A stretch of DNA of 64,000 nt from Bacteriovoracia bacterium. GTDB taxonomy: Bacteria; Bdellovibrionota; UBA1018; JBFWNL01. A model generated the notes under the pieces. It saw only the letters and a list, made by a program, of their open reading frames with translations. It did not search any database and had not been told where the DNA came from. Positions 1 to 64,000 of the stretch are shown here, in pieces (position 1 is the stretch's first letter; each line of letters opens with the position of its first letter). The stretch covers positions 491,825 through 555,824 of the forward strand of contig JBFWNL010000001.1 of assembly GCA_050251055.1 (NCBI GenBank), given 5' to 3'. A program made the position numbers and the translations under genes.

Positions 1-1
1 C

Positions 2-460
2 CGTGTTGGCGTTGATATCCACCTTGTAGATCGGTACCGCCGCCGCGAGCGTAAGACGATCGGTGATTCCCCACGCCAAAACGGGGGCCATCACGTCGAT
101 CGCGGTATTCACCTGGCCCGTGGTCGCGCCGGGGGAGCCATTCACCGAAAGGCCGGCCGCACCCAACGTTCCCTGAACCAGGTTCTTGTCCACGTCGGTC
201 GTTTGCGCGTTGATGATGTCTTGCCAGCTCACCGTCTTATTGAGAGGCTGGCCGAGCGGAACCACGCTGCCGGAGCCGTCGAATTTTTCTTCGGGCGCCA
301 TGTAGACGTTTTTAAACTGTGGACTCCGCACGTTCTCCGGCAAAACCGCGGAGGACTCGAGATCCACCGGCGCCGTCAAATTCGCCGCCAGCACCGACCA
401 CGGGCTAACCGCTCCGGTAATCCCGGCCATCAACCCTACGATCCCATACCGAAACTGCAT
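2..460 (-). CDS. Putative outer-membrane beta-barrel 'transporter' family protein (SphA/Phenol_MetA_deg-like), N-terminal part; runs off the window edge
   Basis: Not in the ORF track (no stop in the window). Read by hand from ATG at 460: MQFRYGIVGLMAGITGAVSPWSVLAA... signal peptide, then ...VLAWGITDRLTLAAAVPIYKVDINAN, which resembles AHGVTDQLTVGILIPFIKTDVQIDAG in 35093..36445. Starts 21 nt downstream of the 482 gene. Confidence 0.6.
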   Translation of the reverse strand, partial: MQFRYGIVGLMAGITGAVSPWSVLAANLTAPVDLESSAVLPENVRSPQFKNVYMAPEEKFDGSGSVVPLGQPLNKTVSWQDIINAQTTDVDKNLVQGTLGAAGLSVNGSPGATTGQVNTAIDVMAPVLAWGITDRLTLAAAVPIYKVDINANT

Positions 461-481
461 ATGGGGCCCCTTCCGTTCAGG

Positions 482-1315
482 TTACTTGCACTTCATTTCC
501 GAGCGGAGCTTTTGCGCGTCGACGAACTCTTCCTTGGATTCCGGCACGCGATTCGGATCGATTTCCGCCGGGTTCTTCTTCAAGAGGTTATCGAGCAGTT
601 CGCAAGCCTGCTTTTTTTCCGCAGCATCGCCGTCATAGAGCGTTTCGGCGTAGTAAATGGTATTCAATACGAAGTTCGGAGCGCCATCCACGGCCTTCTT
701 GAGATTTTCGAGCGCCTTGCCGCGATTCCCGCCAGCAAACACGGGAAGCTTGAAGTAGGCGCGGCCGATGACCCGATTAGGGCCATAACCATCGATGCTA
801 TCGCCGGCTTTCGCTTCACGCGTGTCGCGCTCCATGGCGCCTTCCATGTTCTCGAATAGCTCTTTTTTACGGTTGAGGGACTCCAGCACGCCTTTGGCTT
901 CCGCCCAGCGGGCCAGCGCGACGCCGTAATAAAAATACCCGTCGGCGTAATCATCGCTCAATTCCTTAGCGGCCTTCGACTTACCGTAGGCGGCTTCAAA
1001 TAGTGGAATTTTATTCTTATCGCCGGTGGTGTGCACGCCCTTATAGTAGATGGCGCGCCCGTGGGCGATGAGAATGTCGTACTTGAGATCGGTGTCTTCC
1101 GACTTCGCCGCGGCGGTTTCCGCCTCGGCCAATATCTTAATGGCTTCGTCGATCTTCGCGAGATCTTCGCGCTGAGCGTAAAGATCGCGTCCCTTCTGAA
1201 GGGCTTCGCGTGCCTTGGCGTCATCGGCCAAAGCCACGCCACCCGCGCCACCAATGGAAAGCGCCCAAGCGCCCAGTACGACACCCAACGACAAACGACG
1301 GAATACCAAAGACAT
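482..1315 (-). CDS. Secreted TPR protein, TRAP transporter T-component (TatT)-like
   Basis: Signal peptide (MSLVFRRL...ALA). All-helical with family-like segments YFYYGVALARWAEAKG, GPNRVIGRAYFKLP..GG and KALENLKKAV. Start placed at ATG 1315 after a GAGAGGGAAG RBS. Confidence 0.6.
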   Translation of the reverse strand: MSLVFRRLSLGVVLGAWALSIGGAGGVALADDAKAREALQKGRDLYAQREDLAKIDEAIKILAEAETAAAKSEDTDLKYDILIAHGRAIYYKGVHTTGDKNKIPLFEAAYGKSKAAKELSDDYADGYFYYGVALARWAEAKGVLESLNRKKELFENMEGAMERDTREAKAGDSIDGYGPNRVIGRAYFKLPVFAGGNRGKALENLKKAVDGAPNFVLNTIYYAETLYDGDAAEKKQACELLDNLLKKNPAEIDPNRVPESKEEFVDAQKLRSEMKCK

Positions 1316-1462
1316 AACTACACTTCCCTCTCTCTCTAAACCATCACCCATGGGACCCGCGATCAGTACCCGAGGGGCACGTCCTTGACAAGATGGGCCA
1401 TTGCAAAACCTGATATAAAAATTAGTTATATTATTTCAAATAGTTATGATGAAATCGACCCT

Positions 1463-1789
1463 ATGATCACCGTCCTGCTGCTCACCTTTTCAAATATCTT
1501 CATGACCTTCGCCTGGTATGGCCATCTCAAATACAAGGGATCCCCGCTCTGGCTTGCCATCTTCGCCAGCTGGGGAATCGCCTTCTTCGAATATTGCCTG
1601 ATGGTCCCGGCGAACCGCTGGGGGTCGCACGTGTTTTCCACCGTACAGCTCAAAACCCTCCAAGAGGCGATCACGCTCGTGGTTTTCGCGGCTTTTTCCT
1701 GGTTTTACCTAAAGGAAGCCTTACGCTGGAATCATGTCATCGCATTCGGCTTCATCCTGGGCGCGGTGTATTTCATGTTCAAGAAATAG
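1463..1789 (+). CDS. DMT family protein (DUF486/DMT_6)
   Basis: Signature SNIFMTFAWYGHLK, SWGIAFFEYCLMVPANR, QLKTLQEAITL; 4 TM helices. Confidence 0.9.
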   Translation: MITVLLLTFSNIFMTFAWYGHLKYKGSPLWLAIFASWGIAFFEYCLMVPANRWGSHVFSTVQLKTLQEAITLVVFAAFSWFYLKEALRWNHVIAFGFILGAVYFMFKK

Positions 1790-1804
1790 CGGGAGGATCG
1801 GACC

Positions 1805-2131
1805 ATGAACCCGGCTTGGGGTTTATTAATGCTGGTCATTATACTGGAAGTCGCGGGAACGACTTGCATGAAGCTCTCCCACGGCTACACCCACTGGAAA
1901 CCATCGGTATTGATGTTCGTATTCTACGCGGCCTGCTTTTCCATCTTCCCGTTCGCGGTCAAGAAACTCGACATTGGCGTGGCGTACGCGATCTGGGCGG
2001 GACTGGGCACTGCGATCATCGCCTTGATTGGTATCTTTCATTTCCGTGAGCCGGTGAGCGCTATCAAGGTCGTGTCTCTGGTCATGGTGATATTGGGCGT
2101 CATTGGATTAAAGCTCGGCGCCTCGGGTTGA
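1805..2131 (+). CDS. SMR family small multidrug efflux transporter
   Basis: 108 aa, 4 TMs, conserved TM1 Glu (ILEVAGTTCMKLS) and GVAYAIWAGLG motif. Confidence 0.9.
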   Translation: MNPAWGLLMLVIILEVAGTTCMKLSHGYTHWKPSVLMFVFYAACFSIFPFAVKKLDIGVAYAIWAGLGTAIIALIGIFHFREPVSAIKVVSLVMVILGVIGLKLGASG

Positions 2132-2207
2132 ACGCCTGTCCTGCTTCACCTTATGGTGGCGCAAACCTTGGACCTCGTTTAGAGTTTTAAGCTCAGGAGC
2201 CAACCCC

Positions 2208-4922
2208 ATGAAATCAATCCTTGCCCTTTCCGTGTCCTTGTTCGCCCTTTCCGTATCCGTCCCGCCCGCCAACGCGGCGAAACCCGCCGCGGCCGCCCCC
2301 AAGCTTTCCCAAACCGATGCAAAGTGGAGAGCGGAGCGCATATCACAGGTCCGATATGACCTTTTTTTTCGACTCGATCCCCAAGGGAGCGGTAGCCAGG
2401 ACTTTCACGGCTTCACGAAGATTTCGTTTCAGCTCCAGCGTGCGGACGGCCCCATTCGCGTCGATTTCCAGGAAGGAAAGCCTACCGCCGTCACCCTGAA
2501 TGGCGCGGCGCTTTCGGCCAAGGATTTAAAGGCCCAGTATAACGGCGCATTCTTCTCGTTCCCTGCCGAACGCTTCAAACCGGGAGCGAACGAAATCACG
2601 GTGGAGTACGACCATCCTTATAGCCGTACCGGCTCGGGCCTATACCGTTTCCAGGACCCGGAAGACCAACGCATCTACACATACACGGATTTCGAACCCT
2701 ACCAAGCCAACAACCTATTTCCCTGCTTCGATCAGCCCGATCTCAAGGCAATGTACACCGTGGACGTCGACGCCCCCGGCAAGTGGGTGGTCATTTCGAG
2801 CTCGACCGAAAAGCAAAAGGTAGCCCTCAATAATGGGCGAGCGCTCTGGAAATTCTCGCACCCGCTCGCCTTCAGCACCTATCTCTTTTCGCTCCACTCG
2901 GGCGAATACCAAGTTTGGGAAACCAAGCCAGCCGGCAGCATCCCGCTACGGCTCTTTGCCCGTCACTCACTGGCGAAGTATGTCCATGCCGAAGAATGGT
3001 TCGATTACACCCGCCAGGGCTTCGAGTTCTACCAAAAGTATTTTGATTTCGCCTATCCCTTCGGCAAGTACGATCAAGTCATCGTACCGGACTTCAACGC
3101 CGGGGCCATGGAAAACATCGCCGCCGTTACCTTCTCGGAACGTTACGTGCAGCGGGGACCTTCCACGGGGGACGAGAAGGAACGCCGCGCGAGCGTCATT
3201 CTGCATGAAATGGCTCATATGTGGTTCGGCGACATCGTCACCATGAAGTGGTGGGACGATCTTTGGTTAAATGAGAGTTTCGCCACCTTCATGGCGGCGC
3301 TCGCCCAGTACGAGAACACGAAGTTCAAGCAAGCCTGGCACTCGTTCTTTGCCGGATCGAAGGTTTGGGCCTATACCGAAGACCAGCTCGTGACCACGCA
3401 CCCGATCCAGGCGGAAATACCGGACACGGATGCGGCCACGACCAACTTCGACGGCATCACCTATGGCAAAGGCGCCTCGGTAATGAAGCAAGTGCTGTAT
3501 TACGCCGGGGCCAATGAATTCCGCGACGGCGTTCGCGCGTATTTTAAGCAGTTCGCCTATCAAAATGCCGAGCTGAAGGACTTCATGGCTGCCCTCACGA
3601 AGGCATCGGGCAAGGACCTCGGACACTGGACGGAGCGCTGGCTGCAAACCGCGGGCGTGAACACGCTCGAAGCGAAGTACCAGTGCAAGGACGGCAAGAT
3701 CTCTGAATTCATGCTCGTCCAGGATACGGGCAGCGGCCAGCCCGTCCAACGCCCGCACCGTACCCTGATTGGGCTCTTTCGGGTGAACTCGTCGGGCAAA
3801 GTAGAGCTCGCGAATTCCGCCTCCGTGCTCTATACCGGTCCCCAAACCGCCGTTTCGGCATTCCTGGGCAAGGACTGCCCCTTCTTGGTCTTCCCGAACC
3901 ACGAGGACCATGACTACGCAAAGGTACGCCTGGATACGCAGACGCTCGCGAACGCCAAGACGCATCTGGCGAAAATCGAGGATTCGCTCGTACGCACGAT
4001 GTTCTGGCAGGCGCTTTGGGACATGGTTCGCGACGCGCAGTTCCCGGCTCAAGCTTATGCGGAGCTGGTGATCCATTCGATCGGCATGGAAACCGACGTA
4101 AAACTCGCCGGCCAAGTCTTACAGCGTCTTTATGGACGCTATGAGTCCCAACCCTCGGTCATCACTTACCTCCCCCGTGGCACCGAAGCCTCGGAGAAGA
4201 ATCGCGAGGCTTTGCACGCGCGCCTGGAAGAATTTTTCCTGGCGCAGCTCAAGCAAGCCAAGCCGGAGAGTGATTTCCAAAAGCTTTGGTTCGATAGCTA
4301 CTATCGCGTGGCCAAAACCAAGACGGGGCAGGAAACCGTGAAACAGTTGTTAGGCGGCCAGCTCACCTTCCCCGGTCTGCAAATTGACCAAGATCGGCGC
4401 TGGAATCTCGTAAAAACCCTGAACCGCGTGGGCTCAAGCCAAGCACGGGAACTCGCCCAGGCCGAGCTCAAACGCGATCCCTCGGATAAGGGCAAAAAAG
4501 CCCTGATCGCTTCCGAAGCTTCACGCCCGGAGCTGTCGGTAAAGCGCAAGTGGTTCTCGACCGTGTCGGCCGAGAAGTCCAAGGAACCGCTCGCTAACCT
4601 GAAGGAAGCCATGTGGAATCTTTTCCCCAGCGACCAAACGGGCTTGCGCGCGCAGTTCGCCAGCAGCTACTTCGAAAACCTCTTGCGGCTTGAAAAGCGC
4701 AGTCCCTCCGAGTTTCTCGGACACTACGCGGAAAGCTTGATGCCGGCGCTCTGCACGGCGCAAAGCACCCAGGCGCTAGGCAAGTTCATCCACCAGCACC
4801 CGACGCTGAATGTGATTGCGCTCAAAGCCCTGAAGGAAGGGCACGACGAGGACGGCCGCTGCGTGAAAGTACGTACGCTAGCGGCGGAGTTCGCGAAGAC
4901 GAACGAAACCAAGCGCCCCTAA
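2208..4922 (+). CDS. pepN: Aminopeptidase N (M1 family) with signal peptide
   Basis: GAMEN exopeptidase motif, HEMAH-x18-E (LWLNESFA), ITYGKG; N-terminal Sec signal. Confidence 0.93.
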   Translation: MKSILALSVSLFALSVSVPPANAAKPAAAAPKLSQTDAKWRAERISQVRYDLFFRLDPQGSGSQDFHGFTKISFQLQRADGPIRVDFQEGKPTAVTLNGAALSAKDLKAQYNGAFFSFPAERFKPGANEITVEYDHPYSRTGSGLYRFQDPEDQRIYTYTDFEPYQANNLFPCFDQPDLKAMYTVDVDAPGKWVVISSSTEKQKVALNNGRALWKFSHPLAFSTYLFSLHSGEYQVWETKPAGSIPLRLFARHSLAKYVHAEEWFDYTRQGFEFYQKYFDFAYPFGKYDQVIVPDFNAGAMENIAAVTFSERYVQRGPSTGDEKERRASVILHEMAHMWFGDIVTMKWWDDLWLNESFATFMAALAQYENTKFKQAWHSFFAGSKVWAYTEDQLVTTHPIQAEIPDTDAATTNFDGITYGKGASVMKQVLYYAGANEFRDGVRAYFKQFAYQNAELKDFMAALTKASGKDLGHWTERWLQTAGVNTLEAKYQCKDGKISEFMLVQDTGSGQPVQRPHRTLIGLFRVNSSGKVELANSASVLYTGPQTAVSAFLGKDCPFLVFPNHEDHDYAKVRLDTQTLANAKTHLAKIEDSLVRTMFWQALWDMVRDAQFPAQAYAELVIHSIGMETDVKLAGQVLQRLYGRYESQPSVITYLPRGTEASEKNREALHARLEEFFLAQLKQAKPESDFQKLWFDSYYRVAKTKTGQETVKQLLGGQLTFPGLQIDQDRRWNLVKTLNRVGSSQARELAQAELKRDPSDKGKKALIASEASRPELSVKRKWFSTVSAEKSKEPLANLKEAMWNLFPSDQTGLRAQFASSYFENLLRLEKRSPSEFLGHYAESLMPALCTAQSTQALGKFIHQHPTLNVIALKALKEGHDEDGRCVKVRTLAAEFAKTNETKRP

Positions 4923-7087
4923 CGGGGGGCAGCTGTTCGCAACGGCTTGAGCATCTTTCGCCAATACGCTTCGTTTCGTGAACCTTTCAGAGCCTCGAGA
5001 TGTAGCCCCACGATCAGGTCCCGATGGGACAACGCCTCAGCGTTCGAGGACGTCGAGGCAAGCATTTGGATTTCCTCGATCGGGACCGAGCCCTGATCGA
5101 AGATCAAGCTTTCCTCCAGGTAGAGCAAGGTAAGCGAAAGTCGGTCCAGCCGCGGCAGCAGGTTCAATAGAGCGTCGCGCACCTCGGCGGGGTGATGGCG
5201 AACCAGGAAATCCATCCCTCGTCGGGCCACCGAACCTTCGGCCAGCTCGGCATATGCCGCGCGCTCGAGCCACTCTTCGATATCCCGATTCGCGGAGCCC
5301 CAGAGCACGAACAACAGCTCAAGCCCCTCCCGGTCGCCCGGCTTCAGTTTGAGCAGGGTATCGAGCACGTAAAGCCGGTCCGTGCGCCCAAACATTAGAA
5401 TCTTCTCGAGAATCTTCCCGACCCGGTCCTGCGTCTCATCCCCATGCGGTTCCCACAGAATCAGGAAGTGCCGAATTCGCGCCCGCTCGTAATAGTTCAA
5501 ATGGTGAAGCTCACCCCAAGCTTGGAGGCGGCTCTCCACCTCCAAGAAAAAGCGGGAGTCGGAGGATCCTTCGACCAAAAATTTTCGAGCCCACGCCGGC
5601 CGCAGGCGCCAAAGCAATCGCAGGGCTTCCCCCTTTCGCGCGGGATCGGCCGACTTGAGGTTACCCAGATGGGATATCGCAGCCTGGACCACCTCGATAC
5701 CTGGCATCGCGTGGCGATAGACCTCCTCCACGCGGCCGCTAAATGCCAGTTTGCGATGGATCGCGGCGGGGGCGGCCAGCCACTCGGAAAGGCTCCGGGC
5801 GTCCCGAACCGCGCCCACGGGCAGCCATTCCCGCCAAATATCCCCCGAGCCCGACACGCGTTCGCGCACGAAGCGCCAAAAGTTTTGGAAATAATGCGAA
5901 TCGAGATCAGAAATGCCAATCAACCCGTAGAACGAGGCCGCGATCAAGATCGCCAGCAGCATCGGCACCGACACGTTCCCCCGGAACATCGAGATAAATC
6001 CGTTCGTCAGGATGTAAGAGCACGCCATGAGCAAGGAGGCGAACGACAGGATCGAACCCCGCAAATGGGAAGGGATCGGCACCAGGCATTGGCGGGAAGC
6101 CGGCAACTGAATCGCGCGGTTCACGATCTGGAAGAAAACGGTCAGACCCATGACCCACCAGAAAGGCGTGAAAATAAACGCCGCGGAACTCAAGACCAAC
6201 GTGCCGACGGGAGCTACCGATAGCAACGTCACCAGCCGCCATCGGTGATTCAGGCGGTTGCCGAAGAAGTTCTGGAACACGAGCGTGACGATCACGACCA
6301 GCACGCTCATCTGGGAGATGGACATGCCGATGCTCTCCGCCCCGGAGTAACGTTCGTCGAGCGTTTTATAGAAAGTAAGCTCGACCAGCATCTTCACGAC
6401 GTGGGTCCAAAGAATTACCTTGAGCGCGGTACGGATCAGCGGATTGCCCAGCATAAAGCGCCTCGCCTCCCGCAGCTGCTCACGAAATCCGGCCTGGGCC
6501 GAGGAGTTCGCGCCACCCTCTGCCCCCGCCTGCCACGGCATGCGCGAAAACACGAAGAAGTGCACGAGGCCTAGCCCGACCGACACCACCAGCCCCGCCG
6601 ATAGCCAATGCTGGGAGCTGAGGTACCAGCCCAGCAGATTTCCCGCCACTCGGCCCGCCATATCGTACATCATCATCCGAAGAAACACCGTCCGGAACAA
6701 GACGGGCGACGCAATCGCCGAAACGACCAAAGCGATCGCCGATCCGCCGGTGACGTCCGCCACCAGGATCAGAATGCCCGAAAAGTAGAGCGCCGTTGCC
6801 GTGGAACCACTCACCAGCAAAACCGCCAAGGAAACGATGGCGGCCGCGACCCAGAGCGCATGCGAAAGAAAGACCGCCCGAGAATCCTTGAACGCCTGAA
6901 CCAGGAAAATCACGACGATGAAGATATTGGCAATGAAATACAGGTCGGAAATCCGCCCGGATCCGATCTGATCGATGAAAAAACTCTGCACGATCAGCAG
7001 GCCCGTGCTCAACGAAAACGCCCGACAAAAGTTACTGAGGTAAACCCGGGACCTCGGCAAGGCGACGGGGCGCGTCCCTTCGCTCAC
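4919..7087 (-). CDS. MFS-fold transporter, divergent NTT/Npt-like, with a C-terminal helical (HEAT-like) domain
   Basis: About 12 hydrophobic segments in the first ~400 aa. QSFFIDQIG and RQCLVPIPSHLRGSILSF resemble NTT-HEAT family motifs. The GTG start overlaps the upstream TGA (GTGA). Confidence 0.55.
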   Translation of the reverse strand: MSEGTRPVALPRSRVYLSNFCRAFSLSTGLLIVQSFFIDQIGSGRISDLYFIANIFIVVIFLVQAFKDSRAVFLSHALWVAAAIVSLAVLLVSGSTATALYFSGILILVADVTGGSAIALVVSAIASPVLFRTVFLRMMMYDMAGRVAGNLLGWYLSSQHWLSAGLVVSVGLGLVHFFVFSRMPWQAGAEGGANSSAQAGFREQLREARRFMLGNPLIRTALKVILWTHVVKMLVELTFYKTLDERYSGAESIGMSISQMSVLVVIVTLVFQNFFGNRLNHRWRLVTLLSVAPVGTLVLSSAAFIFTPFWWVMGLTVFFQIVNRAIQLPASRQCLVPIPSHLRGSILSFASLLMACSYILTNGFISMFRGNVSVPMLLAILIAASFYGLIGISDLDSHYFQNFWRFVRERVSGSGDIWREWLPVGAVRDARSLSEWLAAPAAIHRKLAFSGRVEEVYRHAMPGIEVVQAAISHLGNLKSADPARKGEALRLLWRLRPAWARKFLVEGSSDSRFFLEVESRLQAWGELHHLNYYERARIRHFLILWEPHGDETQDRVGKILEKILMFGRTDRLYVLDTLLKLKPGDREGLELLFVLWGSANRDIEEWLERAAYAELAEGSVARRGMDFLVRHHPAEVRDALLNLLPRLDRLSLTLLYLEESLIFDQGSVPIEEIQMLASTSSNAEALSHRDLIVGLHLEALKGSRNEAYWRKMLKPLRTAAPR

Positions 7088-8247
7088 TCGACGGCCTTCC
7101 AAAATTCGCCCAGGATCTCGTCCTTCTCCACCCGATCACTGATCTTTTGCACCTTACCCGCCAGCAGCCCGATTTCGTCATTTCTCCGCATGGAAGTAGG
7201 GGAAAAACGCCCGTCGAATTTGCCTCGTTCAAGCCCGTCGAGTTTGTCGGCGATCTCCTGAAAGGGTCGGGACAGCTTCTTTCCAATCCACGCCGTCACC
7301 GCCAAGTGGACCAGCAAACCCACCGAGAAAATCAGCACGAGCACCTTGTACCAGGAGCTTACGCGTTCCTCGATCCGCGCCGTGCTCGCTCCCAACACGA
7401 TCAGCAGGTTCAAGCTCGGCACCGCCTCGGCGACCAAGAGATAGGGAATCCCACCGCGGACTCTGGCCTTGACGGTGGGCGGGCTTCCCGCCGCTCCATT
7501 ATAGGCGCCGCCCGGGTAGGCATCCTTCAAGAATCCGGCGACACGGTCAGATAAGATAGGCCTTAGGGCGGGATCGATCTTACCCGATTCGACCACGATC
7601 TGGCCTTTGGGGTCGGTCACCAAGATGAAATTATCTTCGCCGAGCTTTAATCCCTCGATCCATTTATTCAATCCCTTCACCTTAGGAAAAACGGCGCCAC
7701 TAACCAGCCCGATGGGCTGAGCGTGCGGACGTTTCGGATCCCGGATCGGCACCAGATAAGTTTGATAGATCTCCCCGAGCGAAGTGACGAAAGCCGTGCT
7801 TGCGGCGCGCTCGTTGTTCTGCAAAACACGTTTGGCAAGCTGGATGTATTCCTTGTCGTACTTCTGGTTGAAGTTCGGCTCGATGTTGTACGGTGGGAAA
7901 AGCGCCCGCTTCTTGGCGAACGCCAAGCGGCCATCGGCGTAATAAGCGTGGATGGTGCTGAAGATATTATCGTACTGCAGGAAGTTTTCGGCCAAGGCGG
8001 CCGCCTTCGCGGGCTCGAACGGCTGAAAGCCAGGCAACTCGGCAATCTTATCCAGCGCGAGCAACTGCTCCTGGAAGGAAGTCTCCACCTGGTGGCCCAC
8101 CGAGTGGATCAGGTGCTCGTAATCGTCTTGGGCGAACTGCTCGAGTGCTTTCTTGCTCAGAAAAAAGGTTACGCCAGCCACCGAGCTGAGCCCCACCACC
8201 CAGACCACCGAGATATAACGAAACAAAATCCCCCGGATCGACCTCAT
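7084..8247 (-). CDS. Membrane sensor: TM-Cache-TM-HAMP, no output domain
   Basis: Two TMs flank a ~270-aa periplasmic Cache-like region. HAMP motif SRPFQEI...RNDEIGLLA is followed by only ~25 aa. Confidence 0.75.
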   Translation of the reverse strand: MRSIRGILFRYISVVWVVGLSSVAGVTFFLSKKALEQFAQDDYEHLIHSVGHQVETSFQEQLLALDKIAELPGFQPFEPAKAAALAENFLQYDNIFSTIHAYYADGRLAFAKKRALFPPYNIEPNFNQKYDKEYIQLAKRVLQNNERAASTAFVTSLGEIYQTYLVPIRDPKRPHAQPIGLVSGAVFPKVKGLNKWIEGLKLGEDNFILVTDPKGQIVVESGKIDPALRPILSDRVAGFLKDAYPGGAYNGAAGSPPTVKARVRGGIPYLLVAEAVPSLNLLIVLGASTARIEERVSSWYKVLVLIFSVGLLVHLAVTAWIGKKLSRPFQEIADKLDGLERGKFDGRFSPTSMRRNDEIGLLAGKVQKISDRVEKDEILGEFWKAVE

Positions 8248-8260
8248 GCCTTCCCCCTGA

Positions 8261-9007
8261 TCACCACCGAATTACGTAAAACCCCGCAATCGGACGCGCT
8301 GGATGGTCACTGCAGACCGTGTCCGCCAGCACGTGCATCGCCCCGGGCAGCTCATCGTAAAACATCACCAGGTTGCGGGGCTCGTTCTCGAACGAGGCGA
8401 TCACCTCGCCCCGCCGTCGCAGATCGCCCACGACTTCGTGTTTATGGGAGATGTCCCCATGCTTTTGGGTTGGTTTTAGATGAAGCTCGGTTCCCTCGCC
8501 CAACGGGAATCCGTCGCGCAGTAAATTCGCGCGGGTGCCGTGGGTCATCCCGGGAGCATCGCGTCCCGTCAGATACACGATATGAATTCCAGCCCCATGC
8601 AATGCACGCACGAACTCCACGGTTCCCGGATACGGCCGATCATGAGGAAGAAACGCGTCGGAAAAGAAGTGATCCCCCCAATAGCGGCGGAACTCGTGGT
8701 AAGCCTCGCTGTCGTCCGGCAGATCCAAGGCGGCGAACAGGTCCCGCACCGAGTACCCCAGGTGCTTGATCTCGGCCGGTTCAAGACGCTGACGGGTCTC
8801 ATGATGACGGCCAGAGGCGGGCTCCGTCAACCAAGCTTTCAACACCGCGAGGGTGCGGGGCTGGACTTCGTACAAAGTGGAGTCCAAGTCGAAGATCACG
8901 ATGGGCTTCGCGACCGCGCGCGCGCGACGGAGAATCTCCTCACGCAAGGCCGAGACGTCCATTTCACGATGAGCGGAAGCTTTCAGCCAGTCCGTGCGTA
9001 CGAGCAT
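8261..9007 (-). CDS. HAD-superfamily acid phosphatase-like protein
   Basis: Motif I IFDLDST, motif II LTGR, C-terminal FENEPRN. Confidence 0.8.
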   Translation of the reverse strand: MLVRTDWLKASAHREMDVSALREEILRRARAVAKPIVIFDLDSTLYEVQPRTLAVLKAWLTEPASGRHHETRQRLEPAEIKHLGYSVRDLFAALDLPDDSEAYHEFRRYWGDHFFSDAFLPHDRPYPGTVEFVRALHGAGIHIVYLTGRDAPGMTHGTRANLLRDGFPLGEGTELHLKPTQKHGDISHKHEVVGDLRRRGEVIASFENEPRNLVMFYDELPGAMHVLADTVCSDHPARPIAGFYVIRW

Positions 9008-9396
9008 TATTTTTCGAGTACGACGAGCTGTCCACCGATGTGGGCGGGATGCATGTGGCAGTCGATCCCGTAGACGCCGGTTTTGTCCGCCTTGAAACGG
9101 ATCTCCTTGCCCTTGGTATCAACGATTTCCTCAACCTTGAAGGCCCCGATCTTCAGCCCGTGCACGCTGTTGTCGCCCGGTACCTTGCTTTCGGCCTGGA
9201 TCTTCACCTGGTCGCCCTTTTTGACGACGATGACGGAGGGCAGCCAAAACTTAACTCCATCCACCTCGACGGCGCGTAGACGAAACGCGCGCTCCTCGGC
9301 CCGCGCCACGCCCGCCGCCAATACCACTAGCGACGCCAGCCCTAATGCCAAAGCCCCGCGCTTAAAACCGCCCTTCCCGTTCCATGAAGTCCGCAT
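9007..9396 (-). CDS. Secreted cupredoxin, nitrosocyanin-like
   Basis: Signal peptide; PSVIVVKKGDQV, HG, FKADKTG and CHMHPAH copper motif; AGGAGG RBS. Confidence 0.8.
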   Translation of the reverse strand: MRTSWNGKGGFKRGALALGLASLVVLAAGVARAEERAFRLRAVEVDGVKFWLPSVIVVKKGDQVKIQAESKVPGDNSVHGLKIGAFKVEEIVDTKGKEIRFKADKTGVYGIDCHMHPAHIGGQLVVLEK

Positions 9397-9420
9397 AATG
9401 ATCTCCTCCTTGGCCCGCGC

Positions 9421-11103
9421 TCAGTGCACGAGCTTCTTGTACTTGATACGATGCGGTTCCATCGCGTGCTCACCCAGCCGCCGCTTCTTATCGGCCTCGT
9501 ACTCGTGGAACCCGCCCTCGATGAGCACGACTTTGCTATCGCCTTCGAACGCCATGATATGCGTGCAGACGCGATCTAAAAACCAGCGATCGTGGCTGAT
9601 CACGAGCGCGCAGCCCGTGTAACTCGCGAGCGCTTCCTCGAGCGCGCGCAAAGTGTTCACATCCAAATCATTGGACGGTTCGTCCAGTAAGAGCACGTTC
9701 GCCCCGGTCTTGAGGATCTTCGCCAGGTGCACGCGATTACGCTCTCCGCCGGAAAGGATGCCGACCTTCTTCTGCTGATCCGAACCCGCGAAATTAAAGC
9801 GCGCGCAATAGGCCCGAGACGAAACGTCACGGTTGCCGATCGTGATCACTTCGTTCTTGCCACCGGAAATTTCTTCCCAAACCGTCAGGTCGGGATTCAA
9901 AGCGTCGCGCGATTGATCGATGTAGGCCATTTTCACCGTATCGCCGATCCGGATCGTGCCGCGATCGGGCTTCTCTTGGCCGGTGAGCATGCGGAAGAGC
10001 GTTGTCTTACCCGCGCCGTTAGGTCCAATGATACCCACGATACTGCCCGGAGGAATATTGAATGAAAGATCGTCGATCAGAAGCTTGTCGCCAAAAGCCT
10101 TCGAAATACCATTGGCTTCGATCACGAGGTTCCCCAGGCGTGGGCCACCGGGGATGTAAATTTCCATTTCTTCGAGTTTTTCCGGCCGATCCTCCGCCAC
10201 CAGACGCTCGTACGCGGCCACGCGGGCCTTGCTCTTGGCTTGGCGGGCTTTCGGGTTCATGCGCACCCACTCCAGCTCGCGTTCCAAAGTTTTCTGTCGC
10301 TTCGTCTCCGCCTGCTCTTCTTGCTTCAAGCGATCATGCTTCTGCTCGAGCCAAGAGGAATAATTTCCCTTCCACGGAATGCCGTGGCCACGGTCGAGCT
10401 CCAGGATCCAGCCCGCGATGTTGTCGAGGAAGTAGCGGTCGTGGGTGACGGAAATCACGGTGCCCGGGTAATCCTTTAGAAAGCGCTCCAGCCAGTAAAC
10501 GGATTCGGCGTCCAAGTGGTTGGTAGGCTCGTCCAGCAGCAAAACATCGGGCTTTTGCAGGAGCAAGCGGCACAAGGCCACCCGGCGCTTTTCCCCACCG
10601 GAGAGCTTCGTCACGTCGGCGTCCGAAGGCGGTAAACGGAGCGCATCCATCGCGATCTCGAGCGTCCGATCGAGCTCCCATCCATTCAAGTGCTCGATCT
10701 TCTCCTGCACCGTGGCCTGTTCCTCGAGCAGCTTTTCCATTTTGTCGGGATCCAGGTTTGGATCCGCAAAAGCCTCCGAAATTTCCTGGAAGCGGCGGAG
10801 CATGGTCACTACTTCGCCCATGCCATCCATGACGTTTTCTTTCACGGTCTTCTTGGGATCGAGATGCGGCTCTTGCTGCAGGTATCCAAAGGTCACGCCC
10901 TGACTCGCAATGACCTCGCCGTTAATGTTCTTTTCCTCGCCCGCGATGATCTTCATCAGCGTCGACTTACCCGCGCCGTTTAGCCCCAGGACGCCGATCT
11001 TGGCGCCGTAGTAAAACGACAGGTACATGTCGCGAACGACCTTCTTATTGGGCGGAAAGATCTTGCTCACGCCCACCATGGAAAAGATGATTTTTTCAGA
11101 CAT
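9421..11103 (-). CDS. ettA: Energy-dependent translational throttle ABC-F protein EttA
   Basis: Two ABC domains (GLNGAGKST, LSGGEKRR, GPNGAGKTT, LSGGERNR), ELEWVR linker, C-terminal PHRIKYKKL. Confidence 0.95.
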   Translation of the reverse strand: MSEKIIFSMVGVSKIFPPNKKVVRDMYLSFYYGAKIGVLGLNGAGKSTLMKIIAGEEKNINGEVIASQGVTFGYLQQEPHLDPKKTVKENVMDGMGEVVTMLRRFQEISEAFADPNLDPDKMEKLLEEQATVQEKIEHLNGWELDRTLEIAMDALRLPPSDADVTKLSGGEKRRVALCRLLLQKPDVLLLDEPTNHLDAESVYWLERFLKDYPGTVISVTHDRYFLDNIAGWILELDRGHGIPWKGNYSSWLEQKHDRLKQEEQAETKRQKTLERELEWVRMNPKARQAKSKARVAAYERLVAEDRPEKLEEMEIYIPGGPRLGNLVIEANGISKAFGDKLLIDDLSFNIPPGSIVGIIGPNGAGKTTLFRMLTGQEKPDRGTIRIGDTVKMAYIDQSRDALNPDLTVWEEISGGKNEVITIGNRDVSSRAYCARFNFAGSDQQKKVGILSGGERNRVHLAKILKTGANVLLLDEPSNDLDVNTLRALEEALASYTGCALVISHDRWFLDRVCTHIMAFEGDSKVVLIEGGFHEYEADKKRRLGEHAMEPHRIKYKKLVH

Positions 11104-11262
11104 TCCCGGGTTATCGCATGCGGGCGGGCGGCGGATCAAACGCAAACTAGGCCGGCCCGGACGGTCGAAAGTGACACAGAGAGCCCTCTAAATACCGGAT
11201 CATTAAACTCAATTTTTATCTCCATTCGACCGATAGGCCCTGGGTAAGGAGAACGTCCACGC

Positions 11263-11877
11263 ATGTCGAAGTCGGTATTCCGTTTTGGGGCCCTCACTCT
11301 CATGGTCACTGCTTTCATCTTGGCGAGATCGGCGGCGGCCGCTCCTCCCGCCGAGAAGGACGCCGACCCTGATGCCAAGTACGATCGCATGGACGGCCGC
11401 GGAGAAAGCGGCAAGCGCGTGGACGTGGTCGAATGGGAGGGGAACCTAGAGATTCACGTCTATCCGGCCGGTAGCCTTTCGGGGCTTGCGCTAAAACTCG
11501 AAAAGACCAAAGACAAAGCCGTCATGGTGATCGGTTATCGCTTCAACAATGCGCCCCAGAAGCAGCTCATCCGCCGCGCGATCTTAGGCGTTCCCTTCGC
11601 CGAAGGCTTCAAGGTTTACCGCGACAAGTCGGTCGATGAATACGATAAGATTATCATTTCCAATAATGCGCTATCGGGCGATGTGGTCGCGTTCAAACTC
11701 GACGCCGAGCCCAAGCAGCTCTACCCGGATGGCCATCCCGCCAACGGCGTGGCGGCAACCGAGGCGCAGGCGCGCAAGCCCGCGCAAAACAAAGCGGCCG
11801 CCGAGACCATCACCGATGACGATCTCAAGGGGAATCACCTAAAGGAGAAGGGCGCCGTCAAGTCGTTCGAGTGGTAG
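11263..11877 (+). CDS. Secreted hypothetical protein
   Basis: Signal peptide; globular core (DRMDGRGESGKRVDVVEWEGNLEIHVYP); AAGGAG RBS. Confidence 0.7.
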   Translation: MSKSVFRFGALTLMVTAFILARSAAAAPPAEKDADPDAKYDRMDGRGESGKRVDVVEWEGNLEIHVYPAGSLSGLALKLEKTKDKAVMVIGYRFNNAPQKQLIRRAILGVPFAEGFKVYRDKSVDEYDKIIISNNALSGDVVAFKLDAEPKQLYPDGHPANGVAATEAQARKPAQNKAAAETITDDDLKGNHLKEKGAVKSFEW

Positions 11878-14581
11878 CGAGCCGCCCCCGGCCGCAAAGA
11901 TCGTAGTACGAACAATGATCGCACTCCGTCCGGTCCTTGGGATGGGGGGTAAACCGTCCCGCCAGATAAGCCCGCGTCTCTTCCTGAATGGCCGCCCGAA
12001 ACTCCTGCCAAACCTGATCCGGCAGCCGATCCTCCGGCATCAAACTCTTCGAGCGTCGCGTGAGATCCGTCAGGGAACCCTCCGACTTTCCATTCCATTT
12101 CGAAAAGAACACCCCGCGCCCCCGAGCGCCCGTTCGATCCAGCTGCACGAACTGCACGCCCAGCGGCGCATGCCCCAGCTTCTCCTGCGCGGCGAGCGCG
12201 TAGGCGGGAAGCTGCAACCGGTAACGGTCTTGCAGCATGCGCTCCCCCGTCGGAACGGCCGACGAGGTCTTGTAGTCGATGATCAATACACCATCGCGGT
12301 GCGCGTCCACTCGGTCGGGCACTCCGTAGATCTGCGCCTCCGGCAGATTCAGCGTCAACGCCCCGCCGATGGCCCGCTCCACGGATAGGATCTCGGTCTT
12401 GGCGCGCAGCCAATAGCGTTTCTCCTCCTCCGTGAACAGATGAAGCACCTTCAAATACCGGGCGTGCGCGTAACCGCGCAATCGACGCCCATCCAGCATC
12501 CCTTGCGGGCGCGTGTGCTCCCAGGCCCTTTCCAGCGCCGCCTCAACCGAGACAGAAAATTCTCCGTCGGGTTGACGGCTTAGCAGCAAGAGCTCAACCG
12601 CTTTATGCAAAAGCCTGCCCTTATACTCTGGCCATGGCTCGATCATGGGCTCGCGTCGATCACCGAGCCGCCAGCGATACGAGCCCAACGCCTGGAAGGC
12701 GCACCGGCTGTAACGGTCGAGCTCGGAAGCCCGAATACGCGGAAGCCCTGACGACGACACGGCGACTTCCGGCAAGGAAACCTCCTGTGGCTGCAGCTGA
12801 GAGGGAGAGCGAAAGCTCGCCTGCCACCGCGAGTGGGCTCCTTGGATTTCGGGGGAAGCGAGCGCGCACCCTAACTCCGTCCAGACCACCGCCGCGGACT
12901 CCAGCTCCGCGCCATCCCAATCGTATTGGGACTCTAAAATCGTTACCTTCGCAACCCGCCCTAGCCAGGCCTGAATACTCGCTTTTTTCTCTTTCACGAC
13001 ATGCAGCGGCGATCGAATGCCAAACTCTTGCGCCAGGCTCTCTCGCTCACGGGCCGAAAACCAATAGTCCCCCGCGTCCGCGCTCGCACCGGCCTGCGCG
13101 GGGTCGAGCCATTGCGCGGGCAAGCCCAGGCAGAAAAGCTCTTCTCCCTCCTCCACGGAAGGCAGTGGAATGGGAGCCTGCCCCAAACGATGCAACACGA
13201 CCCCGCGACGCGGACGAAGCGGCGGCACGGGCGGGGGCATCTGCTCCAGGTTCTCCCCCAATCTCTCCTGCCAGTGACGGGCGGGCGCTCGCTGACTGCC
13301 CAAACCCAGAAGCTCCTGGTCCGCCAGCACCTGGCCCCAGGCCTGCTCGAGCACGCGCGGCACCCAAAGGGGCAGTTCCGCCCGCAACGATTTCAGCTCC
13401 TGTAAATGCGCGAGCGCCATTTCCGTGGCGGTGAGCTTGCCTCCCAAACGAGTCTTCAAGCCGGAAAACTCCTCGTGGACGAGCACGAGGTTCCCTCCCC
13501 GATAGCGGTTCAAGCCCTGGCGAATTCCCCGGCTGAGAATTTCCTGGATCCAAGCTCCACACTCGGGATGCTCACTGCGGGCCCGCCGCAGCCATGAAAT
13601 CGCCTCGGCCCGCGGAAAATCCTCGGCCACGAGCCGCAGGGGTTGAAGCGCGAGCTTCAACGCTTCCGAGTACCGAAGTAGAGTGGGATCGCGGGGGTTT
13701 TCGAGCGGCAAGCCTCGCTGCGCGAACGCCCGGGCCACCGAGCGCCGGTAGGCCGGGTCATCCGGAATCAGCACGGTGGCGCGCTCCCAACGCCCGACTC
13801 CGCCTACCTCCATGGCCAGCTGGTCGGCCAACGCATCGGCGGCGTCATCCGGCGTGTGCCACTGCTGCCAGTCCCACCGAGGCCCCGCGGCGGGATCGGC
13901 GGGGGCGCTCACCGGCGCCCGATACTCCGCCACTTCCACGTGGTGCGCGAGCTCTTCCCGAAACGCGGCCTGCACCGGATGGAGATCTTGCACGGAGAGA
14001 AAAACAATCCTATCTGGCGGCGAAGCGCCCACGCCCAGGCTCGACGGAAGCCCCTCGCGCAGACGTTGGGTCGCCTCCCGCAAAAGGCGGGGCATATCCC
14101 ATTGCCCGCTTTCGGCGAGCCAGGCATCCCAGGCGCGTGAAAGGACCCGGATCTCCTCGCGCACGGGATTCTTACCGAAGCGCTCGTCCAAACGTTGATG
14201 CAACACGGCCTCTTCCTGCTCGTGAGCGAACGAAAGCCTTCCGGAATGGAGCGAGCGATCGAGTTTGCGAAAAAACGAACGCTGGCGCCGGAGTCGCTTC
14301 AGTTCCGGAAAGTAGCGCCCCACGCCGGGCTTGGCGAGGAGCTGCTTGAGCACCCGTTGGCGGGAAACGGGGCCCAACGTGCGCCCACCCGCCACCTCGG
14401 GCAGGCAGCGCAGGGCGAGCTCCTCCCAGGAAAGCACCGCGTGCGAGGCCATCGCCGCGCCCTGACGGAAAAAATACGCCTTCACTTCCTCGCGTGAAAT
14501 CCCCGCTCCGAGACAGAGCCAAACCCGGGGACTTAACCCCTGCACGTCGGTCAGGCGAATCTCAGAAACCGTTTTCGTCAT
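11858..14581 (-). CDS. addB: AddB/RexB-like PD-(D/E)XK nuclease with Fe-S staple
   Basis: C-terminal GVPDRVD...IIDYKTS...LQLPAY nuclease motifs; four Cys (SRCAF and CDHCSYYDLC). Confidence 0.75.
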   Translation of the reverse strand: MTKTVSEIRLTDVQGLSPRVWLCLGAGISREEVKAYFFRQGAAMASHAVLSWEELALRCLPEVAGGRTLGPVSRQRVLKQLLAKPGVGRYFPELKRLRRQRSFFRKLDRSLHSGRLSFAHEQEEAVLHQRLDERFGKNPVREEIRVLSRAWDAWLAESGQWDMPRLLREATQRLREGLPSSLGVGASPPDRIVFLSVQDLHPVQAAFREELAHHVEVAEYRAPVSAPADPAAGPRWDWQQWHTPDDAADALADQLAMEVGGVGRWERATVLIPDDPAYRRSVARAFAQRGLPLENPRDPTLLRYSEALKLALQPLRLVAEDFPRAEAISWLRRARSEHPECGAWIQEILSRGIRQGLNRYRGGNLVLVHEEFSGLKTRLGGKLTATEMALAHLQELKSLRAELPLWVPRVLEQAWGQVLADQELLGLGSQRAPARHWQERLGENLEQMPPPVPPLRPRRGVVLHRLGQAPIPLPSVEEGEELFCLGLPAQWLDPAQAGASADAGDYWFSARERESLAQEFGIRSPLHVVKEKKASIQAWLGRVAKVTILESQYDWDGAELESAAVVWTELGCALASPEIQGAHSRWQASFRSPSQLQPQEVSLPEVAVSSSGLPRIRASELDRYSRCAFQALGSYRWRLGDRREPMIEPWPEYKGRLLHKAVELLLLSRQPDGEFSVSVEAALERAWEHTRPQGMLDGRRLRGYAHARYLKVLHLFTEEEKRYWLRAKTEILSVERAIGGALTLNLPEAQIYGVPDRVDAHRDGVLIIDYKTSSAVPTGERMLQDRYRLQLPAYALAAQEKLGHAPLGVQFVQLDRTGARGRGVFFSKWNGKSEGSLTDLTRRSKSLMPEDRLPDQVWQEFRAAIQEETRAYLAGRFTPHPKDRTECDHCSYYDLCGRGRLATTRTT

Positions 14582-14602
14582 TTTTTAAGTCTAAGCGCTC
14601 CG

Positions 14603-15649
14603 TCAATACTTCAGGCTCACCGGCTCGTCTTCGATTCCGGAGCCACCCCAAGGATAGACATGAACTTCACAACCTTGCTTCGCGCGCGGCTTCACCACCT
14701 GGCCCAATTCCCAAGCGCTCTCGCCGGAGTTGCGGATGGCCTTCAGCACCGTGGAAGCGGAAGCCTTCGGCACCGCCGCCACCATGCCGATCCCGAGGTT
14801 GAAAGTCTTCGCCAGCTCATCAAATCCCAGGCCGCTCGCTTCGCGTGCCCAGGCCACCACGCGCGGAACTTCCGAAAGATGCGGCAGGTGAATCTCGTAG
14901 CTGACCCGGCTCGAAATCCGGGGGACATTCAAGAAAGCCGATCCCGTGATATGAGCCAGCCCTTTGAACGCGCGCTTCTTCAGCAGCGGCGCCAGCGCTT
15001 TCACGTAAATTTTCGTCGGGGTGAGCAGCTCGCGAGCCAGCGTCTCGGATTCCCCGCCCGCAGGGAGCAGCTTACGCAAAAGACTGAATCCGTTGCTGTG
15101 CATCCCGCTCGAACCCACGCCGAGTAGGATGTCCCCCGGGCGCACGTCGCGGCGAGGCAGGACCCGCGGGTTCTCGACTACGCCCACGGCGAAGCCTGCT
15201 AGATCATACTCTCCCTCACGGTAGATATCGGGCATCTGGGCGGTCTCGCCGCCGACCAAGGCGCACTTGGCCTGGGCGCAGCCGGCCACCACGCCCTTCA
15301 GCACGGATTCGACGACGCCGGGCTCGAGTTTCCCGATGGCGATGTAATCCAGAAAGAACAGCGGCTCGGCGCCCACACAGAGCAGATCGTTCACAGACAT
15401 CGCGACTAAATCGATTCCGACCGTGTCGTGCTGGCCCAACTGAAACGCCAGCTTCAGCTTCGTTCCCACTCCGTCGGTCGAAGCGGCTAGACAGCGCCGC
15501 TTATCGAGCGCAAAAAGAGACGCGTACCCGCCCACGGCACTCTTGACCTTACCGGAATGGGTCAATCTGGAAAGCGCGGCGATCTTCTCGACCATCTGGT
15601 CGGCCGCGTCCCGGTTCACTCCCGCCTTTGCGTAATCTAAAGTCGCCAT
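14603..15649 (-). CDS. purM: Phosphoribosylformylglycinamidine cyclo-ligase
   Basis: TDGVGTK, GGETAQMP, GMHSNGFSL, HITG motifs. Confidence 0.95.
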   Translation of the reverse strand: MATLDYAKAGVNRDAADQMVEKIAALSRLTHSGKVKSAVGGYASLFALDKRRCLAASTDGVGTKLKLAFQLGQHDTVGIDLVAMSVNDLLCVGAEPLFFLDYIAIGKLEPGVVESVLKGVVAGCAQAKCALVGGETAQMPDIYREGEYDLAGFAVGVVENPRVLPRRDVRPGDILLGVGSSGMHSNGFSLLRKLLPAGGESETLARELLTPTKIYVKALAPLLKKRAFKGLAHITGSAFLNVPRISSRVSYEIHLPHLSEVPRVVAWAREASGLGFDELAKTFNLGIGMVAAVPKASASTVLKAIRNSGESAWELGQVVKPRAKQGCEVHVYPWGGSGIEDEPVSLKY

Positions 15650-15651
15650 AA

Positions 15652-17244
15652 TCAGTGCCTAAAGTGCCGTACTCCCGTGAACGCCATGGCCATGCCGTGC
15701 TCGTTGCAGGCCTGGACGCTATCCTTGTCTTTCATGCTTCCCCCGGGCTGTACGATATACCGCAGCCCGCAGCGGTGCGCTTCGTCGACGGTATCTCGGA
15801 ACGGAAAAAAAGCATCGCTTACCATCACGCAATCGTCGAGCGCGCGACCACTTTGACCCAGCACCGAAAGCGCGCGCGGCACCGCCAATATTTTTAACGA
15901 ATCGATGCGGTTCGGCTGACCTTGGCCCGCGCCCACGAGCTGGAACGCGCCTCCCGGAGCCTCCGCCACGATAACGATCGAATTGGACTTCACGACCCGG
16001 CAAATCGCGCCGCCAAAGGCGGCCAACTGAGACTTGGCCGGCGGAAACGCCTTCTCCGTGACGGAGCGGAGGGCTTCACCGCCCGGGCCTGCTCCCCCGG
16101 CGTCCGGCGTCTGCACCAATCGCCCCCCCGGCACGGTAGTGGAAAGACGAACCGCGGTGTTCACGAAGCGCTCGATTCGCACGGCCTTGAGGTTCTTACG
16201 CGCCGACAAAAGCTGCGCCAGCACGCCCTGACCGGCCCTGAGCTCGGGAGCGGCAATCAGCTCCACGAAACGTTCTTTAAAAAACGGGGCCACGGTGGCA
16301 GAGAGCGGATCGGTGAAAAGCAAAACGCCGCCAAACGCCGAAACGGGGTCTCCCGCCCAGGCCAGCTCGAGCGCCCGCATCTGCGCGTCGCCCGGCGCTC
16401 CGCTTTTTGGCACCCACGCCACGCCACAAGGATTATTATGCTTGATGATCACGACGCCCGTGTACCCATCACCATGAATCTGCTTGAGCTCGCAGGCCAG
16501 ATCAAAAGCGGCGGAAAGATCTAAAATATTATTATAAGAAAGCTCGTTCGGAGTGAGCGCGGCTTCCTGCCCACCTCCCGCCGGCCACGCAATCGGGGAA
16601 TCCGCATCGACCTCGAGCCATCCCCGCTGATGGGGATTCTCGCCGTAACGAAGCGCGTGCCGCCGCTGCCCGCCCATTTCCCAGGCGATCGCCGCATCAT
16701 AAGCTAAAATCATATCCCAGGCGGCCGCGGCCGCGCGCGCGCAAGTCGCGTCGCCTACTTCGCCATCCCGCTTAAGTTGCACGATGACTCCTTCGTACTG
16801 AGAGGGATGCGTCAGTACGAGCGTATGCGGGGAGTTTTTCGCGGCGGAGCGCACGAGCGTCGGGCCGCCGATATCAATTTCGTCGACGAGCTTCGCGCCC
16901 GTAGCCCCCGAAGCCACCGCCTTTTCGAAAGGATAAAAATTCACGACCACGCAATCGATGGGCGAGATGCCCAGTTTCTTTAAGTCCGCCTCATCCACGG
17001 CGTCGCCGCGCCGATAAAGAATGCCACTGCAGACCGGGAACGAAAGCGTCTTCATGCGGCCTTGGAACGCCTCCGGGCTACCCGAAACTTTCTCGATGGG
17101 CGTGATCGGGATACCGGCTTGTTTCAAGATCTCGGCCGTTTTACCGGTGGCGACGATCTCCGCGCCCTGTTCCCGCATCGCGAGAGCTAACGGTGCGATA
17201 CCCGTCTTATCGGTGCACGTAAAAAGCGCGCGACGAATCTTCAT
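15652..17244 (-). CDS. purH: Bifunctional AICAR transformylase/IMP cyclohydrolase
   Basis: DIGGPTLVRSAAKN, LRYGENPHQ, KHNNPCG, SDAFFPF, GVRHFRH; start trimmed to MKIRRALF. Confidence 0.95.
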   Translation of the reverse strand: MKIRRALFTCTDKTGIAPLALAMREQGAEIVATGKTAEILKQAGIPITPIEKVSGSPEAFQGRMKTLSFPVCSGILYRRGDAVDEADLKKLGISPIDCVVVNFYPFEKAVASGATGAKLVDEIDIGGPTLVRSAAKNSPHTLVLTHPSQYEGVIVQLKRDGEVGDATCARAAAAAWDMILAYDAAIAWEMGGQRRHALRYGENPHQRGWLEVDADSPIAWPAGGGQEAALTPNELSYNNILDLSAAFDLACELKQIHGDGYTGVVIIKHNNPCGVAWVPKSGAPGDAQMRALELAWAGDPVSAFGGVLLFTDPLSATVAPFFKERFVELIAAPELRAGQGVLAQLLSARKNLKAVRIERFVNTAVRLSTTVPGGRLVQTPDAGGAGPGGEALRSVTEKAFPPAKSQLAAFGGAICRVVKSNSIVIVAEAPGGAFQLVGAGQGQPNRIDSLKILAVPRALSVLGQSGRALDDCVMVSDAFFPFRDTVDEAHRCGLRYIVQPGGSMKDKDSVQACNEHGMAMAFTGVRHFRH

Positions 17245-17254
17245 CGAAAGCCTC

Positions 17255-18028
17255 TCATCGCGATCCCTTCGCTTCCTGAAACGCATTCTCGAAAATGGCC
17301 AGGCCATCCCCGGGCGAACCCGCGGCGTCCGGCCGTGAAGTCCAGTCCGGGTGGGAAGTCCAGCGCACGAAGGCCTCGGGATGCGGCATGAGCCCAAAGA
17401 TCCGGCCCGTGGTATCGCAAAGGCCCGCAATACCGCTCTCACTGCCGTTCGGATTCGGACCATCGTAGTTCAGACAGAGCATGCCTTGCCGCTCGAGTTT
17501 GCTCAATACTTCACCGCGACTCATGGGCGCGACGATGATCCGTCCTTCGCCGTGCCGAATGGGTAGATCGATGGTACCCACGCCGCGAAGCCAAGCGCAC
17601 TTATTGCCTTTCGGCGCCACCCGGACCCAGCGGTTGATAAAATGACCGTCCTGGTTATGTGTGATCGACACGGCTTTGCCAAACAGGCCCATCCGAATCA
17701 GCGCCTGGAAACCGTTGCAAATGCCGATCACCAGCCCCCCCCGCGTGGCATAGGCGTGCAAGTCCCAGCGCAGGGCATGCAAGATCTTCAGCGCCAGCAC
17801 CCGGCCCGAGGCCAGATCATCTCCAAAGGAGAAGCCACCCGGAAGGGCCACGGCCGAAAACTCGCTGGAAAGCTGGTCGAGATTCATCTTGCGCTGGATG
17901 AGCTCGTTCAAATGAAAGACTTCCGCATCGAAGCCAGCCAGTCGGAACGCTTCCGCGGTCTCGGCCTCGCAGTTGATGCCGTCGCCGGTGATCACCAGCG
18001 CCTTCAGGGTCTTGGCGGCGGGACTCAT
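17255..18028 (-). CDS. purQ: FGAM synthase glutaminase subunit
   Basis: GINCE, GGFSFGD, GICNGFQ (catalytic Cys), GLMPHPE; ATG overlaps the purL stop. Confidence 0.93.
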   Translation of the reverse strand: MSPAAKTLKALVITGDGINCEAETAEAFRLAGFDAEVFHLNELIQRKMNLDQLSSEFSAVALPGGFSFGDDLASGRVLALKILHALRWDLHAYATRGGLVIGICNGFQALIRMGLFGKAVSITHNQDGHFINRWVRVAPKGNKCAWLRGVGTIDLPIRHGEGRIIVAPMSRGEVLSKLERQGMLCLNYDGPNPNGSESGIAGLCDTTGRIFGLMPHPEAFVRWTSHPDWTSRPDAAGSPGDGLAIFENAFQEAKGSR

Positions 18029-21000
18029 TCCCAGTAATCCTCCCTCACCCAGGCTCGGCGTAGCTCGGTGATCGGCAACGACCACGACCTTTGGCCTTCG
18101 ATACTCACTTCGAGCGCTCCCCGATTCGTGACCGAGCCGAGGTGCCGGAACGGAATCCGGTAGCGTTTCCACTCGTCCTCGAGGTTCTTCGCGTCCTTCG
18201 CACTAGCGGTGATGAGGAAGGAATGAAACCCCTCGCCGAAAGAAAACTCCCAGGGGTCTTCGATTTCCTTAAGATCGATCGCAGCGCCCAGGCCCCGCGC
18301 CAGCAAGCATTCCGCGAGCGCGACGAGCAATCCCCCTTCCGAGAGATCATGCATCGAGCGCAGCTGCGCCTGGAGCTCGCCTTTGGCGCGGCCGATCCAT
18401 CCGTATAGGTCCTGCGCCATCTCCCAGTTCGCGCTCGGGGCGCGGAGCCCTTTCTTGCCGGGCGCACTGGAGGGCACGACCACTTGCTTCTCGTTTCCCC
18501 CGCGTTCGCGTAACTTGTCGGAACACGCGGCGTGCAGCTCGGAGCCATAGAGCCCCAATCCTTCCCCGCCCAAGAGATAAATTTGATCGCCCAGCGCCTT
18601 GAAATCCGAGGTGCGCGCGAAGCGTACATCGGCGATACGCCCGACCGCGGTCATGAGCAAGGTAGGTACGACCGAAATGGTCACATCTTTACCCTCGCGC
18701 TTACCGCGGAAATCGTTTTTCATGCTGTCTTTGCCCGAAATAAGCGGCGCTTCGAGCGCCAAGGCAGCTTCCTTCATGCCGTAGCAGGCGCGCACAAGGG
18801 CGGCCGCCTTGCCAGTATCGGCCACCGGATCCGGCCAGCAGAAATTATCAATGAGTGCTACGAGCGCCTTCTTCGTGCCGAACTCGGCGCCCACGCAGAG
18901 AATATTGCGGATCGCCTCGTCTACAGCGGCCTGGGCCATCAGGTAAGGATCGAGATCGGAAAACTTGGGCTGAATACCGCACCCCACCACGAGACCGGCC
19001 GCCGAGTGGGGCTTGGGTTTGATCACCGCGGCGTCGTTGGGGCCGCTCCAGGCTTCGGTTGTCCCCGAGTTCACCGTATGCAATGGCTTCACCACCGAGG
19101 TGCCCTGAACCTCGTGGTCGTATTGCCGGATCAACCACTCCTTGGAGGCGATGCCGGGACGCGCGAGTAACTCGAGCAGACGAACGGGCGCTTCCTTATC
19201 GAAGGAAAGCTCCACCGCGCCTGGGCTTGGCGGCATGCCCGTCCAAACCGCTTCCAGCTCGAGCTTAGGTACGCCGTCGTGCAAAAACTCCAAATTCAGT
19301 AGGCCCACGATTTTTTGATCATGGAGAATTTCGAAGTAACCCGTATCGGTAAACTCACCGAGGTCGCTCACCTCCACGTCGCGCGAAGCGGCGAGCGCGA
19401 GGAAAGCCTTGAGTTTTTCAGGCGGCACCACCACCGTCATGCGCTCCTGCGATTCGCTCACCACTAGTTCGTACGGCTTCAGGCCCGGGTACTTGGTCAA
19501 GGCCCGCGCCACGTCCATGCGCGCGCCGTTGGAGATCGTGGAGAGCTCACCCACCGAGGAAGAAAGTCCGCCCGCCCCGTTATCGGTAAGCGCTCGGTAC
19601 AGGCCCAGATCGCGCGCCTGCAGGAGGAAGTCCGCCGCGCGCTTCTGCGTAATGGGATCACCCAGCTGTACCGCCGTGACGGGTGAGTTTTCGTCGAGCG
19701 CCAAGGACGAGAACGTCGCCCCGTGGATTCCGTCCTTGCCGATGCGTCCGCCCACCATGCAAATGCGATCGCCCGGCTTCACTTCCTTGGACTCGCACGG
19801 GCGGCCATCGATCTTCAGCGGCAAAATCCCACCCGTGCCGCAGTAAACCAGTGGTTTGCCCAGATAGCGCTGGTCGAAGACCAGCGCCCCGTTCACCGTG
19901 GGAATGCCGCTCTTGTTCCCGCCATGTTCCACGCCCCGGCGCACGCCCGCCAAAATCCGGCGCGGATGAAAAATTCGGTCCGGCAACGGCGAAGCGAAAT
20001 CCGGGGCCGCCAGGCAGAAGACATCCGTGTTGAAAATGGGTTTCGCACCCAGGCCGCAGCCCAAGATGTCGCGATTCACGCCCACGATGCCGGTGAGGGC
20101 CCCGCCGTAGGGGTCCAGCGCCGAAGGGCTGTTATGAGTCTCTACCTTCACGCAAACGGCGTCTTCCTCGTCAAAAGCAACAATCCCGGCGTTATCTTTG
20201 AACACTGACAGCAGCCAAGGACGTTCGATCTCGCGCGTGGTCCCCGCGACCGTCTCCTGGAAGAGGCTTTCGACTTTCTTCGGGATGCGCGTGGAAACTC
20301 CGCGGGCGGACTCCTCAGCGATGTTCTCGCTGTAAGCGATCCGGGCGTTGAAAAGCTTGTGCTTGCAGTGCTCCGACCACGTCTGGGCCAGAACTTCCAT
20401 CTCCACATCCGTCGGCAGGCCTAAGCCCATGGCTTGGCGTTTCTGCTGGGTGGCCGGATCATTATAATGGCCACGGATGGCCTGCATCTCGGCAAGCGTT
20501 AACGCCCACAGGCTCTTGCGGCTCAGCTCTTCGAGCTGTTTGTCCGAGAGCTTGCCGAGATCGTAGGTCATGACCGGGGCAGCTTTGGCCTGCGCATGAT
20601 TACGGATGAGGACCTTCGGCAACTCCCACTTGACCTGGTCGGGCTGGAAACGCTCGATCTTCTTTAACTCGTCATGCGTACGCACGGTCCAAGACTCGAT
20701 GAGCTCGTTACAAAATACATCGCGGGCCAGCGTCGTAAGGTCGTTATCCCCAAGCTCCGGACCCTCTACCAGCAAGAGCTGGCCGCTAGCGGCGCGGGCA
20801 TTATCGAGCTTCGTGCCCAAGACGATCTCCAAGGCCTCGAGCGTCGTACGCGCCACGTTGTCGGTTACCCCTGGTCGGAACCGGCGTTCCAAACCCCAAA
20901 AGCCGCCGCTGCGGTAAGGCGCCGCGTCCAGCAGATCTTGAATGCCGCCGTGGCGGCCGGATGCCGAGGGAATCAAATCGCCGGTAAAAAGGAGATTGAG

Positions 21001-21204
21001 CACGGGATCCCAGAACATTTCGGTAATTGCCGGGATGAGCTGGCTTCGCTGGGCGGAGGTATCCAACCAGTAGATATCGAGTACGCGTGCCCAGCGGACT
21101 TTGCGACGCAGCTCGGGATGGCTTTGCTCCAGACGCCGCAGGAACGCGTTCGCGGCGGGGTCGCTAAACTCGGGACGGATGGCGACTTCAATGCGAACGT
21201 GCAC
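18025..21204 (-). CDS. purL: FGAM synthase synthetase subunit with a PurS-like N-terminal extension
   Basis: WSEHCKH, KVETHNSPS, DNGAGG, SESQERM, ISGKDS motifs; ~200-aa N-terminal extension (RPGVTDN). Confidence 0.93.
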   Translation of the reverse strand: MHVRIEVAIRPEFSDPAANAFLRRLEQSHPELRRKVRWARVLDIYWLDTSAQRSQLIPAITEMFWDPVLNLLFTGDLIPSASGRHGGIQDLLDAAPYRSGGFWGLERRFRPGVTDNVARTTLEALEIVLGTKLDNARAASGQLLLVEGPELGDNDLTTLARDVFCNELIESWTVRTHDELKKIERFQPDQVKWELPKVLIRNHAQAKAAPVMTYDLGKLSDKQLEELSRKSLWALTLAEMQAIRGHYNDPATQQKRQAMGLGLPTDVEMEVLAQTWSEHCKHKLFNARIAYSENIAEESARGVSTRIPKKVESLFQETVAGTTREIERPWLLSVFKDNAGIVAFDEEDAVCVKVETHNSPSALDPYGGALTGIVGVNRDILGCGLGAKPIFNTDVFCLAAPDFASPLPDRIFHPRRILAGVRRGVEHGGNKSGIPTVNGALVFDQRYLGKPLVYCGTGGILPLKIDGRPCESKEVKPGDRICMVGGRIGKDGIHGATFSSLALDENSPVTAVQLGDPITQKRAADFLLQARDLGLYRALTDNGAGGLSSSVGELSTISNGARMDVARALTKYPGLKPYELVVSESQERMTVVVPPEKLKAFLALAASRDVEVSDLGEFTDTGYFEILHDQKIVGLLNLEFLHDGVPKLELEAVWTGMPPSPGAVELSFDKEAPVRLLELLARPGIASKEWLIRQYDHEVQGTSVVKPLHTVNSGTTEAWSGPNDAAVIKPKPHSAAGLVVGCGIQPKFSDLDPYLMAQAAVDEAIRNILCVGAEFGTKKALVALIDNFCWPDPVADTGKAAALVRACYGMKEAALALEAPLISGKDSMKNDFRGKREGKDVTISVVPTLLMTAVGRIADVRFARTSDFKALGDQIYLLGGEGLGLYGSELHAACSDKLRERGGNEKQVVVPSSAPGKKGLRAPSANWEMAQDLYGWIGRAKGELQAQLRSMHDLSEGGLLVALAECLLARGLGAAIDLKEIEDPWEFSFGEGFHSFLITASAKDAKNLEDEWKRYRIPFRHLGSVTNRGALEVSIEGQRSWSLPITELRRAWVREDYWE

Positions 21205-21832
21205 GTTCTACGCTCCTTCCCCGCAAGGCGAACTCCTCGCGCACGACCCAATCCAACGTTTCGGGATAGAGACGGTGCTCGATCGCCAGGCCCCGCGCTT
21301 CCACCGCTTCCGCCGAAACGCAGTCGTCAATGGCGAAGCTCTCTTGAGCGCAGATCGGGCCGTGATCTAAATCGAGGTCAACCAGATGAACCGTCACGCC
21401 CGTGACCTTACACCCGTAGGCGAACGCCTGTCGATAACTCTCTAGGCCAGGAAAAGCGGGCAAAAGCGAGGGATGCACATTCACAACGCGGGCGTAGCCC
21501 TCGGGCGACGAAAACTCCCGAAGCAAAACGTCGGACAATATTCTACGAAAACCGGCCAAGACGACGAACCGGGGCGAGTACGGTTGAATGGCTTGCAGAA
21601 TCCGACGATCGTACGCTTCACGCGATCCACCCTGCGGCTCCACGAGCGCCGTGGGAATTCCCGCCGCGCGCGCCTTCTGGAGCACCGGTGCTCCCGCGCG
21701 ATCGCACACCAGGCAAGCCACCCGAGCCCGCAGCCTGCCCGCCGCAATCGCCGACACGATCGAGGCGAACCCGCTTCCCCGGCCGGAAGCAAAAACGACG
21801 ATTGAAACCGGCTCCCGCTGGTCTTCCTTCAC
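21188..21832 (-). CDS. purN: Phosphoribosylglycinamide formyltransferase
   Basis: SGRGS, NVHPSLLPAFPG, GVTVHLV, DHGPI. Confidence 0.95.
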   Translation of the reverse strand: MKEDQREPVSIVVFASGRGSGFASIVSAIAAGRLRARVACLVCDRAGAPVLQKARAAGIPTALVEPQGGSREAYDRRILQAIQPYSPRFVVLAGFRRILSDVLLREFSSPEGYARVVNVHPSLLPAFPGLESYRQAFAYGCKVTGVTVHLVDLDLDHGPICAQESFAIDDCVSAEAVEARGLAIEHRLYPETLDWVVREEFALRGRSVERARSH

Positions 21833-23151
21833 AGCGCCGCCACATCCTTCCGGTACTGCATGCCTTCAAAACTTACCTTCCCCAAATTTTCGTAGGCGGC
21901 CTGTCTCGCGTGCACGAGCGTAGGCCCCAGTCCGAGCGCCCCGAGTACCCGGCCTCCGCTCACCTTCCATGCGCCGGCCTCTTCCTTGGCCCCGCTGATA
22001 AAATATCGGGGCGCGGCCGCCGCGGCGCCCGGAAAGTCGGCTGGACAATGGATCACGGCGCCCGGCCGAGGCAGTTCCGGATAGCCGGCCGAGGCCGCCA
22101 CGACATAAACACTGGCCTGAGGCTCAAACTTCACGGCTTCCGGCATGCGCTTCAAGCGACGCTCCGCTACCGCCAGGCACCACTCGTAGAGATCGTCCCG
22201 CATGCGCGGAAGTAGCGCCTGCGTCTCGGGATCACCGAAGCGGGCGTTGAACTCGAGCACCCAAATCTGGCCGGAATCTCGATTGATCATGAGTCCCGCG
22301 TAGAGCACCCCCCGAAAAGGGCAGCCCTCGCGCGCCATCTCGCGCAGAACGGGTAAGAACACATCGTGCCGCACCCGGCGCTCGAACTCGGGGCGCATCA
22401 CCTCGACCACGGGGCTATACGCCCCCATCCCACCCGTGTTGGGGCCACGCGCCCCATCGAGCAGCTGCTTATAGTCACGCGCCGGCTCCAGCAACGCGCA
22501 CGAATCGCCGTCGCAGAAGGCAAGCCAAGAAACCTCTTCGCCCACCAAGAACTCCTCGATGATGAGCTTTGGAGAAATCTTTAGCAACCGCTCCGCCGCA
22601 CCTTTCGCCTCAGTGAGCGTGCGGCAAAGCTCCACGCCTTTACCCAGGGCCAATCCATCCGCTTTCAACACCCAAGCGGGCGGCCCGTCGCTCGAATCGG
22701 CCCAGCCCGTGAGGCTCGCTAACACCGTCGCGGTCTCTTCTGCGCCCACCGTCACGAAAAAACGCGCGGTGGGCACCTTCGCCCGTTGCATCAGGCTCTT
22801 CGCATAGACCTTACTGGCTTCGATGCGCGCGGCCTTGGCCGTCGGACCAAAAACTTTCAAGCCCTGGCTCTCAAACACATCCGCGATGCCGGCGGCCAAC
22901 GGGTTATCGGGTCCGATCACCGTCAAATCCACTTTCAAGGCACAGGCCCGCTCGGCGAGTTTCACAAAAGCTTCGTTTGAGTCGAGCCGGACGTCTTCCC
23001 AGCGCTCCACGGTGCAGGAGTCCCCCGGGGCGGAGCGCATGCCGTCATTGCCCGGCGCCACAATCACGCGTCCCACTTGGGGCGAACGCGCGAGTTTCCA
23101 CACGATGGCGTGTTCGCGTCCGCCGCTCCCCACCACGAGGACCGTCTTCAT
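21829..23151 (-). CDS. purD: Phosphoribosylamine-glycine ligase
   Basis: GSGGREHA, KADGLALGKG, GPNTGGMG, EFNARFGDPE. Confidence 0.96.
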   Translation of the reverse strand: MKTVLVVGSGGREHAIVWKLARSPQVGRVIVAPGNDGMRSAPGDSCTVERWEDVRLDSNEAFVKLAERACALKVDLTVIGPDNPLAAGIADVFESQGLKVFGPTAKAARIEASKVYAKSLMQRAKVPTARFFVTVGAEETATVLASLTGWADSSDGPPAWVLKADGLALGKGVELCRTLTEAKGAAERLLKISPKLIIEEFLVGEEVSWLAFCDGDSCALLEPARDYKQLLDGARGPNTGGMGAYSPVVEVMRPEFERRVRHDVFLPVLREMAREGCPFRGVLYAGLMINRDSGQIWVLEFNARFGDPETQALLPRMRDDLYEWCLAVAERRLKRMPEAVKFEPQASVYVVAASAGYPELPRPGAVIHCPADFPGAAAAAPRYFISGAKEEAGAWKVSGGRVLGALGLGPTLVHARQAAYENLGKVSFEGMQYRKDVAAL

Positions 23152-24515
23152 GCGGGATCGCTCCCACCGCCCGAATCTTCAAAAGTAAGTTCGGCCTGCG
23201 CACTCGGCGCCGCGGGTTGCTTGCCGCGCGCCAAGGAAGGGGGAACGAGCATGGCGAACTGGGAAATCAGTCGATCTAGGCTCCAGGCTCCCGGAAACCA
23301 GGTACCTCCGCCAATGAGCTGGGTCAGCGTCATGTAAAGCTGGGAAACCAGTTCGACATGCGCGGCGGGCAGCGGCGGCGGGGGGACGTTCACCCCGCGC
23401 TTCCAGTCGGCGTTACCGCTCGCGGCCGCCTTCTTTTTCGCTTCCACCGTCTGCGCGTACCACTCGGTATCCCGATAAAACGCGCGAATGAACTCCTTCG
23501 ACAGGTGCACGAGCCCTCCGCCGGGCGCCGGCGCGGTTAAGCGCAGCTCGTCGGGGCCAATGGCGTCTACGAGGAAGACCTTACCGTCGGGACCCAAGGC
23601 GAACTCCAGCTTTCCATCCCAAAGCTCCAGTCCACACTTCGCGCACGTGGCGCGCAAAAAACCCGCGATCCAAGTCGCCTGCACCATCAATTCCTGCATC
23701 TGCTCGGCGTTGAGACCGGAAATCGCCAGGGCCTCATTCATTCCTACGGGGCGATCGGTGGACTCGAGTTTCGTGAACAACTCCAGCACGGGAAACTCCC
23801 ACTTCGCGCCCGCCTTGAGCTTAGCGCCAACAAGCTCGGCCGGCAGCGGCAGCGACTCCCAGTAGGCGGGATTCTTCGCCACGCGCTCCAAAATAGAACT
23901 GCCTTCGGGGGCGCCAAAACGAAACACTACTTCCAGGGGCACCAAACGCGGCGCGGGAGCTTCGCGCGTGGGGGCGTAGTCTACGACCGCCTTCCCCATC
24001 ACCGCCCGAAGGGTGGGTTTTACCACGGATACCTGCCGCACCAGCATGCACTTCAAGGGTTCCCGAAGCGCGCTCAGCTCCACGGGCGCGACGGCCGCGC
24101 CGTCGGCCGCGAGATCCGCCTCGCGCGCCAAGCCCAGGTAATGCGTCCGCAGACCTTCTTTTTGCAAACGTTCGCCGAGTTCATTGAAAGCCGAACCGAG
24201 CGATGTCGGCGTGCCGTCTTCACGAATGCCCTTCTTCAGCTGAACCGAGTGCACCGAAGTGATACCCTTGCGCAGCGCCAACGCCACTTGCGAGCGCGAA
24301 AAATCCTGCCAAGCCGTCGGGTTTTCCAAACGCGAAAAAAGGGCCGCGCCCATGAGCGCGAGCGCCTCGCCTTTACGCGGAATCGCGTCGGGCATACGGC
24401 CCCAATCGAAAACTGAAAATGCATCCGAATACCGAAAGACGACGGCCGTGTGCCCCTTGGCTTGGACTGGCCCCAGCACGTCCTTCACGGAGCCGCGGTA
24501 CATGGGAGAGATCAA
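23148..24515 (-). CDS. purC: SAICAR synthetase, long form
   Basis: YRGSVK, SVFDWG, PLEVVFR, TKLE, DGKLEF, DAIGPDELR, SKEFIR; lies within the pur operon. Confidence 0.88.
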   Translation of the reverse strand: MISPMYRGSVKDVLGPVQAKGHTAVVFRYSDAFSVFDWGRMPDAIPRKGEALALMGAALFSRLENPTAWQDFSRSQVALALRKGITSVHSVQLKKGIREDGTPTSLGSAFNELGERLQKEGLRTHYLGLAREADLAADGAAVAPVELSALREPLKCMLVRQVSVVKPTLRAVMGKAVVDYAPTREAPAPRLVPLEVVFRFGAPEGSSILERVAKNPAYWESLPLPAELVGAKLKAGAKWEFPVLELFTKLESTDRPVGMNEALAISGLNAEQMQELMVQATWIAGFLRATCAKCGLELWDGKLEFALGPDGKVFLVDAIGPDELRLTAPAPGGGLVHLSKEFIRAFYRDTEWYAQTVEAKKKAAASGNADWKRGVNVPPPPLPAAHVELVSQLYMTLTQLIGGGTWFPGAWSLDRLISQFAMLVPPSLARGKQPAAPSAQAELTFEDSGGGSDPA

Positions 24516-26062
24516 GCCGCCCCCCCTTTACCCGCCTTTTCGCCCGCGGTTTTTGCCGCCTTACGGTCCTCGCTCCGGGCGGTGCCGAAACGACGGCCTT
24601 CGGAAATATCACTCGGGTAATCCCCATCCAGGCAAGCCATGCAAGGCTTGTTGGCATAGACGCCATTGCCGGCCGCCTTGATCGCGTCACGCAAACCTTG
24701 GTGATCGAGGTAAATCACCGCGTCGGCGCCCAGCTCACGCTCCACTTGATCAACCGTGCGGTTATAGGCAATCAGCTCTTCATTGCTGGGAAAATCAATC
24801 CCGTAGTAGCAGGGGTTTTGGATCGGCGGGCAGGTCGACACGAAGTAAACCTTCCTGGCCCCGGAGCCGCGTACGAGCTCAATCAGCTTGCGCGAGGTCG
24901 TGCCACGCACGATGGAATCATCCACGAGCAAGATGCTCTTACCCTCGATCTCGCTACGTACGGGCGAAAGCTTGAGGTTCACGGCGCGCCGGCGCTTCTC
25001 GTCGGAATCCAAGATAAACGTCCGTTTGATATACCGGTTTTTGATCAGCGTTTCGCGGTACGGAAGCCCGAGCTCCTCGGCCAAAGCAATGGCGGCGATG
25101 CGCGAGGTTTCCGGCACCGGCACCACCATGTCAGGGGCGATGCGACCGCTATCGATCTGCTGCTTGATCAGTTTTGCCAACCCCTTACCCAGCTGGATAC
25201 GAGAGGCGTACACCGGAACCTGATCAATCACGGACTCGGGTGACGCGAAGTAAACCCACTCGAACATGCAGTGGCGTGCCCCCGGCTTCAGGGCCGGCGG
25301 CCGCAGTACGCGCGAATGAACCTGCCCCTGGAGATCAATGAAGAGTACCTCGCCCGGCTCCAGGTTCTTTACGATCTCGTAGCCGTTGAAATTCAAAGCC
25401 ACGCTCTCGGACGCGATCATGTGCGATTCACCGGTGGGGAGAGAACTTTCGCGATCCGCGTTGGGATAGGCGCGGCGCGCTCGCCGCCGTCCCCACACCA
25501 GGGGTCGGATGCCGTAGGGATCGCGAAACGCGAGCAGCCCATGCTCGGCGATCAAGGTAAGCACGCTATAGCTGCCGTTCACCCGGGTCATGATCGTGTT
25601 CAGGCTCTTGCAGATGTCTTCGAAGATATTGCCCGTTCCCGCTTCGGCGATCCCATCGGCGAGCATGTTCATCAAAACTTCCGAATCGGAGTGCGTGAGC
25701 AGGTGACGCCGTTTCGTTTTGAGCTCCGCCGCGAGCTGCTCGTAATTGACGAGGTTACCGTTATGCACGAGCCCGATGCCGAAAGGGAAGTTGATGAGGA
25801 AGGGTTGCACGTCGACCAAATCGCCCTTGCCGATCGTGGCGTACCGGGCGTGGCCGACGGCCATGGAGCCAGTGAGCGAGTCGATGTTTTCACGCGTAAA
25901 AACGTTCTCGACCAGCCCGGTGTTTTTCACCCGGTGAAAACCGCTTTCATCATAGGTGAGGATACCGGCCGCGTCTTGTCCCCGGTGTTGAAGCGTGGTG
26001 AGGCTCAGGAAAGCTTCCCGTGCCGCCTCTGGGGATCCGATGAGTCCAACGACGCCGCACAT
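24512..26062 (-). CDS. purF: Amidophosphoribosyltransferase
   Basis: N-terminal MCG, QHRGQD, GHARYAT, VDDSIVRGTT PRPP motif. Confidence 0.96.
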   Translation of the reverse strand: MCGVVGLIGSPEAAREAFLSLTTLQHRGQDAAGILTYDESGFHRVKNTGLVENVFTRENIDSLTGSMAVGHARYATIGKGDLVDVQPFLINFPFGIGLVHNGNLVNYEQLAAELKTKRRHLLTHSDSEVLMNMLADGIAEAGTGNIFEDICKSLNTIMTRVNGSYSVLTLIAEHGLLAFRDPYGIRPLVWGRRRARRAYPNADRESSLPTGESHMIASESVALNFNGYEIVKNLEPGEVLFIDLQGQVHSRVLRPPALKPGARHCMFEWVYFASPESVIDQVPVYASRIQLGKGLAKLIKQQIDSGRIAPDMVVPVPETSRIAAIALAEELGLPYRETLIKNRYIKRTFILDSDEKRRRAVNLKLSPVRSEIEGKSILLVDDSIVRGTTSRKLIELVRGSGARKVYFVSTCPPIQNPCYYGIDFPSNEELIAYNRTVDQVERELGADAVIYLDHQGLRDAIKAAGNGVYANKPCMACLDGDYPSDISEGRRFGTARSEDRKAAKTAGEKAGKGGAA

Positions 26063-26157
26063 AGATACTTTTCTTACCATAACTGGGGGGGCGGAATACA
26101 TATAAGCCCCTTATAACGCAATTCGTCAATAGTTTGATGATCTTAGTCACCCTCCCC

Positions 26158-26186
26158 TTGCAAGTCGGGCGCGCGGTCGCTACACT
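26158..26186 (+). promoter_or_regulatory. Putative sigma70 promoter for the 26252 gene
   Basis: TTGCAA-17 nt-TACACT in the intergenic region. Confidence 0.45.
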
Positions 26187-26251
26187 GTGGGCGGGTACGG
26201 CCGATTATGGAGTTGAGCGGCCACAAATCGCAGGGAGGGGAAAGAGCATCC

Positions 26252-26476
26252 ATGAGTTCCACCAATAGCCCGGTTACGGGCGTGATCAGCGAAGAACTCG
26301 TCATCCTAGACTTCGGCAAATACGAAGGCAAAACGGTGCGGGACATTTCCGAGATGGATCCCGATTTCTACACCAAGCTTGCCAATGAAAAAGAGCGCGG
26401 CGTGTTCGCAATTCGTCGTCATCGCGACAAGACCTTCCGCCTCTACGTGAATCCGCTTACGGAGATCGACAACTAA
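26252..26476 (+). CDS. Small hypothetical protein with an FGKY(E)G motif (DUF3820/ExoX C-terminal-like)
   Basis: 74 aa; LDFGKYEGKTV motif; GGAGGG RBS upstream. Confidence 0.65.
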   Translation: MSSTNSPVTGVISEELVILDFGKYEGKTVRDISEMDPDFYTKLANEKERGVFAIRRHRDKTFRLYVNPLTEIDN

Positions 26477-26485
26477 GCCCCTGGC

Positions 26486-27310
26486 TTAGAGTTCGATCTC
26501 GCCCCAGAAAACTTCCGCCGCCGGACCGGTTTTATACACGGCTTTTCCGGCTTTCCATTCCAGCTTCAGCTTACCCCCCGGCAGCTCGACCGAAACCGGT
26601 GAACGCGCGCGTCCCGTATCGATAGCCGCTACCGCGGCGGCGCAAGCGCCAGTTCCGCACGCAAGCGTCGCTCCCGCGCCGCGCTCCCAAACTTTCACCT
26701 GAATACGCGACTTGGACTTTACGACGACGAACTCCACGTTCGTGCGCTCGGGGAAACGGGCGTGCTTTTCAATCAAGGGACCCAAGGCCGCGAGGTCAAT
26801 TCGACTCAAGTCCTTCACGAAAATCACCGCGTGGGGATTGCCCATGCTCACCTCGTGAAAGCGAAACTGCTTGCCCGCCACCGCGATCAGTTCCCCTTCC
26901 TGACCGTGCTTACGCCCCAGGCGTGGGAAACCCATGGCGACTCGCACCTGGTCACGGCCGACGAGCTCAAGCCCAATGGGCCCAGCGTCGGTGTCGATTT
27001 GAAAAGTACGCGCGGTCTTGGTCCGCCGGGCGCCATAACGAGAGAGGTAGACCCCCACCGCCCGGGCGCCATTGCCACACATCTCGGCCCGCGTGCCATC
27101 GCCGTTCCAAATTTCCAGGCGGGCGTCGCTGCGCGAGCCTCGCGCGGCGGGCACCAGGTGAAGGATCTGGTCCGCCCCGACGCCAAAATGCCGGTCGCAA
27201 AGGCGGCGAGCCGTGGCCTTGGTGACGACGTGGCGGCGCTTCGCCTTGCGGTCGTCGATCACGACGAAGTCGTTCCCTAACCCATGCATTTTCAGGAAGC
27301 GCAGGCGCAT
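26486..27310 (-). CDS. dapF: Diaminopimelate epimerase
   Basis: KMHGLGNDF, EMCGNG, GNPH, ERGAGATLACGTG. Confidence 0.95.
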   Translation of the reverse strand: MRLRFLKMHGLGNDFVVIDDRKAKRRHVVTKATARRLCDRHFGVGADQILHLVPAARGSRSDARLEIWNGDGTRAEMCGNGARAVGVYLSRYGARRTKTARTFQIDTDAGPIGLELVGRDQVRVAMGFPRLGRKHGQEGELIAVAGKQFRFHEVSMGNPHAVIFVKDLSRIDLAALGPLIEKHARFPERTNVEFVVVKSKSRIQVKVWERGAGATLACGTGACAAAVAAIDTGRARSPVSVELPGGKLKLEWKAGKAVYKTGPAAEVFWGEIEL

Positions 27311-27351
27311 CCCGTCTTTTATATGATGTTTCGCGGGCGTTGACCAGCCCG

Positions 27352-29880
27352 TCAACGCGCCTGGTAGGCGTCTTCGCTCGCTAGGCCACGGGTGGCGCTT
27401 TCGCCATACCGCTTCAGCTCCTTGACGATGTGGTTGGAGACCTGGCTGCAAATGGGGGCCTTGGTTTTGATCTCGGCTAGCAGCGACTTGAGATCCTTGA
27501 TCTCGTCCTCTAGACGCGTCACTTCCAACGTCGCCGAGGCCACCCCGCCGTTCGTGGTGGAGACGTCCAGCTTGTCCTTAGCCGCGGCGAGCTTGCCCTC
27601 CAGTTCGGTCAAGCGCTTCCGCGCTTCGGTTTTTTCCGAACGTGAGGAGCACAACGAATCCGGGTCAATGCCAGTTTGGGTGATAATATCGCCCACCGGA
27701 TCATTATCTCCGTCGGCCCGATTCCCCAAGGCGTTGACCACGCTTTCAATCCTCGATAGCGGTCCATCCTCATAGCAGTACTGGCACTTGGCGTTCATCC
27801 AACGCTCTTGGTCGGCGTTGAGCCGGTCCACGATCTCTTCACGACATTCGTCGTGCTTAGCCAGAAGCTTGCCATTGGCCTGACCGACTTCCTTCGCGTC
27901 ATCGGCCAGTTTTTGCACCTGAGACGACACCCCTTCCAGGGCGCGAGAAAAATTATCCGGGTTCAAATCCAACATCGGCGGATCCATCGTGCCGCCCACG
28001 TACGCGACCGCGCTCATCGGCGGTTCATACAAACCGTCTTGATCTTTTTGGAGGGTTTCCGGAGAAACGTTGCCCAGCTCCACCGTGGGGCTTACTCCCA
28101 ACGAGGACATGGCGGCGTTGATCTTATTGAGCTCGCTACGGAAGGCCGAGTTCAGGTTCTTGATTTCCGCCTGGCGCGCGGAGGTGAACTTGTCCACCTG
28201 GCCATTCACCGAGACAATGTAGTTTTTCTTGAAGGTGTCAGCACGGCGAATTTCCTGACGAAGATTCGAGATGACCGTCCGGAACGTGTTCACGCAGCCC
28301 GTGAGACCTTGGCACTGAATATAGTACTGCTGGTTGATCCCTTTGACCGGAATCGACGCGCCCGAAGGCACGCCGCGACCGTCCACGAGATTACCCACCG
28401 CCGTCTGGTACTTCACCAGGCAGTCCTTGCGGGTTTCTTCGTTGGCGCTACAGCTCGAGACATCGCCGCCGTTGATGCCGACGGCCGCCGTCGACGTGTA
28501 CGGCATGTGGATCTTGGTCATGTTGGTGCGCAGTTGAATGAATTGCTCGTCGTACTTATTCAACGCCACGTCCACCTGCTTATTGAGGCCTTCCTTATCC
28601 GTCTGGATGGTGCGCTCGAGCCGGCCGATGTCACCGGTTTCCGACGCCCGGCTCTGGTTTACCTCGCGGGCGGCCTTGTCGAAGCAGTAACGATAACGAT
28701 CCATCACCACCGAAGCGAAGGATTCGAAGCCGCCGATCTGCACCCCCTTGAGCTTTTTTTCGAACTTCGCACGCAGCTGGGCCATCGTCGTCACGCTCCG
28801 CTTCTGGCTCGTGAACTCTTTCAATGCCTTCGGATCGTCGGGAACCATGTCGTTAGACGGCATGGCGGTCTTGATCTCGTTAAAGATGCTCTCAACGTAA
28901 GCACGATTGCGGGCAGCCTTCACGTCCATCGCGGCGCGGCCGCTCGTTTCCACGACGTGCTTACCGGTATTGTTATCATAGGTGGTCTTGCTGTACTGCT
29001 CTACGCGGCAGAGGACCAAGTCGCGAAAACTCATGAGGCCGCTGCTCCCTTGGCAGGTCGCGCTCGCGCTCACGACTTCTTTCTCGAAGCACTGCTCCGC
29101 CTTCGCAGCGGCGGCGATGTTCATTACCTCGCCGAACGCCACTTCGTTCTGGCGAATCTGGTCGTAACGCATCTGGAAGGTCGGCACCGATCCGGCCATC
29201 AAATCCTTCAGCTGGGTGGCCTGATCGAGCAGCTTCTCGAGGCCCGGTCCGGCGGTATCGCCGCCCTTCAGGGTCTGTTCCGCGTCTTGGCCCTGAGCGG
29301 CGCGGTCTTCGATATAGGTATTCAACTCCGCGACCTTCTGCCGCTCATTCGTCAGTCCCTGCACGTACAGATCCTTCAGGCGCCCGACATCGTTCTGGAA
29401 CGCCGTCGCCTGCTCTTGCAAGCACTGCAGGTCTTCGACCAACCCTGCCAACTCGTCCTGCTTGCACTTCACCGATTCGGCGTAGCTTTCATTTTGCTTC
29501 TGATAGGTTTCGAAATTGGCGAGCAGATCCGAGCAAGCGCCACCTTCGACAAGGCTGCCTTGCGACCCGCAGGCCGAAGCTCCCGTGCGTGAACCCCCGA
29601 ACGCGCCCTGCGCGGCGGTGAGAAGATCGACCGAGCTCTTGCGCTTGACGGCCTTCATGGCGTTGTCCGCCATCTTACTGATGCCGCCCATGCCTCCCCC
29701 GCATTGGCCGGGGTTCGTTCCGAAGGCGAAGCCGCCCATGCCGGCGTTCGGCGCCACCTGGTACTGCGGAAAAGAATTTTGAATCGATCCCGGCGTGAGA
29801 TTCGGTTCGGCCGCGTCAGCGGAAACGAGACCCAACAACGAGAGCGTGAGCGCGACGGCACGAAGGGCGGAATACTTCAT
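27352..29880 (-). CDS. Large secreted helical/coiled-coil Cys-containing hypothetical protein
   Basis: Signal peptide MKYSALRAV...ADA; 842 aa; heptad-like helices; 18 Cys counted. Confidence 0.75.
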   Translation of the reverse strand: MKYSALRAVALTLSLLGLVSADAAEPNLTPGSIQNSFPQYQVAPNAGMGGFAFGTNPGQCGGGMGGISKMADNAMKAVKRKSSVDLLTAAQGAFGGSRTGASACGSQGSLVEGGACSDLLANFETYQKQNESYAESVKCKQDELAGLVEDLQCLQEQATAFQNDVGRLKDLYVQGLTNERQKVAELNTYIEDRAAQGQDAEQTLKGGDTAGPGLEKLLDQATQLKDLMAGSVPTFQMRYDQIRQNEVAFGEVMNIAAAAKAEQCFEKEVVSASATCQGSSGLMSFRDLVLCRVEQYSKTTYDNNTGKHVVETSGRAAMDVKAARNRAYVESIFNEIKTAMPSNDMVPDDPKALKEFTSQKRSVTTMAQLRAKFEKKLKGVQIGGFESFASVVMDRYRYCFDKAAREVNQSRASETGDIGRLERTIQTDKEGLNKQVDVALNKYDEQFIQLRTNMTKIHMPYTSTAAVGINGGDVSSCSANEETRKDCLVKYQTAVGNLVDGRGVPSGASIPVKGINQQYYIQCQGLTGCVNTFRTVISNLRQEIRRADTFKKNYIVSVNGQVDKFTSARQAEIKNLNSAFRSELNKINAAMSSLGVSPTVELGNVSPETLQKDQDGLYEPPMSAVAYVGGTMDPPMLDLNPDNFSRALEGVSSQVQKLADDAKEVGQANGKLLAKHDECREEIVDRLNADQERWMNAKCQYCYEDGPLSRIESVVNALGNRADGDNDPVGDIITQTGIDPDSLCSSRSEKTEARKRLTELEGKLAAAKDKLDVSTTNGGVASATLEVTRLEDEIKDLKSLLAEIKTKAPICSQVSNHIVKELKRYGESATRGLASEDAYQAR

Positions 29881-30048
29881 ATTTTTTAATCCCCTACAAA
29901 TACTGCCAGTGACTACTGATCGGAACTCCAGACTTGTGATTAGCCCTATTATTTTACTATTTTGGTCTGGAATTTGGGAGGGAAAAACCAGGGGTTGTGT
30001 CACGGTCGACACGCCCAATACTTAGGTTTTAACGGACTTGAGGGCCTT

Positions 30049-31119
30049 TTACGCTACTTCTTGCGCCACTTCGCGAATCAAATTCGCGATGTTCGAGAGC
30101 TGCGGCACGCTCGCCATCTCGAGCGGATCGGCCAAGCCAATGCCTGGGAGGAACTCCCCCGCCAATAGGCGCGGACGGGCTTCGAGATCGTAGAACAATT
30201 CGTCGACCGTGCGACGGACCAGGTGCTCGCCGAAGTTCGTCACCTCGGTGTCTTCGTTCACGAAAATCACGCGATGGGTCTTCAAAATCGAGCCCTTGAT
30301 CATCTCCCAATCGTACGGCCAGAGCGTGCGCATATCGATGACTTCAACGCTGATGCCTTCTTCACGTAGCTGATCGGCGGCCTGGGCGCAGAGCGGGAGC
30401 GTGCGGCCGTAGCTCACGACCGTGACCTGATCCCCTTCGCGCACGATCTTGCCTTTTCCAAGCTCGACCGTGTAATCGGTCAGACCCTTCGGCCATTTCG
30501 CCTTCCACTTCGAGCGATCGCCGAGCGGCGCATCGATCATTTCACTGAGTTGCTTCTGTCCTTCCGTCGTCAGCTCCGGCTCGCCCGGAATGGCGTCGGT
30601 ACCGCGCACGCGCAGGAGCGCCTTCGGCTTCAGATACATCGTCGGGTTCGGGTCCTTGAGGCACGCGAGCATAAGCCCGTAAGCATCGAGCGGATTGGAC
30701 GGCATGACGATCTTCCAGCCCGGGATGTGGGTCATGGTCGCGTCGAAAGAGTGCGAATGGTAGATCGAACCGCGGATGCCGCTACCGACCGGGGTCATCA
30801 CCGTCATCGGGAGATTCCAGTCGCCGTTAGAAGCCCAGGACTGCATGCCCGCGAGCTTCAACAGATCGATCGTGTTGTAGATGTAATCGCAGAACTGAAT
30901 CTCGGCCACGCAACGAGAGCCCGCGAGGCCCAGCCCCATGGCGGCACCAATGATTCCGCGCTCGTCGAGCGGGCTGTTCCAGGTCGTCTTCAGACCCTGG
31001 GTAGCCGTGAACACGCCGCCGAGCGGAGGTCCCACGTCTTCGCCAAAGATGTCGTTCAGTCCTAAATTCTCTTCCCCGTAGTGGAGGGCCATGCGGATGG
31101 CCTGCGCCATGTTTGCCAT
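30049..31119 (-). CDS. 2-oxoacid dehydrogenase E1 beta subunit (probably branched-chain)
   Basis: GEDV..GGVF, PLDERGIIG, AEIQFCDY, YHSHS, VIDMRTL. Confidence 0.9.
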   Translation of the reverse strand: MANMAQAIRMALHYGEENLGLNDIFGEDVGPPLGGVFTATQGLKTTWNSPLDERGIIGAAMGLGLAGSRCVAEIQFCDYIYNTIDLLKLAGMQSWASNGDWNLPMTVMTPVGSGIRGSIYHSHSFDATMTHIPGWKIVMPSNPLDAYGLMLACLKDPNPTMYLKPKALLRVRGTDAIPGEPELTTEGQKQLSEMIDAPLGDRSKWKAKWPKGLTDYTVELGKGKIVREGDQVTVVSYGRTLPLCAQAADQLREEGISVEVIDMRTLWPYDWEMIKGSILKTHRVIFVNEDTEVTNFGEHLVRRTVDELFYDLEARPRLLAGEFLPGIGLADPLEMASVPQLSNIANLIREVAQEVA

Positions 31120-31134
31120 GAATATCTCGCTCTC

Positions 31135-32199
31135 TTACCAGTATTTGCCTTTTTGACCTGCGTACACGTGATCGTAAATCGTCGATCCGTCCGGCAGGGG
31201 CTCTTGGCGAACCTGCTTCTGCAGCTCCAGCATCTCGGCCGTGTAACGCTCACGCAGCTCGTCCATCTTGGGGCGGGACAAGAGACCCGCCTTCTCGAGC
31301 TTGCCCTCCAGGCGCACGATGCAATCGGCCTCGTTCGGCACGAAGTTCGCGCCGCTCGCCGAGCTGTGGCCATAGAGGCGCGAGACGTTGGCCTGCAAAA
31401 GCAACGGCTTGCGTTGGCTGCGCACGTAGTCCATCGCTTCTTGGATGGCCAGATAGGAAACTTCCGCGTCGTTGCCGTCGATCACCATGGTCTTGATGCC
31501 GAAGGCCTTGCCGCGATCCGCGATGACCTTGTCGCCATGCTGGGTGTTAGCCGCCGTCGAAATACCCCACTCGTTGTTGGTCACGATCATGAGGATCGGC
31601 AGCTCGTGGCCGGGACGCGAAGCCCACACGAGGCAGGACGCAAAATCTCCTTCGGCCGAGCCAGCGTCGCCCCCGTTGACGATGGTGATGCTGTCCCCGC
31701 CATGCCGCCGCTGCGCGATCGCGGTGCCAATCGCGGTTTGGTACTGCGTTTCAATGGTCGAGGTCACCGGAACCACGTTCCACTTCCGCACGGAAAAGTG
31801 ATTGGAGAAGTTACGGCCACCGGAGAACGGATCCGTCGCCGTATTCTTCATCTGGCGGAGCGGGTCGATCGGCTCCATGCCCATCGCGAGCAGGATGGCG
31901 CTCGAACGATAGTGCAGATGCAGATAGTCATAATCCAACCCCTGGCCCTTCTTAACCTGCAAGCCGAGCGGGATATTGAACGCTTCCTCACCCGGACCAC
32001 CGATCCAGAAGTAACCTTCGGATTGCTTGTACATCTTGATGAGGCGTTCCTCGAGCACGCGTGCCTTCACCATCAGATCGTGGATCTTGACGAGCGCCTT
32101 GGGGTTCATTTGGATGTTGTCCTTTGGACTCTTGGCCGCGTTTTTCTTCGCGCCGTTGCCGTTCGCAGAATGAGACTTGGACTTCGTTTCCAACTTCAA
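31135..32199 (-). CDS. 2-oxoacid dehydrogenase E1 alpha subunit (probably branched-chain)
   Basis: TPP motif GDAGSAEGDF...NN, plus RLYGHSS. Confidence 0.9.
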   Translation of the reverse strand: MKLETKSKSHSANGNGAKKNAAKSPKDNIQMNPKALVKIHDLMVKARVLEERLIKMYKQSEGYFWIGGPGEEAFNIPLGLQVKKGQGLDYDYLHLHYRSSAILLAMGMEPIDPLRQMKNTATDPFSGGRNFSNHFSVRKWNVVPVTSTIETQYQTAIGTAIAQRRHGGDSITIVNGGDAGSAEGDFASCLVWASRPGHELPILMIVTNNEWGISTAANTQHGDKVIADRGKAFGIKTMVIDGNDAEVSYLAIQEAMDYVRSQRKPLLLQANVSRLYGHSSASGANFVPNEADCIVRLEGKLEKAGLLSRPKMDELRERYTAEMLELQKQVRQEPLPDGSTIYDHVYAGQKGKYW

Positions 32200-32264
32200 G
32201 CCGGGTTCCTCCGTTGGGGGCCTCTATAGGGGAAAGCCGACGATAACCGAATTAAGTCGGATTC

Positions 32265-34751
32265 TCAAGGCGCCTGTTTTTCAAGGGTTTCGGCCAGCGC
32301 GGCCCGGAGCGAACCATACCGGGCCCGCCAGCGGGCCTGGCCTATCTTCTCGGCTCCTTGCATGTTTTCAGCGTATTGAACCAGGCCTCCCCAGATGGGT
32401 TCGGAGCTATCCAGTAAGTTCATGAGCTCCGTCTGCAGGGTCGCGCGACGGATCCAGGGCTGGGCTGAATCCATTACCGTCCCCCACTGGCCGTCGAGAT
32501 ATTGCCAGCCCCGGAATAGATAGGGATGATAAAGCGTGATCCCCATTTCCTTGTGAGCCTCGGTCAAGGCCCGCAGGGCCAGGATGGTATCGAGCAGATC
32601 CGACGGGGTCCCCGTAGGAACATCCTGGAGCCGCCGCAGGAAGCCGCCGGAGTACACGTCTTGCCCCATCGCTCCGAGGGTGGCTCCGCCAAACTCCAGG
32701 AAATCCTTCACGTACTCGCTCAACACGGCCTTTAGCTTGGGATCAGCGTTATCATCCGCTTGCATCACCTTCTTGAGGCGCACCACCGCGAGCAAAAACT
32801 TCGCGAGGCTGCGGACGCGCGCCATTTCCTCCAGCCGGCCTTCGGCCGTGATCTTCTCGCGGACCAGCAGATTGAAACCCCGCCGTCCGGCCAAGTGACC
32901 GCCCTTCGGCGCGATCAGATTCTTGAGCGCCACCGCTAGCATTCCGTAGGGGAGCTGCCGCGCCATATCCGGAAACACCACGATGGAGGCAGGGCCTTGC
33001 TCGTTCTTCTTGTCTTTCTTATCCAGGAATCCCAGGACCGCTTTCTGGAAGTTCTCCTGGCTGCCGAAATGACCGCCAAAAACGCCGTCGGCCTTGGTGG
33101 CTTCCGCGAACTCCGCGACCCCCATCACCAGATCCGACATGTCATCCAGCGTTTCGAAATATACCGTTCCCGGTTCGGCCACGGGACGGGCGCCCCCGGT
33201 CATTAAAAACTCGGACGGAAAGATACGAATCGGCGAGGGCGCGTCTGGGTCTTCGGGAACGTAGTTTTCGAAGTCCGTCCCCCAGGGCGAAAAATCTGTC
33301 TCTCCCGCCTGCAGCCCCCACCCCCCGAACAAACGGGACTCGAACACGGGCGTCAACACGTGATCGATGCGTTCTTTGTAAGCGGGTTGGTATTTCTTGT
33401 CCGCGCCCAAGACAGGGAACTCGGCCAAATTCTTCACGATGATCCGGCCCGCGGTATTCAGCGTCCGCGGATGGAAAAGGACCTGTTCGCTTCCCAGCAT
33501 CACGAGGAACCGGTTGGCGGAAGCGTAGAAAAGCGGCGCCGCGACGGCCGCGGCCGCGGGATCGCCCCCTCGGCTCATGAGCTTCGCCACCGCTAGATCC
33601 GAGCGCAAGCCCGCGATGAGCTCCGAGAAACGCATGCGCACGAATCCCTCCGGAGCGGTTCCCGGCTCGATGCGCTCCAGTAACGGGGCGTCCCGCCAGA
33701 GCGCCGCCATTTCGGCGACGCGCGGCTCGACGAACTTCAGGTAATCCTGCTTCGCGAGTTCAGACGGCGGCAGATTCAAATTCTTGAACACGAACTTCTC
33801 GGTGACGAAATCCGCGATGTGCCCGTTAAACTCGCTGAGGACTTCGAAGAACCCATGGGGCAGCTCGTAGTTGAAGGTTTCGATGAACCGCTCCATCAGG
33901 ATCGCATGCACGGCCGGCCAGGTCTCGCGCTCCCACTTCTCGGTTTGGCGGCGCTCCTTTTCGACGGCGTCGTGGAACATCTTGAAAACAATCTGGCGCA
34001 TCTCGCAATCGCTGGCGACCTTGAACAAGAGCTTCACGAGCTTGTCGAAGATGGAAACCTTGATGGCGAGTCCCAGCTCCGCATCGCACTGGATGACCCC
34101 ATTTTCGTCGGGCATGCCCGCGCGGCGGACCTTCTCGGCACGTTCCCGGCCGATGGCCTTCGCGGCCGGGCGCAGGCTCTTGGGAAATTGATCGCTCAGA
34201 TGCGCGCCCTCAAGGATCGCCAACATGAAGTAGTCCATGAGCTCCACGTCGGTGGGCTCATCCACTAGGCGAATATTGTCCTGGTAGGTTCGCTCGCCAA
34301 TCTGCTCCCACAGCGTTTTTTCGCCCGGCTGGGTGGGATTCATCAACGCATAAATCAGGAAGCTCGGAAATGGCGCGTCGCGGATCGACATCTCGATCCC
34401 GCTCGAAGTGTCTTCCGGTTTTTGGGGCCGATCGCTCCGATGGGTCCGGTACGAAAGAAACGCTTTCAGGATCGGCTCAAGATGAGTCGCGCGCCACGGT
34501 TTGAGTCTTCGATCCACGGCCCCCGATTCGGCGCGGATACGATCGTTCTCGATCACTTCCCGCAACAGACGGCGAAGATCGACCGGATCGACCTTGCGGT
34601 CTTCTTCAGAACTATCGTTTTGGGGAATGGGGGGAGAAACGGGGGCGGAAACCTTCCCTCGTAACGGCAATACGGAATTGGAACACCCCGGAAACGCGAG
34701 CACCCCAGCGAGCGCGCACACACCCAAGGTTAAAAGACGCGACACCGACAT
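32265..34751 (-). CDS. Large hypothetical lipoprotein
   Basis: Lipobox-like LAFPGC after a hydrophobic leader; 828 aa, mostly helical. Confidence 0.7.
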   Translation of the reverse strand: MSVSRLLTLGVCALAGVLAFPGCSNSVLPLRGKVSAPVSPPIPQNDSSEEDRKVDPVDLRRLLREVIENDRIRAESGAVDRRLKPWRATHLEPILKAFLSYRTHRSDRPQKPEDTSSGIEMSIRDAPFPSFLIYALMNPTQPGEKTLWEQIGERTYQDNIRLVDEPTDVELMDYFMLAILEGAHLSDQFPKSLRPAAKAIGRERAEKVRRAGMPDENGVIQCDAELGLAIKVSIFDKLVKLLFKVASDCEMRQIVFKMFHDAVEKERRQTEKWERETWPAVHAILMERFIETFNYELPHGFFEVLSEFNGHIADFVTEKFVFKNLNLPPSELAKQDYLKFVEPRVAEMAALWRDAPLLERIEPGTAPEGFVRMRFSELIAGLRSDLAVAKLMSRGGDPAAAAVAAPLFYASANRFLVMLGSEQVLFHPRTLNTAGRIIVKNLAEFPVLGADKKYQPAYKERIDHVLTPVFESRLFGGWGLQAGETDFSPWGTDFENYVPEDPDAPSPIRIFPSEFLMTGGARPVAEPGTVYFETLDDMSDLVMGVAEFAEATKADGVFGGHFGSQENFQKAVLGFLDKKDKKNEQGPASIVVFPDMARQLPYGMLAVALKNLIAPKGGHLAGRRGFNLLVREKITAEGRLEEMARVRSLAKFLLAVVRLKKVMQADDNADPKLKAVLSEYVKDFLEFGGATLGAMGQDVYSGGFLRRLQDVPTGTPSDLLDTILALRALTEAHKEMGITLYHPYLFRGWQYLDGQWGTVMDSAQPWIRRATLQTELMNLLDSSEPIWGGLVQYAENMQGAEKIGQARWRARYGSLRAALAETLEKQAP

Positions 34752-35014
34752 TTAACCCTCTTCGCCCCCAATGAAATCCGAGAAAATCTATCTGCGGGGG
34801 TATCGTAGAGAAGTTTTCAAGTCAACGCTCGACTCTGACACTTTGCTTCAAGTTCCGTCAGCGATTAAGAACACTTCCTCGCCGCTCAGTAATCCCCCGG
34901 GTTGACTTCACTTTTTAAAGCAGCTACTAGCTGGGTGAGTTTTGGCAGGGATGTGCGTCAGGGAAAATGGGGAATGGGATTTCTTCTCGAAATACAGCCT
35001 CCTTTTGCCTCCAG

Positions 35015-35031
35015 TTGATTTCCAAAATCAA
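35015..35031. promoter_or_regulatory. Perfect 7-3-7 palindrome, possible operator
   Basis: TTGATTT-CCA-AAATCAA, ~60 nt upstream of the outer-membrane barrel gene. Confidence 0.35.
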
Positions 35032-35092
35032 GATTGCCGCCTGAAATAGTAGGGTTATTCGAGTAATTTAAGTTGGGCCGAGAGACGCGATC

Positions 35093-36445
35093 GTGAAGCA
35101 ATCGAAAATGAAATCTTTCTTCGTCTGCTTCCTGGGAATACTGGCCGGGGCTACGTTTCCGGGCGACGCGCGCGCCGAGAACGCCCAGACGATCCCCCGT
35201 GGTCGGTTCCGCTTAGGGCTCACCTACGGAATGAGCAATGGCATCACCGATACCTTCAACAGCGCCGGCAACCGCGAGCGCGTCGTCGGCAAATACAACG
35301 TCGACTTAAGCTCGGTGAATTTAAGTACGTACGTCCCCCAGGTAAAAGAGCTCATTGACGCTCTCAACGCCACCAATCTTAGCTACAACCCCAGCCACCG
35401 CCAGGACCCCAGTCACGGCATTGTTTCGTACGACGCCAGCCTTCCGCGCCTGGGCGACGCGCTGGAGCTGGGGTTTTTAGGGGTAGGCGGTCACGCTAGC
35501 CAACAGGTCTATAATTTCTCCCTCGCTCACGGCGTGACCGACCAGCTGACCGTCGGCATTCTCATCCCCTTCATCAAGACGGACGTACAGATCGACGCCG
35601 GCGTTTCCGGTACCAACACCGCCAGCGACATTTACCAGTTTTTTCAAAGCTCCGGATTCTCGGGATTAGGCCCCCAGGGCCAAAACCTGGCTAACACACT
35701 GCAGTCCCTCACCGTACCCAACCAAACCCTGGCGTCCATGCTGCGGTCCTTCGGGTACTCGGACGTCGAGAACTTTAACGCCAGCGGCATTGGCGACGTG
35801 GTCCTCGGAACCCGCTACAATTATTTCAATGGCGACGTCACGAACGTCTTGCCGGGACACTTCATCAACTCGTTCCAACTGGGAATCAAAGCGCCGACGG
35901 GACGCGTGTATTCGCCGCGCCAGGTGACCGCCATCGATTTCGGCCAAGGGGCGTGGGACGCCACCGTCGCCCACCTGATGAACTACACCCCGAGCCGGTT
36001 CCTCACCCTGGAAACCTCGTTTAATTACACTTACCGGTTCCGCGGAATGAAGCTGAAGATGATCAAGCAATCGGCGGACGACCTGCTACCGTCCATCGAA
36101 GAAAACGTAAACGAGAAGATGGGCGATAAGTTCTGGGCGCAGCTAGGCGGTAAACTCACGTTTACCGATTACCTGTTCCTGCGCTCGACTTACGAATGGT
36201 ACTGGAAGGGAAAGAACCACTATATCGGCTCTCAACCCGGCATCGACTACAGCCTGATCGCCGCCGACACCGATACTTATCTCGAAACGCTTTCGGCCGA
36301 GCTCACGCTCAGCTCGATCAACGCATTTCTCAACTATAAGTTCCCGCTGCCCGGCGAGCTCGTGTTCACCTATTACCATCCTGTCCGTGGCCGCAATACG
36401 ATCATTGCGCCTTTTGCCACGGCCGAGCTGGTGCTTTTCTTTTAG
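35093..36445 (+). CDS. Putative outer-membrane beta-barrel 'transporter' family protein
   Basis: Signal peptide; GIGDVVLGTRY, KAPTG, DFGQGAWD; amphipathic strands; C-terminal Phe (ELVLFF). Confidence 0.7.
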   Translation: MKQSKMKSFFVCFLGILAGATFPGDARAENAQTIPRGRFRLGLTYGMSNGITDTFNSAGNRERVVGKYNVDLSSVNLSTYVPQVKELIDALNATNLSYNPSHRQDPSHGIVSYDASLPRLGDALELGFLGVGGHASQQVYNFSLAHGVTDQLTVGILIPFIKTDVQIDAGVSGTNTASDIYQFFQSSGFSGLGPQGQNLANTLQSLTVPNQTLASMLRSFGYSDVENFNASGIGDVVLGTRYNYFNGDVTNVLPGHFINSFQLGIKAPTGRVYSPRQVTAIDFGQGAWDATVAHLMNYTPSRFLTLETSFNYTYRFRGMKLKMIKQSADDLLPSIEENVNEKMGDKFWAQLGGKLTFTDYLFLRSTYEWYWKGKNHYIGSQPGIDYSLIAADTDTYLETLSAELTLSSINAFLNYKFPLPGELVFTYYHPVRGRNTIIAPFATAELVLFF

Positions 36446-36517
36446 ACCCACCCGCCTAATTTGATATTGCGCTACCTAGCGAGTCGCGCCATGATGGGGC
36501 CGGGCTCGGGCCTCCGC

Positions 36518-37153
36518 ATGAGTAAAGAATCCACTGAGAAAAATCCGCTCCCCTTATCCGCCAAGCTGAACGCCTGGTACCGGGGCTCCATTCGCGGCAA
36601 AACGCGCATTACCCTGGCTTGGATCTTTTGCATCCTGCTCGTGCTCTCTGCCCGGGACTACCCGGCCTGGCCGGGAATCGCCGTCTGCTTCGTCGGCGCC
36701 TGTATCCGATTCTGGGCTAGCGGCTACCTGCGTAAGGACATGAAGCTTTCCGTGGGGGGGCCTTACGGCTTTTCCCGTAACCCTTTGTATCTAGGCACCT
36801 ACATCATGGCGCTGGGTACGGCGATTGCGGTGCAAAACGTGTGGCTCGTGCTCGCGGTTAGCGTGCTCTTCGCGGCGGTCTACCACTACATTATACTGGA
36901 TGAAGAAACCAAGCTCCGCGGAATCTTCGGCTCTCCTTACGAACTGTACTGCATGCTCGTACCTCGATTTTTCCCGCGCTTGAGCCCGCCCAAGCTAGAG
37001 GAAAAGCTCAAGGTGAACGCCAATCCTGAGCACCACCGCTTCTCCTGGGAGCTGATCGCGAAGAATCGCGCCCACGAGCCGTTCGCCACCTTCGCGGCTT
37101 TGATTGGTTTCATCTATCTCATCGCGCGGGTTTGGAAAGTCTTCGGCGCCTGA
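36518..37153 (+). CDS. ICMT/PEMT-family membrane methyltransferase
   Basis: GGPYGFSRNPLYLG, EETKL..FG..Y..Y, VPRFFP. Confidence 0.85.
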   Translation: MSKESTEKNPLPLSAKLNAWYRGSIRGKTRITLAWIFCILLVLSARDYPAWPGIAVCFVGACIRFWASGYLRKDMKLSVGGPYGFSRNPLYLGTYIMALGTAIAVQNVWLVLAVSVLFAAVYHYIILDEETKLRGIFGSPYELYCMLVPRFFPRLSPPKLEEKLKVNANPEHHRFSWELIAKNRAHEPFATFAALIGFIYLIARVWKVFGA

Positions 37154-37174
37154 CCGGCGGCCCTAAGAAACGGC

Positions 37175-39967
37175 CTACAATTCCATCCAGTTCTTACCCA
37201 CGGATGCGTTCACCCGCAAAGGCACCGCTAGACTCATTGCACTCTCCATGGTTTCCACGAGCAGCTTACGCACGGGTTCGACTTCGGCGGGTGGGCAGTC
37301 GAGCAAGAGCTCGTCATGTACTTGAACCACGATGCGGGAGCGGTACTTCCCATCGCGTAGCGAATCGTCGAGTTGGATCATCGCGAGCTTCATCAGATCC
37401 GCCGCGGTGCCTTGCACGGGCGTGTTCATCGCCATACGCTCGGCGTTGGCGCGGATCGCGGGGTTTTTCGCGTGAATGTCCGGTAGCGGGCGACGGCGCC
37501 CCAACAAAGTGGTCGTGAAGCCCTTCTCGCGCGCCTGCTCGATCTGCCCATCCAGGAAGTCCTTCACGGCGCGATAGCGATCAAAGTAGCGATCAATCAT
37601 TTCCTTCGCCTCCGTGCGCGAAATCTTAAGCTCCTGCGCGAGGCCAAATGCCGTCTTGCCGTACATGAGTCCGAAATTAATGGCCTTCGCGATCCCGCGT
37701 TGGCGCTCGTCCACGTCCGCGGGCTTCACGCCGAAGATTTCTCCCGCCGTCCGCCGATGTACGTCCTCATCCTTTTGAAAGGCGTGAATCAACTCTTGGT
37801 CGCCTGACATATGGGCCAGGATCCGCAGCTCGACCTGGCTGTAGTCGGCCGAAACGAACTGATTGCCCTCCGTCGGGACGAAGCCCCGGCGAATACGGCG
37901 ACCGCGCTCGGTACGAATGGGGATATTCTGCAGATTCGGGTCCGAACCGGAAAGGCGGCCCGTCGCCGCGACCGTCTGATGAAAGGAAGCGTGGATCTTG
38001 TGCGTTTTAGCGTCCACGAGCTTCGGCAACGGGTCCACGTAGGTCCCCTTGAGCTTGGCGATTTCACGGTACTCGAGCAAGAGTCGCGGCACCTCGTGAA
38101 GCGGCGCGAGTTTCTCGAGCACGTCGGCATCCGTGGAAAAACCGGTCTTGGTTTTGCCTTGGGTGGGGAGCTTCAAGTGCTCGAAAAGGAGCTGCGCGAG
38201 CTGCTTGGGGGAGTTCAGATTGATGGGTCCCGGCGTGAAGGTGCGCACCTTCTCCTCGATCACGAGCAGCTCGCGTTCGAACTCGGTTCCCAGCTTCTTG
38301 AACCAACCCTCGTCCACGCTGATGCCGGCGCGCTCCATACGGGAAAGCACGCCCACGAGCGGTAGCTCCACGCGAGCGAAGACCTCCATGAGTTTGGCGC
38401 CATCGAGCTGCGGCTTCAGCCGATCCCACAAGCGCATTGCCACCAACGCGTCCTCGGCGCTATAGCGCGTGGCCAGCGCGATATCGACCTGATCGAATCC
38501 GATCTGCGTCTTGCCCTTGCCGCAAACTTCCTCGTAGGTCATGGGTTTGTAGTCGAGATATTTCTGCGAGAGCACGTCTAGGTTGTGGCGGCCATTGGGA
38601 TCGAGCACGTAAGCCGCGATCATCGTATCGGCCCCGATGCCATCCAGGGCGATCCCCTGCTCGGCCAACACGCCCATGTCGTACTTGAGGTTCTGCCCGA
38701 TTTTCTTGTAACGGGGGCTTTCAATGAAGGGACGGAGCTTTTCGAGCACGAGCTCGCGCGGCAGCTGCGCCGTCGTCGTTCCCCGGTGTGCCAAGGGAAT
38801 GTAACAGCCGTAGGTGAGATCGTGGCAGATCGCCACGCCCACGACTTCCGCCTCGCGCGGGTTGAGCGAGGTAGTCTCGAGATCCAGCCCGAAGTGCTTG
38901 GCGCGCTCGATCCCCTCGAGCATCGCCTGGAAGGTTTTTTCGTCGTTCACCGTCCGGAAGGCCTGGGACTCGTCCGCGGCGCCGATCCACTTTCCCGCGG
39001 TGACCGCAGCCGTTTCCCCGGCCTGGGCGCTGGATGGCGAAGGCGCGGACGACGGGCCCCCAGAACTCGACGCGCGCCATTTTTCCACCAACGATTTGAA
39101 ATTCATTTCCTGAAGAAATGCTTCGCATTCCGGGGTCATATGGAAATCGTAGCGCAGAAACGCGGGATCAAGCACCATGTCCACGTCGTCCTTCAGGGAA
39201 GCTAGCTGCGCGGAGAGCCGGGCGTCGGCCTCGTGAGTCTTGAACGTTTCCGCCTTCTTGCCGGTCATCTTCCCGGACTTCGCGGCTAGAACCACCCCGT
39301 CGAGATCGCCGTATTCGTTTAGCAACTGCGCCGCCGTCTTGGCGCCGATGCCCGGCACCCCCGGGATATTGTCCGAGCTATCGCCCACGAGCCCCAGGTA
39401 GTCGCGCACCTGCGAAGCTTTCACGCCAAACTTCTCCAGCACGTCGGGCTCGCGGTAAAACTTCTCCTTCATCGTGTCCCACACCACCACCCGGTCGTTC
39501 ACGAGCTGCATGAGATCCTTGTCGCCGGTCACGATCACCACGTGGTTTTTCTTGGATAGCTCCTGCCACCGACGCGTAAGGGTGGCGATGATATCGTCGG
39601 CCTCGACTCCGGGAATGCGGTAGGAATGGATGCCCAGGAGCTGCACGAGCTGGTCAATGCGCGCGAACTGAGGGATGAGGTCGTCGGGAGGTGCGCTGCG
39701 ATTGGCCTTATAATCCGCATAAATTTCTTCTCGAAAGGACGGTTCCTTCGAGTCGTAGCAAACCACGAGATGCTTAGGCTGGCCTTCGTCGATCAGGCGC
39801 TTGAGCATCGAGGCCACGCCGTAGACGGCATTCACCGGCTCGCCCTTCGGCGTCGAAAGTGCCCGGATAGCGAAGAACGCGCGAAAGATAAACGAGCTGA
39901 CATCGAGGAGATAGAGCGTCGTATCTGGATTTTCTGCCGTGGGGCGTTCGGAGTTGGGTTTTGCCAT
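37175..39967 (-). CDS. polA: DNA polymerase I
   Basis: 5'-exonuclease (YKANR, EADD, GDKD), 3'-exonuclease (DLET, NLKYD, YSAED) and polymerase motifs A/B/C (ADYSQVELR, KAINFGLMYG, QVHDEL). Start trimmed to MAKPNSE. Confidence 0.96.
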   Translation of the reverse strand: MAKPNSERPTAENPDTTLYLLDVSSFIFRAFFAIRALSTPKGEPVNAVYGVASMLKRLIDEGQPKHLVVCYDSKEPSFREEIYADYKANRSAPPDDLIPQFARIDQLVQLLGIHSYRIPGVEADDIIATLTRRWQELSKKNHVVIVTGDKDLMQLVNDRVVVWDTMKEKFYREPDVLEKFGVKASQVRDYLGLVGDSSDNIPGVPGIGAKTAAQLLNEYGDLDGVVLAAKSGKMTGKKAETFKTHEADARLSAQLASLKDDVDMVLDPAFLRYDFHMTPECEAFLQEMNFKSLVEKWRASSSGGPSSAPSPSSAQAGETAAVTAGKWIGAADESQAFRTVNDEKTFQAMLEGIERAKHFGLDLETTSLNPREAEVVGVAICHDLTYGCYIPLAHRGTTTAQLPRELVLEKLRPFIESPRYKKIGQNLKYDMGVLAEQGIALDGIGADTMIAAYVLDPNGRHNLDVLSQKYLDYKPMTYEEVCGKGKTQIGFDQVDIALATRYSAEDALVAMRLWDRLKPQLDGAKLMEVFARVELPLVGVLSRMERAGISVDEGWFKKLGTEFERELLVIEEKVRTFTPGPINLNSPKQLAQLLFEHLKLPTQGKTKTGFSTDADVLEKLAPLHEVPRLLLEYREIAKLKGTYVDPLPKLVDAKTHKIHASFHQTVAATGRLSGSDPNLQNIPIRTERGRRIRRGFVPTEGNQFVSADYSQVELRILAHMSGDQELIHAFQKDEDVHRRTAGEIFGVKPADVDERQRGIAKAINFGLMYGKTAFGLAQELKISRTEAKEMIDRYFDRYRAVKDFLDGQIEQAREKGFTTTLLGRRRPLPDIHAKNPAIRANAERMAMNTPVQGTAADLMKLAMIQLDDSLRDGKYRSRIVVQVHDELLLDCPPAEVEPVRKLLVETMESAMSLAVPLRVNASVGKNWMEL

Positions 39968-39972
39968 GGTTT

Positions 39973-40422
39973 TTAAAGCTTCGGCGCAATCGCCGGGACT
40001 TCGATGACCTCGGTGTCGGCCATCACGTCGCCCAACCGATCCCCCGTCTTCACGCGCACCATCAGATAAATCTCCATCACCAAGAGCGGGAAACCCACCA
40101 GGATCAGGAAGATCCAGCCCCAGATCGGGATGATGGCAAAGAACGTCGCGAAGGCCACGGGCGCGTTGCGAATCGCGGAATCGCGGTAATTCGCCGGGGC
40201 CCGGCGCGTGGTGCTCACGGCCTGAAGCCCCAGTAGCTTCTTGCCTACGCTCTGGCCTTTTTTGAAGCCCTTGAAATCCAGCCCATCGGCCGCGAGGCTG
40301 TAGGCGAAGCCCAGGAACGGCCCCAGATATTGCGGCAGCACGATCCCTACGAACATCACCAAGAATAGGTCGATAAATTTGGCGGCAATGCGATGGGAGA
40401 CCTTGGCGCGTACGATCTTCAT
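39973..40422 (-). CDS. RDD family membrane protein
   Basis: RIAAKFID, GQSVGKKLLGL, RLGDVMADT. Confidence 0.88.
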   Translation of the reverse strand: MKIVRAKVSHRIAAKFIDLFLVMFVGIVLPQYLGPFLGFAYSLAADGLDFKGFKKGQSVGKKLLGLQAVSTTRRAPANYRDSAIRNAPVAFATFFAIIPIWGWIFLILVGFPLLVMEIYLMVRVKTGDRLGDVMADTEVIEVPAIAPKL

Positions 40423-40431
40423 GGCCGGGGT

Positions 40432-41016
40432 TTACTCCAAAAAGAAGCGGTCGCAGAGATCCACGAGCGAGTGGACCGCGAAGATATGGGTTTCCTGCAC
40501 GCGGCTGGAGTTCTTGCCCAGCGAGACATTGAGCCAGATGTCGCAAGCGGACTTCAAATCGCCGCCAGCGCCGCCCGTGAGCGCGATGACCTTGCAGCCG
40601 ACTTTCCGAGCCGAGCGCACGGCCGCCAGCACGTTCTTACTGTTGCCCGAAGTCGAGATCGCGAGCAGCGTGTCTTCCGGGCGCGCGAGCGCCTGGACCT
40701 GACGATCGAAGACCTGGTCAAAACCGTAGTCGTTTCCCACCGCCGTCAGATTCGAGGAATCCGTGGTCAGCGCCACCGCCGGGAGCGGGCGGCGCTCGAT
40801 GAGCATGCGCCCCACCATCTCGGCCGCCATATGCTGTGCGTCGGCGGCCGAACCGCCATTCCCGAGGATTAAAATTTTACCTTTGTTTTTAACCGTTTGT
40901 CCGATGAGCCGAGCGGCGTCGATGAGTTTCTCCCCGCACTCTTCCAGGAACTTGCGGTGCGCGGCCTGCGTCTCTTCAGAGGTGAGTTGCAAGTAGTTTC
41001 GGACTTCGGTAGACAT
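40432..41016 (-). CDS. gmhA: D-sedoheptulose-7-phosphate isomerase
   Basis: GNGGSAADAQH, GNDYG, STSGNS, RVQETH. Confidence 0.93.
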   Translation of the reverse strand: MSTEVRNYLQLTSEETQAAHRKFLEECGEKLIDAARLIGQTVKNKGKILILGNGGSAADAQHMAAEMVGRMLIERRPLPAVALTTDSSNLTAVGNDYGFDQVFDRQVQALARPEDTLLAISTSGNSKNVLAAVRSARKVGCKVIALTGGAGGDLKSACDIWLNVSLGKNSSRVQETHIFAVHSLVDLCDRFFLE

Positions 41017-41093
41017 GGTAGACTATCTTGTAGTGCAAAACTGGGGCTTTTCCCAGAGTAATATCAAGCAATTTCAAGCAAATGGAGACTCTC

Positions 41094-41426
41094 ATGGCCT
41101 CTCAAAACGTAATGCAAGCCACCGACACCAACTTTGATTCCGACGTCATGAAAACCGGCCAAATCTCCCTCGTCGATTTCTGGGCGGAGTGGTGCGGACC
41201 CTGCCGCATGCTCGCCCCCACCATCGACGCCCTGGCGAACGACTTCGCCGGCAAGGTGAAGGTTTATAAAATGAACGTCGACGAAAACCCTGAAACGCCG
41301 TCGAAGTTCGGTATTCGCGGCATCCCCACCGTTATCCTCTTCAAGGACGGCAAGATGGTGGATCAGATCGTCGGCAACCAGCCGAAAGATGCGTTCGTCC
41401 AGGCGATCCAGCGCCAAATGTCCTGA
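41094..41426 (+). CDS. trxA: Thioredoxin
   Basis: WCGPC active site, GIPT. Confidence 0.95.
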   Translation: MASQNVMQATDTNFDSDVMKTGQISLVDFWAEWCGPCRMLAPTIDALANDFAGKVKVYKMNVDENPETPSKFGIRGIPTVILFKDGKMVDQIVGNQPKDAFVQAIQRQMS

Positions 41427-41444
41427 TTCGCCACGGAGGCGGGG

Positions 41445-42215
41445 CTAGTTCGAGTTTTCTACAGCTCTCTTTAGGCAGCTCAGCTGATCGTTGGCGTTAC
41501 TGACCGCAAGGCAGGGGCCAAGCATCATCTTCAAATCGCGACTTCCCCAGGTCCGGATCAAATCAGCGAGACAGGTATTCTTGCCACTCGTGGTCCGTAA
41601 GGTATCGCAAAGGGGACCCGCGAATTCCGCGAGTCCCTCACTTTTGAAGACGGTGTCGTACCCCTTGGCATAGCAAGCCGCATTGCCGGAGATGGATCCG
41701 GCCGCCCAACTCTCGCACTTGGAGGAAAAATAATCCACGGTCACGCGAACATCGGCCAGCTGTTGCAGGCAGGATGCGTCCAAGGCGGCAAGCGAAAACG
41801 GGACATTCATCAGCGGCTTCCCCTGATAAGCGGGCGTGCCTTTCGAGGCTCCCCAGGTTGCTACAAGCGACTGATAGCAAGCCAGCTGATAAGTCGCGCT
41901 CCCGCCCAACGTCCCAGAGACTCCCGTCGCCAACTCAAGCAGATTTTCTTCGTTAAAAATCGCCTGAAAGCCGCGCTTTTGACAAGCCAGTTGGTAACTG
42001 GCACTCGCCCATTCGCGGCACTTATCCTGAAAGAAAGCGGCCGTATGCTGAATCAGATCGAGCTTGCTTCGACAAGCCGGGCTCAACCCCGTGTAGTCAA
42101 ACGGCGGGCTCAGCCGGTTACCCGCGGGCAGCTGACTCGCCTGTGCGCCCGAGAATACGCCCACGGCCAGCGCGGCGAGGAGGAGAGTGACCCAAAATCG
42201 GAAGAAGGCAACCAT
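41445..42215 (-). CDS. Secreted Cys-repeat hypothetical protein with an internal duplication
   Basis: Signal peptide; two ~80-aa similar halves, each ending TWG. Confidence 0.7.
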   Translation of the reverse strand: MVAFFRFWVTLLLAALAVGVFSGAQASQLPAGNRLSPPFDYTGLSPACRSKLDLIQHTAAFFQDKCREWASASYQLACQKRGFQAIFNEENLLELATGVSGTLGGSATYQLACYQSLVATWGASKGTPAYQGKPLMNVPFSLAALDASCLQQLADVRVTVDYFSSKCESWAAGSISGNAACYAKGYDTVFKSEGLAEFAGPLCDTLRTTSGKNTCLADLIRTWGSRDLKMMLGPCLAVSNANDQLSCLKRAVENSN

Positions 42216-42794
42216 CTAAATCGAATCCTTGAGAGCTTGTTTCAAACAAGCCAACTGGGAGTACTGATCGGTGCCGGCCATACAAGCGCGCTTCGTGACC
42301 TTCAAGCCGCGCTCCCCTAAGTCATCGATCAGCTTCGCCACGCACGGTACCGCGAACTGCGGGGTGTTTTCGAAGGGCTCGCACGCCACGAATGCGTAAT
42401 CATAAAGCGTCTGTCCGGACGTAATCGCGGTGATCCCCTTAGTAAGGCAAGGGGCGATGTAGCTGTACCAATCCTTCGGGGTGGGGACGGCACTGCATGC
42501 GCTTGCGATGGCACTGAGCTCTTTAATGAATCCAGCGGTCAATCCGACGGCATTTACATGGTCGCTCGTGATCAGGTAAATGCCTTTAGAAATGCAAGGC
42601 GCTACAAACTGATAGTTTTGGTCAGCGTTTGGAATTGCGTTGCAGGCGGCGATCACTAAATTCAGGCTTTTCTTCGCCGCAGCCAGCTCGTTCGCGTCTT
42701 CTGCATTGTCAAAACCCAAAGCCAAACCAGGCCCGCCTGAAACGACCACCAGCAGTGCCAGCCAAAAAAGTCGAACGAAAGAATCCCGAATCAT
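42216..42794 (-). CDS. Secreted Cys-repeat hypothetical protein
   Basis: Signal peptide; repeats AC..(A)PC..KGI..ITS; GAGGAGG RBS. Confidence 0.7.
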   Translation of the reverse strand: MIRDSFVRLFWLALLVVVSGGPGLALGFDNAEDANELAAAKKSLNLVIAACNAIPNADQNYQFVAPCISKGIYLITSDHVNAVGLTAGFIKELSAIASACSAVPTPKDWYSYIAPCLTKGITAITSGQTLYDYAFVACEPFENTPQFAVPCVAKLIDDLGERGLKVTKRACMAGTDQYSQLACLKQALKDSI

Positions 42795-42998
42795 CTCCGC
42801 CTCCTCACTTAAATGATACGCATAGCGTCATATTCGATTTAGACGCATATAGTCAACCCAGAATCCCCAACGGAAAAGCAAAATCCCTCCTTGGCATCCC
42901 TGGCAAATTTCAGAAACCTTTTGACCACTTGCAAGAATCCGGTATCCTTAAACAAAGGTCGTTTATAGCTGTTTTCGCCCTCGGGAGGGGCCCACACC

Positions 42999-43697
42999 AT
43001 GGGACAAGAAGTCGCCAACACTGCCATTCAAAGCGGAAGCTTTCTGACCGGATTCATCAAAGCATTCAAGGACGCCGTCGACGCCGGGGAACCGTGGCTG
43101 TTCTTCATCGCGATCGCCTTCGCCTTCGCGGTGGGCTTTGCGCTCGAGCGTTTCTGGCGCCTGTTTTTCCAATTAAATATCGATGGCCAGTCGTTCATGT
43201 TCGACGTGCAAAAGCACATCCTGGCCAACGACATTGAGGGCGCGATCCGCGTCTGCAACGGGGCGAGCGCCGCGGCATTGCCGAAAGTCATCAAGGCCGG
43301 CCTACAGCGCGCCTCCCGCACCGATGAACAAATTCAAAACGCCATCGATGCGGTCAGTCTCGAGATGATTCCCAAACTCGAAAAGCGCCTAGGCTACCTC
43401 GCGTTGATCGCGAACGTCGCTACCCTCTTGGGCCTCTTAGGCACGATCGCGGGTCTGATCAAATCGTTTAACGCCATCGGTGAAGCCAAGGACGCCATCC
43501 AGCGGCAGGCACTGCTGGGCCAGGGGATCGCCGAAGCCATGAACGCGACGGCCTTCGGTTTGATCACCGCCATCTTCGCGATGATCGCCCATAGCATCCT
43601 CACGAACAAGGCGACGAAGATCCTCGAGGAAATCGACGAGTTCGGCGTGAAGCTCATGGACCTACTGTCGGCCCGCAAGAACAAAGCGGAGAGCTGA
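42999..43697 (+). CDS. MotA/TolQ/ExbB proton channel (AglR-like)
   Basis: ATLLGLLGTIAGLI, GIAEAMNATAFGL. Confidence 0.9.
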   Translation: MGQEVANTAIQSGSFLTGFIKAFKDAVDAGEPWLFFIAIAFAFAVGFALERFWRLFFQLNIDGQSFMFDVQKHILANDIEGAIRVCNGASAAALPKVIKAGLQRASRTDEQIQNAIDAVSLEMIPKLEKRLGYLALIANVATLLGLLGTIAGLIKSFNAIGEAKDAIQRQALLGQGIAEAMNATAFGLITAIFAMIAHSILTNKATKILEEIDEFGVKLMDLLSARKNKAES

Positions 43698-43700
43698 TCG

Positions 43701-44246
43701 TTGTTTAAGCGCCCAACTTCCCGCCGCAAGACCAAGAAAGGCCCGGTGACGCTCAACCTGGTGCCGATGCTCGACGCGCTCATCACGTTGATCGCGTTCC
43801 TGCTTTACACTATGTCGTTCCTGGTCTTAGTGAGCATCGAGTCGCCCGTGCCGTTTGCCAGCACGAAATCGGTGGAAGAGAAGTTACGGGAAAAGCCCCT
43901 GCAGCTCACCCTCAGCATCATGGCTAACGAGGTGCAGATCTGGAGTCCCTTCGATCGCATCCCCGTGAAAACGATCCCGAACCAGGGCGGCGGCCAACCC
44001 AATTACAACGAGATCCACAACTCGCTCGTGGGGGTGAAACAACAGTTCCCGCACGAGAACCAGATCGTCTTCGTCCCGCAGCCGGGCTCGAACTACGATA
44101 TCCTGGTGCAGCTGATGGACATCTCACGACTGCTCGACGCGGGTGATCCGCCGATCTTCCTCAAGGGCAAGGACGGCCATCCCGATCAACCCGTGACCAA
44201 GCTCTTCGACAAGATCATCTTCGGCAACCTCCTGGGGGACAACTAA
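43701..44246 (+). CDS. ExbD/TolR family protein (AglQ-like)
   Basis: LNLVPMLD TM with the conserved Asp; YDILVQLMD. Confidence 0.85.
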   Translation: MFKRPTSRRKTKKGPVTLNLVPMLDALITLIAFLLYTMSFLVLVSIESPVPFASTKSVEEKLREKPLQLTLSIMANEVQIWSPFDRIPVKTIPNQGGGQPNYNEIHNSLVGVKQQFPHENQIVFVPQPGSNYDILVQLMDISRLLDAGDPPIFLKGKDGHPDQPVTKLFDKIIFGNLLGDN

Positions 44247-44247
44247 G

Positions 44248-44832
44248 ATGCCTCGCCGCTTAAGCATCCGTGACCGCCGCGGCCGCAAGAATCTATCCCA
44301 AGAGTTCGATCTCCAGCTCACGAGCTTGCTCGACGTGATGGTCATCATCCTGGTGTTCATGCTCAAGAGCGCGACGGTCAGCACCAACACGTTCCTCACC
44401 GCGCCAGGCGTACAACTTCCGATTTCCGGTTCGCAGGACTTTCCGGCGGAGAGCGTGCATCTGATCGTCACCCCCGAAGCCATCCTGTTTGAAAACGCTC
44501 GCGTCGTGGACTTCGCGCAGAGCGCGGACGCCGTAGCCGACCAAGCGAAGGCCTCCCAGTATAAGTTCCAGAGCAAGGACCTCGATGAAGGCGGCAAACG
44601 CATCCTGCCTTTGTATGATGCGCTCCTAAAGGCTAAGGAAAAAGACGAGTTTCTTCGCACGAAGTCGCGCGCGCGCGACGAACAAGGCAACCCCCTACCC
44701 TTCGAAGGGGTGCTCGCCATCCAGGCCGATAAGCACGTGAACTACGAAGTGCTCCGCAAGGTGATGTACACGGCGGCCTCCGCCGGCTACAAGGTCTTCA
44801 ATTTCCTTGCGATGAATCGCGACCGACGCTAA
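44248..44832 (+). CDS. ExbD/TolR family protein (AglS-like)
   Basis: LQLTSLLDVMVIILVFMLKS; IQADK..Y..LRKVMYT. Confidence 0.85.
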   Translation: MPRRLSIRDRRGRKNLSQEFDLQLTSLLDVMVIILVFMLKSATVSTNTFLTAPGVQLPISGSQDFPAESVHLIVTPEAILFENARVVDFAQSADAVADQAKASQYKFQSKDLDEGGKRILPLYDALLKAKEKDEFLRTKSRARDEQGNPLPFEGVLAIQADKHVNYEVLRKVMYTAASAGYKVFNFLAMNRDRR

Positions 44833-44842
44833 ACCTGTCCCC

Positions 44843-46657
44843 ATGGAGCGTTTTGCCAGGAAAGCCGCGACATTACTGAATCGCTTGCCCGAGTTAACCA
44901 ACGCTTTGGGCGCTCCCGTCGAGGCCTCCCAGCTCGAAATCCCCGCCGATCGCACGCTAGGTGACTTCGCGTTCCCATGTTTCCGCCTGGCAAAATCCAT
45001 GGGCAAAGCTCCGCCCCAAATCGCCAAAGACTTGGTCGCGAAGCTCCCGCCGGAGGCGGATGGCCTGCGCGTGGTGGCGACCGGCCCTTACATCAATTTT
45101 CAGATTTTGGATTCCGCGACCCTGGGCGCCCTATTGCAGGACATCTTGGCCGGCCCGGGCGTGGGAACCTATGGTCAGGTCGCGGCGAACTCGCGGCTGA
45201 CCTGGGTGCTCGAATACAGCTCCCCCAACCTTGCCAAGCATTTTCAGATTTACCACCTGCGCCCAACCGCGCTCGGCGCGGCGCTCGATCGCATTGGCCG
45301 TTATCGCGGCCATAAGATGATTACGGTGAATCACCTGGGCGACTGGGGCACGCAGTGGGGCAAGCTCGCCATCGCGTACGACATGTTCAAGGCGGAGCTC
45401 CCCGCGCAGCCCTCCATTGGCGAATTGGTCGACATCTACGTGAAGTTCCACGCGGCGGCCGAAAAAGATCCGACCCTGGAGGATCGCGCGCGCGAGGCCT
45501 CGCTGAAGCTCGAGCAAGGCGATCCCAAGATGGTCGCGCTCTGGAAACAAGTCGTGGACGTTTCGCTCGCGCAGTTCCAGCGTATCTACGGGCGGCTGGG
45601 TATCCGCTTCGACCATTACTGGGGCGAGAGTCATTATAAGGATATGACCGGCCCCCTGATTGAGGACTGGAAAAAGCGCGGGATCTTGGTGCAAAGCGAG
45701 GGCGCCTGGGTCGTCCCGGTGACCGACGAAAAAGGCAAGGAGCTGCCTCCCTGCATCCTGCAGCGAAGCGATGGCGCGACGATCTATGCCACGCGTGACG
45801 TCGCCGCCGCGATCTACCGCCACGACCAATTCAAATTCGACCGCATGAGCTACATCGTGGGCTCGGAGCAGAAGCTTCACTTCCAGCAGTTTTTCCAAGC
45901 CCTGAAGAAAGCCGGCCACGCCTGGGTCGACCGCTGCGAGCACATCCCTACCGGCATTTACCGTTTCAAAGACGCCAAGATGTCCACCCGCAAGGGCAAC
46001 TTCGTGACATTGGAAGATGTGCTGGATCTTGCAAACGAGCGCGCGCGCGAGCTCATGAGCAGACGCCATGCCGAACAAGCCGCCAAGGCCGCGGCTTCCG
46101 GGGATGAGAGCGCGGCGGCTTCGGTCGGCGGCGCCAACCCCCAGGACAAGGATTTTTCCCAGATCGCCGAACAGGTGGGTACCGGCGCGGTCGTGTTCTC
46201 TGATCTCAGCACCGATCCCGCGCGCGACGTGATGTTCGAGCTCGAGCGCGTGGTCGACTTCGAGGGCGAGACCGGGCCTTATCTTCAATACGCGCACACG
46301 CGGTGCCTGAGCATCATCCGTAAAGCGCGCGAGCGCGGCGAGCTCAAGACCGAGATGCCGGTGTTCACGGCCGAAGCGGCGGCGCGCCTGACCGCCCCCC
46401 AGGAGGTTCACCTGCTGAAGACTCTCGGACAATTCCCGTTGCAGCTAGAGCGCACGCTCGAGATGCGCAAGGCAAGCCAGCTCTCCCACTTCCTCATCGA
46501 CGTCACGAAAGACTTCGGCGCGTTTTACCGCGAATGCCGCGTGCTGGGCGAAGCGCCCGCGACGACCGAGGCCCGCCTACTCTTGGTCGAGGCTACCCGC
46601 CGCGTGCTCGCCCAGGGGTTGCGGCTGCTCGGAATCCCCATGCCGGCCCGCATGTAG
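44843..46657 (+). CDS. argS: Arginine-tRNA ligase
   Basis: EYSSPN, NHLGDWGTQWG, KMSTRKG, GPYLQYAHTR, C-terminal RM. Confidence 0.95.
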   Translation: MERFARKAATLLNRLPELTNALGAPVEASQLEIPADRTLGDFAFPCFRLAKSMGKAPPQIAKDLVAKLPPEADGLRVVATGPYINFQILDSATLGALLQDILAGPGVGTYGQVAANSRLTWVLEYSSPNLAKHFQIYHLRPTALGAALDRIGRYRGHKMITVNHLGDWGTQWGKLAIAYDMFKAELPAQPSIGELVDIYVKFHAAAEKDPTLEDRAREASLKLEQGDPKMVALWKQVVDVSLAQFQRIYGRLGIRFDHYWGESHYKDMTGPLIEDWKKRGILVQSEGAWVVPVTDEKGKELPPCILQRSDGATIYATRDVAAAIYRHDQFKFDRMSYIVGSEQKLHFQQFFQALKKAGHAWVDRCEHIPTGIYRFKDAKMSTRKGNFVTLEDVLDLANERARELMSRRHAEQAAKAAASGDESAAASVGGANPQDKDFSQIAEQVGTGAVVFSDLSTDPARDVMFELERVVDFEGETGPYLQYAHTRCLSIIRKARERGELKTEMPVFTAEAAARLTAPQEVHLLKTLGQFPLQLERTLEMRKASQLSHFLIDVTKDFGAFYRECRVLGEAPATTEARLLLVEATRRVLAQGLRLLGIPMPARM

Positions 46658-46667
46658 CCCTTTTCCC

Positions 46668-46735
46668 TGTTTTAACATATTAAAATTATTATATAATTAA
46701 TAATACTTGATATTGTTAATAAACACTGCGAGAAT
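46668..46735. promoter_or_regulatory. Very AT-rich intergenic tract upstream of the lipoprotein gene
   Basis: ttaacatattaaaattattatataattaataatacttgatattgttaataaac in a GC-rich background; contains TATAAT. Confidence 0.4.
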
Positions 46736-46755
46736 TACAACTCGGGGTGCTATAA

Positions 46756-48144
46756 ATGAAACCATCCTTTGCCCGCACCATTACACTCCTCACCCTCGTC
46801 GCCGGCTCTGCCGCCTCCCTTTCGGCCTGCAGCGGCACCCAGGATCAATTCTTCGCACCCCTCCCCGGCCGCGGGCCTCGCGGCAATAACCCCGTCAGTG
46901 AAACGTTACGCAGCATCAAACCCGCGCTCGCCGTGCGCGGAATTTCCTGCCTGATGTGCCACGCGACCATCCAGTCCGATGTCATTACCGACTTCGGCGC
47001 GGGCGATCCGTGGTTCATGGGCGCGCATAGCTACGGTCTGGGCGCGGATTTTTACGGCAATCCTTATGATGGCTGGGCATCGTTAGGCGCCAGCAACCCA
47101 AACTACACCGCGGGCAGCCGCAATCCGGCAATGGCCAACACCGTCAACGGCAGCATCATCGTCCCCCGGGTCGAAATCAATCAAGCCGCCGTATTGTCCT
47201 CGATGACTCCGCCGGGTGGCCCGGCGCCGACGCCCCTTTGGTTGCGCGACTTCATGATGAACGACTACTACGCGCCCAACTACGGCGCCGCCACCCCGGC
47301 CCTTCGCCCGGCGATGGCGGCGGTAGCGACTCCTGCATCCGGCCGGGACGCCGTGATTGAAAAAGACACGATGTACATTGGCGCGCCTACGCGAGCGGAA
47401 ATCCTGGCACTGGCGCCCAAGCTGGATAGCGCTGAGACCACGCCGGCGTACGCATTCGAGCCTAACTCTGAAACTTCGCCCGAACTCAGCGGCCTGGAGA
47501 TTACCGGCAACGTAAACGCACAGTACCTGCGGAACCAGGCTGGCACTCACCTTGTCTGTCACGGCGATCTCGTCGTGCGCGGCACGGTGTTCCTAAAAAA
47601 TGCGGTCGTCGAAACCGACGCCGATGGCTGCCGGCTCTACGCCACGGACTCGGTCTTCATCCAAGGTCCGATCACCTACGAGGGCCCCGCCACCGCGAAT
47701 CTCCAGATTTCCAGCGCACGCGCCATCGTCGCGGGCTTCAGCCTCGCCAGCCTAAACGTACGCCTCGTTACCTACCCGTTCGCCCACATGCCGCCTACGC
47801 GCGGGCCGGGGAGCATCGCCGATAAATCAAACGCCATCCTGGCCGACGCCCAGAAAATCGGCGCGGACCTGAAAGACGCGGCCGACGCGGGCCAAGCTTA
47901 TCCTTATACGACCTATACGGACCCGGCCGGTGGCGTACGGACCCGCGTGGCCTTGGGCTTTGAGCATGTCATCTTCAATGCCCCGCAGGTGCACGGACGC
48001 TACTACGGCCCTATCCATGGCGTGATTATCGCCGAAATCGCGCTCTTTGCCGTGGGCGAGCTCCAGTTCCAGTACGACTCCATCTTCAACGAAGTGCCCG
48101 CGTTTCCGCTCTTACAGACCGGAATTCTTGAAGTCTCTCCGTAA
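46756..48144 (+). CDS. Hypothetical lipoprotein with a CxxCH motif and beta-solenoid-like C-terminus
   Basis: Lipobox LSAC; CLMCH; C-terminal short strands ending GVIIAE...FQYD. Confidence 0.7.
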   Translation: MKPSFARTITLLTLVAGSAASLSACSGTQDQFFAPLPGRGPRGNNPVSETLRSIKPALAVRGISCLMCHATIQSDVITDFGAGDPWFMGAHSYGLGADFYGNPYDGWASLGASNPNYTAGSRNPAMANTVNGSIIVPRVEINQAAVLSSMTPPGGPAPTPLWLRDFMMNDYYAPNYGAATPALRPAMAAVATPASGRDAVIEKDTMYIGAPTRAEILALAPKLDSAETTPAYAFEPNSETSPELSGLEITGNVNAQYLRNQAGTHLVCHGDLVVRGTVFLKNAVVETDADGCRLYATDSVFIQGPITYEGPATANLQISSARAIVAGFSLASLNVRLVTYPFAHMPPTRGPGSIADKSNAILADAQKIGADLKDAADAGQAYPYTTYTDPAGGVRTRVALGFEHVIFNAPQVHGRYYGPIHGVIIAEIALFAVGELQFQYDSIFNEVPAFPLLQTGILEVSP

Positions 48145-48158
48145 GCAGAGGGAAGGCT

Positions 48159-49877
48159 TCAGGCCCGCACCGAAATAAGCTTGAATTGATCGACGTCCAC
48201 TAGTCCGCGATCGGTAAGCTTCAGCGAAGGGATAACAGGCAAGGACAGAAACGCCAACTGCAAGAAGGGCTCGACGAGTTCACACCCAATTGCCCTGGAG
48301 GCGGCCTTCAAATCCACGAGGCTATGCTTCAGCTCCGCGGGCGTCCTCTCCGACATGAGCCCGCCAAATGGCAGCGGCAACCGGGAAAGCACTTCCTGGT
48401 CGCGAGCCACGCAAAAACCTCCGCCACTCTCGATGAGGGCCGCGAGCGCGGTTCGCATGCTCTCCAGCTTATCCCCCACCACGATGAGATTGTGGCTGTC
48501 GTGTCCTACGCTCGAAGCAATCGCCCCCCGAAGGCTTCCACCAAAACCACGGACGTAGGCGTTGGCGGGCCGGCGTCCATGTCCGTAACGCTCGAGCACC
48601 GAAATACGCGCAACCCCACTCGCGTCATGCGCATCCACCGAACGCTCGGTGATGATCTTGCCGGCAAGGACTTCCATCACGTGCACTTGCCCTGCAGGTC
48701 CTTCAAGATCACGCGCGTGGGGAGTCCTGGCTCGTAAGGTGTTACGAAGATCAGCCTTTACGGCTTGGGCCCGGGGGATCTCGGAGGCGAGTCGGCCCGA
48801 CTTGAACGCCTCCGCGACCGCGCAGGATTTAAGGTCGGAGAGCAAAATAAAGTCCGCGCCATAACCCGGCGCGATCGCGCCAATGCGCTCACGATTCGGC
48901 GCCACGCGATCAAGCCCGTAGTGACGCGCGACCGTCCAGGAAGCGCTTCGATACGTAACCTCCGGCGCGACCCCCAGCCGCATCGCCTTGCGCACGAGGT
49001 GATCAACGTGACCCTCCTCGGCGATATCCAAGGGATTGCGATCATCGGTGCAAAACCCTACCGAGGAGGACGATCCCAGATCCAAAACCGGCAGCAAGGC
49101 CTCCAGATCCTTGGCCACGCTACCCTCTCGGATCCAGACTGAAATTCCTTTCGTCAGTTTTTCGCGCGCTTCTTCTAGCTCTGAACTTTCGTGGCAGCTC
49201 GTAATCCCCGACGCCGCGTACGCGGAAAGCGCTTGGCCGCGCAAGAGAGGACTATGACCATCGATTGGGCGACCGGAAAAGCCCACGAGCTTCGCCAAGA
49301 TCTTCGGATCCGCCGCGAGCACGCCCGGTATGTTCATCATTTCGGCCAGACCCAACGCGCGTGGATGCCGCCCCAGTTTCGTAAGCGCGGTCGCTTCGAT
49401 CGCTCCTCCCCCATTTGTTTCCAAATGGGTGGCGGGTACGCAGGAACTCATCATCACCCACAAATCCATCGTCAAACGGTCCGCCGAATCGAGAAAATAC
49501 TGAATCCCCTTGGGTCCCACGACATTCGCCAGCTCGTGGGGGTCGCAGATCGCGGTGGTCGTGCCCTTCGGCAGTACCGCCGCCTCGAAATAAGGTGGAA
49601 GCATCAGAGAGCTCTCTAGATGCACGTGCGCGTCGATAAACCCCGGGACGACCCACTTCCCACGTCCCTCAATCGTACGCTTCGCTTTAAGCCCAGGCTC
49701 TAACCCCACGATCACGCCATCCTTGACGGCGATATCACCACGCCGGAAGCGGGCGGAAAAGACATCGAGATACTGCACGTCCCGGATGAGTAGGTCGCAA
49801 GGCACGCGACCCTGCGCGGCTTCGAGCCGACGCCGGAGCTTTTTCCGAAAGTGGGACGACGATTGTTTCGCGGACAT
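48159..49877 (-). CDS. ade: Adenine deaminase
   Basis: PGFIDAHVHLESS, DPHE, AEMMN, IREGS, CTDD, HDSHN. Confidence 0.94.
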   Translation of the reverse strand: MSAKQSSSHFRKKLRRRLEAAQGRVPCDLLIRDVQYLDVFSARFRRGDIAVKDGVIVGLEPGLKAKRTIEGRGKWVVPGFIDAHVHLESSLMLPPYFEAAVLPKGTTTAICDPHELANVVGPKGIQYFLDSADRLTMDLWVMMSSCVPATHLETNGGGAIEATALTKLGRHPRALGLAEMMNIPGVLAADPKILAKLVGFSGRPIDGHSPLLRGQALSAYAASGITSCHESSELEEAREKLTKGISVWIREGSVAKDLEALLPVLDLGSSSSVGFCTDDRNPLDIAEEGHVDHLVRKAMRLGVAPEVTYRSASWTVARHYGLDRVAPNRERIGAIAPGYGADFILLSDLKSCAVAEAFKSGRLASEIPRAQAVKADLRNTLRARTPHARDLEGPAGQVHVMEVLAGKIITERSVDAHDASGVARISVLERYGHGRRPANAYVRGFGGSLRGAIASSVGHDSHNLIVVGDKLESMRTALAALIESGGGFCVARDQEVLSRLPLPFGGLMSERTPAELKHSLVDLKAASRAIGCELVEPFLQLAFLSLPVIPSLKLTDRGLVDVDQFKLISVRA

Positions 49878-49913
49878 AAAACCTCTAATACCGCCGGGGT
49901 CGCCGCCCCGCGG

Positions 49914-50683
49914 TTACATCGCGCCTTCGCTGCGCTTTTCTTCGGAAGGCTGCGCGAGCGCGCGCAGGTACTCGAGCTTCATGCGCGCGATGTGCTCGAG
50001 CGAAATCTGCTTCGGGCACGCGGCTTCGCAGTCACCGATATTCGTGCAGTGGCCAAAGCCTTCCTTGTCCATCTGCTCGACCATGCGACGCACCCGGCGT
50101 ACCCGCTCGATACGGCCTTGGGGCAGGAGCACCATTTGGGAAATCTTCGCGGCCGTGAAAAGTGACGCCGAAGCATTGGGGCACGCGGCCACGCAAGCGC
50201 CGCAGCCAATGCAAGCGGCGGCGTCCATGGCTTTGTCCGCCTCCACCTTGCCGATCAAATTGGCGTTCGCGTCCGGATGCGGACCGCTTTTGGTCGATAC
50301 ATAGCCGCCGGCGGCGATGATATTGTCGAATGCCGCGCGATCAACCACGAGATCCTTCACGACGGGAAAGGCGCGCGCGCGCCACGGTTCGATCGTGATG
50401 ACGTCGCCGTCTTTAAACGAGCGCATATGCAGCTGGCAAGTCGCGCACCCCAGTTGGGGCCCGTGCGGCTGCCCGTTGATCACCAAGCTGCACATGCCGC
50501 AGATACCCTCGCGGCAGTCGCTGTCAAACTCCACCGGCTCTTGCCCGGCCTTGATGAGATTTTCGTTCAGCAGATCGAGCATCTCGAGAAACGACATGTC
50601 GGCGCTGACGCCCTTCATGTCGTAAGTCTCCATCTTGCCTACGCGATCCGAGCCCGCTTGTCGCCAAATCTTGAGGGTAAGGT

Positions 50684-50687
<4 letters not shown>
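49914..50687 (-). CDS. sdhB: Succinate dehydrogenase/fumarate reductase iron-sulfur subunit
   Basis: [31 protein letters not shown]. Confidence 0.94.
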
Positions 50688-52617
<1,930 letters not shown>

Positions 52618-52621
<4 letters not shown>

Positions 52622-53316
52622 GGCGTGCCTCCCACGTACATGTAAATGGGGATGATGAAAAACCCCCCTGCGAGCAGGATCGCCAACACGAGACTCGCCT
52701 TATATACGTGCGAGGAAAATCCCTGGTGGGTCACGCCCATCGATTGGAATGCGCTCCAGATCCCGTGACGAAGGTGAAAGCCCAGGACGAGCATGCAGGC
52801 GCAGTAAAGCGCGACGTACCAAGGATTTTGGAAGGTCTCGGCGACCAGACGGTACATGTCCCGGATCGGCCGGTCCGGATTGGACGTGTCAACGTACCCC
52901 TGCTGCACGCCCGCGCCCAACTTGAACTGCAAAATATGAAATACCAAGAAGGCCGCCAGAAACGCGCCCAGCAAACCCATGTTACGTGAAGAAAGCGTCG
53001 ACTTCGAAGGCCCGCCCTTCGTGCGCTCGACCGCGTATCCGACGGGGCGCGCACGCTTGGATTCCAAGCTCAGCGAAACGGATGCCCAGATGTGAACGAG
53101 GAACATGAGAGCCAAGCCCACTTCCGCGACCTCGAGCAGCCAACCATAATTGGCCAAGCTCTGCGTGTATTGATTGATGGGACCGGGAACCAGCGCCAGG
53201 AGATTGAAATTACCCACGAGGTGCGTGATGACGAAACCGACCAACCCCAACCCCGTGACCGCCATAATGTACTTCTTCCCCACGGAAGAAGTCACTGCCT
53301 TCAAGAATGGGTTCAT
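52618..53316 (-). CDS. sdhC: Succinate dehydrogenase cytochrome b558 subunit
   Basis: MAVTG, HLVGN, FHILQF, HLRHG..SAFQS; 5 TMs. Confidence 0.92.
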
Positions 53317-53360
53317 TCTTAAATAACAACGCTTTCCCGTGAGAGTGTCAATGATAATGT

Positions 53361-54431
53361 CTACTTAGTGCGGCGCAAAAAGAAATCCACGCCCATGTCC
53401 AGGCTTTGGGCTTTGATTACCCACTCCCCCCGGATTTGCTCCATCCGTGCGGAGAAATCGAAATCGACCGTGGAAGAAGCGGATGGCGATACCGCCGGCG
53501 AGGAAGCCGTGGGGGCCGGAGCGGGAAGCGATAGATTCGTGCGCTTGAAAACCCCTTTGGCGAGACTGTCGGAAAGCCCGCCACGGGCCAGGAACGTCAA
53601 AGGGGCGTCAGCGGCGGGTTTCGCGCGCTCCACCCTCACGAGCTTCAACTTGCGCCCCCCTTGATCTGGCAGTTCAATCTCTCCTTCGAGCGACGGGTGG
53701 TCCTTCCCCAGGTTGATGATCAAGAGCGTGACTCGCTCCGTGACAAACCCTGGGGACGCTTTCGCGTCGGCTTTAGCGACCGCCTTGCCGCCCTTCTGGC
53801 TCACCGCCTTGGGTTCCCATTTCGGATCGAGCATTACCGCGGTCCCCGTCCACGAACCTTCCCAAGGGGGATCGGTCTTGGCGCCATCGCGGATAGGCAG
53901 CTCTTGAAACTTACCCTGCAGGCGCGCGTGCACCCACGTTTCTTTTTCATTTTGTTTATACTGCGTCAGGGTCTCGCGTACCGCCGCGCTATCGGGCATG
54001 AAATCCTGGATCGCTTTCGCCGCAAGAAAACGCGTCTGTACGTCCTCGTGCGTGAGAAAGCTTGAGACGAACGGAAGCTCCTTCACGCCTTGCGCGCGCG
54101 CGAGGGACGCCAGCGCCGTATGACGAATGGCCGAGGGGCCATCCGTCGCCTGGCGTTTCAAAAAATCCGCCGCGTCGGCGTCGTCGAACCATTGCAGACC
54201 GTTCAGCAACCGTACGCGCCGATAAGTCGCGCTCGTTTCTTCAAACATCTTGATGATCACGGCCGACGTGCCGGCGCCCATGCTACGCCAAGTTTCTGCG
54301 GTTTCGGTCGGATGCCGTTGGCTGAGCACCTCGTTGATCGAGTGGCGAATTTCTGTTTCACCGGCGTAAGCCCGCGCACCAAGCCCCGCGCCGTCGAACA
54401 GCCAAAAGCCCAACGCGAGCCAGATCACCAT
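53361..54431 (-). CDS. HEAT-repeat-like protein with a probable signal peptide
   Basis: IRHTALASLA and DVQTRFLAAKAI repeats; ATG at 54431 overlaps the upstream stop. Confidence 0.6.
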   Translation of the reverse strand: MVIWLALGFWLFDGAGLGARAYAGETEIRHSINEVLSQRHPTETAETWRSMGAGTSAVIIKMFEETSATYRRVRLLNGLQWFDDADAADFLKRQATDGPSAIRHTALASLARAQGVKELPFVSSFLTHEDVQTRFLAAKAIQDFMPDSAAVRETLTQYKQNEKETWVHARLQGKFQELPIRDGAKTDPPWEGSWTGTAVMLDPKWEPKAVSQKGGKAVAKADAKASPGFVTERVTLLIINLGKDHPSLEGEIELPDQGGRKLKLVRVERAKPAADAPLTFLARGGLSDSLAKGVFKRTNLSLPAPAPTASSPAVSPSASSTVDFDFSARMEQIRGEWVIKAQSLDMGVDFFLRRTK

Positions 54432-56164
54432 ATGAAAGGATTGTACTTCATTACCGCCGAGGATTGCGTGGAGAACATCACGCCGTCGCCGTTCGTCGTC
54501 CCGGATTCGTAATTCTTGCCGGTGTACCACATCATATGGTTGAACTGGCACTCCTCTACGAGTGGGCAAAGGGTCACCCCACCCACGGGATTCGAGTCGT
54601 AATTCGAGCAATAAGTCGTGTTCTGGCCGCAGGTAAAACCGGTCGAAGCCTGCTGGCTGCTCGAAAGGCACATATTGTGGCTAAGATTAACCGAACTCGA
54701 CGCATTGTGCACGACGGGGGTATCCGGAATGTGATCCTGCCCGGAGAGCGCACTAGTCGAAACCCCTTCCGAAGGATGGTTCAAACCCAGATAGTGGCCA
54801 ATCTCGTGCGAGATGGTGGCGCCCATATCACGGAAGTCGTTGGTCTGGCTCGTGACCGCGCAAGTGCCTGTGCCGTTACAGCTCGGGTTGGCGGTGGCGA
54901 GCTCATCGAAGCTCGAAAACGCAAGTCCACTGGCGCCCGTGCCATTGATCAGCGGACCGCGAATCGTGCCCGCTATGCCGAGAACGGTTCCCCCGCCGGT
55001 GCAGGTAGAGCATGGAAGGGTCGAGACCAAGAACACATTGAGCGCCTTGCCTTCCGTATCCGCCGGCACGACGGCGCTACCCGCCGCGAGCAACTTGCCC
55101 AAGTAGTTCACGTCCAGGTTGGCGTATTGATCGCCATGATCCGGTAGATCCCAATCGTAAGCGTTGATAGTGCCTAGTTTTACCCCAGGGCCCGGGGAGC
55201 TGGCATTGTAGTGGGCATAGACGTGATTGAAAAGTGCATTCAGGTTTTGCTGTCCCTTGGCGGTGGCGGCGTCAGCAATGTTCTTGCTGCCCACCATGAT
55301 GACATTCAAATCCACGGCGCGCGATCCGGTCCCGGAGTCTTTCTTCTTCACCACGGTGACTTCAATATCTGCGTAGTAAGTACCGGTGTTGAGCGAAATA
55401 TAACTATCGGCAATGACCACGTACTTGGCGGTATACGTGCCTTGCCGAAGCTTACCACCACTAAAGAACCCGCCGTGCGTTACCCCACCGTTGGCGCTGT
55501 TGTTCGAATTGAAATAGCATTTTTCGCGGGCGCCCACCGTCGCGTTCGTCCAGTTACAGTTGGGAAACGTGTTCGTGGAAATGCGGCCGGTGTCCGGCGC
55601 CTGGTGCTGAATCCACTGTTGGCGGCTAATGTAAGCGCTGGGCGCGGTAACGCTGCCACCCACCGAGTCGATAGTGGTAGTGCATCCGCTTTGATCGTAA
55701 CCACACGAGCTGCCCGAACAGGAGAAGTACCCCGCCGCCGCGCAGTCACTGCCGGTACCTGCACGGCGCGTGCTCACCAGATCGTCAGTGCCGTCACTCA
55801 ACGAAACTAGCATCGGCCATGCACTGCCGGAAAGATTAGAGGGGTAGTTCACCACCCGGGCCATGAGGGTGACCGAACCGTAAGTATCTAGGTCCGAACT
55901 CACGCTAAACGAAACGCTCACCTCGCGATCGGCTCCCGCGGGTTGCGCCATGCCCGTGACCTTCGCCCGGCCGGTTAAGACCGTCTTTGTGATTTCGGTA
56001 GTCGTGCCGTGATTCGAAGCGCTCGCCCCCGTCACGTTGGGAACCCAACTGGAAGTCACAAGCGTATTGACGACAGAAGTTTTGGGCTCCTCGTCCTTCG
56101 AGCAGCCGCTCACGAGCAGCCCGAGCAAGAGGCTCGGCAGCAGTAGCGCAGAAGTCGATTTCAT
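54425..56164 (-). CDS. Lipoprotein zinc metalloprotease (metzincin, M43/pappalysin-like)
   Basis: Lipobox VSGC; HEIGHYLGLNH zinc motif; Met-turn NHMMW; Cys-rich. Confidence 0.8.
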   Translation of the reverse strand: MKSTSALLLPSLLLGLLVSGCSKDEEPKTSVVNTLVTSSWVPNVTGASASNHGTTTEITKTVLTGRAKVTGMAQPAGADREVSVSFSVSSDLDTYGSVTLMARVVNYPSNLSGSAWPMLVSLSDGTDDLVSTRRAGTGSDCAAAGYFSCSGSSCGYDQSGCTTTIDSVGGSVTAPSAYISRQQWIQHQAPDTGRISTNTFPNCNWTNATVGAREKCYFNSNNSANGGVTHGGFFSGGKLRQGTYTAKYVVIADSYISLNTGTYYADIEVTVVKKKDSGTGSRAVDLNVIMVGSKNIADAATAKGQQNLNALFNHVYAHYNASSPGPGVKLGTINAYDWDLPDHGDQYANLDVNYLGKLLAAGSAVVPADTEGKALNVFLVSTLPCSTCTGGGTVLGIAGTIRGPLINGTGASGLAFSSFDELATANPSCNGTGTCAVTSQTNDFRDMGATISHEIGHYLGLNHPSEGVSTSALSGQDHIPDTPVVHNASSSVNLSHNMCLSSSQQASTGFTCGQNTTYCSNYDSNPVGGVTLCPLVEECQFNHMMWYTGKNYESGTTNGDGVMFSTQSSAVMKYNPFIW

Positions 56165-56505
56165 CCGATCCAACACGCGTGAACCTTCCTTTGGAAAAGC
56201 ACCTTTAATACTCATCGGTACGGCGTCTCTAAGCTTCACATTGCGCAGAGTCATTTTTTCACTAACGCTCAACGTTAACTCCGCAATTTCGTAGTTATAA
56301 TCCTTATTTTAGAGGGTTTTATGACGCTTCGCAACGTGTCAACCCGTCCCGCTTGATTCACGCATGGAAACTACGCCTTAGAAAACTGTGTCCGAGCGGA
56401 CTCATCCCTACGGGACACACGGGCTGGGCTTTGACAGTGCTCAAGAGCTGGTCAGCATAAAAATGAAAAGGACAAAAGCCTGAGTTTAAAGCGAGCGCGC
56501 CGAGG

Positions 56506-56522
56506 CAGGTACCGCTCTTGCA
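56506..56522 (+). promoter_or_regulatory. Putative sigma54 promoter
   Basis: CAGGTACCGCTCTTGCA: GG-N10-GC with TTGCA at -12, ending 39 nt before ATG 56562. Confidence 0.45.
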
Positions 56523-56561
56523 GCCTCTAGAATTACGTTCGGGGCATTAAGGCAAGGGTAC

Positions 56562-57266
56562 ATGGGCCAGTTAAAACGATGCTTCGGTGGCGCGCTCGTC
56601 GCTGCCTGGATTGCCGCCGGCGTGTCCGGCGTCGCTCACGCGAAAAACGCTCGTGCGAGTCAACCTACCGTGAAGACGGCGAAAGCCGCTTCGCTTAAGC
56701 CAAAGAAGAAACTGAAACCCGTGAAAGCGGTGGCGAGCGCGTCACTAAAATCAAAGGCGGCGGGTAAACCTTTAAAGAAGGCCGCAACAAATAAGAAACA
56801 CGCGTCGACCCGAGTCACGCGACGAAAACCGGTCAAGCCAGACCCTTCCGCTAACGTGATCGCCCAGGCGATCGCCACGAGCGAAGCGCCTCCCGGAAAA
56901 TTTCATCCGTTCATCCGAACGGCGCCGCGTATGGAGACTCTCCCGGCTTCGCACCTGTTGAAGACGGCGAAGAAGGGGACGCCTCCCCCGCCCCGGCGGC
57001 CGAAGCTCGAAGCCAATCCTTGGATGCGGGACTTTTTTGAAAACGCGGGCGTCTCCGCCAAGGGCGATCCAGATCTACAGACGCTCTCCGGCGATCAGGC
57101 GGAGCCACCCACACCCGGGACCTCGGATCCCACGCTCAATCTCGACGCCACGGATACCACTCAGCACGAAGCACCGGATGCCGATCCGACTACAGCGTCG
57201 CGGGCGCCGGCCGCCGTGGCAGAACCCATTTACGACGAAGAAAGCTTCATCATTCGCGGCCAATAG
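56562..57266 (+). CDS. Secreted low-complexity protein (Lys/Ala-rich N-half, acidic C-half)
   Basis: Signal peptide ending AHA; KPKKKLKPVK-type basic tract; Asp/Pro/Thr tail. Confidence 0.65.
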   Translation: MGQLKRCFGGALVAAWIAAGVSGVAHAKNARASQPTVKTAKAASLKPKKKLKPVKAVASASLKSKAAGKPLKKAATNKKHASTRVTRRKPVKPDPSANVIAQAIATSEAPPGKFHPFIRTAPRMETLPASHLLKTAKKGTPPPPRRPKLEANPWMRDFFENAGVSAKGDPDLQTLSGDQAEPPTPGTSDPTLNLDATDTTQHEAPDADPTTASRAPAAVAEPIYDEESFIIRGQ

Positions 57267-57627
57267 CGGCACGTTTTCGCGGATGGGGCTTGCGCTCTAG
57301 CGGAACTTTTCGCTCCTCACTCGAGGGACTCCGCCGCTCATCGGCCTCATCCGGTTCGTACTCCCCCTCGCACCGATGGTAGTCAACGACCACGGCATGC
57401 GCGCAGGCGCTATGATTTTGGATCGCACGATCGGAAAGCCCGGGCCAAAAACAGTGCCCACCTTCATCCGGGTCGTCAGGATCGGACGTCCAATCACCGC
57501 CCGTATCCACGCAGCATCTAAAGTAGCCCTTTAGGAGTTGGCCACGGCACCCCGGGCTCGCAATCGACACCGAATCCGCCCACGTCGCCACCAAAAGCAA
57601 TACCAAGCCGAACTGAATCGCGCTCAA
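57250..57627 (-). CDS. Secreted Cys-rich miniprotein (C-x10-CC ... C-x10-C)
   Basis: TTG start overlaps the pilin-like gene stop; hydrophobic leader; 6 Cys; similar to 59306..59689. Confidence 0.6.
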   Translation of the reverse strand: MSAIQFGLVLLLVATWADSVSIASPGCRGQLLKGYFRCCVDTGGDWTSDPDDPDEGGHCFWPGLSDRAIQNHSACAHAVVVDYHRCEGEYEPDEADERRSPSSEERKVPLERKPHPRKRAAIGRE

Positions 57628-58739
57628 TCGGCGAACCCCGCCAGAGTCACGCGCATGCTGCCCCACCCGCCGGTGGTGAAGCCGGACCAGTAGACATTTT
57701 TATCCGGGGTCGACTGATCGATCGGCACACGAATCTCCGCCGACATCGAAGCCGCGAACGCGCCATCATCCCCACGGTTGTAAGCCACGACGTTACGCAG
57801 CTTTTTCCAACGCTGCGGCCGCACCACCGCATTGGAATCCGAGAAAACCGCGATGGAAAACCGCGGTTTGCCAGGGCCACACCCGCCCGGGTTGCCGTTC
57901 GCCATCTCGACGTAAACGTTCAGAATCGCCGTCTTTGCATTGCGCCCGGGAAAGTGAGTCGCCTGCAGGGTCGCGGTCGGAATCGCTTGCCACGCGGGAG
58001 GCGCCGTATACCCCGGATCACCCGGCATCGGCGTCTCCCAAAGCGGCGGGAACTGGCAGTCGTGCGGGACGAATCCCCAACTCGGCAATGAAGTAGGTGG
58101 AGAAGTCTCGGGCCCGATCTCCACTAAGAGCGGCAGTAACGCCCCCTTGATCAACTCTTCAGAATGCACGAGCACGCTTGCGGTCCCGCCCGAAAAATTT
58201 GGATTCGTGGAGCATGAAGTAAGCACCCCTTCCGCGTCGGTATCTAATGAAAGAGGAACCGAGAGCGAGACCGGTGATAATCCAGGCCGGGCGGCGCTTA
58301 AATTCAGACTCGCCACGTAACGGGTACCGCCGGGATTGCTCGAGGGTGGGAGATTACGCAAGTTTCGATCCAGCTCCGTCAGGACGACCGAGAAGTTCGC
58401 AGTCGATGGTACCGACTGTCCGCCCACTAAAATATGGTGAAAGTTCGTGCGAAACCCGCGTCCCACTTCCACCCGCACGACCTCGCTACTACCTGCGGGC
58501 ACACGCATACCTGCATCGTCCGGTGGCGTGTACCCTATGAGCGCACGCGCGCAGTAGGCGGGGTCGTTCAAAGCCATGCGCACGAGGTTAGCGGTGTCTT
58601 GCAAACCTTGCCCGACCCACGCCGCATGCGAGAGCTTTTGGCTGTTGAGCTGGCCCGTGGACAGCGCATAGAGACCAATGATTCCGAGCGACATTCCGAG
58701 TAGAATTTCGATCAGCGTGAATCCCCGATTGTTCTTCAT
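57624..58739 (-). CDS. Prepilin-type N-terminal cleavage/methylation domain protein (large pilin-like)
   Basis: MKNNRG|FTLIE class III signal peptide; 371 aa. Confidence 0.85.
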   Translation of the reverse strand: MKNNRGFTLIEILLGMSLGIIGLYALSTGQLNSQKLSHAAWVGQGLQDTANLVRMALNDPAYCARALIGYTPPDDAGMRVPAGSSEVVRVEVGRGFRTNFHHILVGGQSVPSTANFSVVLTELDRNLRNLPPSSNPGGTRYVASLNLSAARPGLSPVSLSVPLSLDTDAEGVLTSCSTNPNFSGGTASVLVHSEELIKGALLPLLVEIGPETSPPTSLPSWGFVPHDCQFPPLWETPMPGDPGYTAPPAWQAIPTATLQATHFPGRNAKTAILNVYVEMANGNPGGCGPGKPRFSIAVFSDSNAVVRPQRWKKLRNVVAYNRGDDGAFAASMSAEIRVPIDQSTPDKNVYWSGFTTGGWGSMRVTLAGFAD

Positions 58740-58839
58740 ACTACCACCCCAATACGATCGCGAAGCTCAACGAAACCGTGAAAAACCGAGCGATCATTTT
58801 CCTCTATTCGCCGGCCCGATCTCCACTGACCGCGGAAGC

Positions 58840-59196
58840 TCATCCCAGGTAGATCTTCCGGCAAAGTCGACGAAACTCGTGATAACCCTTGACGCATTCT
58901 TCCGCGTCGACCGCTCCTCCCCGTAAACACCCCGTCAGTGCTGGCACCAGGCTCTGATAACAACCCGCCAGTCCTGGATTGATCCGATTGGGGTTCGGCA
59001 CATCGGAACGTTCTTCTTGCGGCAGCTCCGGGTAATCCCCCAGAAAACTCGGCAAATATCTAGGCACCACAACCTCAGCGAGAGTAGCGTCCGCCCCGTG
59101 AGCTAGATACGAACGACCCTGCATAATACCCTCAACGCCCAACAGATGAACCCCCAAGACCAAACCCACACTCACCCCAAACCGCTTGAACTTCAT
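58840..59196 (-). CDS. Secreted Cys miniprotein (C-x10-C-x10-C-x10-C)
   Basis: MKFKRF leader; GGACGGAG RBS; four Cys at the C-terminus. Confidence 0.65.
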   Translation of the reverse strand: MKFKRFGVSVGLVLGVHLLGVEGIMQGRSYLAHGADATLAEVVVPRYLPSFLGDYPELPQEERSDVPNPNRINPGLAGCYQSLVPALTGCLRGGAVDAEECVKGYHEFRRLCRKIYLG

Positions 59197-59231
59197 TACT
59201 CCGTCCCTTTCGCTTAAAGAAAATTCAACTC

Positions 59232-59281
59232 ATTTGAAATAAGGCCGGCGGCGGAATAACGTGCGAGGGACGCCGCCGGCC
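59232..59281 (-). terminator. GC hairpin plus U-rich tract (terminator-like), element A
   Basis: 11-bp perfect stem 59243-59253/59271-59281; TTATTT follows on the minus strand. Confidence 0.55.
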
Positions 59282-59305
59282 ACGGACTCAGCCCGTTTTC
59301 AAAAA

Positions 59306-59689
59306 TCACTCAGCATCATAAATTTCAATTTCGTTCTCTCCAGACTTCATTTGAATAGCGCCGTCGTGAGGAACTACGATCGGAAGATCGTCAGAGGGTT
59401 CGTACCAAGTGCGACCGTTCCCGCGGCATTCGATGAGCGCACGCTTAGCTCGGGCGATGCACTCTCTTTCGCCATCTTGACGATCACGCGGGATCGAACC
59501 CCGCAAACACCTGCCCTCCTCATCCACTTTTCCACCCGACCCGAGGCAACAGTTCTGCACCTTGACCGAGTACTGATCGTTGCAACTTGGAATGAGGTGC
59601 ACCCCGGAAGCTTCCGCCCCGCCGGAACCAGCGTGAATTCCGACGACCACACAAACCATAAGTACTACTTTTAATTGATTGAGTTTCAT
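59306..59689 (-). CDS. Secreted Cys-rich miniprotein (C-x10-CC ... C-x10-C)
   Basis: Signal peptide ending AEA; GAGGGG RBS; 6 Cys in the mature part. Confidence 0.65.
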   Translation of the reverse strand: MKLNQLKVVLMVCVVVGIHAGSGGAEASGVHLIPSCNDQYSVKVQNCCLGSGGKVDEEGRCLRGSIPRDRQDGERECIARAKRALIECRGNGRTWYEPSDDLPIVVPHDGAIQMKSGENEIEIYDAE

Positions 59690-59710
59690 AACTATCCCCT
59701 CTATTCGTTA

Positions 59711-60133
59711 CTAGTTATTGACCGCACGAAAAGCGGCTCCGCAGCCCTTCAAGCATTCGTTAAAGCCCTTGGTCGCAACCTTGTGACAACGCTCCCTGGC
59801 CTGCGCGTTCGTGGCTCGTTCACAAAGATCGTCACTGAGCCAAAAATTATAGGCACAGCAGTCGACGCAAGTTTGGTGTTGTGCGAGATATTGCTCTGGA
59901 TCCTGGGGCCACGAAGGCGCCACGCACTTCATAGGTACGCCGGGCGGAGGCGAGTCGATCGCGGGAATCTCCCGCTGTCCGTATACTCCTCCGCTCGCTT
60001 GCAGCGCAGGAGCCCCGCCCTCATCGAGATCCGCGTGATCAAACTCAAATGCTTTTGCCGAAGGCATCACCGCCAACACGGTCAAAAGCGACAACCACCC
60101 TATTCCGATTCTATCGATCTTTCCGTCCTTCAT
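59711..60133 (-). CDS. Secreted Cys-rich miniprotein (C-x2-CC-x10-C-x11-C-x10-C-x3-C)
   Basis: Signal peptide ending AKA; GAGGGGG RBS before ATG 60133. Confidence 0.65.
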   Translation of the reverse strand: MKDGKIDRIGIGWLSLLTVLAVMPSAKAFEFDHADLDEGGAPALQASGGVYGQREIPAIDSPPPGVPMKCVAPSWPQDPEQYLAQHQTCVDCCAYNFWLSDDLCERATNAQARERCHKVATKGFNECLKGCGAAFRAVNN

Positions 60134-60154
60134 TTTCGATCCCCCTCTTCGTTC

Positions 60155-60231
60155 AAAAATCAAAAAATAAGCACGGTCGGCGGCAAATGGGTTTTTGGGA
60201 TTTGGGCCACATGGTTTCCGCCGCCGACCGT
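60155..60231 (-). terminator. GC hairpin plus U tract in the 5' leader (attenuator-like), element B
   Basis: 12-bp perfect stem 60173-60184/60220-60231, followed on the minus strand by GCTTATTTTTTGATTTTT. Confidence 0.5.
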
Positions 60232-60277
60232 TCACTGGGTAAAACTTCTTTTGAATCCCTCGTTCGTCCGTGAATCC

Positions 60278-60306
60278 AGCTTACTAATTCGGTGCGTCAT
60301 AGTCAA
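60278..60306 (-). promoter_or_regulatory. Putative sigma70 promoter for the miniprotein cluster
   Basis: Minus strand TTGACT-17 nt-TAAGCT, with an AT-rich tract upstream. Confidence 0.45.
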
Positions 60307-60426
60307 ATATTTTTTTATATTTGTATTCGTTTTAAATTTATTTTTAAAAATTATCTTTAATATTCATATAATTAATTCCGATATAGACTATTGAATACAT
60401 ATAAAATAAAATTTTTGTATTCACTT

Positions 60427-61284
60427 ATGGCATTGCTCAAGCCGGATGTGCATCATTACAACGACCCGCTGAAGTTTCTACGGGACTGGTTCGCCTATCA
60501 GAAGGATTTGAACCCTGAGTTCTCCCTCCGCGCCTTTTCTAAGTCGGCGAGGCTTTCGGTAGGGTTCCTCCCCATCATTCTCAACGGCAAGCGCACGCTC
60601 ACGGAACGCGCGCTGGAACGCATTCTCCCCCCGATGGACCTTACCCTGGCGGAGGCGAACTTCCTGCGCTCGCTGCGGAAGCTCGCGCATTCACGCGACC
60701 GCGGCGAGCGGCGTACCGGCTTCCAATCCCTGCAGAAATATCAAATCTATCGCCGCCTCAACCCGAAGGAATTCGAAGTCTACCGCTACCTGAGCCGGTG
60801 GTTCTACGTCGTCATCCGCGAAATGGCGGATATGAGCCATTTTCAGCTGGATGCGGAATGGATTCGCGAACACCTCACCTACCCGGTGCCACTGACCGAA
60901 ATCCAAAAGGCTATTCGATTTCTCGTCGAGCATGGTTTTATCGAGCCCGCCTCCGGCGGCGCCCAGCCCGCCGCCAAGAAGGACAAACACATCACCTGTA
61001 ATGATGCGGTCTACCGCGTGGCAATGGCGGCGTACCACCAGTCCATGCTGAAGCTCGTCGCCGACTCGGTCGAAACCGTTGAGCGCGAACGCCGTCACAT
61101 CATGGGGATCACCGTCGGCATGGATGAGGCCACCTTTACCGAGGTGAAGGCGCTGATCGAATCGACGGTGGCCCGCATCCGTGAACTCACCGAAAAAGTC
61201 ACCCCTCGCCAAGCGGTGTACTATGTAACCCTCGCCGCCGTGCCGATGGCCGAACAAATCCAAGACCCCGAAAAAGCATCTTAA
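60427..61284 (+). CDS. TIGR02147 family protein (HTH-like N-terminus plus DUF4423-like region), putative regulator
   Basis: FLRDWF..QK..NPEFSLRAFS..ARLS..L..ILNGKR..T, WFYVVIRE, YHQSML, VYYVTL pattern. Confidence 0.85.
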   Translation: MALLKPDVHHYNDPLKFLRDWFAYQKDLNPEFSLRAFSKSARLSVGFLPIILNGKRTLTERALERILPPMDLTLAEANFLRSLRKLAHSRDRGERRTGFQSLQKYQIYRRLNPKEFEVYRYLSRWFYVVIREMADMSHFQLDAEWIREHLTYPVPLTEIQKAIRFLVEHGFIEPASGGAQPAAKKDKHITCNDAVYRVAMAAYHQSMLKLVADSVETVERERRHIMGITVGMDEATFTEVKALIESTVARIRELTEKVTPRQAVYYVTLAAVPMAEQIQDPEKAS

Positions 61285-61383
61285 GTGCTTGTAATATTTT
61301 AGCTATTATTATGACGCAGCTTAACAATTTCGCGCTTATTTCACTCTATAATGTAAGGGAAGCTTTGTTGCTAGGGGGCCTAT

Positions 61384-62268
61384 TTGAAGTTCGGGCAATT
61401 CTACGCGCTGACCGCTATCCTGCCGATCTTGGCGGGTTGCGCTCAGCAATCCATTTCCTCGTCATCTTCGCCGGGCACGTCCACGACGGTGGGCAATCCC
61501 ATCACGCAATCCGCCGCACTCGCAATCGAAACCACCCTTTCCGGAGACCGCTGGAATCACCTCGCCGCTTGCGTGACGGGAGTGGAACTCATCCGCGGTT
61601 ACGGCGAATTAGGCACGAACCCCGGCACTTTCGATGGCCACGCTCACAACGGCACCGCCCCCTTGACGGAGCTCGACGCGCAATGGATCAGCACGGAGAA
61701 AGACCTCATCCTCTCTCCGGAAGTACAGATTCCCGCGGGTAACTACGAAGGCATTATTTTGCAAACCCAGCCCAATTGTGGCGCACCCGCGCAAGCGAGC
61801 GGCTATGCCTACAATGCACGCGCGGAGATTTACTCCACGAGCGCGAATCCAAACCGGCTCTGGTTTTTCGGGGCGTTTCACGTGGCCAGCAGCGGGATTG
61901 AATCGCCGTCCGTCGGCGGCGAGGCGCGGCCTCCCGCGATTCACCCCAATATTGCTGGTTTCGCGCAATTCCTGGGGCCCGACTTAGGCGAATCGGAGAT
62001 TTCCGCCGAGCCGCCAGCGGAGCGCGGCGACCGGGTCGCCAAAACGACCTACAAGCTCATCCTGAATCTGGATCGATTCCGCGCACGCTTGCCCGCGGAT
62101 AACGAAAATCCATCCGCCGTGGATGCCGCGCTCAACGGCACTTCGGGGGTCATGAGGGTGGAGTCGGTGACCCTGGAGCGAATCACCCCATCGGTCAGCG
62201 GCGAGCCTCCTACCGGCATCCGACCGGAGCTGCACTCGCTCGGACCGGCGCGCCCACGGCCGCGCTAG
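61384..62268 (+). CDS. Hypothetical lipoprotein with a GTSTTVGNP motif
   Basis: TTG start after AGGGGG; lipobox LAGC; IPAGNYEGI segment reminiscent of DUF4382. Confidence 0.65.
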   Translation: MKFGQFYALTAILPILAGCAQQSISSSSSPGTSTTVGNPITQSAALAIETTLSGDRWNHLAACVTGVELIRGYGELGTNPGTFDGHAHNGTAPLTELDAQWISTEKDLILSPEVQIPAGNYEGIILQTQPNCGAPAQASGYAYNARAEIYSTSANPNRLWFFGAFHVASSGIESPSVGGEARPPAIHPNIAGFAQFLGPDLGESEISAEPPAERGDRVAKTTYKLILNLDRFRARLPADNENPSAVDAALNGTSGVMRVESVTLERITPSVSGEPPTGIRPELHSLGPARPRPR

Positions 62269-62327
62269 TTAAATCCGCTACTCGATCGCGTAAATCAAAT
62301 TTGAAAATAGCCGGATTGCTTGCGCGG

Positions 62328-62996
62328 CTAAACGCGCATTTCCGGCACGGCCGCGGCGCCACCCGCCGGCAGAGCCAGCTTCGCTTCCGTCGCGCGCGTG
62401 ATCTCGTCCACCGAGACGCCGGGAGCCCGCTCCAGGAGCTTCAAGCCATCCGGGGTGACTTCCATCACCGCGAGCTCGGTCACGATCTTCTTCACGACGC
62501 CCTTCCCGGTGAGTGGAAGTTTACACGCCTTCAATACCTTGCTCTGGCCGTCTTTCGACACGTGCTGCATGGCCACGATCACGTTTTTGGCGCCGGCGAC
62601 CAGGTCCATCGCCCCGCCCATTCCTTTCAAGAGCTTGCCCGGAATCATCCAGTTGGCGAGATCGCCTTTCTCATCCACTTCCATCGCCCCCAACACCGTG
62701 AGATCGATATGGCCGCCGCGGATCATGGCGAAGGAGTCGGCGCTCGAGAAGAACGAGGCGCCCGGAATGGCGGTCACGGTTTCCTTGCCCGCGTTAATCA
62801 GGTCGGCGTCGATCGTCGCCTCCGTCGGATAAGGCCCAATGCCCAGCAAACCGTTCTCGCTTTGCAGAATCACCGTCATGTCCTTGGGAATGTAGTTCGC
62901 GACCAACGTCGGTATGCCGATACCCAGGTTGACGTAGTATCCATCCTCTAGCTCCTGGGCAATTCTTTGGGCGATCTGTTCACGGGTGAGTGCCAT
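62328..62996 (-). CDS. scoB: 3-oxoacid CoA-transferase subunit B
   Basis: NLGIGIP, QSENG (catalytic Glu), GMGGAMDL. Confidence 0.93.
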
Positions 62997-63014
62997 GATT
63001 TCGTCTTCCCTCTC

Positions 63015-63716
63015 TTAGGCCTTACTTAAAGTACGTTTTTCAATTTTCTTGTCGTACGCAGGACCTTGGAAAATCCGCTTCACGTAAACCCCCGGCGTGT
63101 GCACCTGATCGGGTTCAAGCGAACCCACCGGCACGATCTCCTCCACTTCGGCGATCGTGATCTTGCCTGCCGTGGCGGCCATGGGGTTGAAGTTACGCGC
63201 GGTCTTGCGAAAAACCAGATTTCCCATGGCGTCCCCGCGCCACGCCTTCACCAGCGCGAAGTCTGGGCGGAGCGAGCGCTCCAGCACGTATATGCGACCG
63301 TCGAAAGCCTTCGTTTCCTTACCTTCGGCGACGAGCGTGCCGTACCCCGTGGGCGTGTAGAACGCCGGTATCCCCGCGCCGCCGGCGCGCAAGCGTTCCG
63401 CTAGCGTACCCTGGGGCGTGAGTTCCACTTCCAAGATGCCCGCTAAAACCTGGGCCTCGAAAGTTTTGTTTTCGCCCACGTAGCTCGAAATCATCTTCTT
63501 GATCTGACGGCTGTGGAGCATCCAACCCAGGCCGAAATCGTCGGTTCCGGCGTTGTTGGAGATACAGGTAAGGTCCTTCACGCCCTTCTTCACGAGCGCG
63601 CGGATGCAGTGTTCGGGCACGCCGCACATGCCGAAACCACCCACGGCAAGCATGGCCCCGTCGAACACGTCCTTCACCGCTTCATCCGCGTCTTTAACGA
63701 CTTTGTTCAAGCCCAT
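63015..63716 (-). CDS. scoA: 3-oxoacid CoA-transferase subunit A
   Basis: GGFG, PQGTLAERLRAGGAG, TARNFN. Confidence 0.93.
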   Translation of the reverse strand: MGLNKVVKDADEAVKDVFDGAMLAVGGFGMCGVPEHCIRALVKKGVKDLTCISNNAGTDDFGLGWMLHSRQIKKMISSYVGENKTFEAQVLAGILEVELTPQGTLAERLRAGGAGIPAFYTPTGYGTLVAEGKETKAFDGRIYVLERSLRPDFALVKAWRGDAMGNLVFRKTARNFNPMAATAGKITIAEVEEIVPVGSLEPDQVHTPGVYVKRIFQGPAYDKKIEKRTLSKA

Positions 63717-63731
63717 GGGCCGTCTCCTTCT

Positions 63732-64000
<269 letters not shown>

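Follow-up and report, generated by a model that had tools for sequence, protein, structure and literature searches.

What are four small, cysteine-rich, apparently secreted proteins encoded side by side in an uncultured landfill bacterium of a predatory lineage: do they form one diversified family, how might they fold, and what might they do? The window that we analysed is a 64,000-nucleotide stretch of this genome, for which an earlier note had claimed four co-oriented open reading frames (ORFs) with signal-peptide-like N termini and repeated C-x10-C spacing. ORF coordinates and cysteine gaps bore this out. All four genes lie on the minus strand: A at 59711..60133 (140 aa), B at 59306..59689 (127 aa), C at 58840..59196 (118 aa), and E at 57250..57666 (138 or 125 aa). 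A fifth minus-strand gene, D (57624..58739), which the note had overlooked, sits between C and E, completes the string, and encodes a 371-aa type IV pilin-like protein. As read from the sequence, the N termini of A, B, C, and E each have a charged start, a hydrophobic stretch of 11 to 16 residues, and a small-x-small site (cleavage of A is predicted after AKA, residue 28), and each gene is preceded by a Shine-Dalgarno-like motif (GGGGGA upstream of A). The mature miniproteins are 84 to 112 aa long and acidic (pI 4.8 to 5.3). The public collection calls A as the 140-aa protein (P0004) and E as the 125-aa form (P0002); the latter begins at a TTG at 57627 that overlaps the TGA stop of D as TTGA, while the 138-aa form begins at a GTG at 57666.

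Upstream of A, a divergent, AT-rich intergenic region (60134..60390; GC of 0.416 over 60000 to 60499) precedes a plus-strand TIGR02147/DUF4423 gene (60391 to 61284; TIGR02147 E = 7.4e-41 in NCBIfam). This region is presumed to hold the promoter of the string; promoter-like sites in it were found on the plus strand only, with none on the minus strand. RNA folding placed a minus-strand stem-loop between B and C (59243..59281), with an 11-bp GC-only stem, a 17-nt loop, and then UUAUUUCAAAU. The stem was present in both the MFE and centroid structures, although the folding z-score of the whole B-C spacer was only -1.1, and it was not listed by a terminator scan with a loop limit of 8 nt. Perhaps it acts as a partial terminator, or as a hairpin that stabilises the mRNA, and it may separate A-B from C-D-E.

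The cysteines of all four proteins are spaced as mirror images about a central gap. The gaps are 18, 2, 0, 10, 11, 10, and 3 in A; 10, 0, 12, 15, and 10 in the mature part of B; 10, 10, and 10 in C; and 10, 0, 19, 15, and 10 in E, giving symmetric patterns of 3,10/11/10,3 in A, a flanking 10 on either side in B and E, and 10/10/10 in C. The eight-cysteine core of A is C89-x3-C93-x10-C104-x11-C116-x10-C127-x3-C131 plus C70 and C92, and the four-cysteine core of C is C79-x10-C90-x10-C101-x10-C112. The six-cysteine cores are C36-x10-C47C48-x12-C61-x15-C77-x10-C88 followed by YEP in B, and C40-x10-C51C52-x19-C72-x15-C88-x10-C99 followed by YEP and a charged tail in E. Every mature protein has an even number of cysteines, and A, B, and E, unlike C, each contain a CC doublet where a C-x10-C helix begins or ends. 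The acidic, proline-rich segments that had been described for A and C are present at residues 29 to 69 and 35 to 78, respectively. Within the C-x10-C segments, position +4 was hydrophobic in 8/9 segments of the string and 14/15 segments elsewhere in the genome, and position +8 in 7/9 and 12/15. The hydrophobic fraction was about 0.2 to 0.3 at positions +2, +3, and +9 and, at position +10, 0.22 in the string versus 0.40 elsewhere.

Sequence similarity above that of shuffled sequences was found for the B/E pair only. B and E are 29% identical, with all six cysteines, GG, DE-G-C, and YEP in register. Their alignment reproduced the motif proposed for them (P-x-C-x10-CC..GG..DE-x-G-x-C-x15-C-x10-C..YEP), and its score was reached by 26 of 2000 shuffles and, in a test of the cores, by 4 of 1000. 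The scaffold said to be shared by these two proteins is thus supported by both alignment and shuffling, and B and E look like diverged paralogues. The wider claim of one diversified family of four did not hold, since neither A nor C was significantly similar to B, to E, or to the other; A and C share with B and E the architecture only.

A helical hairpin had been proposed for these proteins, and three lines of evidence support it: the mirror-symmetric spacing, the 0/+4/+8/+11 hydrophobic pattern, and the AlphaFold2 (AF2) model of B. From a two-sequence alignment, AF2 predicted for B the suggested two-helix hairpin (residues 36 to 50 and 68 to 91), with a pLDDT of 66 to 89 in 10-residue blocks over residues 31 to 90. 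For C, the hairpin (residues 74 to 92 and 98 to 117) appeared only at low confidence (pLDDT 58 to 68; mean, 54.9). In its Atlas model, A had a pLDDT of 0.61, and the structural matches aligned residues 76 to 140. A Foldseek structure search returned no match at E <= 0.001. In a VIA search of 48161 chains, the B model matched only generic hairpins (best Z, 5.2; none at Z >= 8), and the top rows included the vicilin-buried peptide 6o3q (Z, 4.9) and the Jug r 2 fragment 9q1l_F (Z, 5.1; rmsd of 1.1 over 39 residues), whose Z values were tied with those of dozens of unrelated hairpins. Each cysteine core would fold as an antiparallel two-helix hairpin in which cysteines at i and i+11, lying on one helix face, would form nested cross-helix disulfides. 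From the cysteine spacing we deduce a pairing that would give C two disulfides and A three or four; B and E would each have three, the third of which would hold the loop in place. That the four are exported, disulfide-stapled hairpins seems to us likely.

Searches for relatives placed these proteins in no described family. A, B, C, and E had no family match in Pfam, NCBIfam, PHROGs, or PADLOC. LprI and PsiF (presumably PF07007 and PF07769), which the earlier note had named as families that might account for them, matched none of the four in Pfam at E <= 0.1 or in NCBIfam. No homologue of the miniproteins was found in 116 genomes of the same order, 401 genomes of the phylum, or 5.8 billion proteins, nor was one returned when 1.84 billion proteins were searched exhaustively with a profile. 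B retrieved only itself, both among the 5.8 billion proteins and in the profile search, and C had no credible match in the order or phylum genomes. Lack of conservation, which had been named as grounds for doubt, was therefore found insofar as no collection searched held an orthologue; selection on the miniproteins consequently cannot be shown, and conservation, covariation, and dN/dS lend no support.

Within the genome itself, similar proteins do occur. At least two C-x10-C pairs were present in 64 of 15478 ORFs of 60 to 250 aa (and in 17 of the 5765 whose coding score is positive), yet four such ORFs lie within 2.9 kb at this locus, a clustering greater than expected by chance. At least five further hairpin miniproteins are scattered elsewhere, for at least nine genes in total, and they have no consistent pilin neighbour. 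What A and C have in common with these five is, again, the architecture alone. L027 to L031 are also mirror-symmetric in their cysteine gaps (10,10,6,3/7/3,6,10,10 in L031), L029 and L030 have an outer C-x3-C rung like that of A, and as many as five nested cysteine pairs occur in one sibling gene. The genome also encodes oxidising machinery, with VKOR and Thioredoxin_4 matches in a single 417-aa open frame (on C15) and a second DsbA-like gene; DsbB was not found in the genome.

Helix hairpins stapled by two disulfides between CX9C or CX10C helices are a known fold principle, as outlined for the mitochondrial CHCH proteins, among which CX9C-Xn-CX10C is described in COA6 and Cox6B1 and an extra CX10C in CMC4 (PMC12114033, PMC6946597). 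As far as these accounts describe them, CHCH proteins resemble the miniproteins in being small helix-turn-helix units whose helices each carry a pair of cysteines some three turns apart, in having two nested disulfides, and in residing in an oxidising compartment. In contrast, the miniproteins use CX10C on both helices and lack the canonical twin CX9C, their hairpin is modelled for B and weakly for C, and additional cysteines are present in A, B, and E. They are bacterial, with a Sec-type signal peptide and VKOR/DsbA-like oxidation, whereas CHCH proteins have no signal peptide and are imported and oxidised by MIA40/Erv1 in the mitochondrial intermembrane space. A, B, C, and E had no match to CHCH (PF06747), COX17, Cmc1, or COX6B in Pfam at E <= 0.1 or in NCBIfam, and we regard the relation as an analogy rather than as membership of that family. 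Plant alpha-hairpinins and vicilin-buried peptides, in the descriptions available, are likewise secreted helix-loop-helix proteins with two nested disulfides, and the outer C-x3-C rungs of A (C89-x3-C93 and C127-x3-C131), L029, and L030 recall them. However, alpha-hairpinins are described as CX3C-Xn-CX3C peptides of about 30 to 50 aa, with a spacing of 3 rather than 10 and helices about half as long; a CX3C pair is absent from B, C, and E, and in A such pairs occur only as the outer rungs of its CX10C hairpin. Among bacteria, the glycocins (sublancin 168 and glycocin F) are secreted two-helix-hairpin bacteriocins with two nested disulfides and are similar to that extent. They are peptides of about 40 aa with double-glycine leaders and C-x6-C spacing, encoded alongside an S/O-glycosyltransferase, a peptidase-ABC transporter, and thiol-disulfide genes. 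No such leader, glycosyltransferase, or transporter was detected by Pfam or NCBIfam among ten proteins between 53361 and 62268. Taken together, the four are probably real, lineage-restricted structural analogues of the CHCH and alpha-hairpinin folds.

What the four proteins do we can only infer, and D is the sole functional clue in the cluster. None of the roles suggested in the earlier note (toxin, inhibitor, prey recognition, or signalling) gained support from the analysis. D begins with MKNNRG/FTLIEILLG, has four cysteines and an orphan globular part, and scored 25.1 bits against the Pfam N_methyl family PF07963 (cutoff, 21.2), falling just below the cutoff for TIGR02532 in NCBIfam (16.1 versus 16.3). 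Its relatives match only query residues 1 to 159 or less; D is a large, orphan member of the many pilin-like proteins encoded in this genome, which also has two prepilin peptidase genes. Variable, disulfide-rich pilin-like proteins, several per organism and encoded in small gene sets apart from the pilus machinery, have been described in predatory bacteria (PMC12075869). The minor-pilin tip complexes of such bacteria, the Myxococcus KilLMN "Tips", offer the comparison for D. In the Kil Tips, as described, every partner is pilin-like (TadE/F/G) and has both a prepilin site and an alpha1N helix, whereas the miniproteins have ordinary signal peptides, no N_methyl or TadE match in Pfam, and no G-x-x-x-x-E in their N termini.

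Our best overall explanation, to which we assign a probability of about 0.5, is that the locus is one lineage-restricted string of five genes (A-B, the RNA hairpin, then C-D-E) that makes exported, disulfide-stapled hairpins in association with a pilin. A, B, C, and E would be exported by the Sec pathway and oxidised in the periplasm by the VKOR/DsbA-type system of the genome, E being coupled translationally to D. The miniproteins would then be produced along with D as stable binding modules outside the cytoplasm and might be accessories or partners of a type IV filament or of a device for cell-surface contact. Partnership with D is itself a tentative guess, weakened by the scattered hairpin genes that have no consistent pilin neighbour. 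More speculative still, and improbable on present evidence, is that the genome's nine or more genes represent an undescribed class of Sec-exported, VKOR/DsbA-oxidised, CHCH-like "disulfide-ladder" alpha-hairpins built from mirror-symmetric C-x10-C and C-x3-C rungs, four of which would dock on D as hyper-stable partners or caps, exchanged to customise the tip of a type IV filament for contact with prey or surfaces.

A sceptical reading would hold that the small ORFs, or some among them, are untranslated chance frames in a fast-evolving, atypical region. Miniprotein coding scores were 0.01 to 0.08 per codon compared to a genome median of 0.25, falling at the 5th to 14th percentile of real-gene windows and exceeded by 4.5 to 13% of off-frame windows, and the lack of homologues in the collections searched would also fit. 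For B, the score was 0.048 versus 0.001 in its antisense frame; the 140-aa form of A scored 0.033, and the 174-aa longest-ORF form failed the coding-score filter. Nevertheless, the annotated frame outscored the other five in each of the five genes, and chance would hardly supply each miniprotein with a Shine-Dalgarno-like motif and a signal-peptide-like N terminus, keep six cysteines and four short motifs of B and E in register at 29% identity, give a pLDDT of 86 to 89 in the B core almost without an alignment, preserve the amphipathic pattern, or set four such ORFs side by side. We regard this as the least likely of the readings considered. Low coding scores, a GC3 of 0.53 to 0.68 at the string versus 0.72 for long genes, and the lack of orthologues make the setting look accessory, as had been claimed. 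Only slightly less remote is the idea that the four are periplasmic redox or copper-handling proteins like Cox17 or COA6, with the CC pair of A, B, and E kept reduced for metal binding or disulfide exchange. Cox17 binds Cu(I) via a CC pair, and in B, E, and A the doublet stands beside a C-x10-C helix. The intermembrane-space CX9C/CX10C hairpins, as outlined, do include thiol-disulfide and copper-delivery factors (PMC6946597, PMC12114033). However, the even cysteine counts permit full oxidation, C has no CC, the corresponding Pfam families gave no match, and the neighbourhood contains no copper, cytochrome oxidase, or redox genes.

A more serious competitor, although one we still consider doubtful, follows the proposal of the earlier note: the miniproteins would be freely secreted effectors that act on prey or competitors without involvement of D, a mere neighbour, whether as stable hairpin toxins, as enzyme inhibitors or immunity-like proteins, or as signals. 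Secreted effectors, and antimicrobial hairpin peptides such as the plant alpha-hairpinins as these are described, typically have signal peptides and small disulfide-stabilised folds, and 6o3q and 9q1l_F were among the VIA matches. Orphan status and fast divergence fit arms-race proteins, similar hairpin genes occur without pilin neighbours, and a secreted M43-like metalloprotease lipoprotein is encoded 1 kb from the string. Conversely, the acidity of the mature proteins is unlike that of most membrane-active peptides, the string has no export, immunity, or processing genes, and the VIA matches tie with those of many unrelated hairpins.

The reach of these findings is one genome and a set of orphan proteins. 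Provided that these proteins are genuine gene products and adopt the predicted fold, they would be a bacterial equivalent, exported via a signal peptide, of the CHCH hairpin in mitochondria and of the alpha-hairpinin in plants. Independent origin of these hairpins appears likely, and the regularity of the rungs would let hairpin length be read from sequence. Scaffolds this small and protease-resistant could be a good basis for developing binders. The hairpins may, in a predatory lineage, point to contact or effector proteins that evolve fast, and their position around the orphan pilin-like protein D offers one concrete, testable link.

Five open reading frames (ORFs), all read in the same direction, span 60133 to 57250 on the minus strand. 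In 5' to 3' order, these are A (59711-60133; 140 aa), B (59306-59689; 127 aa), C (58840-59196; 118 aa), D (57624-58739; 371 aa), and E (57250-57666; 138 aa from a GTG start or 125 aa from a TTG at 57627). The earlier note had described four co-oriented ORFs; the four small ones, A, B, C, and E, are present, and the count rises to five with D, a prepilin-type gene among them. The public protein collection calls E in its 125-aa form (P0002), and the TTG start of that form shares bases with the TGA of D as TTGA. Purine-rich Shine-Dalgarno-like motifs lie 5' of A, B, C, and D. Between B and C, a GC-only stem of 11 bp with a 17-nt loop is followed by UUAUUUCAAAU (59243-59281) and could act as the end or an attenuator of an A-B transcript. 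Gene A shares its upstream spacer, which is AT rich and 257 bp long (GC of 0.416 in 60000-60499), with a divergent TIGR02147/DUF4423 gene. Convergent with E, and overlapping its 3' end by 17 nt, is a plus-strand ORF for a 234-aa signal-peptide protein (56562-57266). One half of this protein is basic and rich in Lys, Ala, and Pro, the other acidic and rich in Pro and Thr; a search for family matches to it returned none.

Recomputed gaps between consecutive cysteines agreed exactly with the spacing first read from the sequence: 18, 2, 0, 10, 11, 10, and 3 in A; 10, 0, 12, 15, and 10 in the mature part of B; 10, 10, and 10 in C; and 10, 0, 19, 15, and 10 in E. By direct reading, each of the four N-termini has charge, a hydrophobic stretch of 11 to 16 residues, and a small-x-small site. 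Across the whole 3.77-Mb genome, at least two C-x10-C pairs were found in 64 of 15,478 ORFs of 60 to 250 aa (17 of the 5,765 with a positive coding score), a rarity that argues against chance for four such ORFs inside 2.9 kb. The genome-wide excess of this spacing is modest: a gap of 10 accounted for 39 of 872 consecutive-cysteine gaps in a crude set of signal-peptide-like small ORFs versus 50 of 2,996 in other ORFs, the 39 dropped to 32 once this locus was left out, and gaps of 3 and 8 were as common as 10 in the signal-peptide-like set.

The cysteine spacing of all four proteins is mirror symmetric, as it must be in an antiparallel hairpin whose cross-links are nested. C has the pattern 10/10/10, while B and E have 10/loop/10 plus an extra CC..C that may be able to tie down the loop; A has 3,10/11/10,3, provided that C89-x3-C93 is counted across C92. 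A, B, C, and E contain nine C-x10-C segments in all; the residue at +4 is hydrophobic in eight of these and that at +8 in seven, as against about two for each of +2, +3, +9, and +10, a pattern that reads as a 0/4/8/11 helix face. AlphaFold2, run on B with a two-sequence B/E alignment, placed helices at residues 36-50 and 68-91, with 10-residue block pLDDT values of 66 to 89 across residues 31-90 and disorder at the signal peptide and the C-terminal tail. For C, modeled from its single sequence, helices at 74-92 and 98-117 bear the four cysteines at a pLDDT of only 58 to 68. These symmetric gaps, the +4/+8 pattern, and the predicted structure of B, with C at low confidence, bear out the helical-hairpin fold proposed in the earlier note, and we put the probability of this structural reading at about 0.7. 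The nested disulfide pairing is deduced from spacing, not from model coordinates, and is to be read as a predicted one: C36-C88, C47-C77, and C48-C61 in B; C79-C112 and C90-C101 in C; and C89-C131, C93-C127, C104-C116, and C70-C92 in A.

Structure searches returned hairpins of a generic kind. Foldseek of the structure model against the PDB gave no match at an E value of ≤0.001, and a sequence search of the PDB gave none below 0.1. The best VIA-align Z score among 48161 chains was 5.2, with generic hairpins only; the plant disulfide-stapled hairpins 6o3q and 9q1l_F appeared level with many unrelated helices. The ESM Atlas model of A had a pLDDT of 0.61, and its structural neighbors aligned to residues 76-140. 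The best Atlas feature scores (0.77 to 0.80) were under the 0.9 lead level, and we rejected the Atlas structure matches as unrelated helical proteins.

The claim that A, B, C, and E form one diversified family did not hold. In shuffle tests, only the B-E pair was significant: the local alignment score of the mature proteins was matched by 26 of 2,000 shuffles and the core alignment score by 4 of 1,000, so B and E are probable paralogues. At 29% identity, their six cysteines and four short motifs are still in register, which upholds the common scaffold proposed for this pair. The other pairs had no significant similarity, and A and C have only the building principle in common with B and E. A protein search of the organism's own genome found no paralogues of B or E. 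The building principle recurs in the genome, where at least five further small ORFs combine a signal peptide with mirror-symmetric cysteine gaps: L027 (G000:C4:261441-261713; 10/12/10), L028 (G000:C6:113065-113385; 10/15/10), L029 (G000:C7:146370-146657; 3,10/12/10,3), L030 (G000:C10:81532-81822; 3,10/17/10,3), and L031 (G000:C7:195886-196233, minus strand; 115 aa). The ten cysteines of L031, with gaps of 10,10,6,3/7/3,6,10,10, suggest a long hairpin in which five disulfide rungs are nested. In the segments of these five ORFs, +4 is hydrophobic in 14 of 15 and +8 in 12 of 15. L027 to L030 are dispersed, with no common neighbor seen. Alignment scores of C with L027 and of L027 with L028 exceeded shuffles (matched by 2 and 8 of 1,000, respectively); this is not proof of common descent, since shared spacing alone predicts such scores. 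MAFFT failed to bring C, L027, and L028 into cysteine register, so no cross-family profile was built.

Searches beyond the genome yielded no relatives. There were no matches to A, B, C, or E in Pfam, NCBIfam, PHROGs, or PADLOC, and none at or above curated Pfam cutoffs for 13 further small ORFs of this genome that are rich in cysteine (three weak rows under cutoff, E of 0.11 to 0.39); L031 had no Pfam match. A word-based search of 5.8 billion proteins, covering targets 0.55 to 1.75 times the query length, returned only self-matches for B, E, and A. In an exhaustive search of 1.84 billion representatives with a B/E core profile, the true matches were B and E alone; a third match, P0003, was rejected as a cysteine-free repeat protein matching the acidic loop five times. 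Among 116 genomes of the same order, A and C had three matches each at about chance level (E of 0.003 to 0.01), most of them with stops or within long ORFs, and L028, L029, L030, and L031 had none or noise with an internal TGA. C had no credible relative across 401 genomes of the phylum; its one match, at an E value of 1.5e-4, was rejected because its frame differs from that of the surrounding 430-aa ORF, which we take to be enolase. The genome collection contains no other member of this organism's family, so divergence too rapid for detection is a sufficient explanation of the missing relatives, and conservation, which the earlier note had set as its own criterion, cannot be demonstrated.

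That the small ORFs are not genes at all is very improbable. In favor of this reading are codon-usage scores that are low in all five ORFs (0.01 to 0.11 per codon, the 5th to 14th percentile among 130-codon windows taken from long genes) and a GC3 of 0.53 to 0.68 versus a genome value of 0.72. These values fit atypical, recently evolved or acquired genes, with some doubt remaining. The annotated frame nevertheless scored best of the six frames for every ORF, and the B/E register, the confidently predicted core of B, and the amphipathic helical pattern all count for translation. No RNA runs containing the window DNA were listed. DNA-run matches came from landfill-metagenome runs of one study: contigs from two runs were identical to the window, and these runs are possibly its source; a third run contained a single identical 181-nt piece, so there was no strain variation to analyze. 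The organism reaches a depth of 7-14x in landfill samples.

Low codon-usage scores (0.01 to 0.17) extend over about 9 kb of consecutive genes encoding secreted or lipoprotein-like products (53361-62268), with the exception of the TIGR02147 gene (0.28). Well-scoring housekeeping genes for CoA-transferase subunits and thiolase border this stretch, and no tRNA or integrase, nor any obvious bordering mobile-element gene, was seen. It includes a minus-strand gene (54425-56272) whose 615-aa product is lipoprotein-like and cysteine rich and weakly matches an M43/metzincin zinc site (HEIGHYLGLNH), scoring far under the curated cutoffs of named families. Within the TIGR02147 gene, several other contigs of the same metagenome match 120 nt (60744-60865, plus strand) at about 80 to 90% identity, which fits a conserved core of a multicopy TIGR02147 paralogue family in co-occurring organisms.

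The position of D among the small ORFs raises a role for A, B, C, and E as partners of a pilin-like protein. D has a textbook prepilin site (RG/FTLIE) and matches PF07963 above its cutoff, and two genes for prepilin peptidases are present in the genome. Searches with D found 61 relatives, along with 15 loci in GTDB contigs and 31 in metagenome contigs, all of which matched only its N-terminal pilin motif; the globular region, at about residues 60-371 and with four Cys, had no relative in the searched collections and no PDB sequence match. A prepilin-motif regex (G-F-T-L-I-E type) found 35 ORFs genome-wide, 22 with the motif in the first 30 residues. Many are 370 to 890 aa and cysteine rich, and as a pilin-like repertoire this is unusually large. 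The variable minor-pilin tips of Myxococcus (PMC12075869) offer the closest functional model of D, though not of the miniproteins. The partner role is doubtful because none of A, B, C, and E is itself pilin-like and the scattered sibling hairpin genes have no regular pilin neighbor. Action as free effectors or inhibitors is a similarly tentative prospect.

In building principle, the mitochondrial CHCH fold comes nearest: CX9C motifs staple a helix hairpin, with CX10C also used in COA6, Cox6B1, and CMC4 (PMC12114033, PMC6946597). CHCH membership of the miniproteins fails on sequence and targeting; their architecture is analogous, but the canonical spacing is absent. A CHCH-like redox or copper role is improbable. 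Plant alpha-hairpinins (CX3C) have the same nested-disulfide hairpin at a smaller size, with different spacing and gene sets. Bacterial glycocins likewise combine this hairpin with smaller size and different spacing and gene sets. Our literature search for bacterial periplasmic CX10C or CHCH-like hairpins found only mitochondrial and plant work, and bacterial cases may be in print. The miniproteins are restricted to one genome, and their structural kind is already known.

A route to stapled hairpins is available in this organism. DsbB was not found in the 93.5%-complete genome; VKOR and DsbA-like (Thioredoxin_4) matches share one 417-aa open frame (G000:C15:12156-13265; L084/L085), and a second DsbA-like gene is present. 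Given these genes, exported cysteines can be oxidized, and periplasmic disulfide formation is probably VKOR driven. On the most economical reading, A, B, C, and E would be exported and then oxidized to rigid hairpins, the linkers (A and C) and tails (B and E) would stay flexible, and at least C and E would be produced together with D.
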